From contig CAZCWN010000001.1 in NCBI GenBank assembly GCA_964502375.1, positions 16,278 to 80,277 on the forward strand: DNA of 64,000 bases, read 5' to 3'. Both the position numbers and the translations under genes were made by a program. The notes under the pieces were generated by a model. It was not told the DNA's origin, did no database searches, and saw only the letters and a list, made by a program, of their open reading frames with translations. Below are positions 1 through 64,000 of the stretch, piece by piece. Within the stretch, counting starts at the first letter, position 1; each line of letters starts with the position of its first letter. Source of the stretch: an uncultured Rhizobium sp. (GTDB taxonomy: Bacteria > Pseudomonadota > Alphaproteobacteria > Rickettsiales > UBA1997).

Positions 1-90
1 CTTCTTGACAAAAGAACTTATAAAAATATGTTGTCGCGCTCTTTTTTTTAGCGCATTTTTCAATGCCTTTATTTCAAGCAGGTAATAAAT

Positions 91-366
91 ATGTCAAAAG
101 CAAAACTCCCAAAAACTACAGCAGATGGCGTTCACCCTAAACAACATGCAGTAAATGTTGCGATGACTGATGGCACAAAGTTTCAGATTCTTACAACTTG
201 GGGTAAGGAAGGGGATACTTTAACCCTAGATGCTGATCCAAGAAATCATCCAGCGTGGCAAGAAGATAAAGCACAAAATTTTATTAACGCCAACAACGAA
301 AGAGTTAGCAAATTTAAAAGCAAATTTGGCAATTTTGATTTTGTCAGCAACACAAAAGCTGAATAA
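91..366 (+). CDS. rpmE: 50S ribosomal protein L31 (Cys-less type)
   Basis: 91-aa ORF. The pattern HPK..VAMTDGT..TTWGKEGDTL.LD.DP..HPAW and the C-terminal RVSKFKSKFG match L31 as known from alphaproteobacteria. Confidence 0.9.
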   Translation: MSKAKLPKTTADGVHPKQHAVNVAMTDGTKFQILTTWGKEGDTLTLDADPRNHPAWQEDKAQNFINANNERVSKFKSKFGNFDFVSNTKAE

Positions 367-368
367 GA

Positions 369-1070
369 TTGTCGAAAAAACAAATTCTCTGTCTATCAGG
401 CTGGGGTCAAAAATCTGATTCGTTAAAAATAATTTTTAATGATAAGGTTTTCGACCCCTTTTTTGTTACTTTTTTTGATTATTTAAAATTCGCCAAAATT
501 GAGGAGTTTTTTTCCTCCATTCAAACAGAAAATAAAAATCCGGAAATTCTACTTGGCTGGAGCCTAGGCGGGCAGCTGGCCATTCGTTTGGTTGAGAAAA
601 AAATATTCCAACCAAAGCTTTTAGTATTGTTGGCCCCACCCTTTCAGATGATAAAAGATAATAGAATTCAAGCAGGAATGGCTAAGGCAACTTTCGATAA
701 ATTTTATGAAAATTTTTCCCAGGCACCGGATAGAACTCTCAAACAATTTGCTATTTTAACGGCGATGAATGATCGCCATTCCACCGAAATCGCCAGAACT
801 CTGGATGTTCATGAACAAAATTTTTCCCAGCTACAAGCCTGGTTAGAGGAATTAGCTCGATTCTCCTGCTTCGATGTAGATTTTTCAGAAATGCCCAGAA
901 CCATTTTATTCCAAGGTGCCGGTGATATGATCGTTCATAGTTCGCAAGCTGAATATTTCAGGCAAAGAATAAAAAACTTCCGTTTAGAAATTTTCAAAAA
1001 CTGTGGCCACGCCCCTCATCTAAGCAATGTTGAAAGAATGAGAGAAATTATTCTCGAAGAAATAAACTAG
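369..1070 (+). CDS. alpha/beta-fold hydrolase, BioH-like carboxylesterase candidate
   Basis: TTG start 3 nt after the rpmE stop. It has the nucleophile elbow GWSLGG, an N-terminal LSGWG oxyanion region and a C-terminal CGHAPH catalytic His motif. Its 233-aa size is typical of BioH-type esterases. Confidence 0.6.
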   Translation: MSKKQILCLSGWGQKSDSLKIIFNDKVFDPFFVTFFDYLKFAKIEEFFSSIQTENKNPEILLGWSLGGQLAIRLVEKKIFQPKLLVLLAPPFQMIKDNRIQAGMAKATFDKFYENFSQAPDRTLKQFAILTAMNDRHSTEIARTLDVHEQNFSQLQAWLEELARFSCFDVDFSEMPRTILFQGAGDMIVHSSQAEYFRQRIKNFRLEIFKNCGHAPHLSNVERMREIILEEIN

Positions 1071-1229
1071 TCCCAAAATTTCCAATCCCTCTGTTAGCCC
1101 TCTCCCCTTAGCCAGTACGCCTAATTTGTTGACATAATTAATAAAAACTTCAAACCACTTTAGCACAAACTCAACCTTGCATAGTCCAATGCGGCTACCC
1201 CCTTGTAACAAATTAATTATAATCTGACT

Positions 1230-1838
1230 ATGAAAAACCAACCAACTATCTCGCAAGCAGAGCAAGTGCTAATTCACTTTTCTGCTACGGGTGATAAATC
1301 CACTGTTGTTAAATTATCTCAAACACCGGGAATTAATATTAATGCTAAAGACGAAAATGGCATGACGGCTTTAATGCATGCTATAGAAAATGATCAACCC
1401 TACATATATTCTTATCTCTTGGAAGATAGAAGAGTTGATATTAATGCCACAGATAACCAAGGACGAACAGCCTTAATACAAGCCATAACAAGGGGTAACA
1501 CAAGCGCAGTGATTTCTCTTCTGAAGCATGGTGCTAATTTTTCGCTAGATCAAATTGCTGATGTTAGAACTGTTAGCCAAATAAGTTTAATATACGCTAC
1601 TTTTTGGAGTTCTCCTGAAAATGCCGCTTCTCTCTTGCAGGCAAGAGGGGTTAATATCAATAGCTCTGAGGAGGGCGGAATTACGGCATTGATGTTTGCC
1701 GCTACAATAGAAGAAACTCAAGAAAAGAAAAATAGCTCAATCATTGAAGCTATTTTGCGAGCAGGCGCAGATACTAGTCTCACAATGTCTACCGAGGGGG
1801 TCACTAAGAATCTTCTGGAAGAAGGAATAAACCCCTAA
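1230..1838 (+). CDS. ankyrin-repeat protein (N-terminal ORF of a possibly split gene)
   Basis: Repeated ANK signatures (G.TALM.A......LL....VDINA.D..GRTALI.A...G....V..LLKHGAN). No SD is visible. A TATAAT sits at 1218-1223. Confidence 0.85.
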   Translation: MKNQPTISQAEQVLIHFSATGDKSTVVKLSQTPGININAKDENGMTALMHAIENDQPYIYSYLLEDRRVDINATDNQGRTALIQAITRGNTSAVISLLKHGANFSLDQIADVRTVSQISLIYATFWSSPENAASLLQARGVNINSSEEGGITALMFAATIEETQEKKNSSIIEAILRAGADTSLTMSTEGVTKNLLEEGINP

Positions 1839-1842
1839 AGTT

Positions 1843-3540
1843 GTGAATGAAAGTTATCCTAGTAATAGCCCTGGCATCTCAGCCTTAGGTCTCGCTCTCG
1901 AAGCAAAAAATATAGGAGCAATAGAAGCCCTAATACAAGCTGGCGCTAGACTTCCAGAACGAGGAGAGCCTGGCACTCGTAACCACATGACTTTAGCTTA
2001 TGCGGCTTTGACATACATTAATATTAACCACCTCCAGCCAAACGAAGCCGCCGTTGTAATGCAGCAAGTAGGAATAGATAATCTAGATAGCAGCTCTAGC
2101 CCTGCTAATAAAATCCCACTATTACTACAGGCTATTAGTGAAGATCTTACAAAGGTTGTTAAGGTTCTTTTACATGGGGGAGCTAACCCAGATATGATCA
2201 TGGTTGTAAGCGAGGAAGAGAGTGGTCCTATAGTGGCTAAAATAACACCACTAATGCGCGCTGTCAGTAAAGGAAATATAGAAGTTGTCCGCTCTCTACT
2301 GGAATATAGGGCAAAGATTGATAGCATAAATCCTGATGGAAATAAAACCGCACTAATTATGGCTCTAGAACAGGGTCATTTTGAAATTGCAGATCTACTT
2401 TTAGAACGTGGGGCAAGGATTACTCCGCAACACCCAACAGCTTTCGTGCTTGCTACCTTCAGAACCGCTTCAGACTTCGAAGCCGCCCTAGACCAAATAA
2501 TACTAGAAGGAGTTAGCATTAACGCCCTAACAGAAGAAGGTTATAGCTCACTTATGATTGCCACTAAAGCACGTCAGATTGAGCTTGGCCGAGCCCTCCT
2601 ACGAGCAGGGGCAGAAGTCAATTTAGAATCTCCAGACAACCATACCGCTTTACTAGGGGCTATTTATTCTGGTGACACGCAACTTATTTCTCTTCTTCTT
2701 GATCGCAGGGCTAATATTGAAAAGGTTACAAAGGAAGCCTTAGAGAAAGCAGTAAAAATAAACGACAAATTTTCTGAGGTTATGGATAGAGTGTTTTCTT
2801 ATGCCATAACCAGGCCAGATCCACAATTTTTTAATCAGCTGTGGCATATCAAAGCTTATAATTTTACTAGTGACGAGATGTTAATAGGGATATCAGCTAC
2901 GCTTAAGGAAAAAAAGAATGATGAAAAAACCAGAAAATTACTCGCCCAACATAGGATTGATTCCCATGAAAGCTGGGAGAAAATTTCTAAACTCAGAGAT
3001 CTAAAAAGCGCATTCGAAAAGCAACTTAAAAAACAAAACGATCCTAATGCCAAGCGTTTAGCAGTGATGACCACCATCGCTTTTGCCACTGATACAGAGG
3101 TAAGGAAAAGCGCTCTATGGATAAGAGACGCTAATTTAGAAACTAAACTGCCTCCAGTAGCAAGCAGCGTGGTTGCCGAGAAATTTATCACAGAAAGTCT
3201 GAGAGCATTTTTAAACGAAGCTCAAATACAGGCCTTAATAACTGTTTTAAGTGATATAATACGCGGCCGGCTTTGTAAGGGTGTAGCAGCGGAGGATAGA
3301 AAAACTGCAGAAGAGGCTTTAGAAGAAAAAGCCACCCTATCCGATGCCCCAGCTGAGGAAAATTTACCAATGGAATCTTCTATGATCACAGAGGAAGAGA
3401 ACAAAAAAGAGCCATCCTTAGCAGATTCCAAACCCAAGGTGCCTGCAACCATAGTCACTCCAGCAGAAGTGAGGCCGCTGGATGAAAGCAGAGATGAGGT
3501 AAGCTATATTTCGCCAGGCAGGGGGTGTTACATCCAATAA
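1843..3540 (+). CDS. ankyrin-repeat protein with a non-ANK helical/acidic C-terminal region
   Basis: GTG start. At least 6 ANK-like units are present (e.g. TPLMRAVSKGNIEVVRSLLEYRAKID, GNKTALIMALEQGHFEIADLLLERGARI, HTALLGAIYSGDTQLISLLLDRRANIE). The last ~270 aa are non-repeat and Glu/Lys-rich. Confidence 0.85.
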   Translation: MNESYPSNSPGISALGLALEAKNIGAIEALIQAGARLPERGEPGTRNHMTLAYAALTYININHLQPNEAAVVMQQVGIDNLDSSSSPANKIPLLLQAISEDLTKVVKVLLHGGANPDMIMVVSEEESGPIVAKITPLMRAVSKGNIEVVRSLLEYRAKIDSINPDGNKTALIMALEQGHFEIADLLLERGARITPQHPTAFVLATFRTASDFEAALDQIILEGVSINALTEEGYSSLMIATKARQIELGRALLRAGAEVNLESPDNHTALLGAIYSGDTQLISLLLDRRANIEKVTKEALEKAVKINDKFSEVMDRVFSYAITRPDPQFFNQLWHIKAYNFTSDEMLIGISATLKEKKNDEKTRKLLAQHRIDSHESWEKISKLRDLKSAFEKQLKKQNDPNAKRLAVMTTIAFATDTEVRKSALWIRDANLETKLPPVASSVVAEKFITESLRAFLNEAQIQALITVLSDIIRGRLCKGVAAEDRKTAEEALEEKATLSDAPAEENLPMESSMITEEENKKEPSLADSKPKVPATIVTPAEVRPLDESRDEVSYISPGRGCYIQ

Positions 3541-3550
3541 ATTTTCAATA

Positions 3551-3582
3551 TTGTAAGGCCAACTAATTTATTGGCCTTACAA
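3551..3582. terminator. 12-bp perfect hairpin between convergent genes (candidate bidirectional terminator)
   Basis: TTGTAAGGCCAA-ctaattta-TTGGCCTTACAA lies 11 nt after the ankyrin ORF stop and 53 nt after the GNAT gene end. There is no clear U-tract on either strand. Confidence 0.45.
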
Positions 3583-3634
3583 TATAAGGTTCAGCTTTAT
3601 AGAAAAGCCGTAGCAAAAAATTTAGAGCCAATCT

Positions 3635-4159
3635 TTAAGCAGCCTTCTCGCCCTTAAAATTTGGATTAAACCAAGCCATAATTGTGTCTAATTCCAATTT
3701 TCCTTCTGCGTTTAAAATACGCTTTTTGCAAAATCCTTCTGATTCAAAACCAAGCGACTTATAGAGTGCAATCCCACGTTTATTACTTTGGCGTGTAAAA
3801 AGCTCAACGCGGGCAATATCAGTGTGCTTCTTTTCTACTTTATTAAGAAAATGGGAAAAAATTTTACGTCCCAAGCCTTGCCCCTGAAAATCAGGATGAA
3901 CAACCATGGTGAGATTTCCTAGAGTATGCCGGAATACCAAGGGCTCATTAGGGTAACCATGAATTTCAGCAATAAGTTTTTTTTCTTGTTCAATAACGAA
4001 AATCAGGCCTTTTTTTAGTGCATTTTGCAAAAAATGCTCCACATAGAATTTCGTAACTTCTTTAGGCGTTCGTGCAATTCCATTTTCACATTCCGCCGTT
4101 GCGCGGTAAAGTTTGATGAGCTCTGCAACGTCTTTTTTATTGGCTTTGCGTAGTTTCAT
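3635..4159 (-). CDS. GNAT-family N-acetyltransferase
   Basis: 174 aa with the acetyl-CoA binding motif QGQGLGRKIF and typical GNAT beta-strand spacing. Confidence 0.8.
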   Translation of the reverse strand: MKLRKANKKDVAELIKLYRATAECENGIARTPKEVTKFYVEHFLQNALKKGLIFVIEQEKKLIAEIHGYPNEPLVFRHTLGNLTMVVHPDFQGQGLGRKIFSHFLNKVEKKHTDIARVELFTRQSNKRGIALYKSLGFESEGFCKKRILNAEGKLELDTIMAWFNPNFKGEKAA

Positions 4160-4305
4160 AATTTTGCGAGTTAAATTTTAGCAAAAATTAGCTGACTTAT
4201 GTTTGGCAAAAAATAATTTCAGACTTTTAAACCGTATTGGCTTTGCCCAAGCTAATGATAGATAAGCTCTATGAGATATTGAATTATTCAGGCGAAGATA
4301 ATTAT

Positions 4306-5823
4306 CTAAATTTTCCTTCGGTAAGAAATTGCCTCAAGCAGATGAGGTGCTGAAATTTTATCTATCCCCTCCAAATCTGCAATGCTGCGCGCAACCCTTA
4401 GAATTCTGGTGATCCCACGCATAGAACTATGCATTTTTTTCGCTGCATTTTGCATAATTTTTTGCCCTTCTTCATCAAGTTGGCAGAATTTTTCCAAAAT
4501 TTTCCCGTCAATTTTTGCATTAACTTTCGGTATATTTTTCATTGTTTCTTCTTTCTCATATCTTTCTTTTTGTCTCTGTCGTGCCTTAAAAACTCTGGCT
4601 GCAACCACATTAGAACTTTCGCCTTCTTGGACATAATTATCGGTGGAAAAAATATCTAATTGAGAAACATTCACCAAAATATCAATGCGATCCAAAAGCG
4701 GGCCGGAAATTTTATTTTTATAATCCTCTCCACAAATTGGCGCCTTTTTACATTCGCGCGCGCCATCTCCCAAATAGCCACAGCGACATGGGTTCATCGC
4801 TGCCACTAACTGGAAATTTGCTGGATAATTTATGTGAGAATTGACGCGGGCAATATTAACACTTCCGGTTTCTAGCGGCTGGCGCAGAGAATCTAAAACT
4901 TGCCTCGGGAATTCCGCTAATTCATCTAAAAATAGCACGCCATTATGCGCTAAAGAAATTTCACCTGGCTTTGCCTTAACCCCTCCGCCAACCATTGCTG
5001 GCATTGAGCAAGAATGATGCACTTCACGGTAAGGGCGATGGGTTATTAATTGCCCATCAGAAAGCTTGCCGCTAATGCTGGCAATCATATTGATTTCAAG
5101 GATCTCAGACAATTCAGGTTCCGGCAAAAGCCCAGGCAAACGCGACGCCAGCATTGATTTCCCTGTGCCCGGAGGGCCAGACATTAAAATATTATGCCCA
5201 CCAGCCGCGGCAATTTCCAAGGCACGCTTCGCTATCGCCTGCCCTTTAACGTCGGATAAATCTGGGTAAGATCGGCTAGAAATAATTTTCGAACTTTGGG
5301 GCCGCGCGAGAATTTGCTCACCTTTTAAGTGATTAACCAAAGTTAATAAATCCGGCGCGGCAATAATTTCTAACTCCCCTGCCCAAGCGGCCTCTTTGCC
5401 ATTTTCTCGCGGACAAATTATTCCTAAATTGCGTTGATTAGCGCCAATCGCCGCTGAAATAATTCCACTTACTGGATGAATTTTCCCATCAAGCGAAAGC
5501 TCGCCTAAAATAACAAAATCTTCCACAATAGAAGGAGCAAGCACGCCCATTTCAATCATAATGCCCAGGGCAATTGCTAAATCAAAATGGCTGCCTTCTT
5601 TTTGCAAATCAGCGGGGGCAAGATTAACGGTGATTTTTTTATGAGGCCAAGAAAGGCCGGTAGAACTTATTGCAGCTTGGACGCGTTCTTTCGATTCGCC
5701 CACTGCCTTATCTGGCAGGCCAACGATCGTAAAGCCGGTGAAGCCTGGGGAAATTTTTATTTGAACATCAACAAGGGCAACGTCAATTCCTGCGAAGGAG
5801 AAGGTTTTTATTTTGGCAACCAT
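4306..5823 (-). CDS. YifB/ComM-family Mg-chelatase-like AAA+ ATPase
   Basis: 505 aa. It has an N-terminal Lon-protease-like domain, Walker A GPPGTGKSM, Walker B LFLDEL, and a C-terminal ChlI-associated region (SMRGITRILRVARSIADL). Confidence 0.9.
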   Translation of the reverse strand: MVAKIKTFSFAGIDVALVDVQIKISPGFTGFTIVGLPDKAVGESKERVQAAISSTGLSWPHKKITVNLAPADLQKEGSHFDLAIALGIMIEMGVLAPSIVEDFVILGELSLDGKIHPVSGIISAAIGANQRNLGIICPRENGKEAAWAGELEIIAAPDLLTLVNHLKGEQILARPQSSKIISSRSYPDLSDVKGQAIAKRALEIAAAGGHNILMSGPPGTGKSMLASRLPGLLPEPELSEILEINMIASISGKLSDGQLITHRPYREVHHSCSMPAMVGGGVKAKPGEISLAHNGVLFLDELAEFPRQVLDSLRQPLETGSVNIARVNSHINYPANFQLVAAMNPCRCGYLGDGARECKKAPICGEDYKNKISGPLLDRIDILVNVSQLDIFSTDNYVQEGESSNVVAARVFKARQRQKERYEKEETMKNIPKVNAKIDGKILEKFCQLDEEGQKIMQNAAKKMHSSMRGITRILRVARSIADLEGIDKISAPHLLEAISYRRKI

Positions 5824-5880
5824 GGTGTGGGTTTAGGTAGTATGGGTTTAAATGGTGTGAATTTAACTTTGGTGAAAAAG

Positions 5881-5957
5881 TGGCGAGCCCGAGACGATTC
5901 GAACGTCCGACCCACAGCTTAGAAGGCTGTTGCTCTATCCAGCTGAGCTACGGGCTC
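5881..5957 (-). tRNA. tRNA-Arg (anticodon TCT), CCA encoded
   Basis: The reverse complement folds by hand into a cloverleaf: acceptor GAGCCCG/CGGGCTC, anticodon stem ACAGC/GCTGT, loop CTTCTAA, T-loop TTCGAAT, 3' GCCA. Confidence 0.9.
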
Positions 5958-6023
5958 TTAAAAGAAGGCCGCGCTTTCTAAGCAGCTTATAGGAAAAATC
6001 AATCAAAAATCAAAAGAGCTAGA

Positions 6024-6701
6024 TTAATTTTTAATGTCGCGCGCGCCGAAAATAGCCGTTCCAAGCCTGATATAATTCGCTCCAAGCGCTATAGCTTCTT
6101 CAAAATCAGGGCTCATTCCCATTGAGAGATTTTCTAAATTATTTTCCTGAGCCAATTTAGCCAACAAAGCAAAATAAGGAGCGGGGGTTTCATTGGCGGG
6201 AGGAATGCACATTAAGCCAGTTACATTTAAACCACATTCATCACGCGAAAATTTAACCAATTCTGTAAGCTCGCTGGGCGCAACCCCACCTTTTTGTTCT
6301 TCTTCTCCAATATTAACTTGGATAAAAATCTGCGGATTTTTTTTCTGCTTAGCGATTTCTTTTTTTAAATTCACTGCCAATTTTTTACTGTCTAAACTCT
6401 CAATACAATCAAATAGCTCAATAGCTTCTGCCGCTTTATTGCTTTGTAGATGACCAATAAAATGTAACTTTATTTCAGGAAAATTCTCTTTGATTTGGGG
6501 CCATTTTTCTTGTGCCTCTTTTACATAATTTTCGCCAAAAATTTTGCATCCGCAATTAATCGCCTCGATAATTTTTTCCGCCGAAACCATTTTGGAAACT
6601 GTAATTAAATTGACTCTTGAACTATCTCGCCTGTAGAGTTTGCAAGCTTTTTCAATTTTGCTTTTCACCAAAAATAAATTGCGCCCAATTTCAGTTTTCA
6701 T
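6024..6701 (-). CDS. yggS: YggS-family pyridoxal-phosphate homeostasis protein
   Basis: 225 aa. LITVSKMV (PLP lysine), FGENYVKE, HFIGHLQSNK and LSMGMS.DFE.AI..G are all typical of YggS/PROSC. Confidence 0.9.
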   Translation of the reverse strand: MKTEIGRNLFLVKSKIEKACKLYRRDSSRVNLITVSKMVSAEKIIEAINCGCKIFGENYVKEAQEKWPQIKENFPEIKLHFIGHLQSNKAAEAIELFDCIESLDSKKLAVNLKKEIAKQKKNPQIFIQVNIGEEEQKGGVAPSELTELVKFSRDECGLNVTGLMCIPPANETPAPYFALLAKLAQENNLENLSMGMSPDFEEAIALGANYIRLGTAIFGARDIKN

Positions 6702-7314
6702 GAATCAAAAATTATTGTTTGAAATAAAAAAATTCTCTGCCGCACCGGTTTTTTTCACCGATCTAAAAAAGATTTCTAACCCTTTTTCTATAATCAAAAA
6801 CCTGCCAAAAAATTCTCTGATCATTATCCGCGAATATGATCTAGAATGGCACAAGCGCGAGGCTTTCGCTGCCCAAATTATCGCTTTGGCCAAACCAAAA
6901 AAAATAAAAGTTTTGATTGGAAAAGATTTTAATTTGGCAAAAAAACTGAAAGCCGACGGCGTTCATTTTTCTGATTTTGACCATTCCTCATGGCAATTTT
7001 TTAAGAAAAAATCTTATCCAAAGAAATTCATATTCAGCCTTGCTTGCCATAGCTTTAAAAGCATTCTAAGAGCGCAAAAATTAAAACCAGATTTAATTTT
7101 TATTTCCCCAATTTTTGCCAGTAGCAGCCATCCTGACGTAAAGCCTTTAGGTCTAAAAAATTTGGCGAAAATTACTTTTAAAACCAAAAAGGCCAATTAC
7201 TTTTCAAGCAGAATTCGTGCCCTTGGAGGGATAAATTTCACCAACCTCAAACGTCTCAGAAAGCTTAATATACCAGGCTTTGGCGCCATTGATATTTTCA
7301 AAAAATTTTTATGA
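6700..7314 (+). CDS. TMP-TENI family protein (thiamine-phosphate synthase-like)
   Basis: ADGVHF, the ISPIF...SHP..KPLG phosphate-binding segment and ALGGI match the ThiE/TenI fold. I chose the ATG at 6700 over the track start at 6640, which would overlap yggS by 62 nt. Confidence 0.55.
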   Translation: MNQKLLFEIKKFSAAPVFFTDLKKISNPFSIIKNLPKNSLIIIREYDLEWHKREAFAAQIIALAKPKKIKVLIGKDFNLAKKLKADGVHFSDFDHSSWQFFKKKSYPKKFIFSLACHSFKSILRAQKLKPDLIFISPIFASSSHPDVKPLGLKNLAKITFKTKKANYFSSRIRALGGINFTNLKRLRKLNIPGFGAIDIFKKFL

Positions 7315-8732
7315 AAATTACTCCAGTGATACTTTCCGGTGGCTCCGGCACCAGGCTGTGGCCAGTTTCGCGCAGTTTAAATCCAAAACAATTTTTAGAT
7401 TTTTTTGGCAAAAATTCTTTATTTCAGAAAACGGCATTACGCGTAAAAAATGCCGCCGATTTTCAGGCACCAATTGTTATTTGTAATAACGAACATCGTT
7501 TCACTGCAGCAGCAGAATTACAAAAAATTGGAATCAAACCGAAATCTATTATTCTTGAACCAATTGGAAGAAACACCGCTCCTGCCATTGCTATCGCGGC
7601 TTTAGACGTTCTCGCTGGTAATAATAAAGAAAATAATCTGATTTTGGTTATGCCTTCTGACCATATAATTCATGATGAAGAAGCATTTATTTCTCAGGTA
7701 AAAAAAGCAACAAAAGCGGCGTTAGAAGGTTATTTAGTAACGTTTGGCATCGTTCCCAAAAAGCCTGAAACCGGCTATGGATATATTAAACAAGGCCAGG
7801 AACTTGGAGGCTTTAAAGAAGTTTTTGCCGTCGAAGAATTTGTCGAAAAACCAAAGAAAGAGAAAGCGGAAGAATTTCTTCGCAGCAAAAATTATCTGTG
7901 GAATAGTGGTATATTTTTATTTGATGCCACCGCTTATTTAGCCGCTCTACAAAAATTCCAAAAAGAAATTTTTAACTCTTGTCACAATAGTTATAACAAA
8001 GCAGAGCGCGACTTGGATTTCATTCGTCTCTCCGCTGAAGATTTTGAAAAATGCGAAAATATTTCTATTGATTATGCGGTAATGGAAAAAGCAGAAAAAG
8101 TTGCTGTAAGCCCAATTGACATAGGTTGGTCGGATGTTGGTTCTTGGGAAGCAGTTGCTGAAATTGCCCCACGTGATAAGGAAAATAACAGCCTGATTGG
8201 TGATGTTGCCGCTCTTAAAACTACAAATTGTTATATAAATTCGCGCAATGGATTGGTAGCCACAATTGGCATTTCAGACCTTATAATCATTGCTCTGAAA
8301 GATGCTGTTCTCATTGCGAATAAAAATAATTCACAAGATGTAAAAGAATTATTTGAATTACTCAAAAAACAAAAGCGCGATGAATGCCATTCGCACACTA
8401 AGGTTATGCGCCCCTGGGGAAGCTTTGAAACCATTGATTTTGCTGATCGCTTCAAGGTTAAAAGAATCACCGTAAATCCAAATTCTTCGCTTTCTTTGCA
8501 AATGCATAATCATCGTTCTGAACATTGGGTGGTGGTGAAAGGAACCGCGCACGTTACTTGTGACGACAAAGAATTTGTAATGAAAGAAGATCAATCAACT
8601 TATATTCCAGTTGGTAAAAAACACCGGCTTGAAAATAAAGGGGAAGCCCCATTGGAATTAATTGAAGTGCAAACTGGTAGCTATTTAGGTGAGGATGATA
8701 TCATTCGTTTTAGCGATATCTACGGCCGATAA
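7311..8732 (+). CDS. manC: mannose-1-phosphate guanylyltransferase / mannose-6-phosphate isomerase (bifunctional type II PMI-GMP)
   Basis: 473 aa. It has N-terminal ILSGGSGTRLWPVSR, a central nucleotidyltransferase domain, and a C-terminal cupin (RPWG.F...RITV.P...LSLQMH.HRSEHWVVV.G). Confidence 0.9.
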   Translation: MKITPVILSGGSGTRLWPVSRSLNPKQFLDFFGKNSLFQKTALRVKNAADFQAPIVICNNEHRFTAAAELQKIGIKPKSIILEPIGRNTAPAIAIAALDVLAGNNKENNLILVMPSDHIIHDEEAFISQVKKATKAALEGYLVTFGIVPKKPETGYGYIKQGQELGGFKEVFAVEEFVEKPKKEKAEEFLRSKNYLWNSGIFLFDATAYLAALQKFQKEIFNSCHNSYNKAERDLDFIRLSAEDFEKCENISIDYAVMEKAEKVAVSPIDIGWSDVGSWEAVAEIAPRDKENNSLIGDVAALKTTNCYINSRNGLVATIGISDLIIIALKDAVLIANKNNSQDVKELFELLKKQKRDECHSHTKVMRPWGSFETIDFADRFKVKRITVNPNSSLSLQMHNHRSEHWVVVKGTAHVTCDDKEFVMKEDQSTYIPVGKKHRLENKGEAPLELIEVQTGSYLGEDDIIRFSDIYGR

Positions 8733-8738
8733 TTTCTA

Positions 8739-9410
8739 ATGCCAATGCAAGTTTTTTGGATAATTTTTTCTCAAGAATTACTGATTTCTTTCCGCCATCT
8801 TGGAAAAATTTTGGCAAATTTCTTATTTTTTATAATCACAGTTACAACTTTCTTCCTGATGGCGCAGAACCATGAAAATCAGCCATCTACAGTGTTCTAC
8901 CCAACTATAATAATTTGGTTTTCTCTGCTTTTTTGTTTAATTTTTTCCGCTGCCGATTTCTTAAAAAAGGATTTTGAGGATGGCACCATCGAACAGGTCA
9001 TTATCTCTTGCGATAATTTTGAAATTTTTATTCTAGCGAAAATGCTCGCCAATTGGTTTATTTCTTGTTTGCCGATTATGCTTGCGATACCGCTCATTCT
9101 ACTTGCAAACGATGTTGCTCCAGATTCTATTTTTCATTTTTTTGCATTAATTTTTCTAGCCAGCTTGATTATAAATTTTATCTGCAATTTTTGCGGAAGC
9201 CTCTCAACCCTTGGCAATTCTGCTCCTGTAATTGCCATAATTGCTTTACCTTTGATAATTCCAATTCTGTTAGTCAGCTATTTAGGAATGCTTAATGATG
9301 GCTCGGAAAATTTTTGGATTAGCTTTAAGATTCTGCTAGGAATTAGTGTGGTCATTGGTTGCACAACTATTTTTTTTACCGCAAAAATTGTCAAAATTGC
9401 TGCCGAATAA
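8739..9410 (+). CDS. ccmB: heme exporter protein B (cytochrome c maturation)
   Basis: 223 aa, six predicted TM segments. The conserved F..D.EDGT.EQ block after TM2 is typical of CcmB. Confidence 0.85.
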   Translation: MPMQVFWIIFSQELLISFRHLGKILANFLFFIITVTTFFLMAQNHENQPSTVFYPTIIIWFSLLFCLIFSAADFLKKDFEDGTIEQVIISCDNFEIFILAKMLANWFISCLPIMLAIPLILLANDVAPDSIFHFFALIFLASLIINFICNFCGSLSTLGNSAPVIAIIALPLIIPILLVSYLGMLNDGSENFWISFKILLGISVVIGCTTIFFTAKIVKIAAE

Positions 9411-9414
9411 TTCT

Positions 9415-10332
9415 TTATACTAAATTCGCGGCGAAAGTTTTGGCCTCAAATTCCTGCAAATCTTCTAATTTTTCACCGATACCTATAGCATAAATCGGCT
9501 TCTTAAATTTCTGTGCTAGCCCCACCACAATTCCACCTTTGGCAGTGCCGTCAAGCTTTGTAATTACTAGCCCAGTGATGCCCACAATCTGATTAAAAAT
9601 CTCTAATTGGTTGCGCGCATTTTGCCCTGTGGTGGCATCAAGCACCAACAAATTTTCATGTGGTGCTCTTTCATCAATTTTCTTCAGAACCAAATTAATT
9701 TTTTTTAATTCATCCATCAAATTCTGCTTGTTTTGCAGCCTTCCTGCAGTGTCGATCAATAAGACATCAAAGTTATTTTTTTTGGCAAAATCGAGAGCAC
9801 GGTAGGCGATTGCTGCCGGATCTTCATTATCTTTTTGTGGTAAAATAATTTCACAATCGGCTCTTTTTGCCCATACTTCTAATTGCTGCGAAGCCGCTGC
9901 CCTGAAGGTGTCGCAAGCTGCTATTAAAACTTTTTTATTTTGATTTTTTAAATTCGCCGCAATTTTTCCAATAGTAGTAGTTTTGCCGGCACCATTAACG
10001 CCATTAAAAATTATTACATACGGTTTTATTAATTCATCCAGCTTTGGCGCGCCCTGGCAAGGTTTTAAAATCTTCTCTATTTCTGCTGCCAAAAATTCTC
10101 TTACCTGATTATCATTAATGTTTTTTTCAAATTTTTTTTCTTTGAAATTTTTGATTATATCAGCAGCCACCTCACCGCCCATATCGCTTAGAATTAAAGC
10201 TTCTTCTAATTCTTCCAGCCTTTCTGCATCAAGTTTTTTATGAGTAAAAATTTGAGTAATTGCTGAAGAAATTTTGGTCGAACTATTCTTTAGCTGATCG
10301 GTGATTTTTGATTTAGAAAATATAGCAAACAT
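9415..10332 (-). CDS. ftsY: signal recognition particle receptor FtsY
   Basis: 305 aa with an NG domain: GVNGAGKTTTIGK, DTAGRL, TKLDGTAKGG. Confidence 0.95.
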   Translation of the reverse strand: MFAIFSKSKITDQLKNSSTKISSAITQIFTHKKLDAERLEELEEALILSDMGGEVAADIIKNFKEKKFEKNINDNQVREFLAAEIEKILKPCQGAPKLDELIKPYVIIFNGVNGAGKTTTIGKIAANLKNQNKKVLIAACDTFRAAASQQLEVWAKRADCEIILPQKDNEDPAAIAYRALDFAKKNNFDVLLIDTAGRLQNKQNLMDELKKINLVLKKIDERAPHENLLVLDATTGQNARNQLEIFNQIVGITGLVITKLDGTAKGGIVVGLAQKFKKPIYAIGIGEKLEDLQEFEAKTFAANLV

Positions 10333-11297
10333 TATCTTAAATAATTCTCTGGGTTAACGGCGTCGCGGCCTTTTCTTAAGCCGAAATAAAGTTGCGGTGA
10401 GTGAACATTACCAGTGGTTCCAACCGTGCCAATTACTCCGCCTTTAGAAATTTTTTGGCCACGTTTAACTGCAAACTTTTCCAAATGCGCATAGGCAGTA
10501 ATCCAGCCTCCTGAATGTTTGATGATCACCAAATTACCATAGCCCTTTAATTCATTGCCAACATAAGCAATCACGCCATCTTCTGCTGCTTTCACTTCGG
10601 CGCCTTCTCTAGCTTTAATGTTAATTCCGTCATTATAGAGCCCGCCTGGCTTGGGGCCGAATTTAGAAACCACCGTGCCACGCAAAGGCCAAGAAAAATG
10701 ATTTAATTTATCTAAAGTTTTTTCAATAAAACCGGGCTCAGGTTTTTTTTCTGAATTAGCTAAATGGAAATCTTTCTTTTGAGCTTTTTGCAATGGCTTT
10801 TTTTCTGTTTCTGCTACAGAAGCTTTATTTTCAAATTTGGCTATCCTGAGCTTTTGTCCAACCTTCACGCTGTAAGGCGCCTTCAAATCATTCATCTCAA
10901 TTAGATTATCAATTTTCATATTATGAGCGCGCGAAATTCCATAAAGCGTGTCGCCAGATTTTACTTCATAATAGTTTGGCGATGGAATTGCTAGCTTGGC
11001 TCCAGGCCTAAGGTTGTAAGGCGGGTTTAGATCATTCTGCTTGATTAAATCATGCACAGTGACCTGATATTTTTTGGAAACGCTATAAACAGTGTCTCCG
11101 GAACCAACTTCAACCTGATGATTTTTTGATTTGCTTGATGCAACAGTCGCGCTCTTTTGCTTACTGGCGCGATTTTTTTCTTTGCTTGTAGAATTATTTT
11201 TACTGTAAACATTTTTGCTGCGATTTATCACTTGCGAAGGCTTCTGGCTGCAAGAAGAAACAACAAAAACCAGTAAAAAGCTGATTAAGAATTTCAT
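10332..11297 (-). CDS. LysM-domain lipoprotein with a degenerate M23/LytM domain (NlpD-like activator)
   Basis: Lipobox VSSC, two LysM repeats (GDTVYSVSKKY..., GDTLYGISRAH...) and a C-terminal LytM fold. The catalytic HxxxD and HxH positions read NDGINI and SPQLYF, so the Zn ligands are lost. Confidence 0.85.
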   Translation of the reverse strand: MKFLISFLLVFVVSSCSQKPSQVINRSKNVYSKNNSTSKEKNRASKQKSATVASSKSKNHQVEVGSGDTVYSVSKKYQVTVHDLIKQNDLNPPYNLRPGAKLAIPSPNYYEVKSGDTLYGISRAHNMKIDNLIEMNDLKAPYSVKVGQKLRIAKFENKASVAETEKKPLQKAQKKDFHLANSEKKPEPGFIEKTLDKLNHFSWPLRGTVVSKFGPKPGGLYNDGINIKAREGAEVKAAEDGVIAYVGNELKGYGNLVIIKHSGGWITAYAHLEKFAVKRGQKISKGGVIGTVGTTGNVHSPQLYFGLRKGRDAVNPENYLR

Positions 11298-11386
11298 TTT
11301 AAAATGAGGTTGGCTTTGATGCTGCAGAGGTAGTCTCTAAGTAAATATATCCACCACTTTCAAATTAGCAATTTTGAGAAACGATT

Positions 11387-12199
11387 ATGCAATTTTTTTT
11401 CCACTTCAATAACCACCTCACTTTAGAAATACAGATTCTTCTTATTGCAGTTTTGGCGCTAATTTCAGGCAGTTTCGCCAGTTTGCTAAGTTACCGCATG
11501 ATTAAAAACCAACCAATTATTTTTGCCCGGTCGCGCTGCGGGAATTGCCAAACCAACTTAAAAATTCGTAATTTAATCCCTCTTTTTTCTTGGATTTTTC
11601 AGCGTGGTAAATGCAGCAATTGTCATGAAAAAATCTCTGTTCGTTATCCGCTGATTGAACTAATTTTTTTGGTGAGTTTTTTGACTATATTTTTTGCCCT
11701 GCATCAAGAAATAAGCTGGAGAATGATCATATTGTTTTTGATTACTGCTACTATGATCATCATGTGCATAGTTGATCTTGAAGAATATTTTATTCCCAAC
11801 TCCACCCAATATTTTCTAGCTGTTTTAGCAACAATTCTGGTGCTTTTAGATGGCGGGGTTCCTTTAGTTTTAATCAATTTAAAGCCAGCATTTCTCTATA
11901 TGGCCTTTGGCATTTGCCTATATGCCTTTTTTTACTATGTGGCCAATATCGAGGCGCTAGGAATTGATGATATGAAATTTTTCTTCGTCGCTGGCTTCAT
12001 GCTTGGGCTCAAAAATTTCGTGATTTTCATGTTGCTGAGCGGTGTTTTTGGGCTGCTATTTGGATCAATATGGCAGAAAGTAAAAAAAGAAGAGGCTTTC
12101 CCATTTGCCCCGGCGATATGTCTTTCCACCTTCCTGTGCCTGCTTTTCGACAAACACTTCAACCCCGTTGATTTGCTGGGCTCGCTGTTATTTTTCTAG
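11387..12199 (+). CDS. pilD: prepilin (type IV leader) peptidase, A24 family
   Basis: 270 aa. It has the N-terminal Zn-finger-like CGNC...CSNC region followed by multi-TM A24 peptidase segments with conserved Asp residues (VDLEE, GIDDMKF). Confidence 0.85.
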   Translation: MQFFFHFNNHLTLEIQILLIAVLALISGSFASLLSYRMIKNQPIIFARSRCGNCQTNLKIRNLIPLFSWIFQRGKCSNCHEKISVRYPLIELIFLVSFLTIFFALHQEISWRMIILFLITATMIIMCIVDLEEYFIPNSTQYFLAVLATILVLLDGGVPLVLINLKPAFLYMAFGICLYAFFYYVANIEALGIDDMKFFFVAGFMLGLKNFVIFMLLSGVFGLLFGSIWQKVKKEEAFPFAPAICLSTFLCLLFDKHFNPVDLLGSLLFF

Positions 12200-12922
12200 A
12201 ATCTTTAATGCTAATTTTTTCCTGGGCGCCAATTTTTCTTGTCTATTTTCAAAGATAAATTTTTCTAAAAAATATCCACTTAATTTTAAACCGTCCGAAA
12301 GATCTTCACTGTTAATTTGCCTATCTTCTTCAAGCAAGAAACCAGGCAATCTAAGTAATTTATTTTTATAAGGACTGCCTGCCACAAGCGACACTGCCCG
12401 CGCTGATTTAGTTGATACAAAAGCCAAATCAATTTTCGCACCAGTTACCACGCAAGAAGACAGATCAACGCCATATCCCAGGGTTTTTAAAATTTTTAAT
12501 TCCAGCTTGATATAAGAAGATAAAAATTTTTCCGCCGAGCTTTCTTCAGAAGAAATTTCTCGCAAAAAAAGCAGCAATTTTTCAAAGAGAGCTGGTTGAC
12601 TTTCACGCTCTAAGAAAGATTCATCAATTATTGAAAATAAAGAGTTCAAACAATCAATTCGCAGGGAATCAAAAATTATTTTTGAGCAGTAAGACTTGAC
12701 TAAATCAACACAAAAAAATTGGCCAAGATTTTCTTCAATTCGTGCCCGGAATTCAAAATCTATAAGATTACCAATTTGAAAAGTTGCCCTGTCCTTCGTT
12801 GATTTTACTGATTTGATAAAGCCGCGATATACACCATGCTGACGTGAAAAAACTTTAACGATTAAAGAATTTTCGCCATATTTTTTGCTACTTATGATTA
12901 TCCCTTCATCTCTGAATTTCAT
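12188..12922 (-). CDS. recO: DNA repair protein RecO
   Basis: 244 aa. It has an N-terminal OB-fold pattern (DEGIII..KKYGENS.IVKVFS..HG.YRGF) and RecO-like length and helical C-terminus. Confidence 0.85.
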   Translation of the reverse strand: MKFRDEGIIISSKKYGENSLIVKVFSRQHGVYRGFIKSVKSTKDRATFQIGNLIDFEFRARIEENLGQFFCVDLVKSYCSKIIFDSLRIDCLNSLFSIIDESFLERESQPALFEKLLLFLREISSEESSAEKFLSSYIKLELKILKTLGYGVDLSSCVVTGAKIDLAFVSTKSARAVSLVAGSPYKNKLLRLPGFLLEEDRQINSEDLSDGLKLSGYFLEKFIFENRQEKLAPRKKLALKILEK

Positions 12923-13817
12923 CTTTTAAAGAAAGTAAAAAATTTAAAGCCGCTTTAGAATCAGTAAATACGTGCTTTTGTGGCAATTGATTGCGAAACC
13001 AAGTAAGCTGTCTTTTAGCATAATTTCTAGTTTTTTGGGTGGCAATTTCCAACATTTTTTCACGATTTAATTCACCCTTTAGGAAAGCACGAATTTCATA
13101 AAATCCTAGAGTTTTGGTAATTTGTTTATCATCGCTAATGCCTTGTTCTATCAGGGTTCTCACCTCTTCTAAAGCACCTGATTGCAGCATTTTTTCAAAA
13201 CGTCTATTGCAAGTGTCATAAAGTTTTTTGCGATCAGGATTTAAATTAATGTGAATAAATTTTGTCTCAGGGAAAATTATTTTATTTGGTTGTTTTTGCC
13301 AAAAAGATATTATTTTGCCAGTTTGTAAAAAAACCTCGTAAGCCCTGATCAGACGCTGTTTATCGGCTATTTTATTTTCTCCAATTTCAAGCAATTTTCT
13401 TTGCAATTCTTCATGACCAAATTTTTCATAAAATTCACGCGCTTCATTTTTCACTGCTTCATCAATTGATGGAATTTCTGAAATTCCTTCCACCAATTTT
13501 GAAATATACATCCCACTTCCACCAACAATTATTGGCAATTTCTTTTCTCTCCATGCCCCTTCAACCACTGATTTTACAAGGCTAAGCCAGGTTGCAACTG
13601 ATGATGATTCATTGGGCTTTAAATAAGAATATAAGAAATGTTTTACTTTTTTTTGTTCCTCATGAGTGGGTTGCGAAGATAAAATTGGCAAGCCTTCATA
13701 GAGTTGTAAAGAATCAGCATTAATGATAACAATATCCATTTCATCCGCCATTTTCAATGCCAGAGCGGATTTTCCAGAAGCAGTGGGCCCAGAGATTATT
13801 ATGATTTTTTCATCCAT
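12906..13817 (-). CDS. miaA: tRNA dimethylallyltransferase
   Basis: P-loop GPTASGKS, INADS.QLY, PIIVGGSGMY, and a C-terminal YAKRQ.TWFR. Confidence 0.95.
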   Translation of the reverse strand: MDEKIIIISGPTASGKSALALKMADEMDIVIINADSLQLYEGLPILSSQPTHEEQKKVKHFLYSYLKPNESSSVATWLSLVKSVVEGAWREKKLPIIVGGSGMYISKLVEGISEIPSIDEAVKNEAREFYEKFGHEELQRKLLEIGENKIADKQRLIRAYEVFLQTGKIISFWQKQPNKIIFPETKFIHINLNPDRKKLYDTCNRRFEKMLQSGALEEVRTLIEQGISDDKQITKTLGFYEIRAFLKGELNREKMLEIATQKTRNYAKRQLTWFRNQLPQKHVFTDSKAALNFLLSLKDEIQR

Positions 13818-14790
13818 TTTGTAAAATTTTTTTTAGCATTTTTAGGTCGTCAGCTAAATCAATTTCAAAGGCCATTTCTTTCTCAGTGCGCGGGTGGGAG
13901 AAGTTGATTTTGTAAGAGTGAAGAGCCTGGCGTGGAAAATTTTGCACAATTTTTTTTGCTTCATCCGATAAATTATTGGGCGGATTTTTTTTGCAAGAAT
14001 TGTATAATTGATCACCAACTAAAGAGTGCTTCATTGATTCTAGATGCACGCGAATTTGATGAGTCCTGCCAGTTTCCAGCCGACATTCAAGAAGGCTCAC
14101 AAAGCCGTCTAAAAAAATTTCCTTCGTTTCATAATGCGTGATAGCGTTTCTACCAGCAAGGCGCGAAATTACCATTTTCAGGCGGTTGGTTTTTGAGCGC
14201 ACAATATTTTTGTTTATGGTGCCAGAGGAAGGCGTCAACTGCCCGTAAACAAAGGCTAGATAGCTTCTTTTAACTTCGCGGTCTTTTAATTTTTGGCTGA
14301 GTTTGTGATGAGTAAAATCATTCTTGGCAACCAGCATCAAGCCGCTTGTATCCTTGTCTAAGCGATGAACAATACCAGGGCGAAATTCACCATTAATTTG
14401 CGATAATTTATTTTGATGGGTGAATAAAAGAGCATTGACAAGAGTATCATCATGATTGCCTGCACCAGGATGAACAGTAAGGCCAGCTGGTTTGTTAATC
14501 ACTAATAAATCCTCATCTTCGAAAATAATTTCAAAGGCAATTTCCTTGGCCTGCAAATGCGAAGTTTTTGGCACAGGAACGAGAACAAAAATTTTCTGAC
14601 CAATTTTAACTTTTTGTGAAGCAGCGCTGAAGGGCTGGTTTTTCTCATCCACCACCAATTTCTCTTCAATAAAATTCTGAATTTTACTACGCGTAATTTC
14701 CGGATTTTGTGATGAAAATTTTTCTGCTAATAATTTGTCTAGCCTTACTCCTCCTTCATTCTCACCAACTATAAACTCAAATTTTGTCAT
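13810..14790 (-). CDS. rluD: RluA-family pseudouridine synthase (RluD-like, with S4 domain)
   Basis: N-terminal S4-like RLDK.L, the catalytic HRLDKDTSGL motif, and GRTHQIRVH. Confidence 0.9.
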   Translation of the reverse strand: MTKFEFIVGENEGGVRLDKLLAEKFSSQNPEITRSKIQNFIEEKLVVDEKNQPFSAASQKVKIGQKIFVLVPVPKTSHLQAKEIAFEIIFEDEDLLVINKPAGLTVHPGAGNHDDTLVNALLFTHQNKLSQINGEFRPGIVHRLDKDTSGLMLVAKNDFTHHKLSQKLKDREVKRSYLAFVYGQLTPSSGTINKNIVRSKTNRLKMVISRLAGRNAITHYETKEIFLDGFVSLLECRLETGRTHQIRVHLESMKHSLVGDQLYNSCKKNPPNNLSDEAKKIVQNFPRQALHSYKINFSHPRTEKEMAFEIDLADDLKMLKKILQNG

Positions 14791-15208
14791 TAATTAAAAC
14801 CTCTCGCGCTTCCTCATTTGTTCCTGGAATAGGTTTTATTTCTATTTCCCGATAATTTTTTCTTAAAAATTTATAGGCAATTTCAGGCCATTCAATTAAA
14901 GAAATTCCATTTTTTAAAGCATCAAAGAACCCAATGTTTTCAAGCTCTTCCTCATTTTTTAAACGATATAAATCAAAGTGAAAAATTTCACCTTTTTTAC
15001 TGTTATAAGAATAAAGCAAATTGAAGGTTGGGCTCAAAATTTCGCGTGGTTTTTCGCTTAAAAAATTAATAAAATTTTTAGCAAAAAAACTCTTGCCCGC
15101 CCCTAATGTTCCCTTCAAACCAATCACATCTCCAATATGTGTTTGAGCAGCTATTTCTTTGGCTAGATCAGCCATTTCGCTTTTAGAATTAATCAGAATT
15201 TTTTTCAC
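14777..15208 (-). CDS. tsaE: tRNA t6A37 biosynthesis ATPase TsaE
   Basis: 143 aa with L.G.LGAGKS, SPTF.L...Y and H.DLYRL. Confidence 0.9.
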   Translation of the reverse strand: MKKILINSKSEMADLAKEIAAQTHIGDVIGLKGTLGAGKSFFAKNFINFLSEKPREILSPTFNLLYSYNSKKGEIFHFDLYRLKNEEELENIGFFDALKNGISLIEWPEIAYKFLRKNYREIEIKPIPGTNEEAREVLINDKI

Positions 15209-16002
15209 AATAAGTCAAATATTGTTTCAATCGGAACATGATCAGAAGGCTGATTTTCAATGCGAAAATTATGATGGATTTTCATTGATTTAATATGGGC
15301 TTTTAAATTAGGAGTTGCCCAAATGTGATCAAGCCTGCGGCCTCTATCCGATCCAAGAGGGTCAAGGGCGCGATAGCTCCACCAACTATAGAGTTTTTCG
15401 TTTTTATCGACAAAAAATCGATGCGTATCAATCCAATCTAAGCTTTGTTGAAGCATAGCCATTTTTTCTATCTCAATTGCTGTGTGCGAAACTACGTTCA
15501 GCATTTGCTTGTGCGACCATACATCATGTTCAAGCGGGGCGATATTTAAGTCTCCCACCATAATAATTTTTTTATCTTTTTGCGCGGCAAAAAATTCGCT
15601 CATCCAATCAATAAATTTTAGCTTATGATCAAATTTATGATTAAGCGCGGCATCAGGAATATCACCGCCTGCTGGCACATAGAAATTATGCAAAAACACT
15701 TCACCAAGGCTGGTTTCAAGCGCAGCAGAAATATGGCGTTTATGGCCATAATCCAAAATATCGATTTTCTGCACTTTACTCAAAGGAACTTTGGATAAAA
15801 TTGCCACCCCATTATAAGATTTTTCCCCAAAAAATTCGATATATTCAAAGCCTAAGGCACGCGCTTCAAGTGCTGGAAACAATTCGTCACAAACTTTTAT
15901 TTCTTGTAAGCAAATTACATCAGGATTGGCCATGTCGATAAATTTCTTAAGCAACGGCAAGCGCAAACGTAGAGAATTGATATTCCAAGAAACTATTTTC
16001 AT
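15205..16002 (-). CDS. xth: exodeoxyribonuclease III (AP endonuclease)
   Basis: SWN.NS.R, CLQE.K, GD.N.AP...D and a C-terminal SDH.P are the hallmarks of the ExoIII/APE1 family. Confidence 0.95.
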   Translation of the reverse strand: MKIVSWNINSLRLRLPLLKKFIDMANPDVICLQEIKVCDELFPALEARALGFEYIEFFGEKSYNGVAILSKVPLSKVQKIDILDYGHKRHISAALETSLGEVFLHNFYVPAGGDIPDAALNHKFDHKLKFIDWMSEFFAAQKDKKIIMVGDLNIAPLEHDVWSHKQMLNVVSHTAIEIEKMAMLQQSLDWIDTHRFFVDKNEKLYSWWSYRALDPLGSDRGRRLDHIWATPNLKAHIKSMKIHHNFRIENQPSDHVPIETIFDLL

Positions 16003-16790
16003 TATTTTATTTCATAGGTCACCATAACACTGATGACAATTTTTTGTTCACCCGCCTCTATTTGCGGAACCATTATTTGTGCAGCGATAAGTGGTTTTGT
16101 TGTCATAGAGCGCACCCCCATTAGCGGCATTGAATTATTTTCACTGAAATTTACAAATCGGCCAAGCTTTACACCCACAGCCTTTGCCGTTAATTCCGCA
16201 TCTTTTTTAGCTTTTTCAATCGCTTCAGCGCGGGCTTTAGCTTTGAATTTTTCTTGATCCTCAATTGCAAATGACAAGCCCCCTACTTCACCAACAGCAA
16301 GCTTCGCAGCCTCACTAAAAATTTCACCCGCCGTCTCAAGTTTGCGCAATTTTACAGCAATAGTTTCGCTAGCCTCATAGCCAGTTAAAATTTGCTTTGC
16401 CGGCGGACAAATTGGTTTGAAACAAACTGTGGGTTCGTAAGAATATTTTGGATAAGTGTTATAATTTTCGGTTTTTATATCTTTCTCATCAATGCCTTTT
16501 TCTTTCAGCATTTGTAAAGCTTTATTGGCTTTCTCTGTCATTTTTTGCTGCGCTTTTTCAACTTCTTTTTCTTCTTCGCGAACTGTGATAAAAAAATAAG
16601 CAATATCAGGCTTAGGCTTAGCGGTAATATCCGCGCTGCCATAGCCTGTAATAGTGCTAACCGCCATAGCGCTTCTTTTCTTAATCGACACATCATTGAT
16701 CACAGCAAAAGATTGTATCAGCAGAAAAAAACTCAACACCATAATTAATATAGTGAGAGGGGCTCTTTGTTCGTCAAAAAAATTTTTCAT
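16002..16790 (-). CDS. SIMPL/DUF541 periplasmic protein (BP26/Omp28-like)
   Basis: 262 aa. It has an N-terminal TM/signal anchor, a Lys/Glu-rich helical middle (KAKARAEAIEKAKKDAE) and the SIMPL-type end (I.AGE..I...V.V.YEI). Confidence 0.8.
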   Translation of the reverse strand: MKNFFDEQRAPLTILIMVLSFFLLIQSFAVINDVSIKKRSAMAVSTITGYGSADITAKPKPDIAYFFITVREEEKEVEKAQQKMTEKANKALQMLKEKGIDEKDIKTENYNTYPKYSYEPTVCFKPICPPAKQILTGYEASETIAVKLRKLETAGEIFSEAAKLAVGEVGGLSFAIEDQEKFKAKARAEAIEKAKKDAELTAKAVGVKLGRFVNFSENNSMPLMGVRSMTTKPLIAAQIMVPQIEAGEQKIVISVMVTYEIK

Positions 16791-16792
16791 AA

Positions 16793-18394
16793 TTATTTGG
16801 TCTCCAACCTTGGAAATACAGCCTTTGGTTCATTTATTTTATGCCCTGCAAGCAACGAGTTATTTAGAAAAGAGAAATTTCTTTGTGAACTTTCGATGTT
16901 TAATAAATCGAGAATTTTTGCGGCACTTTCGGGCACAAAAGGTAATAATAAAATAGCGATTAAACGGATTGACTCAGCCGCTTCCGACAGGGCTTCGTTC
17001 ATTTCGGAAATTTTATTTTCTTTTTTCAAATTCCACGGCGCGGCATCATTAAAATTGCGATTAACTATTGTGGCAAACTCAACAATTGCAGCAATTGCTT
17101 TATCAAAAGCAAAATTTTTCATGGCCGTAAAAACCTGTTCTGCATAAGGCTCAAGCAGGGTTTTGGCATGTTTAGGAGCGGCCAAAATTTTTCCGTCACA
17201 ATTTTTAAAAATCATCGTGAGTGAGCGCTGTACTAGATTGCCAATATTATTGGCCAGTTCTGCGTTAATGCGGGTGATAAAAGCAGTGCGCGAATAATCA
17301 CCATCATTGCCAAAGGGAACTTCACGCAACAAAAAATATTTAAAATAATCCACAGCCGTCTCACTGCCACAGCCTAGGCTTTCTAACCATTCTAATTCTT
17401 TTAGCGTATCAATTACATTTCCCACTGATTTAGAAATTTTTTGCCCACAATTTGTCCACCAACCATGAGCATAAATGCTGTGCGGAATGTTTAAATTCGC
17501 GGCCATCAAGAAAGCAGGCCAATAAACAGCATGAAACCGCACAATATCTTTGCCAACCATATGAACCGGCGAATCAACTGTGTTGTACCAAAATTTTTGA
17601 TAAAGTTCGGCGTTTTCGTTAGGAAAACCAAGGGCAGAAATGTAATTGGTTAAGGCATCCAACCAAACATACATAACATGTTTTTGCTCAGGATTATCAG
17701 CGCTTGATGGCACTTTTACGCCCCAAGAAAATGAAGTGCGCGAAATAGATAAATCTTTCAACCCGCTTTTAACAAAAGACACCACTTCATTAAAGCGCGA
17801 TTGAGGGCGAATAAAGTCTGGCGCGGCTTCATAAAGGGTTAATAATTTTTCTTGGAAAGCAGAAAGCTTAAAAAAATAGCTCTCTTCTTTATGCCAACTA
17901 ACTTCGGCACCAGTGGGAGCCTTGCCATCTATTAATTCATCTTCTGCATAAAAAGCTTCATCGCGCACAGCATACCAACCCTCATAAGTGCCTTTGTAAA
18001 TCCAACCATTTTTCTCAAGAATTTCCCAAAATTTTTGCGCGCATTTTTTGTGACGATTTTCGGTGGTGCGGATAAAATCATTATTAGAAAGCTTTAGAAT
18101 TTGTGCTAACTCACGAAATTTTAGTGATACTTCATCACAAAATTCTTGTGGATTCTTGCCGCGCGCCAAAGCCGATTTTTCTACTTTCTGACCATGCTCA
18201 TCAGTGCCGGTTAAAAAATAAACATTATAACCATCAAGCCTTTTGAAACGCGCCACCACATCGCATGCAATAGAGGTGTAAGCGTGGCCGATATGCGGCA
18301 CATCATTAACGTAATAAATTGGCGACGTGATATAAAAATTTTTATTCTCTGATTGCTCTAAAAAAACATCATGATTTTCAGATTTCTGCACCAT
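16793..18394 (-). CDS. metG: methionyl-tRNA synthetase
   Basis: 533 aa. Class I signatures HIGH (PHIGHAYT) and KMSKS (KISKSVGN) with MetRS-typical context. Confidence 0.95.
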   Translation of the reverse strand: MVQKSENHDVFLEQSENKNFYITSPIYYVNDVPHIGHAYTSIACDVVARFKRLDGYNVYFLTGTDEHGQKVEKSALARGKNPQEFCDEVSLKFRELAQILKLSNNDFIRTTENRHKKCAQKFWEILEKNGWIYKGTYEGWYAVRDEAFYAEDELIDGKAPTGAEVSWHKEESYFFKLSAFQEKLLTLYEAAPDFIRPQSRFNEVVSFVKSGLKDLSISRTSFSWGVKVPSSADNPEQKHVMYVWLDALTNYISALGFPNENAELYQKFWYNTVDSPVHMVGKDIVRFHAVYWPAFLMAANLNIPHSIYAHGWWTNCGQKISKSVGNVIDTLKELEWLESLGCGSETAVDYFKYFLLREVPFGNDGDYSRTAFITRINAELANNIGNLVQRSLTMIFKNCDGKILAAPKHAKTLLEPYAEQVFTAMKNFAFDKAIAAIVEFATIVNRNFNDAAPWNLKKENKISEMNEALSEAAESIRLIAILLLPFVPESAAKILDLLNIESSQRNFSFLNNSLLAGHKINEPKAVFPRLETK

Positions 18395-18495
18395 TTTATT
18401 TGTTTTTTGATTTATGATTTGTATTTTCTGCGCCCTTGATTTTAGGGGGTTTGCCCAGTTTCTGGAAGATACATAAATAAATCAACTTTTAAAAC

Positions 18496-18525
18496 GTCAT
18501 TCACACAAATGTCATTTACACAAAA
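18496..18525 (+). repeat. tandem 15-bp near-repeat spanning the prfA start codon
   Basis: GTCATTCACACAAAT / GTCATTTACACAAAA share 13 of 15 positions. The prfA ATG (18509-18511) bridges the junction. Confidence 0.9.
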
Positions 18526-19576
18526 GCTCGATGCTATTGTTAGCAAATTCCACGAGCTGGAAAAAAAATTGCTTGATCCTGCTTCTTTGGGGCAAAATTT
18601 TGCCAAAATTTCTAAAGAACATTCTGACATGGCGCCAATAGTGGCGCTAATTGAGGAATATAAAAAAACGCAAAAAGAAATTGCTGATATTGATGAAATG
18701 TTGCCTGTTACCGAAGACAAGGACATGAAAGATTTAATGGAGCAAGAGCGTTTTGATCTAAGCAAAAAAATTCCTGAACTTGAACAGCAAATTAAAATTT
18801 CACTTTTACCACGCGACGCAGCGGATGAAAAAAATGCCATATTGGAAGTGCGCGCTGGCACTGGCGGCGAGGAGGCGGCACTTTTTGCTTACAAGCTTTT
18901 TGCTATGTATCAAAAATATGCCGAAAAAAGACGCTGGAAATTTGAAATTCTCTCAATTTCTGACACTGGGCTTGGAGGCTATAAAGACGCTTCCGCTTCA
19001 ATTTCTGGTAAAGGCGTTTTCGCGCGCTTGAAGTTTGAATCAGGCGTACACCGCGTACAACGGGTTCCAGAAACTGAAAACCAAGGGCGGGTCCACACTT
19101 CAGCAGCTACAGTTGCCGTGCTTCCTGAAGCCGAAGAAATTGATATTAAAATTGAAGAAAAAGATTTGCGAATTGATGTGTTTCGTTCAAGCGGCCCGGG
19201 TGGGCAATCAGTGAACACCACTGACTCGGCGGTGAGAATAACCCACATTCCAACTGGCATTGTGGTTTCAATGCAGGATGAAAAATCACAAATTAAGAAT
19301 CGTGAAAAAGCCATGAAGGTTCTGCGTTCACGCTTATATGAAGCTGAACGCGAGAGGACTGACAAAGAACGTGCCGCTAATCGTAAAGAGCAAGTGGGCA
19401 GTGGCGATAGATCAGAGAGAATCAGAACTTACAACTTTCCCCAAAGCCGCGTCACTGATCACCGCATTAACCTTACCAGCTATAGAATTGAGGCAGTGAT
19501 GATAGGGGAATTGGATGAATTTATTGATGCGCTAATTGCCGATGATCAAGCACGCAAATTGGCCGAGAACGAGTAG
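18509..19576 (+). CDS. prfA: peptide chain release factor 1
   Basis: 355 aa with the PET-type tripeptide region (RVPETE), the GGQ motif ([19 protein letters not shown]) and DHR. Confidence 0.97.
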
Positions 19577-19828
19577 ATTTATATAGATTTATTAGTGATC
19601 AATTAAGCAAGAAAGCCGTCTAATATTTGGCGAAGTGGAAAATTATTATTAACAGGTTCCACCCTCTAATAGGGGCGGGGCTTAGGAGCTTAACTTTAAA
19701 AAAAATATTTTTTAAGGGCGCTAGATATTCTGTAGAATCACTAAAAACAGCAGTATCTCTGCGAAAAATAGATAAAGATATAGCCTATTTTAGGCGCTAA
19801 TCTTTATTAATTTATAAAGAAGTTCAAA

Positions 19829-19840
19829 AGAGACGTCTCT
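19829..19840. repeat. perfect 12-bp palindrome AGAGACGTCTCT
   Basis: Read directly. It lies in the 304-bp convergent intergenic region, 41 nt beyond the stop of the ileS-like ORF. Confidence 0.9.
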
Positions 19841-19880
19841 AAGACCGCCGAACTCTACTTTGATTTATTAACCCTTCTTC

Positions 19881-20696
19881 TTAGCAAGAAATTCCAACCA
19901 ACAAATCGCCAACATCCAGCTTATTTTCAAAAGAACATTTTGCCCCACTTCTAACGCTTTCAAGGCCCGAAGCACAAATTAGAGAATCAGCAAGAACCTG
20001 CTCTTTTATGTAATTTTCAAAATTTTTTGCTACTTCCAAAATTCGCGGATTGGCAGAAAAAAGATGTAGTTCAATACGATCGGAAATATTGAGATTAGCA
20101 TCTTTGCGGTTTTGCTGAACAGCACGGATTATATCGCGTGCGATGCCTTCATCTTCCAACTCTTTACTAACTTCGATATCAAGAGAAACCAAGCAATCAT
20201 TGGTTGGAAGAGCAGCAATAGCAAATTTTTTTTCATCCTGATTTTTGGTGGCAAGCTTCAACTCAAACTCATCATCAATTAATTTTATACCTGCTATTTC
20301 AATTTCTTTTTCAGAAATTTTTTGCCATTTCCCCTCTTTGGCTGCAGCTGTAATTTCTTTAATTTTAGGGCCATATTTTGCACCAATTTTCTTAAAATTT
20401 ATCTGCAATTTTAATTCTGCCAAATCAGAAATTTCTTCTTTAATTTCCACTGATTTTACATTCACTTCATCAGCAATAATTTCTTTAAATGGCAAAATTT
20501 TGTGAGCGTTTTTTCCTATAACGGTAAGCAATTTAAGCGGCAATCTGACGCGTAAATTTTTGTTATCACGGATAGATAAAGCCACGCTACACACGGCGCG
20601 AACCAAGTCCATATCAGAAACCAATTCTTTTTCCTCACGCAAAAAAGAAAGGTTGGGAAAATCTTGTAAATGAACGGAAATTTTACGATCAATCAT
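19881..20696 (-). CDS. isoleucyl-tRNA synthetase (type 2) C-terminal region only: truncated remnant or stand-alone domain
   Basis: The 271-aa intact ORF aligns by eye with the last ~270 aa of type-2 IleRS (SVHL.DFP, VR.PL, ..EVNVK.VE, IN.KK.G.KYG.K...I, V.LD.....EL..EGIARD..R..Q..RK.A.L...DRI.L). There is no catalytic HIGH/KMSKS domain. purM ends 2 nt upstream. Confidence 0.8.
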   Translation of the reverse strand: MIDRKISVHLQDFPNLSFLREEKELVSDMDLVRAVCSVALSIRDNKNLRVRLPLKLLTVIGKNAHKILPFKEIIADEVNVKSVEIKEEISDLAELKLQINFKKIGAKYGPKIKEITAAAKEGKWQKISEKEIEIAGIKLIDDEFELKLATKNQDEKKFAIAALPTNDCLVSLDIEVSKELEDEGIARDIIRAVQQNRKDANLNISDRIELHLFSANPRILEVAKNFENYIKEQVLADSLICASGLESVRSGAKCSFENKLDVGDLLVGISC

Positions 20697-20698
20697 GT

Positions 20699-21691
20699 TT
20701 ATGCTAATTGTCCAATTATAAAGGCTTCTTCATTTTGAGCTTTTAGAATTTGCAGAATTTCATCTTCACAGCCCTTTTCAACTACTAGAACCATGCCCAC
20801 TCCGCAGTTAAATGTGCGATGCATTTCTTCATCGCTAACATTTCCTAATTTTTGTAAATAGTTGAAGATTTCAGGGCGTAACCAAGAATTATAATCTATT
20901 TTCGGCGTTACATTTTTTGATAGAACGCGTGGTAAATTTTCAGTTAGACCGCCTCCTGTAATATGCGCCAAAGCCTTGATTTTATTAGTTTCAATTGCTT
21001 TTAGACAGGATTTTACATAAATTTTGGTTGGCGCTAATAACGCTTCACCAGCAGTTTTTTCGCCAAAAACTTTATCAGAAAATTTTACAGAATTTTTTTG
21101 CAAAATAAAGCGTGCCAAAGAATAGCCATTAGAATGCACGCCACTTGAAGCTAAGCCAATTAACACATCGCCTGCTTTAGTTTCGCGCGGTAAAATTTTA
21201 TCTCTCTCAACTGCGCCAACGGCGAATCCGGCTAAGTCGTAGTCTCCTGCTGCATACATTCCTGGCATTTCCGCAGTTTCGCCACCAATCAAGGCGCATC
21301 CCGCCTGTTTGCAACCTTCGGCAATTCCTTTAATTACTTGGCTTGCTACTTCCACATCTAATTTCGAACAGGCAAAATAATCTAAGAAAAAAAGTGGCTC
21401 GGCACCTTGAACCACAAGGTCATTCACTGACATCGCGACCAAATCAATTCCGATTGTATCATGTTTGCCAACTTCAATTGCTACCTTTAATTTTGTGCCC
21501 ACGCCATCAGTTGAAGAAACCAAAACCGGGTCTTTAAAATTACATTTTTTTAAATCAAATAAAGCACCGAAGCCTCCCAAATCAGAGTCAGCTCCCAAAC
21601 GTTTGGTTGATTTAGCAAAAGGTTTTATACGGTTAACAAGGTCATTTCCGGCATCAATATCCACGCCGGATTGCTTGTAATTAAGAGACAT
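20699..21691 (-). CDS. purM: phosphoribosylformylglycinamidine cyclo-ligase (AIR synthetase)
   Basis: 330 aa with YK.SGVDIDAGN, GGFG.LF, DGVGTK, GGETAEMPG and HITGGG. Confidence 0.97.
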   Translation of the reverse strand: MSLNYKQSGVDIDAGNDLVNRIKPFAKSTKRLGADSDLGGFGALFDLKKCNFKDPVLVSSTDGVGTKLKVAIEVGKHDTIGIDLVAMSVNDLVVQGAEPLFFLDYFACSKLDVEVASQVIKGIAEGCKQAGCALIGGETAEMPGMYAAGDYDLAGFAVGAVERDKILPRETKAGDVLIGLASSGVHSNGYSLARFILQKNSVKFSDKVFGEKTAGEALLAPTKIYVKSCLKAIETNKIKALAHITGGGLTENLPRVLSKNVTPKIDYNSWLRPEIFNYLQKLGNVSDEEMHRTFNCGVGMVLVVEKGCEDEILQILKAQNEEAFIIGQLA

Positions 21692-21772
21692 TTTTCTTGC
21701 GAATTAAAAGTTGATGGGAATCTTGCCTGACATGGCTTCATGAGACTTTTCAATATTTCAGCAAAATCAGAT

Positions 21773-22837
21773 ATGTCGAGATTTTTTTCGTTTTTTTTAC
21801 TTATTTTTCTTGTATGGTCTGAGGGTAACAAAGCTGCAGCAGCCAATATTTATCTGGTTGAGAATGTTACTTCAAGTGTAAACTCAAAATCACCAGCTAT
21901 GGCTCGCAGCCTTGCCGTTGCAGGCGCCAGAAGGGATGCTTTTTTAATTTTACTTACCCGCCTGGAATTAAACCCTGCCCTAGCCGATACTGTGAATGAC
22001 GAAGAAATTTCTGACATGGTGCATTCCGAACAAATTGATAATGAAAAAATTGCCGGCAACAGCTATTCCGCCACTTTTAATATCTTTTTTGCCAAAGATT
22101 TTGTTGATCATATTTTATCCAAAAAGAGCCTAAAAAAATTGGCGGAGGATGAACAAAAAATCGAGGAAACTTACCTGCTCATCCCGGTTAAAATGCTGCA
22201 TCGCAAAGCCATTTTATGGGAAGAAGATAATGATTGGAAAAGGGCAATTGAGAAAAATCTGAAGAAGGCAAAAGGCAAATTTGTTGTTCCCACTGCTGAT
22301 ATCAATAATATTGGTTTTCTGAATCGCGAAAGCGTAATGAATGCAGACTATAGTGCTCTAGAGCCACTATTATCCAAATATAAATCCAGCGCTGCCTATA
22401 TTTTGTTTTTTTCTTACGATGAAGTCGAAAATAAAGTCACCGTTAACATTGTTCACATCCGCAAACTGCAAAAAAAACAAACCAAGCTCAGCTTTATTAA
22501 CGCCGATCGTTTAAGATATGAGACTCTATTAGATAAAATTTCTGCCAAAACGCTTGATTATATTGCCTCTAACCAAATTTTGGAAAGTAAAACAATAAAT
22601 ACAAATTTGGTTCAGATTAAAATTCCTATAACCAGTTTGGGCAATTGGTTGATGATTAAGAATAAAATCGAGAGCAGCAATTTAGTCAGCCAGCTAAATA
22701 TTGAGTCACTTTCTCGCGATTACGCTGTAGTTTCAGTAAGTTACACCGACCCTAACACCAACATTATGGATGCCTTCTTAAAAATTGGTCTGGTGCTCGA
22801 AAAAAAATCAGAAAACTCTTATATTTTAACAAACTAA
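21773..22837 (+). CDS. conserved secreted protein of unknown function (possibly DUF2066-like)
   Basis: I chose the ATG at 21773 because it gives a clean signal peptide (MSRFFSFFLLIFLVWSEGNKAAAA). I recognise no catalytic motif. A position divergent from purM and upstream of an AI-2E transporter recurs in proteobacteria, to my recollection. Confidence 0.5.
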   Translation: MSRFFSFFLLIFLVWSEGNKAAAANIYLVENVTSSVNSKSPAMARSLAVAGARRDAFLILLTRLELNPALADTVNDEEISDMVHSEQIDNEKIAGNSYSATFNIFFAKDFVDHILSKKSLKKLAEDEQKIEETYLLIPVKMLHRKAILWEEDNDWKRAIEKNLKKAKGKFVVPTADINNIGFLNRESVMNADYSALEPLLSKYKSSAAYILFFSYDEVENKVTVNIVHIRKLQKKQTKLSFINADRLRYETLLDKISAKTLDYIASNQILESKTINTNLVQIKIPITSLGNWLMIKNKIESSNLVSQLNIESLSRDYAVVSVSYTDPNTNIMDAFLKIGLVLEKKSENSYILTN

Positions 22838-22843
22838 AATCGG

Positions 22844-23899
22844 ATGAAAACCAAAGACAAAATCATCTCGATAGGCCTGATTCTAGGGGCCTTTTTCTGG
22901 CTCCTTTATTTAATTAGCCCGGTTCTAGCACCATTTATTTTTTCTCTGGTAGTTGCCTATTTTCTGAACCCGTTGGTCAATTATTTACACCAAAAATACA
23001 AATTATCGCGCCTTACAGCCACTTCGCTTATATTGGGTTTATTTATTGCTCTAGCGAGCACAATTATTGCCGTTTTATTACCAATAATTTACAGCCAACT
23101 TCTCGCTTTAATTGATTCTTTACCGACATATTTCAATAGTTTGGCCAATAACTTTTATCCCCTTATCAGCGAACATCTGAACCGCTTTGGATTCAAACTA
23201 CAAACTAGCTTTTCTAATCTTATTGAAAGCCAAAATTTTGCTTCCCGCTTCGTTGGTTTGACCAAAAATATTCTTAATAATGCTGTCGAGTCTTCGTTAA
23301 GCTTCATCAATATTTTATCGCTAATTTTCATCACTCCAATTCTGATTTTCTACTTACTGAAAGATTGGGACATTCTGGTAGCTAAAATTAATGATTATTT
23401 GCCCCGCAGCCTTTCTTCTTCGGTTAAAAAAATCGCCAAAGATATGGATGCAACTTTGTCTGGCTATGTACGCGGCCAGTTCAATGTCTGCCTTATTTTA
23501 AGTATAATTTATTCTACTTTGCTTAGTTTCACCGGCCTTAATTTTGGTTTTCTGATTGGATTTTTAACCGGCCTGTTCTCTTTCATCCCTTATGTGGGAA
23601 TGCTTTCTGGTGTTACTACCGCCTTTACCGTCGCCCTATTCCAATGGGGCCTTGATTTTAATGGCCTAATCATGGTTGTAGCAGTCTTTATTGTTGGCCA
23701 ACTTATTGAAGCAAATTTTTTAACTCCAAAACTGATTGGTGCCAGAATTGGCCTTCATCCGGTTTGGATTATTTTCGGCCTTTTTGTTTTCGGCGTTTTA
23801 TTTGGCTTTATCGGAATATTATTTGCTGTGCCACTTACCGCTATTTGCGGTGTAGTCATCAAACATCTTGCGCTGGAATACAAAAAGCGGTTTACGTAG
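22844..23899 (+). CDS. AI-2E family transporter (PerM/UPF0118)
   Basis: 351 aa, about 8 TM segments. The G...FIPY.G and P..I..G.......G..G...A.P blocks are typical of the family. Confidence 0.85.
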   Translation: MKTKDKIISIGLILGAFFWLLYLISPVLAPFIFSLVVAYFLNPLVNYLHQKYKLSRLTATSLILGLFIALASTIIAVLLPIIYSQLLALIDSLPTYFNSLANNFYPLISEHLNRFGFKLQTSFSNLIESQNFASRFVGLTKNILNNAVESSLSFINILSLIFITPILIFYLLKDWDILVAKINDYLPRSLSSSVKKIAKDMDATLSGYVRGQFNVCLILSIIYSTLLSFTGLNFGFLIGFLTGLFSFIPYVGMLSGVTTAFTVALFQWGLDFNGLIMVVAVFIVGQLIEANFLTPKLIGARIGLHPVWIIFGLFVFGVLFGFIGILFAVPLTAICGVVIKHLALEYKKRFT

Positions 23900-23946
23900 A
23901 GAACGTCCTATTTAAAGCCCTTCGTACTTATAAATTAGCCCCACCT

Positions 23947-24843
23947 TTATTTTTCTCTCGTTACCACAAATTCTGTTAAATCCATCAATAGCGCTGCTTT
24001 CGCACCAAAAATTTTTAGATGAGCAATGGATTGTTCTTTTAGTAATTCCAATTGTTTTTGCGCATGCTCCATACCAACAACATCAACAATACTGGTGTTT
24101 TCTTTTGGTTTTTTATGGATTGTTTCATCGATTTCCATCTTGCCGATATTGGTTCCGTAATGATCAAGGATATCGTCTTTAATTTGAAAGGCCAAACCCA
24201 AATCATGAGCGTAATAACGCAGCGCGTGGCGCTCATTTACTCCTGCGCGTCCAATAATAGCGCCCATTTCTGCCGAGGCCATAAAGAGCTCGCCGGTTTT
24301 TAAACGGTGCAATTTTGCTAATTCTTCCTTGGAAATTTTTTGTTCTGATTTTTCCAGATCAATCATCTGTCCACCTACCATTCCCATAAAGCCGGCTGCT
24401 CTGGCCAGGGTTTTAATTAATTCGCATCTAACCTGAGGATCTACATGCGCTTCAGGGTTGGCCAAAATTTCAAAGGCACATGTTAATAAGGCATCTCCAG
24501 CTAGGATTGCCGTGGCTTCGTCAAATTTTTTGTGGCAAGTAGGCAGGCCTCTCCTTATCTCATCATCATCCATTGCTGGTAAATCGTCATGAATAAGGGA
24601 ATAGACGTGAACAAATTCCACTGCCACCGCCGCCTCCAGTGCCGCCAGGGGGGAAACTCCGAAAATATTAGAAGCGGCAATCACCAAAAAAGGACGGATT
24701 CTTTTGCCTCCTGAAAGAGCACTATAGCGCATCGCCTCAACTAATTTTGAATCGCTGAAATCACGCGGCAACAGCTCACTCATACGTCTTTGAGTTAGGA
24801 CGGCGCAGGCAGCGAGAGATTCGGTGAGAGAATTACTAATCAT
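23947..24843 (-). CDS. ispA: polyprenyl (farnesyl/geranylgeranyl) diphosphate synthase
   Basis: First DDxxxxD motif ([17 protein letters not shown]) and second DDxxD motif (QIKDDILD). Confidence 0.9.
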
Positions 24844-27698
24844 AATGATTTTGCCAAATATTTCCCAGTTACTGATTTTTTATTTTTGGCAATTTCCTCT
24901 GGAGTGCCTTCAGCCACAATATAGCCCCCTTTTTCACCGCCGCATGGGCCGATATCGATAATATGATCAGCAGTTTTTAGAACATCAAGATTATGCTCAA
25001 TCACTAAAATCGAATTGCCGGCATCCACCAGTTTATGAAGAACTTTCAGCAATTTATTGATATCTTCAAAATGCAGGCCAGTGGTTGGTTCATCTAAAAT
25101 GTAAAGTGTATCCCCTGTTGCTTTACGGCTTAATTCTTTAGCCAATTTTATTCTTTGCGCTTCACCACCGGAAAGGGTTGTGGCGCTTTGACCAATTTTG
25201 ATATATCCCAACCCAACTTCAGCAAGTGATTTAAATTTTTCGTGAATATGAGGCATTTGTGAGAAGAAATCTAAAGCATCATCTACTGTCATTTCCAGAA
25301 TGTCAGAAATAGATTTTTCTCTGTATTTTATTTCTAACGTCTCGCGATTATAGCGCTTGCCATGGCAAGTGTCGCAGCGTACATAAACATCTGGCAAGAA
25401 ATGCATTTCAATTTTGATTAAACCATCACCTTGGCAAGTTTCACAGCGCCCACCTTTAACGTTAAAAGAAAATCTACCCACTTTATAACCACGCGCTTTT
25501 GATTCCGGTAGAGAGGTAAAAAATTCACGAATAAAAGTGAAAGCCCCAACATAAGTGCACGGATTAGAACGAGGCGTACGCCCAATCGGTGATTGATCAA
25601 TTTCAATTATTTTATCAATGAAATGAGCTCCCGACAATGACTCATAAGGGCCAGGCATTACTTTGGCTTTATTGACGAGTTTATTAAGGGCCGGATAAAG
25701 CGTTTTAATAATCAAGCTGGACTTGCCTCCGCCCGAAATTCCTGACACGGCAGAAAAAATTTTCAGAGGCAGATTTAGCGTAACATTCTTCAGATTATTA
25801 ATAGTGGCGCCCTTCAGCGTGATCATTTTCTTTGGATCAATTTTGCGGCGCGTTTTTGGCACTTCGATTTTTTTTCGTCCGCTTAAATATTGGCCGGTGA
25901 TGCTTTTAGGATCTTTAATTACTTGTTGTGGCAATCCCTCAGAAATAATTTCGCCGCCATGAATTCCAGCCCCAGGACCTACGTCAATCAAATATTGGGC
26001 TTCGCGCATCATCTCTTCATCATGCTCTACCACGATCACTGAATTTCCTAAATCGCGCAAATTTTTTAGGGTGGTAATCAATTTATCATTATCGGATTGA
26101 TGCAGGCCAATGGAAGGCTCATCAAGCACATAAAGAACACCGGAAAGACCAGAGCCAATTTGTGAAGCCAAGCGAATCCTTTGTGCTTCACCGCCAGACA
26201 AGGTGCCGGCCTCACGATTTATAGTTAGATATTCCAAACCAACATTACGCAAAAAACCCAGACGCCGCATGATTTCTTTCAACAACCTTTCAGCAATTTG
26301 ATTTTGCATTGAGGTTAATTTTTTCGGCAATTCTGCAAACCATTCAACTGAGCGCTCTACGGACATTTTGCTAACTTCACCAATATGTGAACCATTGATT
26401 TTAATTGATAGAGCTTGCTCATTTAAACGGTGACCCTGGCATTTTTCACAGGTTTTCAGCGTTTGAAATTTTCCCATATCATCACGCGCTGATTCGCTCT
26501 CACTTTCTAAATATCTTTTTTTCAAGCTATTCACTACGCCTTCAAAAGCCTTTTTGACCTTGATTGACTTGAGCCCATCTTCAATTTTTATTTCTACTTC
26601 TTCATTACCGGTTCCATAAAAAATCTTTTGCTTAACTTCTTCAGGAAGAGTTCGAAATGGCACATCAAGGCTAAATTTATAGTGAGAGGCCATGGCTTGA
26701 AGAACCTGCTGATAAAAACGCTCTTGCACACCTTGCCACACATTGATTGCACCTTGGCGCAGCGAAAGATTTTCGTCTTCAACCACCAAATCTGGGTTAA
26801 AATATAGTTCCGTTCCCAAACCATCGCAATGTTTGCACGCACCGAAAGGTGAGTTAAAAGAGAAAAGCCTTGGCTCAATTTCAGAAATTGTAAAACCGGA
26901 CACAGGGCAAGAAAATTTTTCGCTAAAAATTAACATATCACCCGCTTTATGGGAAGATTTTGTGCTTTCTGGCAAGCTGACAATTTCAACATAAAGCAGA
27001 CCATCAGAAATTTTTAATGCGGTCTCAACTGAGTCAGCAAGCCGGTTTCCAAGATCTTCTGAAATCACTATGCGGTCGATAATAATCTCGATATCATGCT
27101 TTTTATTTTTATCGAGCGCCGGAAGAATTTCGTTTAAATCATGAACTTTTCCGTCAACTTTAATGCGCTGGAAGCCTTGTTTACGGGCATTCATCATCTC
27201 TTTGCGATATTCACCTTTTTGGCCGCGAACGATTGGCGCAAGCAAGTAAATCCGCGTTCTTTTTGGTAGAGATAAAATTTTATCAACCATTACCGAGGCA
27301 GATTGGCTTTCAATTGGTTTGCCTGTAGCGGGTGAAATAGGCACGCCAATACGCGCAAATAAAAGGCGGAAATGATCATAGATTTCTGTTACCGTTCCAA
27401 CTGTTGAGCGTGGATTGCGCGAAGTGGTTTTTTGGTCAATAGCGATTGCTGGAGAAAGTCCGGTGATTGACTCAACATCAGGCTTATCTTGCATATCAAG
27501 AAACTGGCGCGCATAAGCAGAAAGGCTTTCAATAAAGCGACGCTGACCTTCAGCATAAATAGTGTCAAAAACCAACGACGATTTTCCCGAGCCACTTAAG
27601 CCCGTTACAACCACCAATTGGTTTTTTGGAATTTCAATATTGACGTTTTTTAGATTATGCTCTTTAGCGCCGGTAACTTTTATGAATTTTTCTTCCAT
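24840..27698 (-). CDS. uvrA: excinuclease ABC subunit A
   Basis: 952 aa. Two ABC modules ([18 protein letters not shown]), two LSGGE signatures and Cys-rich Zn modules (CPVSG...[14 protein letters not shown]...CDTCHG). Confidence 0.98.
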
Positions 27699-27718
27699 GA
27701 AATAAGAAATTAAATTAT

Positions 27719-28768
27719 CTATTTGAGTTGCTCTGTTGCTTCATCCTGTACTTTTCTTAGCTCTGCATCATTAAGAGGGATAAGGCCTTTTTGCAATAAA
27801 TAACCATCACTGCCGATAGTATTTTTACTAATAATTTCTGTGGTGAATTCGCGCATACCAGGAATTAAATTTAGATGTTCTTTTTTCAAATAAATGAAGA
27901 GTGGACGAGAAGCAGGGTAGGCCCGCGAAACAATGCTATCAAAGGTGGGGATTACATTATTTATTGTTGCCGGCTGAATTACATAACGATTTTCTTCCAG
28001 AAATGAAAAGCCAAAAATTCCTAAGGCATCATGATCATTATTCAACTTTTGTACAATCAGATTATCATTCTCGCCTGCTTCAATGAATCTGCCATCACTG
28101 CGAATTACATGACATTTTTTCCTACGCACTTTGGCATCAGGATAGGCCGAAACAAATTCAGCCATATTCATACAAGCATCTTCCATAATCAGCTCAACAA
28201 AAGCATCCCGCGTGCCTGAAGTTGTAGGAGGGCCATAAATTGTAATATTTATTGATGGCAATTTTGCATCAATATCGCTCCATTTTTTGTAAGGATTGGC
28301 AATCAATTCTAGATTTTCTTTGCTTGGAACTTTTTCAGCCAAGGCCAAAAAAATGTGCTTTTTTGTAAATCTAAATTTTGTACCAGAGACTGAATTGGCA
28401 AGGACTATACCGTCATAACCAATTTTAATTTCGAGGGGATCTTTTACGCCATTTTCAGCGCATTTTTTTAATTCACTGGGTTCGATTCTGCGCGAGGCAT
28501 TGGAGAAATCTGGATAATTATAACCCACCCCTGAACAAAAAAGTTTAAAGCCACCACCGGTGCCTGTTGCTTCAATAATGGGAGTTTTAAATTTCGTCTC
28601 ACGCCCAAAACTTTCCGCGATTACTGAAGCGAAAGGATAAACTGTGGAAGATCCCACCACTTGAATATAATCCCTTTTTGAAGCCTGAAATTTTCCCACA
28701 AAAGGATTGGCCATAGCTGCAAAGCAAATTAAAAAAGCCCAAACCGTAAGAAAAAAAAATCGCAACAT
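27719..28768 (-). CDS. pstS: phosphate ABC-transporter substrate-binding protein (PstS family)
   Basis: 349 aa with a signal peptide and the blocks [18 protein letters not shown] and TSGTRD typical of PstS-type binding proteins. No pstCAB genes are adjacent. Confidence 0.8.
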
Positions 28769-29296
28769 ACCGCTTTTGGGATTGGATTAATTGAAAGATA
28801 AAATTTAAAGAAGGCTCTGTCTAAAAGGCGGACAAACGCTGCAAAACTGGGCGTACGATCATTGAAAACTTTTTCCAAAAGTCAAGTTGAAGAGGGTTTA
28901 AAAATCAGATGCAGCTAACTTTTTCTAACTGTGATTTATTTTTTTGCTAGAAGCCTAAGAAAAATCATTTAGACTTAAATAATATATCGCCCCGCCCGCC
29001 CTTCTCCTTAGCACTGCTATATGCAACAGAGTGAAATTTGACTAGATTGAGAACATTAATCACATAGATATTATTTTCCTCGCCCCTACTGAACTTTAAT
29101 CTAAGAACCCAAATTAATTAAGACGATATATAAATGCGCTTTTAGAAGATTAGCTAAGTCATTTAATACTAACCTTGCCCTAATACAAATTAACTTGTAT
29201 AAACCAAATTATTGGTCTTGTAGAGCAAAGCAGCAAAAGCTGCTTTAGAAAGTTATCATAAACAAATAGGCTTATTTCTGATTCAAGAAAGTCAAT

Positions 29297-29347
29297 GATA
29301 TTCCCTAATATAAGATATTCCCTAATATAAGATATTCCCTAATATAA
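29297..29347. repeat. three perfect tandem copies of a 17-bp unit GATATTCCCTAATATAA
   Basis: Read directly: units at 29297-29313, 29314-29330 and 29331-29347. Each unit contains the inverted pair ATATT-CCCT-AATAT. The array lies 113-163 nt upstream of the bamA ATG. Confidence 0.95.
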
Positions 29348-29459
29348 AATTGTAAAAGTTGTTAGACAGTTTGATTGCTTTGCTTGGGTTGCAATCAAAA
29401 AAAGCGCAAATATCGTCGCTCTGCTTTTCTATTTCCGACTAAAATTTATCCCCGAAATC

Positions 29460-31754
29460 ATGCTGAAAAATCGCTGCAAAAAAATATTATTTTGGGTAAT
29501 TTTTTTCCCACTTTTTTTCCAATCTTTCGGAGCTCTTTCCGAAGAGAAATTTATTGAAATTCGTGGGTTGGAAAGAATTGACGAAAGAACAGCCATGTCC
29601 TATATTGATGTGGCTGGATTGAAAAAAAATTCCCGTGAAGCACAGCAAAGGTCGCTTAAAAAACTTTATGAATCTGATCTCTTCCTAGAATCAAAAATTT
29701 ATCGTGAAGGCAAAAAAACAATAATCGAAGTGAAAGAAAATCCGATTGTTTCGGATGTAAAAATTGTGGGAAATAAAAAGATAGAAGATGAAATTCTTCA
29801 GAGCGAAATATCTTTGAAAAAACGGAGCGTTTACACCAAGGCTAAGCTGCAGAATGATATAAAACGTATCAATGACATCTATTTAAAATCTGGCCGCTTT
29901 TTAACCAAAGTTGAACCAAAAATTATTCAAAAAGAACAAAATCGCGTTGAAGTAATTTTTGATATTTCTGAAGGGCCAAAAGCAAAAATTTCAAAAATTT
30001 ATTTCGTAGGTAACACCGCTTTTGATAGAAAAGAATTGTTGGATGAAATTTCTACTAAACAATCTCATTGGATTAGATTTTTTTCTTCCTCTGATACCTA
30101 CGATTCCGATCGCATTGAATTTGATAAAGAAAAACTGCGCCGTTTCTATGGCTCACACGGTTATGCTGATTTCTCAGCCATTTCATCAATAGCCCAAATT
30201 TCACCTCAAAAAGATCGTTTTTTCGTAACGTTTTTATTAGAAGAAGGAATAAGATATAAAGTTGGCGAAGTCAGGATTGTCAACCATATAGACAAGTTTG
30301 ATGAAAAAATTCTGGATAAAGAAATTCTTATAAAAAAAGGGAAGTTTTATAACTCGGAATTGATCGACAAAACCGTGGATAAAATGGTGGAGGTTATGTC
30401 AGAAAAATCTTACGCTTTCGCCAATATCGAACCAGTTCTAAAGCGCAATCGCGACGAAAAAATTATCGATATTGACTTTGTGATTAACGAAACTCCGCGC
30501 ATTTATATCAATCGCATCATTATCAGTGGCAATACTAGAACTAAAGATGCCGTAATCCGTCGTGAAATCCGCTTACAAGAAGGTGATCCTTTTAATCTCA
30601 CTAAACTCAATCGCTCCAAGCAACGCCTGGAAAATTTAGGCTTTTTTGATAAAGTTGAATTTAATACTAAGCGTATTGGAGAAACCGATAAAGTTGATCT
30701 AGAAATTAATGTTAAAGAAAAAAAGACAGGCGAATTAACTCTTGGAATTGGCTTCTCAACCGTGAATAAGCTAAGCGCCAACGCCGGGGTAAAAGAACGC
30801 AATCTTTTGGGCACGGGAGAGGAGCTGGGATTTAACCTACAAAAATCTTATAGCAGCTTCAGCAGCGATATCAGCTACACTAAACCTTATTTCACCGGCC
30901 GTTCAATTGATGCAGGATTTGATCTCTATAAATACAAACTCGACAAGCGTAATACAGTAGTTTATAGCCAAGATACCTACGGCTTCACGCTTAGGGGCGA
31001 TTATATGATCACGGAATTTCTTGGTCACCAATTGCGCTATTTTCTAAATCAACAAACAGTCAGCGATGTTGATGAAAACGCTTCAATTAACATTCAAAAC
31101 TTAAAAGGCAGCTATCTTAATTCTGGTGTCGGACAAAGCTTCCTTTACGACAAGAGAGATAATAGAATAAATCCACGCGATGGTTATTATATATCGATTA
31201 GCCAAGATTATTCAGGTATTGGAGGTGACATTACAATGCTTAAGCACGAAGGTTCAGCCGGTTATTATATCCCAACCATTGACGAAAATTATATCTTAAA
31301 ATTTTTGGCGCGTGGCGGGATTGTGCAGGGGCTTGGAGAGGATGTACGAAGCAATTATGGTTTCTTTTTGGGTGGCAATAATTTCCGTGGTTTCGAATAT
31401 GCAGGTATGGGGCCCCGCACAATAACCGATGGCAGTGCCGTTGGCGGCAGCGTGATAGGTGGTAAGATTTATTATGTTGGTACAGCTGAATTTATGTTTC
31501 CTTTAGGGCTGCCAAAAGAATTGGGCATCAACGGAATTCTATTCAGCGATAACGGAACAGTGAAAGGCGTTGATGAGATAAGTAAACAATCAACGGAAGT
31601 TGCTGATTCAGGCTTGATTCGCTCATCTTATGGCCTCAGCATAGCCTGGGCATCACCGATGGGCCCAATAAGGCTGGATTTCTCCCGAGTGGCCAGAAAA
31701 GAAGATTACGATCAAACACAGAATTTTAGATTTAGTTTCGGAACAACTTTTTAA
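29460..31754 (+). CDS. bamA: outer membrane protein assembly factor BamA (Omp85)
   Basis: 764 aa with a signal peptide, five POTRA-like repeats (e.g. YINRIIISGNTRTKD.VIRRE) and a C-terminal beta-barrel ending in F.F.FG..F. Confidence 0.95.
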   Translation: MLKNRCKKILFWVIFFPLFFQSFGALSEEKFIEIRGLERIDERTAMSYIDVAGLKKNSREAQQRSLKKLYESDLFLESKIYREGKKTIIEVKENPIVSDVKIVGNKKIEDEILQSEISLKKRSVYTKAKLQNDIKRINDIYLKSGRFLTKVEPKIIQKEQNRVEVIFDISEGPKAKISKIYFVGNTAFDRKELLDEISTKQSHWIRFFSSSDTYDSDRIEFDKEKLRRFYGSHGYADFSAISSIAQISPQKDRFFVTFLLEEGIRYKVGEVRIVNHIDKFDEKILDKEILIKKGKFYNSELIDKTVDKMVEVMSEKSYAFANIEPVLKRNRDEKIIDIDFVINETPRIYINRIIISGNTRTKDAVIRREIRLQEGDPFNLTKLNRSKQRLENLGFFDKVEFNTKRIGETDKVDLEINVKEKKTGELTLGIGFSTVNKLSANAGVKERNLLGTGEELGFNLQKSYSSFSSDISYTKPYFTGRSIDAGFDLYKYKLDKRNTVVYSQDTYGFTLRGDYMITEFLGHQLRYFLNQQTVSDVDENASINIQNLKGSYLNSGVGQSFLYDKRDNRINPRDGYYISISQDYSGIGGDITMLKHEGSAGYYIPTIDENYILKFLARGGIVQGLGEDVRSNYGFFLGGNNFRGFEYAGMGPRTITDGSAVGGSVIGGKIYYVGTAEFMFPLGLPKELGINGILFSDNGTVKGVDEISKQSTEVADSGLIRSSYGLSIAWASPMGPIRLDFSRVARKEDYDQTQNFRFSFGTTF

Positions 31755-31763
31755 GGAGGATTC

Positions 31764-32714
31764 ATGATCCGCATTTTCCAACTACCGGAATATTCTCAGC
31801 AAAAAGTTTTGTCATTAGCTGAGGCTGAAAAGCTTGAAAAGGCTGTATGGCTCGATCTACAAAACCCTTCACCCGAAGAAATAAAGGAAGTGGAGGAATT
31901 TTATGGAATCAGCTTTCCAACTCGCCAACAACAAGAGGAAATTGAAATTAGTTCGCGCTATTTAGAAGATTCCGGCACGATCAGAATTAATTCAACTTTC
32001 CTGAACATCATCCCTCAAAGCGGTTTTTTAGAAGAAAACGAAATTTCTTTTATCATGACCGAAAAAGTGCTGCTCACTTTGAGATATTTTGACAGCAAGG
32101 TGATATTTGAAACCGTAAAAAAAATTAAACAATTTCCAAACACTTTTTCTAGCCCCTTAAAAATTTTCATCGCTATTGCTGAATCAAGAATCGATTACGA
32201 TGCCGATTTAATTGAATTAGTGTCAAAATATATCGCTGAAATTAGCAAAAAAATTAACTATAAACTAAATCTTGACGAGAAAATAATTCTAAAAATTAAC
32301 GAATGTCAGGATTTAACAATGTCGTTGCGCGAGGCCTTGTTTGACAAGCAGCGCGTAATCACTTCTTTACATCGCAATGAAAGTTTAATGGCTGAAAGCG
32401 AACATAGATTACGGATTATTATTAAAGATATCAGCTCTCTGATCGAACATGCCAATTTTAATTTCACCCGCTTGGAATATCTACAAAACAGCTTTCTTGG
32501 TTTGATTAACCTTGAACAAAATAAAGCGATTAAAATTTTTACCATAGCTTCTTTGACTTTCATGCCACCTACATTGATCGCAAGTATTTATGGTATGAAT
32601 TTTAAGGTAATGCCAGAGTTAGAGTGGGTGTTGGGCTATCCAGTAGCAATTATCCTGATGGGCCTTTCTTCAATTGCAACCTTGTGGGCTTTTAAGCTTA
32701 AGAAGTGGATTTAA
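31764..32714 (+). CDS. corA: CorA-family magnesium/cobalt transporter
   Basis: 316 aa with the YGMNF signature between two C-terminal TM helices. Confidence 0.9.
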   Translation: MIRIFQLPEYSQQKVLSLAEAEKLEKAVWLDLQNPSPEEIKEVEEFYGISFPTRQQQEEIEISSRYLEDSGTIRINSTFLNIIPQSGFLEENEISFIMTEKVLLTLRYFDSKVIFETVKKIKQFPNTFSSPLKIFIAIAESRIDYDADLIELVSKYIAEISKKINYKLNLDEKIILKINECQDLTMSLREALFDKQRVITSLHRNESLMAESEHRLRIIIKDISSLIEHANFNFTRLEYLQNSFLGLINLEQNKAIKIFTIASLTFMPPTLIASIYGMNFKVMPELEWVLGYPVAIILMGLSSIATLWAFKLKKWI

Positions 32715-33016
32715 GTGTAGCGGCTTTTGCTTAATTATCGTTCTGTAAAAAATATTTTTTGCCCACCACTATTCTGTTCTTACTTTACTAAAAAAACCTC
32801 AGGTTATCTTAAAACCTAGCCTAGCCCTCACCTGACTTAAAACCATGAGCTTTAAAATAAAACTCATTCAAGAATAAGCTGTAAAATAAGGTCTAAAAAA
32901 TCTTAGGGAGACAAAGCGAGCCGGTTTAACTAAGAACAAAACAATAGATTTATATACTCATTAAATATCCGCTATTCCACTGCATCCCAACTCACTTAGA
33001 GCAAAAGATAAGCCTC

Positions 33017-33961
33017 TTAAACTATCTTGCGTAAACGATTCATATAAATTGTTGCCCCAACCGCATCTAGGCTTTTCGAACTATCATTAATTTTATATTT
33101 ACCGCCGCGCGCGATTGGATAAGAAAAATCATCGCAAAAAACATCAAAGGAAATATCGTGATGATAGGAAGTTTCATGATCCCCAAACAAATCAAAGCGC
33201 ACTTCAACCTCTTCAAATTCTGCTTTCATGAAGCGTAAAATTTTCTGGGCCTTTTGTAATTCTAGGGCCAGTTCTTCTGATTTAGTTTGAGCAGAAACTT
33301 CTTCTACTAAGCCAGGTAAATTATCATTTAGAAGTGCAATCTTGCTGATTATTTCCCCATTTTTTTCATCCAGGTTTTTTACAAGAGAAATATTTTTCTT
33401 TCGCACCGCTTTAAGCAATTCTTCCTGATTATTAGCACCAATTTCACTAAGAAAAATTTCTAGAAAATCTGGTAAAGAAAATTCAATTAATAGCTTTTTG
33501 GCCTCTAATTTTTTTAGAACAGACAATAAAATTTTGATAATTTCGAAATTGGATTTTTCTTCGTCGCAACCAATGATCTCAACTCCCACCTGGGTCTGTT
33601 GGCGGTCAGCATAAAGCTCTTCACTTTTGGCACAAAGCACATCTCCAACATAGCAAAGCTTCAGAGGCAATTTTTCTTGTTTGAAGCGCGTGGCTAGAAG
33701 CCGTGCGATTTGCAGCGTTATGTCATTTCTAAAAATTAAATTTTTACCAGAAATTACGTCAACTGCTTCAAAAGAATTTTCAATTTCGTGATTTTGAAAA
33801 TTGTCTGAAAATTCAAGAAGGGGCGTTTTAATCAGGCGATATCCGGCTTCAAAAAATATATCCAAAGCAAGGTTAATATTTTTATGATTTTTTTCTGCCT
33901 CATCAAAAAGCAAATCATAGAATCCGATGGGAAGAAGAGGCGAATTTGGCTGTTTTTGCAT
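33017..33961 (-). CDS. hisZ: ATP phosphoribosyltransferase regulatory subunit HisZ-like (HisRS paralog)
   Basis: N-terminal LLP.GF.DLL..EA and GY..I.TP.LEF resemble HisZ/class II HisRS motif 1 context. At 314 aa it is shorter than typical HisZ. Confidence 0.7.
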   Translation of the reverse strand: MQKQPNSPLLPIGFYDLLFDEAEKNHKNINLALDIFFEAGYRLIKTPLLEFSDNFQNHEIENSFEAVDVISGKNLIFRNDITLQIARLLATRFKQEKLPLKLCYVGDVLCAKSEELYADRQQTQVGVEIIGCDEEKSNFEIIKILLSVLKKLEAKKLLIEFSLPDFLEIFLSEIGANNQEELLKAVRKKNISLVKNLDEKNGEIISKIALLNDNLPGLVEEVSAQTKSEELALELQKAQKILRFMKAEFEEVEVRFDLFGDHETSYHHDISFDVFCDDFSYPIARGGKYKINDSSKSLDAVGATIYMNRLRKIV

Positions 33962-33964
33962 GGC

Positions 33965-34849
33965 TTATTTATTTTTAAGAAACTGTTCTAATGCCAACAT
34001 GTCATGCCACGCCACCTTCTTTTTAGCGGGTTGGCGCAGTAAATAAGATGGATGAAAAATCGTAAAAGTTTTGATGGGGCGCGATAAAAATTTAGGTGAA
34101 AAATCCATAAATTGACCACGAATTTTGCTTACTGGATCATGAATATTAAGCACCGCGGTCATTGCCGTTGCGCCAACCAAAACCAGAACTTCCGGATTTA
34201 GAAGTTCAATATGGCGCTCAACAAAAGGCCGGCAAATTGCTAATTCTTCATCAGTTGGACGGCGATTGCCGGGAGGCCGCCAAAAAATCACATTAGTGAT
34301 ATAAAAATTTTCTTTGCGAGTCAGGTTTATAGCCGAAAACATTTCATCTAAAAGCTTCCCGGAATCACCACAGAATGGTATCCCTTGCAAATCTTCATTA
34401 TTACCTGGGGCCTCGCCAATCACCATAACTTTTGAATGAGGATTGCCATCGCAAAAGACTGTATTCGTGGCCATCTTTTTTAAATTACAGCCATCAAAAT
34501 TTTCTACCGCCTTGCGTAATTCGCTTAGATTTTGCGCTGCTGCAGCTGATTTTCTTGCCTGAGAAATAATTTCGTTTAACGACAAAAATTTCTGATTTTC
34601 ACCTTGCTGCGTGCCGGAACTAATAGCTCCTGTCAAAGATTGAGATTTTTTAGCCAAAGTTGAAAGTGCTTCAAATGTTGAAAATTGTGGTTTGATGAAA
34701 CTTTCAATTGTAGTTGGTTTTTCTACAACAAAATTTTTTTGTGCTTTGTCTTCTAGTAAAAAGTGATTTTGTGGTTTTTCAGAAATTATTTCCGCTAGAG
34801 CATTGTCGTGATGGAAGGAGAGTGCTTCGGCAAACTTAGAACTTTTCAT
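33965..34849 (-). CDS. uracil-DNA glycosylase, family 4, with N-terminal extension
   Basis: GEAPG..ED..G.PF.G..G.LLD motif and the later HPS.LLR block. About 120 aa of non-conserved N-terminus. Confidence 0.85.
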   Translation of the reverse strand: MKSSKFAEALSFHHDNALAEIISEKPQNHFLLEDKAQKNFVVEKPTTIESFIKPQFSTFEALSTLAKKSQSLTGAISSGTQQGENQKFLSLNEIISQARKSAAAAQNLSELRKAVENFDGCNLKKMATNTVFCDGNPHSKVMVIGEAPGNNEDLQGIPFCGDSGKLLDEMFSAINLTRKENFYITNVIFWRPPGNRRPTDEELAICRPFVERHIELLNPEVLVLVGATAMTAVLNIHDPVSKIRGQFMDFSPKFLSRPIKTFTIFHPSYLLRQPAKKKVAWHDMLALEQFLKNK

Positions 34850-35298
34850 TGTTTTACCACTTGTTTGATAAATTTCTGAAAATCTTCTGGTCTTTCAAAA
34901 TTTTTATAGACTGAAGCAAAGCGCACAAAGGCAACTTTATCAAGCTTATCCAAAGCCGTCATCACCATTTCGCCAATTTTTGAAGAAGCGATTTCTGTTT
35001 CATTTTCCATTTCAAGCTGACGCACAATATTGTTTACTAATTTTTCTACTTGCAGCTCTGAAACCGGTCGCTTGCGCACCGCCATCTCAATTGATTTTTT
35101 TAGTTTCTCTGGATCAAAAATTTTTTTCTCACCATTTTTTTTGATTACCAAAATTTCCCGCAATTGTACGCGTTCAAAAGTGGTGAACCGCGAGTCACAA
35201 GCCGAACAATAGCGCCGTCTCTTGATGGATTCCCCATCTTCAGAAATTCGGCTATCTTTGACTTGTGTTTCAATATTTCCGCAAAATGGACAACGCAT
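34846..35298 (-). CDS. nrdR: transcriptional repressor NrdR
   Basis: MRCPFCG...V.DSR...CDSRFTTFE zinc ribbon plus an ATP-cone. 150 aa. Confidence 0.95.
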   Translation of the reverse strand: MRCPFCGNIETQVKDSRISEDGESIKRRRYCSACDSRFTTFERVQLREILVIKKNGEKKIFDPEKLKKSIEMAVRKRPVSELQVEKLVNNIVRQLEMENETEIASSKIGEMVMTALDKLDKVAFVRFASVYKNFERPEDFQKFIKQVVKQ

Positions 35299-35390
35299 AT
35301 ATAAAGCCCTTCTAAATCTGTTAACTGCTCGAACCTGTCTTCTCTTACTTTTTCCTAATTACTCAAAATATGTCCTAACATTTCAAGCTT

Positions 35391-36486
35391 TTATAATTTT
35401 TCAGTCAATGCCGCCTTAATAAAACCATCCAACTCTCCATCTAACACAGATTGGACATTGCCAGTTTCAAAATCAGTGCGCAAATCTTTTACCAATTGGT
35501 AAGGATGCAAGACATAAGAACGAATTTGATGGCCCCAGCTATTATCCGTTTTTTGACTTTCTGATACTGCCAAAGCCTCCTGCTTTTTTTTCATTTCTAA
35601 TTCATAAAGCCTTGATTTTAGCATCTTCATACATTCAGCGCGATTGCGAAGCTGTGAACGATCACTTTGACATTGCACCACAATATTGGTTGGCAAATGC
35701 GTAATTCTAACCGCGGAATCAGTTTTATTAACATGCTGCCCGCCTGCGCCACTAGCCCGAAAAGTGTCAACACGCAAATCTTTTTCTTCAATGGTAATTT
35801 CAACTTCCTCATCAACTTCGGGATATGCCCATACTGAAGCAAAACTAGTCTGCCGCTTGCCATTAGCGTTAAATGGTGAGATGCGCACCAGCCTATGCAC
35901 ACCAGATTCCAACCGCAACCAACCGAAAGCGAAACGCCCCTGAATTTTTAATGTCGCAGAACGAACCCCCGCTTCTTCACCTTCCAAAATACTAACAATT
36001 TCCACTTTGAATTTGTGCAAATTGGCGAAGCGCTCATACATCCGAAGCAACATTAAAGCAAAATCACAAGAGTCAGTTCCGCCCGCACCAGCGTTGATGT
36101 CAAGAAAACAGTTATTGACATCATTTTCACCAGAAAAAAGGCACTCTATTTCAAAAGCATCAGAATTTTTTTTCAGTTCAGAGAGATTTTTTTCAATATC
36201 CAAAATAAGTTGTGCATCGCTTTCTGCCTTGGCCAAATCAAAATATTGGCGATTATCTTCCAAGCCATTTTTGATTAGCAAAAATTGATTTAATTTTTCT
36301 TCTAAAAGAGATTTCTCTTTAAGAATTTTTTGTGCTTCTAATTTATTTTCCCAAAGGGTGGGCTCTTCTGATTTTTTAATAATTTCCGCTAATTTAGCCT
36401 GTAATTTTTCTGGCTCAAAGACACCTCGCGATCAAGGACAGAGAGGCCTCGATCTGGGTTATTAAATTTTCGATTTCGGCACTCAT
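35391..36486 (-). CDS. prfB: peptide chain release factor 2, requiring a programmed +1 frameshift
   Basis: ORF1 runs from the ATG at 36486 to an in-frame TGA at 36417-36415 (MSAEIENLITQIEASLSLIARCL*). Shifting +1 after CTT continues as EPEKLQAKLAEIIKKSEEPTLWEN... into the 296-aa track ORF, which has SPF and GGQ ([19 protein letters not shown]). Confidence 0.95.
36414..36427 (-). promoter_or_regulatory. prfB +1 frameshift cassette GAGG-TGT-CTT-TGA-G
   Basis: On the minus strand a Shine-Dalgarno-like GAGG sits 3 nt before the slippery CTT, which is followed by the in-frame TGA. This is the same architecture as the E. coli prfB site (GGGGG-UAU-CUU-UGA-C). Confidence 0.85.
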
Positions 36487-36526
36487 GAGATAAAATATTG
36501 ATGTTTTTGGAAGGTAAAATATGGTC

Positions 36527-36550
36527 CGCGCGATTTTTCGCGCGATTTTT
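36527..36550. repeat. two perfect tandem copies of CGCGCGATTTTT
   Basis: Read directly in the 93-bp divergent prfB/lpdA intergenic region. The array ends 29 nt upstream of the lpdA ATG. Confidence 0.9.
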
Positions 36551-36579
36551 ATGCTCTTTTAATTTTTTTCTACAAAAAC

Positions 36580-38004
36580 ATGACAGTTACAGCTAAAAAA
36601 TTTGATCTTTGTGTTATTGGTGCCGGCCCTGGTGGGTATGTAGCCGCAATTCGTGCTGCACAATTAGGATTAAAAGTAGGTATTGTAGAAGCCAATCATT
36701 TAGGCGGAATTTGCTTGAATTGGGGCTGCATTCCAACTAAAGCACTTTTAAAATCTTCTGAAGTTAATCACTTGCTCCACAATATTGATTCTTTTGGCTT
36801 CAGCGCTGAAAAAATAAAATTTGATTTCACAAAAATTGTTGAACGCTCCCGCGCTGTGTCAAAGCGTTTGAGCAATGGCATTGCAGGCTTGATGAAGAAA
36901 AATAAAATCGAAGTTATTGACGGATTTGCCAAATTTTTAGATTCCAAAAAAATTTCCATTAGCCAGGAAGGCAAAGAAGTAGCCCAAGTTGAAGCCGGTT
37001 ATTTCATTATAGCCACAGGCGCTCGTGCCCGCGTGATTCCAGGAATGGAGCCGGATGGTGAAAATATTTGGACTTACCGCGAAGCCATGACTCCAAAGGC
37101 TTTACCAAAATCTTTGTTAGTTGTTGGCTCTGGCGCGATTGGAGCAGAATTCGCTTCTTTCTACAGAAATATGGGCTCAGAAGTCACTTTAATTGAAATG
37201 GCAGAAAATATTTTGCCTGTTGAAGATGAAGAAATTTCCAAATTAGCCCGCAAATCTTTCGAAAAGCAAGGCATTAAGATTCACACTTCTGCCTCTTTAA
37301 AATCTTTAAAAAAAGGCCAAGGCACTGTTACAGCCTCAGTTGAAATTGGGGGTAAAGTTGAAGAAATCAAAGCCGAGAAAGTTATTATGGCTGTAGGCAT
37401 AGTGGCCAATGTTGAGAATTTGGGGCTTGAAAAAACCAAAGTAAAATTGAACCAAGGCCGCCTTGAAACTAACGGATATTTAGAAACGGCAGATAGCAAT
37501 ATTTTTGCCATTGGTGATGTTGCTGGGGCCCCGTGGTTGGCGCATAAGGCCTCGCATGAAGGTGTTATAGCCGCTGAAAAAATCGCCAACAAAATCGGCA
37601 GATATGATGCTAAAAAAATCCATCCAATCAAAAAAGAAAACATCCCGGGCTGCACTTATTCAATGCCCCAAATTGCTTCTGTTGGCCTTACAGAAAAGAA
37701 AGCAAAAGAATTAGGCAAAAAAATTAAGGTGGGCCGCTTCCCTTACGCCGCCAATGGTAAAGCCATCGCAGCCGGTGAAACAGAAGGGTTGATTAAAGTG
37801 ATTTTTGATGAAAAAACCGGCGAGCTTCTGGGCGCACATTTGATTGGAGCCGAAGTTACAGAAATGATCCAAGGCTATGTAATTGCCAAACAAGCCGAAC
37901 TAACGGAAGAAGATTTAATGCATACAATTTTTGCTCATCCAACAATGTCGGAAATGATGCATGAAGCAGTTTTGGATGCTTATGGGAAGGTTATTCATTA
38001 TTAA
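36580..38004 (+). CDS. lpdA: dihydrolipoyl dehydrogenase (E3)
   Basis: 474 aa with FAD motif GAGPGGY, redox-active disulfide GGICLNWGCIPTK, NAD motif GSGAIG.E and a C-terminal HAHPT.SE dimerisation motif. Confidence 0.95.
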   Translation: MTVTAKKFDLCVIGAGPGGYVAAIRAAQLGLKVGIVEANHLGGICLNWGCIPTKALLKSSEVNHLLHNIDSFGFSAEKIKFDFTKIVERSRAVSKRLSNGIAGLMKKNKIEVIDGFAKFLDSKKISISQEGKEVAQVEAGYFIIATGARARVIPGMEPDGENIWTYREAMTPKALPKSLLVVGSGAIGAEFASFYRNMGSEVTLIEMAENILPVEDEEISKLARKSFEKQGIKIHTSASLKSLKKGQGTVTASVEIGGKVEEIKAEKVIMAVGIVANVENLGLEKTKVKLNQGRLETNGYLETADSNIFAIGDVAGAPWLAHKASHEGVIAAEKIANKIGRYDAKKIHPIKKENIPGCTYSMPQIASVGLTEKKAKELGKKIKVGRFPYAANGKAIAAGETEGLIKVIFDEKTGELLGAHLIGAEVTEMIQGYVIAKQAELTEEDLMHTIFAHPTMSEMMHEAVLDAYGKVIHY

Positions 38005-38050
38005 AAATTTGTTCCAAAATTTAACAAGAAAACAGGCGCGGTTAAACCGT

Positions 38051-38079
38051 TTGACAAACAAGTTTTGCCTTCATATTTT
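38051..38079 (+). promoter_or_regulatory. sigma-70-like promoter candidate (TTGACA-17 nt-TATTTT)
   Basis: Perfect -35 at 38051-38056, a 17-nt spacer, and a -10 TATTTT at 38074-38079. The predicted TSS near 38086 coincides with the start of a structured leader. Confidence 0.35.
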
Positions 38080-38084
38080 CCGCT

Positions 38085-38148
38085 CGCCTTTCATAGTTGT
38101 TCGCTTCTTATAGCTTTTGAGTCCTAGGCTTTAAAAGCTTGAAAGGCG
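38085..38148 (+). promoter_or_regulatory. structured 5' leader (nested helices) upstream of a small secreted-protein gene
   Basis: The outer 9-bp helix pairs CGCCTTTCA (38085-38093) with TGAAAGGCG (38140-38148). The inner 7-bp helix pairs AGCTTTT (38112-38118) with AAAAGCT (38133-38139) around a CCTAGG centre. Confidence 0.3.
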
Positions 38149-38216
38149 CCCAATTCCCCGAAAGAAATCCGTTCAGAAATGACTGGAAACTATCAAAACC
38201 TAAATACCTTAAAAAA

Positions 38217-38438
38217 ATGAAAAAAATTTCATTAATCATCGCTGCAGTTTCTATGCTTTTTGCCGCTTCTGCTAATGCACAGCAACCTACAAAAAACGAC
38301 ATGAAAGCTGCTGCTCCTCATGCTGATGTAAAAGCTGCTAATCCAGAAGCTGCTCCTGAAACTAAACCAGCTAAAAAGCACAAAAAGCACAAAAAACACG
38401 AAGAAAAAACTACTACAACTGAAGAAACTAAGAAGTAA
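38217..38438 (+). CDS. small secreted Lys/His-rich low-complexity protein (73 aa)
   Basis: The internal ATG gives the signal peptide MKKISLIIAAVSMLFAASANA|QQ. The mature part is AAP/KKHKKHKKH/TTTTEE-rich. A strong terminator follows. Confidence 0.55.
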   Translation: MKKISLIIAAVSMLFAASANAQQPTKNDMKAAAPHADVKAANPEAAPETKPAKKHKKHKKHEEKTTTTEETKK

Positions 38439-38461
38439 TTAATCACTCTTAGAAGTATTCT

Positions 38462-38495
38462 AACCAGGCCATCCAAAAGGTTGGCCTGGTTTTTT
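38462..38495 (+). terminator. rho-independent terminator
   Basis: AACCAGGCCA-tccaaaaggt-TGGCCTGGTT followed by TTTT, starting 24 nt after the stop codon. Confidence 0.75.
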
Positions 38496-38629
38496 ATTGA
38501 GATTTTCACTGAAGGATTTGCAAGGCTTTAAGTAAATACTTGCAAAAACCAAGCTTACAGCTAACTTGCTCGCCCCTTTATTTACTAATAGCTAACTGGC
38601 AAGCTTGGTTAATTAGTCAATTTTTTTAA

Positions 38630-38705
38630 GGGATTGTAGCTCAGCGGTTAGAGCAGGACGCTCATAACGTCTTGGTCGCAGGTTCGATCCCTGCCGATCC
38701 CACCA
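38630..38705 (+). tRNA. tRNA with anticodon CAT (elongator Met or lysidine-type Ile2; not initiator)
   Basis: Hand-folded cloverleaf: acceptor GGGATTG/CGATCCC, anticodon stem GGACG/CGTCT, loop CTCATAA, T-loop TTCGATC, 3' ACCA. Positions 1 and 72 are paired, and the anticodon stem lacks a GGG/CCC run, which argues against tRNA-fMet. Confidence 0.9.
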
Positions 38706-38790
38706 TCTAACTCTTTCTTAACTCTTTGATTCACAGGTTTTAAAAGTGGTTTGTTAGAATCCACCTGCGTTTCTGCTAATAAAAAGATAT

Positions 38791-38994
38791 ATGCCAAAAA
38801 TGAAAACAAACAGTGGAGCCAAGAAGCGATTCAAGGTTACTGGCACTGGAAAGATTGTTCATAAACAAGCCGGAAAAAGGCACAATCTTAATAAAAAAAG
38901 TCAAACAAGGATTAGAAATCTGCGGAAAAGCGCAACCTTGTCAGAGGGCCATTCAGCCAGTGTATTGAAACATAAAATGCCCTATAATCGCTAA
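38791..38994 (+). CDS. rpmI: 50S ribosomal protein L35
   Basis: [18 protein letters not shown]....AGKRH.L..K. Confidence 0.95.
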
Positions 38995-39008
38995 ATCCAG
39001 GAGAAAAA

Positions 39009-39368
39009 ATGAGTCGTGTAAAAAGAGGTGTCACTAAAAAAGCCAGACACAAGAAAATTTTAAAAATGGCAAAAGGCTATCGTGGCCGCGCCAAAAATTG
39101 CTTTCGCGTAGCAATTGAAAAAGTTGAAAAAGCTTTACGTTACGCCTATCGCGATCGCAGAACCAAAAAAAGAGACTTCCGCGCTTTGTGGATCCAGCGT
39201 ATTAACGCCGCCGTCCGCGAACATGGTTTAGTTTATTCAAAATTTATTAGCGGCCTAAAAGCAGCTAATGTGGATCTAGATCGCAAAGTTTTGTCTGATC
39301 TTGCCACAAGAGAACCAGAAACTTTTAGCAAAATTGTAGAAAAAGCTAAGGCTGCTCTACGAGCCTAA
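39009..39368 (+). CDS. rplT: 50S ribosomal protein L20
   Basis: MSRVKRGV...RHKKILK.AKGYRG and YRDRR.KKRDFR.LWI.RINAA. Confidence 0.97.
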
Positions 39369-39373
39369 ATACA

Positions 39374-39437
39374 GTGCTTGGTACAGGGGTTAAAGCTTAA
39401 TAGAAAATAATTAGGCTAAGCTCTATGTACCAAGCAC
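39374..39437 (+). other. long hairpin after rplT (12-bp perfect stem, 40-nt loop with internal pairing)
   Basis: GTGCTTGGTACA (39374-39385) pairs with TGTACCAAGCAC (39426-39437). Inside the loop, AGCTTA pairs with TAAGCT. No U-tract follows. Confidence 0.4.
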
Positions 39438-39453
39438 CAACAACAAATCACCT

Positions 39454-39921
39454 ATGAAACTCTACAGCGCTTTTACCAAAGAAAATCGCGAAGGAAAAAT
39501 TGAAGATGTGATATTGCTGAAAGATGGTTTTTCTTACCCAGCTTTTTTCTTTAGCGGTCTGTGGTTTCTATATCATAAGATGTGGCAGGAATTTTTTGCC
39601 CTTTTACTTATCAACTTTGCTTTCATTCTTTTAGGCGGGATTTCCTCTAGTTTTGACCGCATTTTTCTTGAAATCGCTTTTATTTTTATCATCGCCCTAA
39701 ACGCTAATTATTGGCGTGCGGATAAATTAAGAAAAAGCGGATATAATTTTGTTGGCCTAGTTTTCGGCAATAACCCAGCTGAAGCTAAATTGCGTTTCGC
39801 CAACAATTTCAAGGCCGATTATGATATCGATTTAAACAAATTTGATACTTCGCTCATCCATCCCGAACTACACCAAAAAATAATAAAGATGAAAAAAACT
39901 AACCCTGATTTCATCATATGA
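39454..39921 (+). CDS. DUF2628-like small membrane protein
   Basis: 155 aa with two TM segments after an N-terminal cytosolic part (GFS.PAFFF...W.LYH.MW). It overlaps hisH by 4 nt, as in the alphaproteobacterial his operon arrangement. Confidence 0.6.
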   Translation: MKLYSAFTKENREGKIEDVILLKDGFSYPAFFFSGLWFLYHKMWQEFFALLLINFAFILLGGISSSFDRIFLEIAFIFIIALNANYWRADKLRKSGYNFVGLVFGNNPAEAKLRFANNFKADYDIDLNKFDTSLIHPELHQKIIKMKKTNPDFII

Positions 39922-40547
39922 AAATAGCCATAATTGATTACGGTTCAGGCAATATAGAATCTGTCGCTAATGCCTTTAACTTGGTTAAAGGCAAGAATGA
40001 AATTATTGTCTCAAATAAACCTTTTGAAATCAGGGCAGCCAACTATTTAATTTTGCCGGGTGTCGGCGCCTTTGCTGATTGCATAGAAGGGTTAAAAGCA
40101 ATAGAAGGACTTTTACCAGAACTTAGAAAACAGGTCTTAGTTGAAAAAAAACCTTTTCTTGGAATTTGTGTAGGCATGCAGGTTCTAGCCTCAGTTGGCT
40201 ATGAGAACGGTGAATGCCAGGGGCTTGGTTTTGTTAATGGCAAAGTTGAAAAAATCGCTGCTAAAGAAGGCCTAAAAATTCCTCATATGGGCTGGAATGA
40301 AATTATAATTAAGCCCAATAAACACCCGGTTTTAAAAAATATTAGTAATGACGAGCATTTTTACTTTGCCAATTCTTATCACTTTATTTGCCAAAACGAA
40401 AATAACGTATTAGCGCAAGTAGAATATGGCACCAAGCTTAATGCCATAGTGGCAAAGGAAAATATTTTTGGTGTACAATTTCATCCCGAAAAAAGCGCCG
40501 AATCGGGCCTAAGATTGTTGAAAAATTTTCTAAATTGGCGTCCCTAA
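39918..40547 (+). CDS. hisH: imidazole glycerol phosphate synthase glutamine amidotransferase subunit HisH
   Basis: IIDYGSGN, LPGVGAF, the catalytic GICVGMQ, HMGWN and QFHPEKS. Confidence 0.9.
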   Translation: MKIAIIDYGSGNIESVANAFNLVKGKNEIIVSNKPFEIRAANYLILPGVGAFADCIEGLKAIEGLLPELRKQVLVEKKPFLGICVGMQVLASVGYENGECQGLGFVNGKVEKIAAKEGLKIPHMGWNEIIIKPNKHPVLKNISNDEHFYFANSYHFICQNENNVLAQVEYGTKLNAIVAKENIFGVQFHPEKSAESGLRLLKNFLNWRP

Positions 40548-40559
40548 GATTTATCTTTC

Positions 40560-41597
40560 ATGAAGCTTTCTGCCTTCATTTCTCATCATCTCTTTCATCC
40601 GCAAGCAGGATATTATCGCACCAAAAACCCCATTGGCAAAAACTCTGATTTTATAACAGCCCCAGAAATCAGCCAGGTTTTCGGCGAATTAGTAGCCGCC
40701 TATTTATTGCAAATTACCGCAAACAAAAAAAATAAAATAGCTTTGGTGGAAATGGGCGCAGGCAAAGGAACCTGGTTTAGCGATATTCTAACTTCTATAA
40801 AAAAGCTGGCGAAGAAAGAAATCCCAGAGGCCGTTGATTTTATTGAGCGCGCATCATTTCACATTATCGAGATCAATGAGGTTTTAAAAAAAATTCAGCA
40901 AGAAAATCTTCAGCAATTTTCTATAAAATGGCATAAGGACTTTTCTCAATTCTTAAAAGATTTAAAAAATTCAGAAGAAATTTTTTTCATCAGCAACGAG
41001 CTATTCGACTGCTTCCCTATAGACCAATTTGTTAAAACCGATATAGGTTGGTGCGAAAGAGTGGTGCAAAATCGAAGCGGAAAAAATTTTTTTGCTCTAG
41101 AGGCTTTTAACCCGCAAACTCACAATTTTGTTGAAAAAATGCTGGGCCCTAAAAAATCAGCCCTAGTACCAATTTCCGCCGTTTTTGAATATAGCAAAGA
41201 GGGATGCAACTTTATGGCTCAGCTTTGTCAGGCCCTACAACAACAAGGAGGTATGGCTATAATTATTGACTACGGTTACATTGAAAATGAATTTGCCAAT
41301 ACTTTACAAGCTGTAAAAGATCATCAAAAATGTAATATTCTTGAAACGCCAGGCAAAGTCGATATTACTGCTTTAGTGGATTTTTCCTCGCTAAAAAGAA
41401 TCGCTGAAAATTTTAATCTTGCTTCTTCTCTAATTTCACAAAATGAATTTTTAACTAGCCTAGGAATTGAAGAGCGTCGAAAAAAATTAATCGAAAAAAA
41501 CCCAGACAAAATGGCCGAAATCAACTCTGCTATTGATCGTTTGATTGCTTCTGATCAAATGGGCGAATTGTTTAAATGCCTTATTATTTGGAAATAA
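40560..41597 (+). CDS. class I SAM-dependent methyltransferase, DUF185 (NDUFAF7/MidA-like)
   Basis: [14 protein letters not shown] and EMGAGKGT are typical of this family. 345 aa. Confidence 0.8.
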
Positions 41598-41599
41598 CC

Positions 41600-42598
41600 A
41601 TGAAAGAAATTCACGAACCAACTAAAACTGACAAACTGCTTGCCGCCAATTATGACGCGGCTTTTCGCCATAATTGGCAACTTTCGGAAGTGCTTAAATT
41701 TTTCGAGATGCCATTTAATGATCTGATTTTTAAGGCCGCTGAAATTCATCGCCAATTTCATGATCAAAATGCCGTACAAATAAGCACTTTACTTAGCATT
41801 AAAACCGGCTCTTGCCCAGAAAATTGTAAATATTGCCCGCAATCGGCGCATTACGACACAGGGCTTGAAAAAGAATCTTTTCTCTCCCTTGATAAAATTC
41901 TAGCTGCAGCACAATCCGCTAAAGAAGCAGGCGCCTCAAGGTTCTGCATGGGTGCAGCATGGCGCAGTTTACATGATCGCGATGTTGAAAAAATTTGCCA
42001 AATTATTGATGCTGTAAAAAGCACTGGCCTTGAAACTTGTATGACACTTGGCATGTTAACAGGCCAGCAAAGCGCCAAACTAAAAGAATCAGGCCTCGAT
42101 TATTACAATCATAATATTGACACTTCGCCTGAATTTTATTCAGAAATTATCACCACTAGAAATTTTGAAGACCGTCTTAATACCCTAAAAAATGTGCGCG
42201 AGGCCGGCTTGAATGTTTGCTCTGGCGGCATTGTCGGCATGGGCGAAACACGCGAAGATCGCGCTAAAATGTTGATTGTTCTGGCTAATTTACCTCAACA
42301 TCCCCAATCCGTTCCAATCAATATGTTGGTAAAAGTTAAAGGAACACCATTGGCCGAAAATGCCACTCTTGATCAATTTGAATTTATCCGCACCATCGCC
42401 GTTGCAAGAATCATGATGCCGCAATCGGTGGTGCGGCTTTCAGCAGGTCGTGAAAATATGAATGAACAAACTCAAGCCTTGTGTTTCTTAGCTGGAGCCA
42501 ATTCAATTTTTTACGGCGAAAAATTATTAACTACTGCCAATCCAGAAATGGAGCGTGATCGCCAATTATTCACCAAGTTGGGAATAGTTGGAAAATAG
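41600..42598 (+). CDS. bioB: biotin synthase
   Basis: I chose the ATG at 41600. It has the radical-SAM [11 protein letters not shown] motif, [15 protein letters not shown] and the GG..G.GE blocks. Confidence 0.95.
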
Positions 42599-42634
42599 CG
42601 CCAATATTCATCTAACAAATTCAATTTTTTAAAT

Positions 42635-43099
42635 ATGTCAAAAATCGAAGAAAAATTAAAATCTCTTGCAATCACTTTACCAGAGGCGGCCGCGCCAGTT
42701 GCCAATTATGTTGGATTTGTGAAATCGGGAAATCAGGTTTTTATTTCCGGACAATTACCACTTGAAAATGGTGAGCTGAAATTTGTGGGCAAAGTTGGCT
42801 CAAAAGTTTCTGTCGAAGATGCAAAAAAGGCAGCAAGAATTTGCGCTATAAATATTATGGCCCAGCTTAAATCAGCCTGCGGCGGCGATTTAGACCGCGT
42901 TACTAGATGCATAAAATTAGGCGTTTTTGTTAATGGCGATGCTGATTTCATTGATCACCCAACAGTTGCTAATGGCGCCTCTGATTTGATCGCAGAAGTT
43001 TTTGGCGATGCTGGAAAACATGCGCGTGCTGCTGTTGGCTCTGGTTCCTTGCCACGTGGCGTTTCTGTGGAAGTGGACGCAATCTTCGAAATTAAATAA
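42635..43099 (+). CDS. RidA/YjgF/RutC-family protein
   Basis: 154 aa with FISGQLP and a C-terminal R..VG...LP.G..VE.D.IFE. Confidence 0.85.
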
Positions 43100-43100
43100 T

Positions 43101-43532
43101 ATGCTTCAGCCCTTTCATTTAGCGATCCCAATTCATGATTTGGAATTAGCCCGAAAATTTTATGGTCAAGTTTTGGGTTTCGAGGAAGGGCGCGCAAGCG
43201 AAACTTGGATTGATTGGAATTGTTTTGGCCACCAACTTGTAACTCATTTAAACCCAGCGGCTAATCCAGAAAAAATCACAAATATTGTTGATGGCCATGG
43301 GGTTCCGGTTCCGCATTTTGGCGTGGTTCTCGAGTGGCAGCAATGGCATAATTTCGCAGAAAAATTACGTGCCGGTAACATAAAATTCGTGATCGAACCC
43401 TATATAAGATTTCGTGGAAAAATTGGTGAACAAGCCACTATGTTTTTTTTCGACCCAAGTGGCAATGCCCTGGAATTCAAGGCTTTCCAAGATATATCGC
43501 AGCTTTTTCGCAAATATGATAATATTTTATAA
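43101..43532 (+). CDS. VOC (glyoxalase/bleomycin-resistance/dioxygenase) family protein
   Basis: I chose the ATG at 43101, 1 nt after the ridA stop. FHLAIP..DL..A..FY...LG and PHFG and F.DPSGN.LEFK. Confidence 0.75.
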
Positions 43533-44279
43533 TTTTTCTTCCGTTTCCTTGATGGCAGGAATTCTACCGATGTGAAAATATCTTCCTTTTAGCTCAACGC
43601 CTTTAATTCTGTGAACAAACCCACCTTCTCCCACAGCTGACTTATAAAAATAGAACATTGAAAAACATTTGCTTGGCGCCTTTGCAAGAATTCGCGGGTT
43701 AATAATCTGTAAACCAACAAAAACATAGTTCATCTCTACATCGGGCACGCGAAAAAGATTGCCATTAAAAAGATCAAAGTCTCCGCCACCATGCTGATTT
43801 CCTTCATAGCCCAAATATTCTTCTTTCCTCTTTAGCCCCAGTAAAATATCGCATTTCTCATTTTCTTCTTTTGATTGTTGCAATGTCTCCCACTGCTTAG
43901 CCATTAGCTCAATATCAGAAATTAATCCTTCTTCACGCCATAAAATATCACCATTAATTGTTAAAAGCGGGGAATCCAAGTCGATTTTGTCTTGGGCAAA
44001 TAATAGGGCACCACCGGTTTCAACTTTTTCATTTTCGCGCGAAAAAATAATTTTTGGATTATTCAGTTTTTTTATGTGCTCTTCAATTTGATCAGCTAAA
44101 TAAAATCCGTTAATGATGATTTTTTTTATGTCCGGAAAATGGGCTAATTTTTCAATTGTATAATCAATAATAGCCTTATCCTTAATTTTCACCAAAGGCT
44201 TAGGAATAACATCAGTAAGCGGCCTCATGCGTTCTCCACGGCCAGCTGCAAAAATAAAAGCTTGTGTAAGTTTAGTCAT
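43527..44279 (-). CDS. sugar-phosphate nucleotidyltransferase (MurU/GMP-like)
   Basis: I chose the internal ATG at 44279. [15 protein letters not shown]...PKPLV is the glycine-rich NTP-transferase signature. Confidence 0.8.
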
Positions 44280-46047
44280 TTGTTTCGCTATTATTATCAA
44301 TAATGAATCCACCAATTTGTGAATCCCAAAGTTTTTTATAAGCGCCTCCTAAACCAATCAACTCTTGATGCGAACCATCTTCAATAATTTTTCCTGCCTC
44401 AAAAACCAAAATTCGATCCATATTTCTCAATGTTGAAAGGCGATGAGCCACCACTATGGCCGTTTTTCCCTGCATGAGATTTTCCAAACTTTCCTGAATT
44501 AGCATTTCTGTGATCGAATCAAGCTGGCTAGTAGCTTCATCTAAAATTAAAATTGGAGAATTTTTTAAAAAAGCGCGCGCCATGGCAATTCTTTGCCGCT
44601 GGCCGCCAGACAACTTAACCCCGCGCTCCCCAACTAAAGATTGATAGCCATAAGGCAGTTTTTCAATAAATGCGTGAGCGTGAGCTTTTTTCGCCGCTTC
44701 AATAATTTCTGCCTTTGAAGCATTAGTACCATAAGAAATATTTTCTAGAAGCGTGCGGTGAAAAAGTGACGGATCTTGTGGGATGGCCGCAATAGAGGCT
44801 CTAAGCGACTCTTGAGTAACTTGGGAAATGTCTTGCCCATCAATCAAAATACGCCCTTTGTTAAGATCAAAAAAACGCAAAATCAAATTGATGAAAGTGG
44901 TTTTTCCACCGCCGGAATGGCCAACGAGACCAATTTTTCCTCCTGGGTTTATTATAATATTTTTATCGAAAAAAAGCGGCGAAGAGTCTTTACCATAAGA
45001 AAACACCACATTTTGGAATTCAATTTTTCCACGTGTTACCGCTAAATCTTTTGCACCTGGTGCGTCCTTGATTTGCAAGGGCTGATTAATGATTTGCAAC
45101 GCCTGGCTAATTGTTCCTACGTCCTCCAAAAACCCGTTCATTTCATTTGCTGCTGTCCACATCAAATGGATGATCCAATTATTAATTGTGAAGAGCATCA
45201 GAAAATCCCCTAGAGTTACTAGGTTTCTGGAATAAAGCCAAATCAGAGCGGCAATACAAACAGCAAAATAACTTGAAAAAGTAATGGAATGAAGAAGGTA
45301 AAATTTGATTAGAAAAGAATTCCTGCTTTTATGGCGCTCGGTATATTCATCTTGCAAAAGGCTGATTTTATTAATCTCCGTGCGCCTTCCATTAAAAAAT
45401 CTGACATTGCTTATATTGCTTAGAATATCGACTAAATTACCTACTATCACCGTTTGTTGATGCGCCACAGCAATAGACAGAGGGTTAATAGTTTTAGAAG
45501 CTCTAACCGCCATAAAAATGAACAACGCCGCCCACATAATTAATCCAAAGGCAAAGAATTTATGAATTGAGAGCAAGGCAACAAAGGCAATCAAAAGGCT
45601 TAATATTACGTTTAAAAAACTGTAAAGCGCTCTCCCTAACATTTCCGGGGCACGACTGGAAAGGTCGCGCACCTTGCTTGCTAGTGATCCAGAAAAATTA
45701 TTTTGGAAAAAACTATGCGAATGTTGCATTACATAGGCCATTGCTTCCGTAGTAATTTTTTTCCTCATCAAAGGTTTTAGATACATCCAAGAATAATCAG
45801 CAAGACGCCAAACAAAGCCGGGCAAAACAGTAAAAATAATCAACATTAGAGCCAAAGGCCAGGCTTCGAGAATTATATTTTGAGGTTCAGTAGCCGTTAA
45901 TTTGTTGATCAAAAGTTTTGAAATATAGGGCCACAAAGAAAGATCGATCGCATTATAAACAACCACAAAAAGATGGAGCGCCAAGTAGAATTTAAAAGGC
46001 TTGGCAGCATTAAACAAAAATGAGAAAGCGGTGAGATTTTTTTGCAT
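44272..46047 (-). CDS. ABC exporter, fused permease-ATPase (MsbA/multidrug type)
   Basis: 591 aa with a six-TM N-terminal domain, Walker A GHSGGGKTT, signature LSGGQRQR, Walker B ILILDEATS and H-loop VAHRLST. Confidence 0.9.
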   Translation of the reverse strand: MQKNLTAFSFLFNAAKPFKFYLALHLFVVVYNAIDLSLWPYISKLLINKLTATEPQNIILEAWPLALMLIIFTVLPGFVWRLADYSWMYLKPLMRKKITTEAMAYVMQHSHSFFQNNFSGSLASKVRDLSSRAPEMLGRALYSFLNVILSLLIAFVALLSIHKFFAFGLIMWAALFIFMAVRASKTINPLSIAVAHQQTVIVGNLVDILSNISNVRFFNGRRTEINKISLLQDEYTERHKSRNSFLIKFYLLHSITFSSYFAVCIAALIWLYSRNLVTLGDFLMLFTINNWIIHLMWTAANEMNGFLEDVGTISQALQIINQPLQIKDAPGAKDLAVTRGKIEFQNVVFSYGKDSSPLFFDKNIIINPGGKIGLVGHSGGGKTTFINLILRFFDLNKGRILIDGQDISQVTQESLRASIAAIPQDPSLFHRTLLENISYGTNASKAEIIEAAKKAHAHAFIEKLPYGYQSLVGERGVKLSGGQRQRIAMARAFLKNSPILILDEATSQLDSITEMLIQESLENLMQGKTAIVVAHRLSTLRNMDRILVFEAGKIIEDGSHQELIGLGGAYKKLWDSQIGGFIIDNNSETND

Positions 46048-46958
46048 TACTTGGTTGAAATAATGTCTAAGCCGATATCAACAGCTTTTACCGAATGAGT
46101 AATGGCGCCTGTCGAAATAAAATCAACATCAAGCTGGGAGAAAGTCCCTATATTCGATAAATTGACTCCTCCTGAAATTTCGATTTGGATTTTTTTTTCA
46201 GAATTTTGGCGAATTAATTCTATCGATTTTTTAAGTTCTGCAATTTTCATATTATCTAACATGATAATATCCGGCCCTGATTTTACTGCTTCGACAACTT
46301 GTTCAGAAGTATCACACTCAACCTCAATCTTTAGCTTCTTTCGATTTTTTTTGGCAGCTTCAATTGCACTTTTTACCCCCCCTGCAGCGGCAATGTGATT
46401 ATCTTTTATCAGAATCATATCCGACAAATTAAAGCGATGATTTTTTCCGCCACCGGCCGCTACGGCGTATTTCTGTAGGGCGCGCAAACCTGGCAAAGTT
46501 TTTCTACTATCAAGAATTTTTATTTTTTTGTTATTTAATTCTTTAACAAATTTCTGTGTAACTGTGGCGATGCCGCTTAAATGCTGAACTAAATTTAGCA
46601 TAACTCTTTCGGCGGCAAAAATCATTCTGGCATTGCCATGGCCGCGCGCTATTGGTTTTCCTGGCTTCACATCACTGCCATCATCAATAAAGATTTCTAG
46701 ATCAAGCGGGCAATTTTTAAATTTGGCCGAATTTTTTAACTGCGAAAAAGCTTCAAGAATTATTTCTTTTCCACAAAAAACTATCAGCTCTCGAGGGCTG
46801 ATTTCAAAAGATATAAGGCTATTTTTAGCAATTGTTAAATCAGAAGTAACATCATCAAAAGCGCCATCTTCGCGCAAAGCAATTTTAATAATTTTTGTGA
46901 TTTCTTTTTTTAAAGCCTTAGGGAATGCGATTATATTTTTTTTATTCTGTTTTGACAT
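46047..46958 (-). CDS. nadC: nicotinate-nucleotide pyrophosphorylase (quinolinate phosphoribosyltransferase)
   Basis: AL.ED....D.T, ER..LN..Q..SGIAT, RKT.PG.R...KYAV..GGG.NHR and IKDNHI. Confidence 0.9.
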   Translation of the reverse strand: MSKQNKKNIIAFPKALKKEITKIIKIALREDGAFDDVTSDLTIAKNSLISFEISPRELIVFCGKEIILEAFSQLKNSAKFKNCPLDLEIFIDDGSDVKPGKPIARGHGNARMIFAAERVMLNLVQHLSGIATVTQKFVKELNNKKIKILDSRKTLPGLRALQKYAVAAGGGKNHRFNLSDMILIKDNHIAAAGGVKSAIEAAKKNRKKLKIEVECDTSEQVVEAVKSGPDIIMLDNMKIAELKKSIELIRQNSEKKIQIEISGGVNLSNIGTFSQLDVDFISTGAITHSVKAVDIGLDIISTK

Positions 46959-47704
46959 TTGCGTGGATCAAATTTTTGTTTCTTCAAACGTGACAAGCGT
47001 TCATTGATAAAATAACGCATAAAATTCATTTCTTCTGGCTTGATCTGGCGCGCGCCATTCTCACTTTCTTTGATAAGATTTTCAATTACCTCAAAAGCCA
47101 TACAATCATCGCCCATCTCTTCATAGATAAAGGCCGGCATTTGTTTAGTCCAGAAGGGGGCGTTAGTAGAATTATTTTGGCTTAATTTTTGGGCCACCTC
47201 AAGCGCCACTTTCATATCCCCCAAATTATTCTTGGCGATAAATACCGCTTGAAAAAGCCACCACCATTTATTGTCAAGATCACGCATGGCGTGCTCCGAG
47301 AGATAATTTATGATATAGCGCGTATCTTCAGTTTTTTGCGTTTGCGCGTAGTAATAGCTAGCCAAAGCTGGCACAAAATTTGATTGGGGGTTAAGCTCAT
47401 CCAGCATTTTCATCCATTGGTAAATACGCGAATAATCATATTTTTTTAGCGCCACAAACCCAGCAAAAACATCACCCGAATTTTGTAAACGCGTACTCAA
47501 AAATCGAAATAAAAACTCTTTATCCCCAAAAGAAATTGCTGAAAGCAGATATTTGCTGGGCGCAGGGGGCACAATTTCCAAAGTTGGATGAAATCTTTCG
47601 GTTTGTTTCCAGAAAAAAATCTGGCAGACAAAAATTGCAACGAACAACCAGAAAAAAATTTTGTGACTATAGAGATGGTAAAAAAATTGCCCCTTATTAG
47701 CCAT
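46931..47704 (-). CDS. hypothetical membrane-anchored helical-repeat protein
   Basis: 257 aa. One N-terminal TM segment (IFFWLFVAIFVCQIFFW) is followed by an all-helical, Trp/Tyr-rich, TPR-like region. No motif recognised. It is translationally coupled at both ends. Confidence 0.45.
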   Translation of the reverse strand: MANKGQFFYHLYSHKIFFWLFVAIFVCQIFFWKQTERFHPTLEIVPPAPSKYLLSAISFGDKEFLFRFLSTRLQNSGDVFAGFVALKKYDYSRIYQWMKMLDELNPQSNFVPALASYYYAQTQKTEDTRYIINYLSEHAMRDLDNKWWWLFQAVFIAKNNLGDMKVALEVAQKLSQNNSTNAPFWTKQMPAFIYEEMGDDCMAFEVIENLIKESENGARQIKPEEMNFMRYFINERLSRLKKQKFDPRKCQNRIKKI

Positions 47705-48465
47705 TAGAACTGCTTCTTTTTAAAATCGTGGAAGGCCATGAAAATCACCAGCGGAATATAGATTACTGATTGCCAAAAAATGATTTTCAAACTGGTAAAA
47801 TCAGAAATTTCATAATTCAGCCAACTGCTTTGCCCAAATAAATCAAGGCGCGGGAAAAATGCGGAAAGAATTTTTAACACTGTGGCTAAAAAATGGCTTT
47901 TTGCTTCGGCCAAATTTTGTGGCAATTCAATAGCCACTACAAACATTCCCATTAGCCGCGATATAGCATAGAAGCCAAAGGAGGCCATAATTGCCGAAAA
48001 AGAACTTTTCAAAATCAGTGAAGAAAGAAGTGAAAAACAAATCACAATTAAAAGCTCTGCAAGTAAGCTGGCTGACCACAATAAAAGCCCGAATTTATTG
48101 GCCTGAACTACGATTAAAATTGCCGTAATTAAGGGAATGAAAATTAAGAAAGCCGCAAGAAAGAATCCGACTAAATAACTTAAAATAAATTGTTGGCGCG
48201 AGATTGATTTGGAGATGATGAATTCAACTTCTTTATTTTCAAAAGCACGATTGACGCTTAGGCAAACGAATAAAATCATGCCAATAGCAAATATTGTACG
48301 CGAGGAGCCGGCGATATAGGCGGCTGTCATTTGCTGTTGTTCAACCAAAGCCGTTGAACCAAGGAAAATCGAGATGGAAAAAGAAGTTACTAAAGTGATG
48401 AAAAGGCCAATATAAAGCCTGTCCCGAATGCCGGAAAGTAAGATATATTTTAATATCGATTTCAT
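47704..48465 (-). CDS. ABC-2-type permease-like integral membrane protein (no adjacent ATPase)
   Basis: 253 aa, about six TM segments. The E.KE.EF..SK.ISR block after TM2 resembles the E..GT.E.L...P.SR motif of ABC-2/NosY-like permeases. Confidence 0.5.
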   Translation of the reverse strand: MKSILKYILLSGIRDRLYIGLFITLVTSFSISIFLGSTALVEQQQMTAAYIAGSSRTIFAIGMILFVCLSVNRAFENKEVEFIISKSISRQQFILSYLVGFFLAAFLIFIPLITAILIVVQANKFGLLLWSASLLAELLIVICFSLLSSLILKSSFSAIMASFGFYAISRLMGMFVVAIELPQNLAEAKSHFLATVLKILSAFFPRLDLFGQSSWLNYEISDFTSLKIIFWQSVIYIPLVIFMAFHDFKKKQF

Positions 48466-48508
48466 GATAATTAATGCTTAGCGCTTAGAGCTGAACTTAA
48501 AAATGCGC

Positions 48509-50062
48509 TTATTCGAAGAAAACTCTTCTATTTGGATCAAATTTTTCCTGTATATCGCGATCAACTTTATGAGCAGGGCTGCCGCTATTAACAATAGTGG
48601 CCTTAATAAAAATTACTGTCTCAACGATATCCGATTGTTTGGAAACAGATTTAAACAACCAGCCTAAAACCGGAATTCTGCTCACCAGCGGAATACCACT
48701 GTCACTATTGGCGCCTGTCTCTTTCATCAATCCGCCAATAACTATTACATTACCGCTTTGAATTTTAGCGATAGTGCTAAGCTGCCTGGTTTGTATAATT
48801 GGTACAATATTTTTTAACTCTTCTATAACATTGCCATCCTGATCGCGAGGGCTTGCTGGGTCAACAACTTCACCGCTTTTTACTGTTAGTTTTGGTTTAA
48901 TATTCATGATGATTTCATTAGTTCTAACATTAACCGATGGCATAATTTCAAGCTCAACACCGGTATTCTCCTCCAATTTTGTGGAGGTGACGGTAGAGAC
49001 TTGAGATGTAGAAGTGCCAGTAGCAGTGCTAGAGGTGCTATCCACTTTGAAATAAACCAATTTATCGACAAACTCGAGCGTAGCCTTCTGGTTATTTATA
49101 GCATGGATGCGTGGGCTGGATATAGCTTTAGCCAAGCCAAATTTTTCTAGAGCGCTTATTGATGAACTTAAATCAGAATTAAACCATTCTCCGGTAACAA
49201 TACCAATAGCAGTGCCGCCAGGGGCCGGAGCAGAGTAGCCATTTATAGCTGTAATAGTGGTGTTATTGCCAACTTTAGTCCAGTCTATACCGGTTTTGTA
49301 AGTATCACTTAGGGTAACTTCCACAACTTTTGCCTCAATTAAAACCTGGGCTGAAGCATATTTCTCAACATCTTTCAAGTAACCAGTTATAGCATTGTGC
49401 TGCTTTTCTGTAGCAAAAACGGCTATGATTCCTGCTGATTTATTCAAGAAAGCTGAAGATTTTGAAACTTCATCCCTTTGCTCAGAATCAAGGATGGCCT
49501 TTATATTATTTTCAACATCGGCCCATAGTGTGCCGTCTGTTAAGTAATCGACAAAATAATTTTTCATGTAAGGGGTGTCGCGTTCAAAATGCAAAACACC
49601 ATTTCTGTAGGAATAGCGCAAATTGCCTAAGTTGGATATGCGATCAATAACTTCTTTAAATGGGCGATTTTTAGCATTTAAAATTATACCTCCTGAAATG
49701 CTGGGATCGATATCAATATCAATTCTAGCGACACGCCCAAGCTCAATCAAAACATCTTTCAAAAGCACATCTTCAGTAACTGAAAAAGAAATAATTTTTT
49801 CTCCTCCGATAACTGGTGGTGGCGGGGTTATTATTAATTTTGAAACAGTCGGGATAGGCGCTTCCACTTGAACTTTGTCTGACTTTTCAGCCTTTTTTGA
49901 CTTAGCTCCTTTTGGATTTTTTAGAAGAGCGCTCTCAATTTCTGACCTTCCTAACCCAGTTTCGCGATCAACAGGGTCAACCTTGCCACGCACGCAAGAA
50001 AAAAGGGCGAATAATAGCGAAAGGCACAAAAAGATCTTTGTTGCTGCGCGCGGTTTAAACAC
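48509..50062 (-). CDS. lipoprotein secretin (MshL/PilN-like secretin family outer-membrane channel)
   Basis: I chose the GTG at 50062 because it gives the lipoprotein signal MFKPRAATKIFLCLSLLFALFS|C. One N-domain (V.L.DVL.EL......I..DP...G...L) is followed by the secretin core (VLIEAKVVEV...SSPRI...N.KA......GGLM.......GIP....IPVLG.LF......ET.IFI.A.IV). Confidence 0.85.
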   Translation of the reverse strand: MFKPRAATKIFLCLSLLFALFSCVRGKVDPVDRETGLGRSEIESALLKNPKGAKSKKAEKSDKVQVEAPIPTVSKLIITPPPPVIGGEKIISFSVTEDVLLKDVLIELGRVARIDIDIDPSISGGIILNAKNRPFKEVIDRISNLGNLRYSYRNGVLHFERDTPYMKNYFVDYLTDGTLWADVENNIKAILDSEQRDEVSKSSAFLNKSAGIIAVFATEKQHNAITGYLKDVEKYASAQVLIEAKVVEVTLSDTYKTGIDWTKVGNNTTITAINGYSAPAPGGTAIGIVTGEWFNSDLSSSISALEKFGLAKAISSPRIHAINNQKATLEFVDKLVYFKVDSTSSTATGTSTSQVSTVTSTKLEENTGVELEIMPSVNVRTNEIIMNIKPKLTVKSGEVVDPASPRDQDGNVIEELKNIVPIIQTRQLSTIAKIQSGNVIVIGGLMKETGANSDSGIPLVSRIPVLGWLFKSVSKQSDIVETVIFIKATIVNSGSPAHKVDRDIQEKFDPNRRVFFE

Positions 50063-50230
50063 TTGATTTCTTGATGGAGTTAGAGGGTGGTTGGAAAAAT
50101 GAATTTCGGGCAAACTATTTTTAAGAAGTTTTTTAGCAATTGATTTTGCTTATGAGGCCGTTCATAATTTTTTTGATTCCAAATTTTGACATCTTTCGCA
50201 AAAGGTGCGTCTTTAAACTTCCATAAAAAC

Positions 50231-51529
50231 ATGCTCAAAGAACAAGATAAAATCTTCACCAATCTTTATGGCTATAAACCGGCTGATTTAGCTGCTGCAA
50301 AGCAAAGAGGCGATTGGAACGAAACCAAAAAATTTCTTGATAACGGCTCGGAATGGTTGATTCAGCAAATTAAAGATTCTGGACTGCGCGGCCGCGGTGG
50401 CGCTGGCTTCCCCACAGGAACAAAATGGTCATTTGTACCAAAAAAATCTGATCCAAAAGAAGGAAAACCTCATTATCTGGTTATTAATGCTGACGAATCA
50501 GAACCAGGAACCTGTAAGGACCGCGATATTTTACGTAACGAACCTCACAAACTTCTTGAAGGTTGTTTACTTGCTGCGCGCGCTATTAATGCCAACACCT
50601 GCTACATCTATATTCGCGGCGAATATTATAACGAAGCAGTCGCCCTACAACGCGCAATTGATGAAGCCTATGAAGCAAAATTGATTGGTAAAAATGCCTG
50701 TAATAGCGGCTGGGATTTAGACATTTTCATCCATCGCGGCGCAGGTGCCTATATTTGCGGTGAAGAAACAGCTTTACTTGAAAGCCTTCAGGGCAATAAA
50801 GGCCAACCACGCTTAAAACCTCCCTTTCCTGCGCTTATTGGGCTTTACGGTTGCCCAACCGTAATCAATAATGTCGAATCAATTGCTGTGGTGCCTGAAA
50901 TTCTGCGCCGTGGTCCTGCTTGGTTCGCTGGCATTGGTCGCGAAAAAAATGTTGGAACGAAAATTTTCTGCATTTCCGGCCATGTTAATAAACCCTGCAA
51001 TGTGGAAGAAGAAATGGGAATTCCGTTACGCGAATTAATTGAGAAGCATGCAGGCGGCGTACGCGGCGGTTGGGATAACCTACTTGCTGTAATTCCTGGC
51101 GGCTCTTCAGTGCCATTGATTACCAAAGAAGTCTGCGATGATATTTTAATGGATTTTGATAGCTTACGTGCAGTTGGCTCTGGCCTTGGCACCGCAGGGG
51201 TTATCGTCATGGATAAATCAACCGACATAATTGCTGCCATCGCGCGCCTTTCACATTTCTACAAACATGAATCTTGTGGCCAATGCACCCCCTGCCGCGA
51301 GGGCACAGGTTGGTTAATGCGCATTATGGATCGCATGATTGAAGGCAATGCTGAAGTTAGCGAAATTGACCAACTCTATGATTTAACCAAACAAATTGAA
51401 GGCCACACCATTTGCGCCCTTGGCGACGCTGCTTCTTGGCCAGTTCAGGGCTTGATCAAAAATTTCCGTGGAGAAATGGAAAAAAGGATTGAGAAGAATA
51501 AATCACGAGCAACATTTGTGGAAGAATAG
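50231..51529 (+). CDS. nuoF: NADH-quinone oxidoreductase subunit F
   Basis: I chose the ATG at 50231 ([14 protein letters not shown]). [15 protein letters not shown], the FMN/NADH site, and the 4Fe-4S motif [12 protein letters not shown]...C. Confidence 0.97.
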
Positions 51530-51652
51530 CCCCTTGCACCCTAGAGCATCAAGCCTTCTATCAACAAGCAAAACTAATTTATTAGTAATAGTATAATATG
51601 GAAATTCACCACACGCTCCACATTAAATACTGTTTCTAAACATTGCGATCTT

Positions 51653-52846
51653 ATGAAAACCGTTGCTCTAATAACCGCCTGCGGGCGAGGAAATCGCTTT
51701 AACAATGGCGAAGGCATACCAAAACAATACTTGCCTCTAGCTGGCATGCCGCTTCTGCGCCATTCAATCTTGGCTTTTTTAAATCACCCAAAAATTGATG
51801 ATGTTATTTGCATAATTTATCCAGATGATGTTGAGCTTTACGAAGAAGCAGCCACTGGCCTGGATTTACTAAATCCGGTTTTTGGCGGCGAAACCAGGCA
51901 GGCCTCAATTCGCATGGGGCTGGAAGCGTTACGCGAATATAATCCAGATAAAGTATTGATTCATGATGGCGTGCGCCCTTTTGTTTCCAGGCGCATCATC
52001 AATGGCATTCTAGAAAAAATGGAAACCCATCCGGCGGTGATTCCAGCAATTGCCGTGGATGATACACTAAAAAAATATTCAGACGGTAAAATTGAATGGA
52101 CGCTGGAAAGAGAAAATTTATGGCGCGCTCAAACTCCACAAGGCTTTATTTATAGGGATATTCTTGATTCACACACTGCCTTCAAAGATTTGAATTTTAC
52201 GGATGACGCTTCGCTTAATGAATATGCCGGAATCCCGGTTGCCATTGTCCCAGGCTCGCAAAATAATTTCAAAATTACCACTGAAGAAGATTACGAGCGC
52301 GCCAAGCGCATGGCTTCGATACTAATTAAAAATACTAAAGAAGAAATTCGCTGCGGCATTGGTTTTGACGTGCATGGCTTTCGGCCTAAAAAAGTTGGCG
52401 AAACTAATTCAATCCGCCTGTGCGGAATTGAGATTGAATTCGATAAAAAAATTGATGCCCATTCTGATGGGGACGTAGCTATTCATGCTTTAATTGACGC
52501 ACTTCTAGGCTCAATTTCCGAGGGCGATATTGGTGATCATTTCCCCCCTACCGATCCAAAATGGAAAAATTGTGATTCGCGGGAAATGTTAAAAGCAGTT
52601 AATCATTTGCTGAAGAAAAGAGATGCTACAATTCTCAACTTAGATATAACTTTAATTTGTGAAAAACCAAAAATTTCCAAATTTAAAGATCGCATGAAAG
52701 AAGAGCTGGCACAAGTTTTGAATATAAAAGAACAGCGCATAAATATTAAGGCCACCACCACTGAAAAGCTGGGGTTTTTAGGGCGTCAAGAAGGCCTTGC
52801 CGCTCAAGCTGTGGTTTCAATTCGGCTAACAATTACTGAAGAGTAA
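51653..52846 (+). CDS. ispDF: bifunctional IspD/IspF (MEP cytidylyltransferase / MEcPP synthase)
   Basis: The N-terminal half has AAG.G.R and IHD..RP. The C-terminal half has GIGFDVH and SDGDV..HA..DA.LG motifs. Confidence 0.95.
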   Translation: MKTVALITACGRGNRFNNGEGIPKQYLPLAGMPLLRHSILAFLNHPKIDDVICIIYPDDVELYEEAATGLDLLNPVFGGETRQASIRMGLEALREYNPDKVLIHDGVRPFVSRRIINGILEKMETHPAVIPAIAVDDTLKKYSDGKIEWTLERENLWRAQTPQGFIYRDILDSHTAFKDLNFTDDASLNEYAGIPVAIVPGSQNNFKITTEEDYERAKRMASILIKNTKEEIRCGIGFDVHGFRPKKVGETNSIRLCGIEIEFDKKIDAHSDGDVAIHALIDALLGSISEGDIGDHFPPTDPKWKNCDSREMLKAVNHLLKKRDATILNLDITLICEKPKISKFKDRMKEELAQVLNIKEQRINIKATTTEKLGFLGRQEGLAAQAVVSIRLTITEE

Positions 52847-52855
52847 ACTAGCAGC

Positions 52856-53647
52856 TCAATCTCCTTTCGTCACCACTTCTTCTGCCTTCTTTTGAATAAA
52901 ATTCATTCTTATCTCGATCTCTTTTTTTATTATCTCCATTTCTGGCGCATTAGCCTTGCGATCCACATAAACTGGAGCTTCATCGAAATAAAAACACAAC
53001 TTTGCGAAAGGCAAAGGAATAAGGAATTGGTCCCAGGTTTTTAGTTTTTTATAGCGTGAAATAGAATAAGAAATCGGCAAAATTCCTGCCCCAGAAATGC
53101 GGGCAATATTAATTATTTCACCGTTAATTTTTTGGTTTGGCCCGCGCGGCCCATCAGGTGTGATGCCAAGAGAATAGCCCATTTTTAGCCCCTCAAGAAT
53201 TTTACGCATGTTGGCAAAATCAATTCCGCGCGAAGCTTTTCGGCCGCCTTTTGAGGACCCCAAAATCGAAATCAGATTAAATTTTTCCATCACTCGCCCA
53301 ACAAAGCGCCCATCCCCATGCCTAGAGGCAAGCGTCATGAAGTTATAGCTTTTATAAAGTTTTTTTGGCTTGAGGGTAATAAAGGGAATCATCATCAAGC
53401 GGTTATGCCAAAAACTCAAAACCAAAGGGCGCTTATATTTGGCAGCCGCAATAAGAACTTCCTGATTAATAAAAATTTTTTTACTGGTTAAAAAAACCAG
53501 CCTCATATAAAGAGTGATGATTAAGCAGATGAGCTCTTGAAATAGGCGGCTGTAGGTTATTTTACGCAGTAACTGCTTGAACTTAGTTTTGACATCATAC
53601 CATTCAATATTGGTTTGAATGCCAAAAATTTTCCACTTTTTAGACAC
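52856..53647 (-). CDS. lysophospholipid acyltransferase-family protein (DUF374)
   Basis: 263 aa with FWHNR...... and S...DG.......GGR blocks and ITPDGPRGP, typical of DUF374. Confidence 0.7.
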   Translation of the reverse strand: MSKKWKIFGIQTNIEWYDVKTKFKQLLRKITYSRLFQELICLIITLYMRLVFLTSKKIFINQEVLIAAAKYKRPLVLSFWHNRLMMIPFITLKPKKLYKSYNFMTLASRHGDGRFVGRVMEKFNLISILGSSKGGRKASRGIDFANMRKILEGLKMGYSLGITPDGPRGPNQKINGEIINIARISGAGILPISYSISRYKKLKTWDQFLIPLPFAKLCFYFDEAPVYVDRKANAPEMEIIKKEIEIRMNFIQKKAEEVVTKGD

Positions 53648-53653
53648 TGTTAA

Positions 53654-54307
53654 TTAAATTTTCTGTCCACTAGAGGCCCAATCTTTGACGAAAACGTCTA
53701 TGCCCTTGTCAGTCAAAGGATGCGAAGCTAATTGTTTAAGAATTTTTCCAGGAATTGTGGCAACATGCGCACCGAATTTTGCGGCCAGCACCACATGAAT
53801 TGGGCTACGCACCGAAGCAGTTAAAACCTCGGTTTTGAAATTAGGATAATTAGCATAAATCGTACAAATTTCTTCTATCAAAGCCAAGCCGTCCTGGCCT
53901 ACATCATCAAGCCGGCCAACAAATGGCGACACAAAAGTTGCTCCAGCTTTTGCCGCTAAAATTGCCTGAGCGGCAGAAAAACAAAGCGTCACATTGGTTT
54001 GAATGCCTTTGTCTGAGAAATATTTACAAGTCTTTAATCCATCCATAGTCAAAGGCAATTTTATGCAAACATTTTTAGCAATTTTGCTTAAGATTTCTCC
54101 TTCGCAAACCATGCCGGCGAAATCTGTTGCTGCCACTTCAGCGCTGACTGGCCCTGAAACCACTTCACAAATTTCAGCAATAACAGTTTTAAAATCGCGC
54201 CCAAATTTGGCGATTAAACTTGGGTTAGTTGTTACACCATCAAGAAAACCATAAGCGGCGATTTCCTTAATTTCGACAACGTCTGCAGAATCGATAAAAA
54301 ATTTCAT
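53654..54307 (-). CDS. tal: transaldolase / fructose-6-phosphate aldolase (short TalC/FsaA type)
   Basis: MKFF.DSA....I......[10 protein letters not shown], the catalytic K in IKLP, and SPFVGR.DD. Confidence 0.9.
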
Positions 54308-54397
54308 AGAGGTAATTTTGTTTGAATCTTTGGGGAAAAAATTGTCCGATGAGGAAATGCAAAACGTAGTTTAAAAAATCTCTTTATCAAGCAACTC

Positions 54398-56416
54398 ATG
54401 TCAAATTTTTTCGCTCAAATTCTGCTGCCATTGGCACTTGATGAGCCCTTTGCTTATTTATGCGAAGAAAATGTTGAAGCTGGCGATGTGGTCTTAGTTG
54501 AATTTCGCAAAAAAAAAATTTGGGGTGTAGTGGTAGAAACCTCAGAACTTATTACGCAAAACAAGAACGGAAGTGAAATTTTTTACGCACGGAATAAAGA
54601 AATTTCTTTAGCGAAAACCAAAAAAATCATCGAAAAAAATCCACGTCTAAAATTTTCGCAAAACCAATTAAAATTTATCGAAACGATTGCCTCTTACAAC
54701 CTTGCCAGCCGTGGCCTCGTTCTTAGGGCATTCATTGGCATTCTTAATGCAGATAAAACAAAAAAATCGCCAATAGCAGAAAAACAAGAAATAAATAAAA
54801 ATGATTTTCATTTAAAAAAACTTTCAGAAAAGCAGCAAAAAATTCTTGATGAATTATGGCATAAATATCAGCAAAACCCAACTTTGGTGGCGCTTATTGA
54901 TGGAGTTACTGGCTCAGGAAAAACGGAAATTTATTTTGCATTAATTGCCAAAATTTTTGCAAAACAACCTACCGCCCAAATTTTAATTCTGCTTCCAGAG
55001 ATTGCCCTTACCAGCCAGCTATTATCAAGGTTTGAAGAGCAATTTGGTTTTCGCCCTGCCCTTTGGCATTCAAAAATTTCTTTGAAAAAAAAGCGGGAAA
55101 TTTTCTATGGCATTGTTGAGGGGTCGGTTAAAATCTTGATCGGCGCGCGCTCAGCCCTGCTTTTACCTTTCAAAAATTTACAATTAATTGTGGTGGATGA
55201 AGAGCATGATGCCTCATTTAAACAAGAAGATGTTTTCAATTTTCATGCTCGCGACATGGCTATTGTTAAAGGGCAAATAGAAAATTTCCCCGTCATTTTA
55301 TCTTCTGCCACCCCCGCCCTTGAAACCTATGCCAATGCAGTTTCCGGCAAATACCATCATTTTATCCTTGAGCAAAAATTTGGCCAAGAAAACCAAATTG
55401 AACTTATTGATTTACGCCAAGAAAAAATGTTATCTGGCCAATTTTTATCACAAAAATTACGAACCGAAATTGCTAAAAATTTAGCCAGTCAAAAACAAAT
55501 TCTGCTTTTCTTAAATCGTCGCGGATATGCGCCTGTAACGCTTTGCAAGACATGTGGAAAAAAATATGGATGTAGCAACTGCGATTTTCATTTAGTGCTC
55601 CATAAGGCAAAGAAAAAGTTGATTTGCCACTATTGTGGGCATGAAGAAATTGTTCATCACAAATGTAAATTCTGCGCCGAAAAAGATTCGCTGGTCTCGC
55701 TTGGCGCGGGCGTAGAGAAAATTGAAGAAGAAGTAAAAAATATTTTTCCCGACGCTAAAACGGCGCTTATTACCAGCGATGAAATAACAAATTTTTCTGA
55801 AGCTGATAGGCTGGTTAAAAAAGTTATTAACAACGAAATCGATATTATTATTGGCACCCAAATGATCGCTAAAGGGCATGATTTTCCTAATTTGGCGCTG
55901 GTTGGAGTGGTGGATGCGGATGCTGGCCTTTATTCTTCCGAATTAAGAGCTTTAGAAAGAGCTTACCAAATGTTAACGCAAGTAATTGGAAGGGCTGGGC
56001 GGCGTGGCGATGTGAAAGGAAAGGTAATAATTCAAACTTACAATCCGCAAAATTTGGTTTTTGAAAAAATTATCAAAAATGACAAAAAAGAATTTTATGA
56101 ATTTGAAATAAAGAATCGCCAGAATCTGGATCTACCCCCATTTTCAAGGATGGCGCGCTTTGAGGTAAGTGCTTTTGCAGAGAATGACGCTAAAAATTTT
56201 GCCAAAAAATTAATCCAGAATTTTCCCTTCAGTGATAAAATTGAGCTATTTGGCCCTGCTCCTGCGGGCTTACAACGCTTGAAAAATCGACATCATTTTT
56301 TCGTTAATTTAAAGGCAGCAAAAAAAGTTAATCTGCAGAAATTAATCTCTGATGTTATGGCAGATCTTGAAATTCCTGGGGCGGTGCGTGTTAGGATTGA
56401 TGTTGATCCAACCTAA
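54398..56416 (+). CDS. priA: primosomal replication restart helicase PriA
   Basis: 672 aa with Walker A GVTGSGKTE, DEEHD, the Cys-rich Zn region (C..CG....C..C...L..H......L.CHYCG) and IGTQM.AKGHDFP. Confidence 0.95.
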   Translation: MSNFFAQILLPLALDEPFAYLCEENVEAGDVVLVEFRKKKIWGVVVETSELITQNKNGSEIFYARNKEISLAKTKKIIEKNPRLKFSQNQLKFIETIASYNLASRGLVLRAFIGILNADKTKKSPIAEKQEINKNDFHLKKLSEKQQKILDELWHKYQQNPTLVALIDGVTGSGKTEIYFALIAKIFAKQPTAQILILLPEIALTSQLLSRFEEQFGFRPALWHSKISLKKKREIFYGIVEGSVKILIGARSALLLPFKNLQLIVVDEEHDASFKQEDVFNFHARDMAIVKGQIENFPVILSSATPALETYANAVSGKYHHFILEQKFGQENQIELIDLRQEKMLSGQFLSQKLRTEIAKNLASQKQILLFLNRRGYAPVTLCKTCGKKYGCSNCDFHLVLHKAKKKLICHYCGHEEIVHHKCKFCAEKDSLVSLGAGVEKIEEEVKNIFPDAKTALITSDEITNFSEADRLVKKVINNEIDIIIGTQMIAKGHDFPNLALVGVVDADAGLYSSELRALERAYQMLTQVIGRAGRRGDVKGKVIIQTYNPQNLVFEKIIKNDKKEFYEFEIKNRQNLDLPPFSRMARFEVSAFAENDAKNFAKKLIQNFPFSDKIELFGPAPAGLQRLKNRHHFFVNLKAAKKVNLQKLISDVMADLEIPGAVRVRIDVDPT

Positions 56417-56438
56417 ATTTTTATTATTTAAGCGCTAT

Positions 56439-58031
<1,593 letters not shown>

Positions 58032-58033
58032 TC

Positions 58034-58450
58034 ATGCCTTCCTTAATTGAAAAGTTGTGCGAAGAAAAAAACATCAGATTAACCGAAAACCGAAGAATCA
58101 TTGCCCGCGTCATCTCGGAAAGCAGCGATCACCCGGATGTTGAAGAGGTTTTTCGTCGCGCTTCCAAAATCAATCCAAAAATTGGCATCGCCACTGTTTA
58201 TCGCGCTGTAAAAATGTTTGAAGAGGTAGGCGTAATTGCCAAACATGACTTCGGCGGCAGAGGCCGGGCGCGCTATGAAACCCTTGAAGGTGAGGAACAT
58301 CATGACCATCTGGTTGATATTACCACTGACGAAGTCCACGAATTTTTTAATGAAGAGCTAGAAAAACTAAAACATAAAATCGCCCGTGATCATGGGTTTG
58401 AGCTGGTCGGGCACCGGTTAGAACTTTATTGTCGTCCATTGAAAAAATGA
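58034..58450 (+). CDS. Fur-family metalloregulator (Cys-poor, Mur/Irr-like)
   Basis: 138 aa with a winged helix (R.T..R..I........H.....V.........I..ATVYR....) and the HHDH metal-site motif. It lacks the CxxC pairs of classical Fur/Zur. Confidence 0.85.
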   Translation: MPSLIEKLCEEKNIRLTENRRIIARVISESSDHPDVEEVFRRASKINPKIGIATVYRAVKMFEEVGVIAKHDFGGRGRARYETLEGEEHHDHLVDITTDEVHEFFNEELEKLKHKIARDHGFELVGHRLELYCRPLKK

Positions 58451-59292
58451 AAGAAGAAGCACAATTTCTAAAGGGGATATTCGCTGGGCAGCTAAGTTTT
58501 GAGGGAATTGATGATATAGACAAATTTATAAAATTTTTTTGCGACCTTTATCGAATCGAGCTTTTTAAAGACGGCCTCGATTTAATTTTAACCAAAGTTA
58601 AACAAAAACACCTTCGCTTCGAAATCAAGATTATCAAGGGTTGGGATACGAATGAAGGCTGTTTTACCTCTCAACCCAAAAGTTTTTACGATCAAACTTT
58701 AGGAAAATTTATACCAAAATCCGAGCTAAAAATCACTTTGCGCCGAATGTCTTACAATGTTCTGGCTCATGAGATGGCGCATGCTTTCGCCTTTGAAAGC
58801 GGAATTAATTTAGGAGAAGATTTTCGCAAGGCCGTAGGTTTTGATATGAAAGACCGCCAACCACAAATTATCACCCTTAGAGCAGAAACAAAAAGGTTGA
58901 TGGTGGATGCTTTAAAATCTTATAAAGCCGAAAAATTTCTCTCAGAACTTTTTGCCCGTTATTTCGAATTACTCAGCCTCTCGCGCGATGTCTGTGCTGC
59001 CGGTGATTTTGCCACTTCTGATGTCATGGGGTTTTTTGAAAATACCACGAATTTCATCACCAAAATTTTTAACCCAAAAATTAAAGCAAAAATTGATTCA
59101 GAAGTTGTTAGCGTTACCAGTGAGATAGCTAGGCAGGTCAAGCTTTCAGCGCCTGAGCAAAAATTCCAAGAGAAGGTGGAATCATTTCATAAAAAAGCTG
59201 CAAACTCATGGTCAAAAAATGTTAAATCCAATGCGCAGTGGCAATTAGGCTGGAAAAAATATCAAGAGTTAGAAGAGGAGAAGAAAAAATAG
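58447..59292 (+). CDS. hypothetical protein with HExxH motif (putative zinc metallopeptidase)
   Basis: Its ATG overlaps the fur-family stop as ATGA. It contains LAHEMAHAFAFESG. The rest is helical with a Lys/Glu-rich tail. No family recognised. Confidence 0.45.
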   Translation: MKEEAQFLKGIFAGQLSFEGIDDIDKFIKFFCDLYRIELFKDGLDLILTKVKQKHLRFEIKIIKGWDTNEGCFTSQPKSFYDQTLGKFIPKSELKITLRRMSYNVLAHEMAHAFAFESGINLGEDFRKAVGFDMKDRQPQIITLRAETKRLMVDALKSYKAEKFLSELFARYFELLSLSRDVCAAGDFATSDVMGFFENTTNFITKIFNPKIKAKIDSEVVSVTSEIARQVKLSAPEQKFQEKVESFHKKAANSWSKNVKSNAQWQLGWKKYQELEEEKKK

Positions 59293-59413
59293 AGGCTGTT
59301 AGCCAATTATTTTTCTGAATTTTTTTAGCGCTTTTTTTGCAAAACTTTTCCCAATATCTTTAATCCGGCTTCAAAATTTTAAAAAGAAGCATAAAAAATA
59401 ATTAGCCAACATT

Positions 59414-60379
59414 ATGGCCGTCTATACAAGGCTGACAAGGCCTGAACTTGAACAGCATCTCCAAAATTATTCCTTAGGAAAATTAATAAATTTCAAAGAA
59501 ATTGTTGAAGGAATTGATAATTCAAATTTCATTCTCGAGACCGAAAAAGGGAAATTTATTCTAACGATTTTTGAATCAAGAATTGCAAAAGATGAGCTGC
59601 CTTTTTTTATTAATTTAAAATTACATTTGGCAAAAAGAGGAATTTGCTGTCCACGTCCGATCCTTGATAGTCAAGGCTTAGCAGTATGTGATCTAAAAAA
59701 AAAGAAATCAGCGATTGTTACTTTTCTAAGCGGAAAAATTCTACCAAGCCAAGGTGACGGCTATTACAATAATATAACTAAAAAGCATTGTTTTGAGGTT
59801 GGAAAAATATTGGCCAAATTGCATTTAGCGGCCACCGATTTCACAATGTTCCGTAAAAATGATTTAGGTGTGAAAGGCTTTAGACCTTTATTTTCAAAGT
59901 TCGAACCGTTGATTGAAAATTATCAAAAAAATCTTACCGCGGAGATTTTGCAAAATATAAATTTTTTGGAAGAGCAATGGAGATTTGATTTGCCTAGCTC
60001 AGCAGTGCATATTGATTTATTTCCTGATAATGTTTTTTTTGATGAAAAACAAGAAGTCAGCGGCGTAATCGATTTTTATTTCGCAGCCAATGATACCTTA
60101 ATTTATGATTTTGCTATCTGCATAAATGCTTGGTGCTTTGATGAAAAAAATAATTTTTCTGAAGAAAAATTTTCTGAAATGTTGCGCGGCTATGAAGAGA
60201 TAAAAAAGTTCGATGATAAAGAGAAAAATTTCTTAAAAATTGCTTTAGTTGGGGCAGCTATGCGCTTTCTACTAACGAGGCTTCACGACATGTTTTTCAC
60301 ACCGGAAGGCCCATTAGTAAAGATAAAAAATCCGCAAGAATATTTAGCAAAATTACGTTTCTTTAGGGCAAGAATATGA
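59414..60379 (+). CDS. thrB: homoserine kinase, type II (APH-fold ThrB)
   Basis: MAVYT.L....L...L..Y.LG.L.....I..G..NSNF......G.FILT.FE, the catalytic HIDLF.DNV and GVIDF. Confidence 0.85.
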   Translation: MAVYTRLTRPELEQHLQNYSLGKLINFKEIVEGIDNSNFILETEKGKFILTIFESRIAKDELPFFINLKLHLAKRGICCPRPILDSQGLAVCDLKKKKSAIVTFLSGKILPSQGDGYYNNITKKHCFEVGKILAKLHLAATDFTMFRKNDLGVKGFRPLFSKFEPLIENYQKNLTAEILQNINFLEEQWRFDLPSSAVHIDLFPDNVFFDEKQEVSGVIDFYFAANDTLIYDFAICINAWCFDEKNNFSEEKFSEMLRGYEEIKKFDDKEKNFLKIALVGAAMRFLLTRLHDMFFTPEGPLVKIKNPQEYLAKLRFFRARI

Positions 60380-61068
60380 GTATAAAATTCCATTTTTTTG
60401 GCAAAAATTGTTTTATTGATCGAGGGCTAGAAAACCGCTCTGACATTAAGCGCCGCCTTAATGAGGAAAAAATTACTCCGCGCCATATTTTATTTTTAAA
60501 GCAAATACATAGTGCAGAAGTTGTGGTTATTGATGCGGAAGAAAAAATTTATGAGGGGCAAGACCTGCCAAGGGCTGATGCCTTAATCACAAATTTAAAA
60601 AATGTCGTAATTGCTGTTGTTACCGCTGATTGCGGCCCACTTTTATTCTTTGATGAAGAGAAAAAAATCATTGCTGCCGCGCATGCCGGTTGGCGCGGCG
60701 CAAAGCTTGGCATTATTGACTCTACCGTGGCGGCGATGAAAAAACTTGGCGCTGAAAATATACGCACAATTATTGGGCCGATGATTCAGCAAAAATCTTA
60801 TGAAGTTTCGAGAGATTTTTTTGACGAGTTTCTCAATGAAAATAAAGATAATGAAAAATTTTTTATAAATGGTGCGAAGCCTGATAAATACTTGTTCGAT
60901 CTGCCTGCTTATATTGAAAAAAAATTACAATTAGCTGGGGTCAAAGAAATCAAAAATTTTAGGCACGATACTTATTCAAACGAAAAAGATTTTTTCAGCT
61001 TTAGAAGATCAACCCACAATGGCGGAAAAGATTTTGGAAATAATATTTCACTAATAGTTATGGAATAA
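60376..61068 (+). CDS. pgeF: YfiH/PgeF-family laccase-domain protein (purine nucleoside phosphorylase / peptidoglycan editing factor)
   Basis: L.Q.HS..V, TADC.P..F and AAAHAGWRG blocks. Confidence 0.9.
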   Translation: MSIKFHFFGKNCFIDRGLENRSDIKRRLNEEKITPRHILFLKQIHSAEVVVIDAEEKIYEGQDLPRADALITNLKNVVIAVVTADCGPLLFFDEEKKIIAAAHAGWRGAKLGIIDSTVAAMKKLGAENIRTIIGPMIQQKSYEVSRDFFDEFLNENKDNEKFFINGAKPDKYLFDLPAYIEKKLQLAGVKEIKNFRHDTYSNEKDFFSFRRSTHNGGKDFGNNISLIVME

Positions 61069-61105
61069 TGCAGCGCAGCGACGGCCAAAAGTGAAAGCGG
61101 GAAGG

Positions 61106-61181
61106 TGGTGCCTGGAGCCGGAATCGAACCAGCGACACAAGGATTTTCAGTCCTTTGCTCTACCGACTGAGCTATCCAGGC
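61106..61181 (-). tRNA. tRNA-Phe (anticodon GAA), CCA encoded
   Basis: The reverse complement GCCTGGATAGCTCAGTCGGTAGAGCAAAGGACTGAAAATCCTTGTGTCGCTGGTTCGATTCCGGCTCCAGGCACCA folds as a 76-nt cloverleaf. Confidence 0.92.
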
Positions 61182-61264
61182 GCAAAGAGGTTTTAAAAAA
61201 GAGCCGTGCAAGCTAAGTTTGGGCTTTTATTTTGCAAGCTCCTACAAAATTTTTACAAAAAAAT

Positions 61265-61399
61265 ATGGAAAACTTGCTTGATTATTCAACCTATGTTTTG
61301 GCCGCTTATGCTTTTACTGGCGCGGTTCTGGGCGGTTTAATGCTTATTGTTCTTACACGCTATATTTCTCTAAGAAAAAAATTTCAAATTTCTAAATAA
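61265..61399 (+). CDS. ccmD: heme exporter protein D (44 aa; below the ORF-track size cut-off)
   Basis: Hand translation gives MENLLDYSTYVLAAYAFTGAVLGGLMLIVLTRYISLRKKFQISK: a single TM helix plus a basic tail, as in CcmD. Its TAA is immediately followed by the GTG start of ccmE. Confidence 0.7.
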   Translation: MENLLDYSTYVLAAYAFTGAVLGGLMLIVLTRYISLRKKFQISK

Positions 61400-61828
61400 G
61401 TGAAAAATCAGCGTAAAAAAAAGCGAATGATTTTTGTGGCCACAAGCATTGCGCTTTCTCTCGCCGCTCTGGCATTTGTTATTGTCAGCTTTCGCGACAA
61501 TATAGTGTTTTTCTATTCCCCAAGCGAACTGGAGAACCCACAAATTCTGAAAAAAATCAATGATCGCCAGATCAGAATTGGCGGACTTGTAAAAGAAAAT
61601 AGTATAAAAAGGATCAATTCTTTGACCACAGAATTCACAGTCACAGATCTAAAAAAAGAACTACGCGTAGAATATGTGGGAATATTGCCCGATCTGTTTC
61701 GTGAAAAGCAGGGAGTGGTGGCTAAAGGCAAATTTGATACAGAAAAAAATCAATTTTATTCACGCGAACTTCTTATAAAGCATGATGAAAAATATATGCC
61801 CCCAGAAGTAAAAAAGGCTCTGGAATAA
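61400..61828 (+). CDS. ccmE: cytochrome c-type biogenesis heme chaperone CcmE
   Basis: N-terminal membrane anchor, an OB-fold (R.GGLV....I........F.VTD......V.Y.G.LPDLFRE.QGVVA.G) and the heme-binding His in L.KHDEKYMPPEV. Confidence 0.93.
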   Translation: MKNQRKKKRMIFVATSIALSLAALAFVIVSFRDNIVFFYSPSELENPQILKKINDRQIRIGGLVKENSIKRINSLTTEFTVTDLKKELRVEYVGILPDLFREKQGVVAKGKFDTEKNQFYSRELLIKHDEKYMPPEVKKALE

Positions 61829-61842
61829 AGGTAGGGGTCTTT

Positions 61843-62571
61843 TTATTTAGTCACCATTTCCCTTAATTCTGCGCTTCTTTTTTCAATCACTTTCTCCAAC
61901 TTGGCCATAAATTCTTTCTTAGATAGACCTGGCTCTATGGGCTCAAGAAATTCCAAAGTAATTTTTCCGGGTTTTTTTGCGAATTTACTTCTACCCCAAA
62001 AAATTCCTGAATTTAGCGCCGCCGGGACAACTTTCACGCCGCAAGCAAGATAGAGAGCCACGACCCCAGATTGATAGGGATATTTCTCAACTGTTCCCTT
62101 AGGAGGAACTCGGGTGCCTTGAGGAAAAATTATTATGGATTGGCCTCGCCCTAAGTAACTTTTGCTCTGCTTAATTAAATCTTTAAGGGCACTAGCGCCT
62201 CCCCGACGGTCAACTTTAATCCCGCTCATAATGCGCAAATACCAACCGTAAAAAGGGATCATTAATAATTCTTTTTTATAGGCATAGACTGGGCGTCTAA
62301 CAACCAAATGCATTACTATAGTTTCCCACATAGACTCATGCTTGCAGGCTATAATACAGGGTTCTTTTGGAATATTTTCTAGCCCCACAAATTCATGCTC
62401 AATTTTGCACAGTTTTTTTAACGTCCCCAAACCAATTTCTGCCCACACTTTAGCGCCGTGGTCAGCCATTTTAGAGCTGCGAGTAATAAACACGGGGAAA
62501 TAAATGATAGGAATAATTGCGCCCCATGCATTGATAAACAGCCAAAAAAGGAAGTAAGTAATGGAACGCAT
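61843..62571 (-). CDS. plsC: 1-acyl-sn-glycerol-3-phosphate acyltransferase
   Basis: 242 aa with an N-terminal TM segment, an acyltransferase block I variant (CKHESMWE), the FPQGTR block and a V.VVPAA block. Confidence 0.85.
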   Translation of the reverse strand: MRSITYFLFWLFINAWGAIIPIIYFPVFITRSSKMADHGAKVWAEIGLGTLKKLCKIEHEFVGLENIPKEPCIIACKHESMWETIVMHLVVRRPVYAYKKELLMIPFYGWYLRIMSGIKVDRRGGASALKDLIKQSKSYLGRGQSIIIFPQGTRVPPKGTVEKYPYQSGVVALYLACGVKVVPAALNSGIFWGRSKFAKKPGKITLEFLEPIEPGLSKKEFMAKLEKVIEKRSAELREMVTK

Positions 62572-62594
62572 CGAAAACAGGTTGCTAAGGAAGG

Positions 62595-62669
62595 TGGTGC
62601 CGATTGAGAGATTCGAACTCCCGACCCACTGTTTACAAGACAGTAGCTCTACCCCTGAGCTAAATCGGC
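62595..62669 (-). tRNA. tRNA-Thr (anticodon TGT), CCA encoded
   Basis: The reverse complement GCCGATTTAGCTCAGGGGTAGAGCTACTGTCTTGTAAACAGTGGGTCGGGAGTTCGAATCTCTCAATCGGCACCA folds as a 75-nt cloverleaf. Confidence 0.92.
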
Positions 62670-62748
62670 TATAAAAATTAAGTTCAGATAAGCAAAATGA
62701 AGCGCGGCAAAATATTTTCTACTTAAAAAACTGCAAGAGCTTTGTGCT

Positions 62749-63324
62749 TTATTCTATAGCTTTTGGCTTTGCAACCGCAACCAAGGCTGGTCGAATAAGG
62801 CGATCAGCGATTGAGTAACCTGCTTGTACAACCTGCACTACAGTACCTTCTTCAGCATCACTTTCAACATGCGATATCGCTTCATGGAAATGATGATTAA
62901 ATTTTTCATTAAGGGGAAAAATCCTTTTTACCTGATTTTTCTCCAAAACCTTTATCAGCTCTTTTTCCGTCATCATAATAGCATCAGCATAATGCTTAAT
63001 TGCTGGAACCTTTTCAATCTCTTCTTTTGGAGCGTTATTACTGGCCATAAAAAAGTTTTCTACCACCACGACTAAGTCGCTAACAAAATTAGAAATGGCG
63101 AATTTTGAGGCTTTTTCAAGCTCCTCGCGCGATCTTCTACGAATGTTATCAAGTTCAGCAAGGCAACGCAAAACTTTATCATTTAATTCACTATTTTTTT
63201 TCTCTAAATCGGCAATTTTTTCTTCCAATTGTTTTTGCCCAAAATCATTAGCCTCCCGCTTGTTTTCTACTTGGCTTTGCTCAGTGCTTTGAGATTCAGT
63301 TTTATTTTCCTGATTTTCTAACAT
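62749..63324 (-). CDS. grpE: nucleotide exchange factor GrpE
   Basis: 191 aa with an acidic N-terminus, a long coiled coil (R..AE.DN.RRR) and a C-terminal F.P..H.A........G.V..V.Q.GY....R..RPA.V.V. Confidence 0.95.
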   Translation of the reverse strand: MLENQENKTESQSTEQSQVENKREANDFGQKQLEEKIADLEKKNSELNDKVLRCLAELDNIRRRSREELEKASKFAISNFVSDLVVVVENFFMASNNAPKEEIEKVPAIKHYADAIMMTEKELIKVLEKNQVKRIFPLNEKFNHHFHEAISHVESDAEEGTVVQVVQAGYSIADRLIRPALVAVAKPKAIE

Positions 63325-63527
63325 TTTTGACTCCTAGATTAAATTACCTTTTAGAATTAGCGTGACCTTAGGCTTGTTAAAAGATAGGTTCACCACTATT
63401 TAGATTTTAGATGCGTGGCAGAAAAATATGATCGGTTTGGGCGATTTCAATAGATAGATTTACTTTAATTTTCTTTGGACGTAGAGTAAGGCAGAAATTA
63501 ACTAATCCTCCCTAACAAATTTCCAAC

Positions 63528-64000
63528 ATGTCAGAAAAAATTTTAGATCAGGCCAACTACCTGATTCCTATGGTTATTGAACAAACTTCCCGAGGCGAAA
63601 GATCTTATGATATCTATTCGCGCCTTTTAAAAGAGCGTATCATTTTCTTATCAGGTCAGGTTAACGATCAGGTTTCTTCTTTGGTTGTTGCTCAATTACT
63701 TTTCTTGGAATCAGAAGATCCAAAAAAAGACATTTATTTTTATATTAATTCTCCTGGCGGCATTGTAACTTCAGGGCTTGCCATGTATGACACTATGCAA
63801 TATATTCGCCCTGACGTGGCAACGCTTTGTGTTGGTCAGGCCGCTTCCATGGGTTCACTACTTTTGACAGCCGGAGCCCCAGGCAAAAGATTTAGTTTAC
63901 CAAACGCGCGCATTATGATTCACCAGCCACTCGGCGGCTATCAAGGGCAAGCAACGGACATTGAGATTCATGCTAAAGAAACTTTAGACCTGAAAAAAAG
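63528..64000 (+). CDS. clpP: ATP-dependent Clp protease proteolytic subunit (partial; runs off the window)
   Basis: Hand translation gives [46 protein letters not shown]...[26 protein letters not shown], then the active-site GQAASMGS and RIMIHQP. This ORF is not in the track because it is cut by the window edge. Confidence 0.95.

Follow-up and report, generated by a model that had tools for sequence, protein, structure and literature searches.

Two open reading frames (ORFs) that contained ankyrin repeats were found one after the other on the plus strand of a 64,000-nucleotide stretch of DNA from an uncultured Rhizobium sp. (this whole stretch is referred to here as the window), and they met at a short run of C nucleotides that was followed directly by a stop codon. 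This arrangement raised the question of whether the two ORFs were the pieces of one split gene, two genuinely separate genes, or a single coding sequence read through a programmed +1 frameshift. A preliminary reading made without database searches (the sequence-only reading) had put forward all three possibilities. The work presented here favored the first of them: we placed the probability at about 0.6 that a 1-nt insertion in the C-run recently broke a single lineage-specific ankyrin gene in two.

We started with the anatomy of the two ORFs. ORF A (1230 to 1838, plus strand) extended from an ATG at 1230 to a TAA at 1836-1838 and encoded an N-terminal ankyrin fragment of 202 aa. ORF B (1843 to 3540, plus strand) encoded 565 aa when read from a GTG at 1843, with about nine more ankyrin repeats and, after them, an orphan C-terminal region of about 270 aa. 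Direct reading of the sequence bore out the description of both frames in the sequence-only reading. ORF A finished with ...GAA GGA ATA AAC CCC TAA. The frame of ORF B, which was +1 relative to that of ORF A (positions equal to 1 modulo 3), contained a TAA at 1828-1830 and was open from 1831, where it read ACC CCT AAA GTT GTG(1843) AAT GAA... and continued to 3540. The GTG at 1843 was located 4 nt past the ORF A stop.

The junction itself, also read directly, was A-CCCC-TAA (1831 to 1838, plus strand), with the C4 run at 1832-1835 and an A as the base after the TAA. The sequence-only reading had described an 8-nt stretch in which both frames were open and which consisted of the C4 run followed by a stop codon. 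The C-run did essentially fill the overlap, but the stretch that was open in both frames comprised only the 5 nt at 1831-1835 (ACCCC), and the figure of 8 nt was reached by counting the TAA. The loss of a single C, or a +1 slip of peptidyl-tRNA-Pro at CCC onto CCU, would yield a fused product of 769 aa that reads ...LLEEGINP followed by KVVNESYPSNSPG..., which agreed with the earlier estimate of about 770 aa. This fused (trans-frame) product was predicted to contain EEGINPKVVNES and the peptide ...NLLEEGINPKVVNESYPSNSPGISALGLALEAK across the junction. If the ORFs are not fused, the predicted termini are ...EEGINP at the C-terminal end of ORF A and (f)MNESYPS... at the N-terminal end of ORF B.

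Both ORFs encoded ankyrin-repeat proteins, as indicated by matches to the Pfam Ank/Ank_2 clan (Ank_2, E=1.1e-18 for ORF A and E=5.2e-26 for ORF B), and the match to the fusion had an E value of 5.6e-46. ORF A opened with an N-cap-like start and contained about five repeats; our own repeat HMM mapped units at residues 44-76, 78-103, 120-138, and 150-182. The ORF terminated at ...LLEEGINP-TAA, within the loop of a repeat.

The signals around the two ORFs suggested a single transcription unit. In a consensus scan, the only promoter-like candidate on the plus strand ahead of the pair was located at 1109 to 1138 (TAGCCA, an 18-nt spacing, and TG-CATAAT; 9 of 12 matches). The same scan found no plus-strand promoter-like site between 1138 and 1843, which left ORF B without one of its own, and thus ORF A and ORF B would most simply be carried on one transcript. 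At the other end, a terminator-like hairpin (3548 to 3585), whose stem was a perfect 15-bp inverted repeat and whose loop was 8 nt long, was located just past the ORF B stop, between ORF B and a convergent GNAT gene. Its position 3' of ORF B also made the pair look like one transcription unit. Translation signals were less helpful. The median anti-Shine-Dalgarno (anti-SD) duplex energy over all ORFs was about 0, indicating that this genome hardly used SD sequences. Because of this, the lack of an SD sequence at ORF B was uninformative, and we dropped SD strength as a test of the independence of ORF B. A GTG start, which ORF B would require, was scarce here (2 of 56 ORFs).

To learn whether the ORFs corresponded to consecutive parts of one protein, we examined the ankyrin repeat that straddled the frame change (1776 to 1877, plus strand). 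This repeat corresponded to fused residues 183-216 and consisted of TSLTMSTEGVTKNLLEEGINP on the ORF A side and KVVNESYPSNSPGI on the ORF B side; frame A encoded its helices, and frame B encoded the last part of its loop. In BLASTP, P0124, an unrelated ankyrin protein, aligned with the fused sequence over 57 residues that passed through the junction without a gap (TSLTMSTEGVTKNLLEEGINP continued by KVVNESYPSNSPGISALGLAL, aligned with SAIDLAVEQCHTEIVKDLLQAGAVIDKAPNHCGVLTNLDLAV). A second unrelated ankyrin protein, P0007, also passed the boundary between residues 202 and 203 ungapped (LLEEGINPKVVNE versus LIDHGANVNATDK), and a 6-residue gap followed some residues further on. Based on these two alignments, residues 183-216 behaved as one repeat of about 33 to 34 residues, a normal length for an ankyrin repeat. 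In Pfam, Ank_2 gave a weak match over the junction in a 116-aa fused segment and no match in a 64-aa fused segment or in either half alone. The degenerate repeat at the junction escaped our own repeat HMM.

Structure modeling provided a second view of the junction. An AlphaFold2 model of the N-terminal 534 residues of the fusion, built with an alignment of 40 sequences, had a pLDDT of 80.7 and a pTM of 0.65, but at residues 199-207, which coincide exactly with the junction, the pLDDT was lower than 50. The whole fusion model superposed on the continuous 12-repeat DARPin 6mol_A with TM scores of 0.62/0.72. A single-sequence AlphaFold model was unusable (pLDDT of 48.9). Thus, the fusion was modeled as one continuous solenoid, with low confidence at the junction. 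Judged from the alignments and the model, ORF A and ORF B appear to match consecutive parts of one protein, bearing in mind that repeat proteins ease such cross-junction alignments.

The fused sequence also contained an old internal duplication, in which residues 7-184 matched residues 306-465 with 30% identity, including an odd "ATF" repeat. ORF A therefore contained one complete copy of the duplicated module, and the paralogous alignment halted at residue 184, before the junction. As a tracer across the junction, the duplication failed, because its alignment ended there and the comparison of the tail was nonsignificant (36 of 500 shuffles scored at least as high as the real sequence).

We also asked how unusual such a junction was. 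About 30 abutting pairs of operon neighbors in the 64-kb window had a short dual-open stretch, and since this was the norm for operon neighbors here, that feature alone was not special. Simulated 1-nt homopolymer expansions across 48 of the window's genes placed a stop no later than the following codon in 9 to 13% of cases and left a dual-open stretch of 5 nt or less in 1.6 to 2.2%. The tightness of the junction was therefore only mildly unusual, and it was picked out post hoc. From run counts, we calculated that a given 5-nt stretch would hold a run of at least four identical bases in about 6% of cases when any base is allowed and in about 0.5% for C or G. The traits specific to this junction were that both ORFs encoded ankyrin repeats, that a homopolymer filled the dual-open window, and that the register of the ankyrin repeats crossed it.

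We looked for an intact relative in several collections. Both ORF A and ORF B were singletons in a collection of 15 billion proteins, where they came from one NCBI contig. Among 5.8 billion protein clusters, there was no orthologue of the fused protein, only generic ankyrin proteins with about 25% identity. A query centered on the junction returned ORF A itself and one 28% match and nothing else, and no encoding contigs were on record for the exact ORF A and ORF B sequences. Metagenome contigs contained no match to the junction DNA pattern with a variable C-run or to the fused protein. In all, an intact single-ORF orthologue or allele was absent from the protein clusters, the representative sequences, the metagenome contigs, and 80 syntenic loci. 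We attribute this absence to the orphan nature of the gene and do not count it as evidence for two genes. It also means that the intact ancestral state was reconstructed rather than observed.

The C-terminal region of about 270 residues matched no Pfam family and had no relative in the PDB. Its only relatives among 1.84 billion representative sequences were two distant, short ones of environmental origin, on contigs of about 1 kb, and this orphan domain is of minor separate interest. One distant family member, P0123, carried the same C-terminal domain with only about two repeats. The number of repeats ahead of this domain is thus variable, and the 565-aa ORF B could be full length.

In the window, the ankyrin gene occupied a segment (1071 to 3634, plus strand) between an alpha/beta-hydrolase gene (369-1070) and the GNAT gene (3635-4159, minus strand), which was followed by a ComM/YifB-like gene (4306-5823, minus strand) that was 49 to 82% identical in the 80 related loci. 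All of the relatives were metagenome-assembled genomes from fresh water that were labeled Rickettsiales or Alphaproteobacteria, and one of them was a single 1.2-Mb contig. ComM, the hydrolase gene, and L31 were kept together in 29 of the 80 loci, where ComM was directly followed by the hydrolase gene and L31; a few relatives had the GNAT gene in between. In the relatives, the hydrolase and GNAT genes were thus direct neighbors, or GNAT was missing. None of the 80 loci had an ankyrin gene at the syntenic site, indicating that the 1071-3634 segment was specific to this genome. The spot was variable in the relatives as well: one locus (L010) contained a DNA-ligase-like ORF, and another (L001) contained a DUF1016-like gene that was broken by an in-frame TAA. 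The ankyrin gene was accessory, given its absence from all 80 loci, and the broken gene in L001 was a second accessory gene disrupted at this spot. We saw no sign of a mobile-element signature: direct repeats on the flanks were not meaningful, and composition was not strongly anomalous.

These findings fit best with one gene having been split by a 1-nt indel in the C-run, an option that the sequence-only reading had listed as an alternative to frameshifting: the repeat register and the modeled solenoid were continuous across the junction, and the ankyrin gene was the only broken gene in the window. The ancestral gene, of about 769 codons, would have occupied a variable site bordered by conserved genes. 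The gain of one nucleotide in a short C-run would have converted AAC CCT AAA to AAC CCC TAA A (CCT to CCCT). The inserted C would have placed the TAA in frame, such that translation from the ATG at 1230 would end at residue 202, within an ankyrin-repeat loop. The other 565 codons would remain open in the +1 frame, probably on the same transcript. ORF B may still be made via termination-reinitiation at the GTG at 1843. Because CCC_UAA_A is a "shifty stop," a sequence intrinsically prone to shifting, +1 slippage there by a small share of ribosomes (probably a few percent or less) may also produce the full-length protein incidentally.

The C-run was the only possible mutational hot spot of the homopolymer type at the junction, and removal of one C restored a single ORF. 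Only a single disruption was present over 2.3 kb, and the rest of the approximately 60 genes in the window were unbroken. From these two observations, we infer that the event was recent and that the assembly was not error ridden; the direction of the mutation is likewise inferred. The arrangement observed here most likely represents ordinary gene decay rather than a demonstrated programmed frameshift. There is precedent for this type of decay, as frameshifted ankyrin-repeat genes, such as A1G_04305 in Rickettsia peacockii, have been documented (PMC2791219). That locus resembled ours, where a single frameshift probably also interrupted an ankyrin-repeat gene in a small Rickettsiales-like genome. 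As with split genes of reduced, host-associated bacteria in general, two long same-strand ORFs remained, and the gene was accessory and variable among relatives. The difference is that the split in Rickettsia was proven by an intact orthologue in a sister genome, whereas our ancestor was deduced from the repeat register and modeling.

Two other explanations also involve no frameshifting. One is that the ORFs are separate, translationally coupled ankyrin genes, with ORF A as a stand-alone five-repeat protein, ORF B starting at the GTG at 1843 and carrying the C-terminal domain, and the C-run being coincidental. We regard this as unlikely, even though several results were in line with it. The stop-start distance of 4 nt was typical of operon pairs in the window, many of which were equally tight, and the rarity of SD sequences in the genome removed the missing SD sequence of ORF B as an objection. 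The end of the paralogous alignment before the junction fit a stand-alone ORF A equally well, ORF A being a full copy of the duplicated module. P0123 provided an example of the C-terminal domain with few repeats, and the fusion model had low confidence exactly at the junction. However, the preservation of the register across the frame change would have to be a coincidence, for which we estimated a chance of roughly 0.1. ORF A stopped inside an LLxxGxNP helix-to-loop motif and ORF B opened with an internal-type repeat that lacked an N-cap, whereas normal pairs in the window encode unrelated, complete domains and use ATG; the ankyrin pair shared one repeat, and ORF B would need one of the rare GTG starts. 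The low expected frequency of a run of at least four bases at such a position, as given above, also argued against a coincidental C-run. The other explanation is that the true sequence has three C nucleotides and an intact 769-codon gene, and that the additional C arose as a consensus error or came from a minority allele that the assembler fixed. The sequence comes from a draft contig (84,164 bp, NCBI), the relatives that we found were all metagenome-assembled genomes, and a homopolymer is a classic site of error. On the other hand, the run was merely 4 nt long and the window contained no other frameshifted gene, which argues against an error-prone assembly. All other suspicious abutting pairs (FUR, YjgF, glyoxalase, and TsaE) proved to be complete, separate genes with full-length Pfam matches. 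An artifact is therefore quite improbable in our estimation. Phase-variable tracts typically have at least seven units of a homopolymer or a short tandem repeat, and a phase-variable locus that switches by slipped-strand mispairing was excluded because the run was only C4.

The remaining explanation, and the one that the sequence-only reading had emphasized, is a programmed +1 frameshift in which tRNA-Pro slips from CCC (1833-1835) to CCU (1834-1836) with UAA in the A-site, setting the ratio of the 202-aa protein to the 769-aa protein. The anatomy for such a slip was present, and the slip itself is chemically reasonable: the P-site codon CCC re-pairs perfectly at +1 as CCU, the TAA at 1836-1838 (followed by A) occupies the A-site right after the slippery codon, and the downstream 565 codons were wholly intact. 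A stop directly past the run was also found in only the 9 to 13% of random expansions noted above. CCC_UGA and CCC_UAA are documented shifty stops, of which CCC_UGA is especially prone to +1 shifts, and Lactobacillus phage Q54 and Bacillus phage SPP1 make use of CCC_UAA for expression (PMC3082878). The ankyrin junction shared with these phage sites, with CUU_UGA of prfB, and with CCC_UGA of pheL a P-site codon that re-pairs at +1 and a stop in the A-site, and so some incidental slippage is expected. In E. coli, CCC_UGA alone generally gives 2% frameshifting or less; the CCC_UGA of pheL gives 15%, which depends on the 5' context and appears incidental, and several genes that also end in CCC_UGA show none, with pdxH giving no detectable product (PMC3082878).

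Nothing supported the "programmed" part of the claim. The sequence-only reading had compared the junction to a prfB site in the same window, and that site was indeed present on the minus strand at 36420-36415 (CTT at 36420-36418 and TGA at 36417-36415). Specifically, prfB was read from an ATG at 36485 through ...GCG AGG TGT CTT TGA G, and the +1 frame entered a long ORF that ended at 35391. The prfB site had the look of a selected site, with an SD-like GAGG stimulator located 3 nt upstream of CTT, and the effect of SD spacing at prfB is well established. In contrast, the SD-like AGGA of the ankyrin junction (1823 to 1826, plus strand) was located 6 nt upstream of CCC (GAGG-TGT-CTT-TGA for prfB versus AGGA-ATAAAC-CCC-TAA for the ankyrin junction), so the prfB spacing was lacking. 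Local RNA folding over 1800-1920 was no better than that of shuffled sequences (z=+0.96), and the ankyrin junction differed from the known shifty stops in that it had no well-spaced 5' stimulator, was not conserved, and served no known requirement for two proteins. Among stop codons, UAA is usually the most efficiently recognized. The gene is an orphan, so conservation, which is the decisive test of programmed frameshifting, had nothing to act on; with no orthologue in the clusters, representatives, metagenome contigs, or 80 loci, there was zero conservation evidence. To our knowledge, chromosomal programmed +1 frameshift sites outside prfB are very rare in bacteria, whereas ankyrin genes broken by frameshifts are common. 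Programmed slippage at this run is therefore very improbable, and it is highly doubtful that CCC_UAA_A acts as a functional recoding site through which a freshwater Rickettsiales-like bacterium obtains both a 202-aa protein and the 769-aa fusion by translating a single mRNA.

If such a recoding site were nevertheless real, it would amount to a +1 frameshift on a chromosome, outside both prfB and phages, that operates without an SD stimulator, and if slippage at CCC_UAA were efficient and conserved, the junction would be a cellular example of the phage-type CCC_UAA site. For annotation, we suggest marking the two ORFs as what is probably one disrupted gene. As it stands, the locus most likely represents another accessory ankyrin gene interrupted by a frameshift, here within a reduced genome of the Alphaproteobacteria.

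An internal duplication was found in the ankyrin pair, ORF A (1230-1838) and ORF B (1843-3540), when the two were joined by a +1 shift into one 769-residue protein. Specifically, a five-repeat ankyrin module at 1248-1781 recurred at 2146-2625 (residues 7-184 and 306-465 of the fused protein), with 30% identity between the copies. The duplication is old, and the duplicated module contained a non-canonical ATF(W/R) repeat as well as one repeat with a 6-residue insertion. The C-terminal ~270 residues of ORF B (2713-3537, plus strand) formed an orphan domain, which had no relative in Pfam or PDB. Two distant relatives were the only ones found, P0122 (38%) and P0123 (34%); both were on contigs of ~1 kb from JGI metagenome 3300045391, and P0123 joined about two ankyrin repeats to this domain.

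The matches listed for the fused-protein search did not include ORF A (P0121), nor did those for the junction-centred search include ORF B (P0001), though both were present in the searched collection. These misses indicated that a word-index search can overlook even identical partial matches. Thus, the absence of an orthologue depended mainly on the exhaustive search, in which the non-ankyrin C-terminus of ORF B was compared with 1.84 billion representatives, and on the synteny result from 80 related loci.

The prfB gene (36485-35391, minus strand) carried a canonical programmed +1 site, GCG AGG TGT CTT TGA G, with the CTT at 36420-36418 and the TGA at 36417-36415 on the minus strand, and an SD-like GAGG was located 3 nt upstream of the shift site. 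When the 56 ORFs of at least 150 aa in the whole window were examined, a Shine-Dalgarno signal was nearly absent 5' of their starts; the median anti-SD duplex energy was ~0 kcal/mol and just a handful of ORFs fell below -5 kcal/mol (e.g., the ORF at 31764, at -12.1), a rough estimate because the ORF starts were assigned mechanically. The SD-like GAGG was kept at the prfB shift site, yet SD sequences were hardly used for initiation in the same genome.

ORF B and the GNAT gene converge on a perfect inverted repeat (3548-3585; 15-bp arms, 8-nt loop), which is probably a bidirectional terminator. A tRNA-Arg(TCT) gene (5881-5957, minus strand) was located directly upstream of comM, at a distance of ~2.2 kb from the variable segment that holds the ankyrin and GNAT genes; neither an integrase nor att-like repeats were observed.

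In the closest relative, L001, a putative DUF1016/YhcG-like gene, assigned by reading its sequence, was located between comM and the GNAT gene (4870-5883). It was interrupted by an in-frame TAA at 5239-5241 (GAT TAA GTG) and is a further broken accessory gene of the same variable region as the ankyrin pair. In the case of L010, another related locus, a 276-aa ORF (12409-13239, minus strand in the locus orientation) with a KxDG-type motif, by eye a putative ATP-dependent DNA-ligase-like protein, was located between the GNAT and hydrolase genes, the position of the ankyrin gene in the window. The site between these two genes gathers differing cargo, lineage by lineage.

What the first reader, a model, noticed from the sequence alone, without database searches (positions are those of the whole stretch)
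19881..20696. Intact ORF encoding only the C-terminal ~270 aa of a type-2 isoleucyl-tRNA synthetase, fused behind purM
The ORF matches the terminal region of eukaryote-like (type 2) IleRS, running from the SVHL.DFP segment through the C-terminal junction domain. It lacks the whole Rossmann, editing and anticodon-binding body (about 800 aa). purM ends 2 nt upstream, and the upstream in-frame sequence hits a stop after 11 codons, so the truncation is sharp. The ORF has no internal stops or frameshifts over 813 nt in an AT-rich genome. That suggests either a very recent rearrangement or retention under selection, as a trans-acting domain or as one half of a split IleRS. It also occupies the slot where purN usually follows purM, so purN is missing here.
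Basis: partly seen in the sequence, partly recalled or inferred. Interest (0 to 1): 0.6.

Follow-up and report, generated by a model that had tools for sequence, protein, structure and literature searches.

The report
Tail subunit of split isoleucyl-tRNA synthetase
This 271-residue gene after purM is probably the separately encoded tRNA-anticodon-binding tail of an isoleucyl-tRNA synthetase that a freshwater Rickettsiales-like lineage makes from two genes, which no paper in the searched library describes for this enzyme.

Summary
ORF 19881-20696 (minus strand, 271 aa) equals residues ~764-1032 of a type-2 IleRS. It starts 2 nt after the purM stop, and its frame is closed 11 codons upstream.

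It is not a recent truncation or an assembly artefact:
- More than 120 protein clusters at 68-92% identity, and 77 species-level genomes (all MAGs labelled Rickettsiales or Alphaproteobacteria), carry the same stand-alone ~265-275-aa gene.
- purM lies immediately upstream in 53 of those 77 genomes.
- dN/dS is about 0.085, against 0.073 for purM.
- The four residues that form the pocket for anticodon base G34 in solved IleRS2 are kept.

The missing body exists as a separate gene. Body-only IleRS2 ORFs of 823-858 aa end exactly where this ORF begins ("…YVWKSLQA*" then "…SVHLQDFP"). They keep the residues that read A35/U36. One lies in the same MAG (JAGKWR01) as a purM-linked fragment 77% identical to this one.

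Best reading: this ORF is the beta (tail) subunit of a naturally split IleRS2. Two gaps remain. The body gene of this window's own genome was not seen, and a second, complete ileS cannot be excluded. A distant alphaproteobacterium (L086) has both a complete IleRS2 and a free copy of the tail.

The parts
19881..20696 (-). ileS-beta: complete 271-aa ORF (stop codon 19881-19883) encoding the C-terminal tRNA-binding module of a type-2 IleRS
   Evidence: It is a stand-alone ORF in 77 related genomes. dN/dS is 0.085.
20541..20696 (-). Residues 1-52: linker, the SVHLQDFP motif (20655-20678) and the last long helix of the helical anticodon-binding domain (ARD1). Proposed docking element onto the body subunit. 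Boundaries are approximate.
   Evidence: This segment matches Pfam Anticodon_1 profile positions 93-146. The AF2 model has helix 23-45, and residues 1-20 have low pLDDT (56-74) when modelled alone. S7, H9, L10, P14, C36, R43 and R51 are invariant in 15 diverse stand-alone homologues. Docking onto the body is inferred.
20172..20540 (-). Residues ~53-175: ARD2 with its insertion (INS), the D-loop-contacting part. Boundaries are approximate.
   Evidence: Aligns to PmIleRS2 ~816-940. F101 corresponds to PmIleRS2 F865, an INS residue placed near tRNA U20/U21. N100 and F101 are nearly invariant. The AF2 model shows beta-rich elements at 54-173.
19884..20171 (-). Residues ~176-271: ARD3, the domain that reads the first anticodon base. 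Boundaries are approximate.
   Evidence: Alignment to PmIleRS2 941-1013. AF2 helix 178-199 followed by strands.
20091..20117 (-). Codons Q194...R197, K198...L202, equivalent to the PmIleRS2 G34 pocket residues Q961, R964, K965 and L969
   Evidence: The mapping comes from the HMMER alignment and section 7 of the preprint 10.64898/2026.02.03.703510, where R964A abolishes charging. Q194, R197 and K198 are invariant in diverse stand-alone homologues. Q194 and R197 are invariant across stand-alone and full-length proteins together, and K198 is conserved in at least 90% of them.
20697..20698 (-). 2-nt spacer between the purM stop codon and the ileS-beta start codon. Implies co-transcription and probably translational coupling.
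   Evidence: In relatives the spacing is usually from a 1-nt or 4-nt overlap (ATGA) to about +30 nt. Promoter-like matches in the scanned region are no more frequent than in shuffled sequence.
20699..21691 (-). purM (AIR synthase, 330 aa), the upstream gene of the apparent two-gene operon
   Evidence: TIGR00878 at 457 bits. purM lies within 60 nt upstream of the fragment in 53 of 77 related genomes.
19783..19795 (.). Short palindromic hairpin between the convergent ileS-beta and prfA genes. Possibly a bidirectional terminator; weak evidence.
   Evidence: Pattern scan only: 5-bp stem with 3 G-C pairs.

Best explanation
The ORF encodes the beta (tail) subunit of a naturally split type-2 isoleucyl-tRNA synthetase. 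In this lineage the enzyme is made from two genes. The alpha gene (~823-858 aa) encodes the catalytic Rossmann core, the CP1 editing domain and most of the helical anticodon-binding domain ARD1. In relatives it lies divergent from hom-glyS, elsewhere on the chromosome. The beta gene, this ORF, encodes the last ARD1 helix plus ARD2, INS and ARD3, and is transcribed with purM.

The proposed mechanism is inferred, not shown. The beta N-terminal segment (SVHL motif and helix 23-45) packs onto the alpha helical bundle and rebuilds the anticodon cleft. Alpha then reads A35/U36 through the equivalents of PmIleRS2 N647, F651 and R721. Beta reads G34 through Q194, R197, K198 and L202, and touches the D-loop through the INS region (F101). 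Alpha carries out activation, transfer and editing.

These points are shown:
- The stand-alone gene is conserved and under selection.
- The alpha and beta ends are exactly complementary.
- The tRNA-reading residues are retained on each half.
- Both halves occur in one MAG of the same clade.

These points are inferred:
- This window's own genome has the alpha gene and no complete ileS.
- The two proteins associate and are jointly required.
For: 1. The gene is conserved.
- More than 120 clusters of 264-279-aa stand-alone proteins are 68-92% identical to this ORF.
- 77 GTDB species-representative loci carry it with a stop at most 24 codons upstream.
- Synteny uvrA-ispA-AI2E-DUF2066-purM-(insert)-fragment-prfA-metG is kept on a 954-kb contig.
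- dN/dS has a median of 0.085 over 128 pairs, against 0.073 for purM.

2. tRNA-reading residues are kept. Q194, R197, K198 and L202 correspond to the PmIleRS2 G34 pocket, and F101 corresponds to F865.

3. A complementary partner gene exists.
- Body-only IleRS2 ORFs end at PmIleRS2 residue ~766, and the fragment begins at ~764-770.
- They keep the HIGH-type and KMSKS-type motifs and the N647, F651 and R721 equivalents.
- The 90%-identity cluster of the L091 protein has 8 members from JGI, ENA, NCBI and Logan. Six are body-only proteins of 823-858 aa and two are short partial sequences (226 and 427 aa); the one partial looked up (P0459) ends at the same junction.
- Flanks are complete and contain no C-terminal module within 4-10 kb.

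4. Both halves occur in one genome bin. P0460 (alpha, 858 aa) is on JAGKWR010000005.1. P0012 (beta, 270 aa, 77% identical to this ORF, 5 nt after purM) is on JAGKWR010000001.1 of the same MAG, GCA_021151765.1.

5. Composition agrees.
- Tetranucleotide correlation of alpha loci with beta loci of the near clade is 0.96-0.98. For L091 the mean r is 0.961, the within-clade range is 0.921-0.968, and the window scores 0.944.
- Loci carrying full-length IleRS2 score 0.80-0.82.

6. The body is a plausible autonomous fold. The solved T. thermophilus IleRS chain 1ile_A is 821 aa, and the L091 alpha protein aligns to its residues 40-769.
Against: - The alpha gene of this window's own genome was not seen. 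The window is 64 kb and this exact protein is not in the contig index.
- The same-genome link rests on one MAG, so a binning error is possible though composition agrees.
- A complete ileS or an IleRS1 elsewhere in these genomes could not be excluded with the capped tools.
- L086, a GC-rich alphaproteobacterium, has a full-length IleRS2 and a free-standing copy of the tail 0.8 kb downstream. Stand-alone tails can therefore coexist with a complete enzyme.
- In another group the body-only forms (P0295, P0337, P0391) are interleaved with a full-length relative (P0360, 80% identical). The trait is therefore labile.
- No biochemical evidence for association or activity exists.
Confidence: 0.8

Rival explanations
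1. The ORF is a free-standing paralogue of the IleRS2 tail that coexists with a complete IleRS. It acts in trans as a tRNA-Ile binding, chaperoning or regulatory factor, in the manner of the free tRNA-binding proteins related to synthetase appended domains.
For: L086 carries a contiguous ileS with its own C-terminal module, and 0.8 kb downstream a 260-aa stand-alone copy 57% identical to it. Stand-alone representatives are scattered among full-length lineages in the C-terminal tree. The tRNA-contact residues are conserved, which this model also predicts.
Against: In the window's clade, the ileS genes recovered are body-only and end exactly at the fragment's start. One is in the same MAG as a fragment. 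According to the preprint, an IleRS2 without a working ARD3 pocket (R964A) is essentially inactive, so a body-only enzyme needs this module from somewhere. The N-terminal 20 residues of the fragment are poorly ordered alone.
Confidence: 0.13
2. The ORF has been recruited to a purine-related or other new function, because it is tied to purM in the slot where purN often sits.
For: purM is within 60 nt upstream in 53 of 77 genomes, often with overlapping stop and start codons. No purN is present in the window.
Against: There is no similarity to any purine enzyme, and all detectable homology and fold is to the IleRS2 C-terminus. The anticodon-pocket residues are invariant. Ten of 77 genomes have the gene with no purM in the locus, and four more have insertions of about 0.95-1.6 kb between the two genes. 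L001 also has a Bro-N gene inserted between them.
Confidence: 0.04
3. The ORF is a decaying remnant of a duplicated or displaced ileS, or an assembly chimera at the purM junction.
For: Only the raw appearance supports this: a sharp 5' truncation next to an unrelated gene.
Against: The ORF is intact in 77 species-level genomes and in hundreds of metagenome clusters from independent assemblies. dN/dS is 0.085, close to that of purM. Sequence has diverged to ~50% identity while the same start point is kept.
Confidence: 0.02

Closest known systems
C-terminal tRNA-binding module (end of ARD1, ARD2 with INS, ARD3) of bacterial type-2 IleRS, e.g. Priestia megaterium IleRS2 (PDB 8c8u/8c8v; preprint 10.64898/2026.02.03.703510)
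   Same: The sequence aligns to residues 770-1013 (E 1e-22) and the fold matches (Foldseek E 1e-19). The G34-pocket residues Q961, R964, K965 and L969 and the INS residue F865 have conserved equivalents.
   Different: In PmIleRS2 the module is the covalent C-terminus of a 1032-aa chain. Here it is a separate 271-aa protein encoded after purM. The preprint discusses loss of INS and exchange of ARD3 but no separately encoded module: 'standalone', 'stand-alone', 'truncated' and 'free-standing' do not occur in its text.
Aquifex aeolicus leucyl-tRNA synthetase, an alpha-beta heterodimer encoded by two genes (Xu et al. 2002, as cited in PMC2377443)
   Same: [quoted passage not shown] It is the nearest functional analogue of what is proposed here.
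   Different: It has a different amino-acid specificity and comes from a different phylum. From my own recollection, not checked here, the LeuRS break lies within the catalytic region rather than at the end of ARD1. Heterodimer formation and activity have been shown for LeuRS and are untested here.
Other naturally split or trans-complemented synthetases: Nanoarchaeum equitans split AlaRS, crenarchaeal ThrRS-cat plus ThrRS-ed, and Trbp111-type free tRNA-binding domains related to the MetRS C-terminus (recalled from general knowledge, not checked here)
   Same: A domain normally fused to a synthetase is encoded separately and works in trans.
   Different: None of these involves IleRS or the ARD2/ARD3 anticodon-reading module. 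The Trbp111-type proteins coexist with a functional parent enzyme, which resembles the L086 situation rather than that of the window's clade.
Thermus thermophilus IleRS crystal chain 1ile_A (821 residues)
   Same: It shows that an IleRS body without the distal C-terminal domains is a stable folded unit. The L091 alpha protein aligns to residues 40-769 of that chain.
   Different: From my recollection it is a laboratory truncation of a longer natural protein, not a natural gene arrangement. It also extends about 50 residues beyond the natural split point seen here.

Membership tests
Type-2 IleRS C-terminal module (Pfam PF19302 DUF5915 plus the end of PF08264) | Significant match to PF19302 above the gathering score | tested here: met
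   112 bits against a cut-off of 27, E 3e-32
Type-2 IleRS C-terminal module (Pfam PF19302 DUF5915 plus the end of PF08264) | Fold equivalent to ARD2, INS and ARD3 of solved IleRS2 structures | tested here: met
   AF2 model with pLDDT 87.5. Foldseek top hits are 8c9d, 8c8v, 8c8w and 8c8u (E ~1e-19) and yeast 8wnd (E 1e-14).
Type-2 IleRS C-terminal module (Pfam PF19302 DUF5915 plus the end of PF08264) | Conserved G34-recognition pocket (PmIleRS2 Q961, R964, K965, L969) | tested here: met
   The equivalents are Q194, R197, K198 and L202. Q194, R197 and K198 are invariant in 15 diverse stand-alone homologues; Q194 and R197 are invariant and K198 is at least 90% conserved in the 100-sequence mixed alignment.
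Canonical single-chain isoleucyl-tRNA synthetase (ileS, TIGR00392 and the MupA/MupB models) | One polypeptide with a Rossmann catalytic core, CP1 editing domain and anticodon-binding domains | tested here: not met
   Only the last ~230 profile positions match, at 83 bits against a cut-off of 1900. The upstream frame is closed after 11 codons. No body is encoded in the window.
Naturally split (two-gene) aminoacyl-tRNA synthetase | Two ORFs that together cover the full-length homologue with neither gap nor overlap | tested here: met
   Met in relatives, not in this genome. Alpha ORFs end at PmIleRS2 ~766 ('...YVWKSLQA*') and beta starts at ~764-770.
Naturally split (two-gene) aminoacyl-tRNA synthetase | Both halves encoded in the same genome | tested here: met
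   MAG GCA_021151765.1 has alpha on JAGKWR010000005.1 and beta on JAGKWR010000001.1. This is a single bin, supported by tetranucleotide r of 0.976. It was not testable for the window's own genome.
Naturally split (two-gene) aminoacyl-tRNA synthetase | Both halves maintained by purifying selection | tested here: met
   Beta has dN/dS 0.085. Alpha is body-only in the six near-complete members (823-858 aa) of its 90% cluster, and between lineages 77% identical to each other (L090 and L091), with catalytic motifs intact.
Naturally split (two-gene) aminoacyl-tRNA synthetase | No additional full-length copy in the genome | not testable with these tools
   Whole genomes could not be read. The top-120 lists of IleRS2 homologues share no contig length with fragment-bearing contigs, but those lists are saturated.
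Naturally split (two-gene) aminoacyl-tRNA synthetase | Physical association of the subunits and joint requirement for aminoacylation | not testable with these tools
   This needs biochemistry or a complex model. Only window sequences and proteins from one tool could be submitted for structure prediction.
Free-standing tRNA-binding paralogue coexisting with a complete parent synthetase | A complete parent enzyme with its own copy of the domain in the same genome | tested here: inconclusive
   True in L086. In the window's clade the parent genes found lack the domain, but an extra complete copy cannot be ruled out.
Pseudogene or gene remnant | Disrupted frame or relaxed selection | tested here: not met
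   The ORF is intact in 77 genomes, with dN/dS 0.05-0.11.

The most novel reading that the evidence does not exclude
Across a whole family of freshwater Rickettsiales-like bacteria, IleRS is an obligate alpha-beta enzyme in which one anticodon is read jointly by two polypeptides: A35/U36 by alpha and G34 by beta. The arrangement arose by first duplicating the C-terminal module as a free gene (the L086 stage) and then repeatedly deleting the fused copy (the P0295, P0391 and L091 stages). Because beta is expressed from the purM operon, its dosage could tune Ile-tRNA charging independently of the catalytic subunit.
Probability: 0.25. Interest if true: 0.8.

Novelty: new variant of a known kind. 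Interest (0 to 1): 0.62.

Why it matters
Two-gene synthetases are rare natural experiments on how these modular enzymes were assembled. No paper in the searched library describes a split IleRS or mentions DUF5915. Public annotation names the tail 'hypothetical protein', 'DUF5915 domain-containing protein' or, in JGI, 'isoleucyl-tRNA synthetase'. In the one named case seen, the body-only gene is called 'ileS'.

If the split is real, it has four consequences:
- It gives DUF5915 stand-alone proteins a function.
- It provides a natural system for testing what ARD2, INS and ARD3 contribute in trans. That question is under active study for IleRS2 turnover and anticodon reading (preprint 10.64898/2026.02.03.703510).
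- It corrects pathway-completeness calls for these MAGs.
- It offers a plausible duplication-then-loss route to gene fission, with intermediates still extant.

Tried and rejected
- Looked for the IleRS body in the window and within 10 kb of the fragment in 87 related loci. None was found, except for the full-length genes in L085, L086 and L087.
- Tried to link fragment and ileS by equal 'longest contig' lengths in two homologue searches. There were no matches. The lists are saturated with IleRS2 proteins 62-70% identical to the query, so this is uninformative.
- Tried linking through neighbouring NCBI protein accession numbers. No link was found.
- The genome scan patterns match only 5 of 182 full-length IleRS2 proteins. 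That scan therefore cannot show that full-length copies are absent.
Only L091 and the partial L159 were useful.
- P0377 (839 aa) looked like another split form but is 98.6% identical to the full-length P0351. I treat it as an artefact.
I got round this with the listing of cluster members.
- The first dN/dS script timed out and was rewritten.
- Promoter and terminator scans around the gene gave nothing above the shuffled expectation.
- A 52-aa ORF called downstream of the fragment in L001 and L002 is not conserved elsewhere.
- The alignment A1 of distant stand-alone proteins was too diverse for the genome scan.

Full report
**Observation**

ORF 19881-20696 lies on the minus strand. It starts with ATG, encodes 271 aa and has no internal stop. 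purM occupies 20699-21691 on the same strand (TIGR00878, 457 bits) and ends with TAA 2 nt before the ATG. The in-frame sequence upstream reaches TGA after 11 codons.

The homology is to the tail of a type-2 IleRS only:
- Pfam finds DUF5915 (PF19302, E 3e-32) at residues 72-243, and the last third of Anticodon_1 at residues 2-56.
- The sequence aligns to residues 770-1013 of the 1032-aa P. megaterium IleRS2 (E 1e-22).
- An AlphaFold2 model (pLDDT 87.5) retrieves the same structures (Foldseek E ~1e-19) and then yeast IleRS.

No IleRS body is encoded in the 64-kb window.

**Not recent and not an artefact**

- A homologue search returned more than 120 clusters of 264-279-aa proteins at 68-92% identity.
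- A search of representatives clustered at 50% identity found 140 hits below 1e-30. Most are 250-290 aa and start at the same SVHL motif.
- A scan of one genome per GTDB species gave 80 loci. All are MAGs labelled Rickettsiales, Alphaproteobacteria or similar, and many come from lakes and groundwater. One record title names UBA1997, a freshwater Rickettsiales family described in bioRxiv 10.1101/2023.01.31.526412. Assigning the clade to that family is my inference.
- In 77 of the 80 loci the homologue is a stand-alone ORF whose frame closes at most 24 codons upstream.
- purM ends within 60 nt upstream in 53 of the 77 loci and within 61-300 nt in 8. It is displaced by insertions in 4, absent from the locus in 10 and undeterminable in 2.
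- The purM-fragment junction persists down to ~50% fragment identity (L082-L084), and in P0123 at 47% identity.
- On a 954-kb contig the wider synteny uvrA-ispA-AI2E-DUF2066-purM-...-fragment-prfA-metG matches the window.
- Nei-Gojobori dN/dS for the fragment is 0.05-0.11, with a median of 0.085 over 128 pairs. For purM in the same pairs the median is 0.073.

A pseudogene, a recent rearrangement and a chimeric assembly are therefore all excluded.

**What the protein retains**

The 2026 preprint on IleRS2 (10.64898/2026.02.03.703510) assigns recognition of anticodon base G34 to an ARD3 pocket formed by R964, Q961, K965 and L969. R964A abolishes charging. It assigns A35/U36 recognition to the ARD1 residues R721, N647, F651 and S713. 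It places the INS residues K862 and F865 near the D-loop.

Through the HMMER alignment, the G34 pocket maps to Q194, R197, K198 and L202, and F865 maps to F101. Q194, R197 and K198 are invariant among 15 stand-alone proteins that share as little as 31% identity with this ORF. In a 100-sequence alignment of stand-alone and full-length proteins, Q194 and R197 are invariant and K198 is conserved in at least 90% of sequences. The protein is therefore still built to read the tRNA-Ile anticodon loop.

**Where the rest of the enzyme is**

Two of the 80 loci (L085, L087) carry full-length 1059-aa and 1064-aa IleRS2 genes. I used the L085 body as a query. Nearly all of the top 120 hits were full-length Rickettsiales IleRS2, but a few were about 800 aa and lacked DUF5915.

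These body-only proteins end '...IYQGLQATE*' or '...HVWKSLN*', exactly where full-length proteins continue '...SVHLQDFP'. In their contigs they are complete genes:
- P0295 and P0337 are followed by der.
- P0329 stops 55 nt before the end of its contig.
- P0377 is an artefact.

P0329 is a deep branch, and its nearest relatives are the L085 and L087 groups. The fragment clade occupies the same position in a tree of C-terminal modules.

It still returned L091, an 823-aa body-only gene 77% identical to P0329. That gene ends '...FVWKSLQA*' and is followed by more than 300 nt of non-coding DNA.

The tetranucleotide composition of L091 correlates with fragment loci of the window's near clade at r = 0.96-0.985:

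| Locus or group | Mean r to the near clade |
|---|---|
| L091 (body-only ileS) | 0.961 |
| Loci within the near clade | 0.921-0.968 |
| The window | 0.944 |
| L085, L087, L092 (full-length IleRS2) | 0.80-0.82 |
| L088, L089 (P0295-type body-only) | 0.65-0.71 |

L090 (P0329) correlates best with the lower-GC fragment loci.

The exact-sequence cluster of the L091 protein has 8 members from four sources. Six are 823-858-aa body-only proteins and two are short partial sequences of 226 and 427 aa. One member, P0460, lies on JAGKWR010000005.1 of MAG GCA_021151765.1. Its product ends '...YVWKSLQA*' and the next gene is on the opposite strand. The same MAG carries purM, then 5 nt, then a 270-aa fragment (P0012, 77% identical to the window's ORF) on JAGKWR010000001.1. 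The two loci have a tetranucleotide r of 0.976.

Further body-only genes with complete flanks are L172, L173 and L174. None of the eight alpha loci contains a C-terminal module. The arrangement glyS-hom divergent from alpha recurs in L090, L171 and L172, and hom is again the divergent upstream neighbour in L091.

The alpha protein aligns to PmIleRS2 residues 35-766. It keeps the N647, F651 and R721 equivalents, while S713 is replaced by N. Alpha and beta thus abut at PmIleRS2 residue ~767, and each keeps its share of the anticodon-reading residues.

**Mechanism (inferred)**

Beta residues ~1-50 correspond to the end of Pfam Anticodon_1. Residues 1-20 have low confidence when modelled alone. 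The solved T. thermophilus IleRS chain is 821 aa, about 50 residues longer than the natural alpha.

I therefore propose that this segment docks onto the alpha helical bundle and restores the ARD1-ARD3 cleft. Alpha performs activation, transfer and editing. Anticodon recognition is shared between the two chains. The 2-nt spacing after purM, and the lack of promoter-like sites above chance, suggest co-transcription and translational coupling.

**Caveats and rival readings**

- The window's own alpha gene was not seen.
- The same-genome link rests on one MAG.
- An extra complete ileS cannot be excluded.
- L086 (GC 58%) has a contiguous ileS with its own tail, then a 268-aa sulfotransferase-like ORF, then a 260-aa free tail 57% identical to the fused one. 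Free tails can therefore coexist with a complete enzyme.
- The P0295, P0337 and P0391 body-only forms are interleaved with the full-length P0360, which is 80% identical to P0295. The stand-alone protein P0128 is closest (63%) to the tail of P0360.

Together these points suggest a duplication-then-loss route to fission, possibly taken more than once. The NJ tree behind this idea is crude.

**Comparison with known systems and novelty**

The nearest functional analogue is the alpha-beta LeuRS of Aquifex aeolicus (PMC2377443). Other split or trans-acting synthetase modules are known to me only from memory. I found no paper on a split IleRS or on DUF5915. The IleRS C-terminal remodelling preprint does not mention separately encoded modules.

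My verdict is a new variant of a known kind, the two-gene synthetase. Confidence in the split-enzyme reading is 0.8.

Noticed in passing
L086:1-3300 (JAHFPR010000008.1, Alphaproteobacteria bacterium nzgw531): A contiguous ileS with its own C-terminal module ends at 1712. It is followed by a 268-aa sulfotransferase-like ORF (1715-2521) and a 260-aa stand-alone copy of the tail (2518-3300, ATGA overlap). This looks like a possible intermediate on the way to gene fission.
   Followed up: partly
Proteins P0157, P0178, P0180: Full-length IleRS2 proteins of 1014-1319 aa carry a DUF559/REase_MTES_1575 endonuclease-like domain or a GNAT acetyltransferase domain inserted inside the tRNA-synt_1 catalytic region.
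   Followed up: no
L088, L089, L173 (P0295, P0337, P0463): A second group of body-only IleRS2 genes (797-803 aa) exists in other Rickettsiales-like genomes. It is interleaved with a full-length relative (P0360, 80% identical). The stand-alone protein P0128 is closest (63%) to the tail of P0360, which hints at an independent split.
   Followed up: partly
L001:9149-9994: In the relative on the 954-kb contig, a Bro-N domain gene (281 aa, typical of phages) is inserted between purM and the fragment. Similar insertions of about 0.95-1.6 kb occur in L030, L033 and L067.
   Followed up: no
window 16793-18394 (-): The MetRS here is a short 533-aa form that matches only positions 2-512 of a 648-position profile. 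It therefore lacks the appended C-terminal tRNA-binding domain found in longer MetRS proteins.
   Followed up: no
window 1230-3540 (+); also L171:654-1235 and L172:6326-8806: Ankyrin-repeat proteins are encoded in the window (202 aa and 565 aa) and next to the alpha-subunit genes of relatives. Such repeats are common in bacteria that associate with eukaryotes.
   Followed up: no
L091:8470-8640: A long, nearly perfect inverted repeat (arms about 45 nt, 'ggcactgttagctaattaattttagctcagatt...') lies directly downstream of the body-only ileS.
   Followed up: no
L171:10001-12577 compared with L091:5989-8460: The alpha subunit of MAG JAGKWR01 carries a ~35-aa low-complexity insertion ('INHPSSPNGDATLFSKEGKTENPPLQKEVATKSSEDLV') that its close relative L091 (same 90%-identity cluster) lacks.
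   Followed up: no
window 21740-22837 (+): A 365-aa ORF divergent from purM has no NCBIfam hit. Its counterpart in L001 has only a faint DUF2066 match. The position is conserved in relatives (L001, L003).
   Followed up: no
window 38630-38705 (+): A tRNA with anticodon CAT could be an initiator or elongator tRNA-Met, or the lysidine-modified tRNA-Ile2 that IleRS must also recognise.
   Followed up: no
Protein P0159: This 1003-aa IleRS-like protein has its DUF5915 module at residues 566-758, followed by about 245 further residues with no Pfam match.
   Followed up: no
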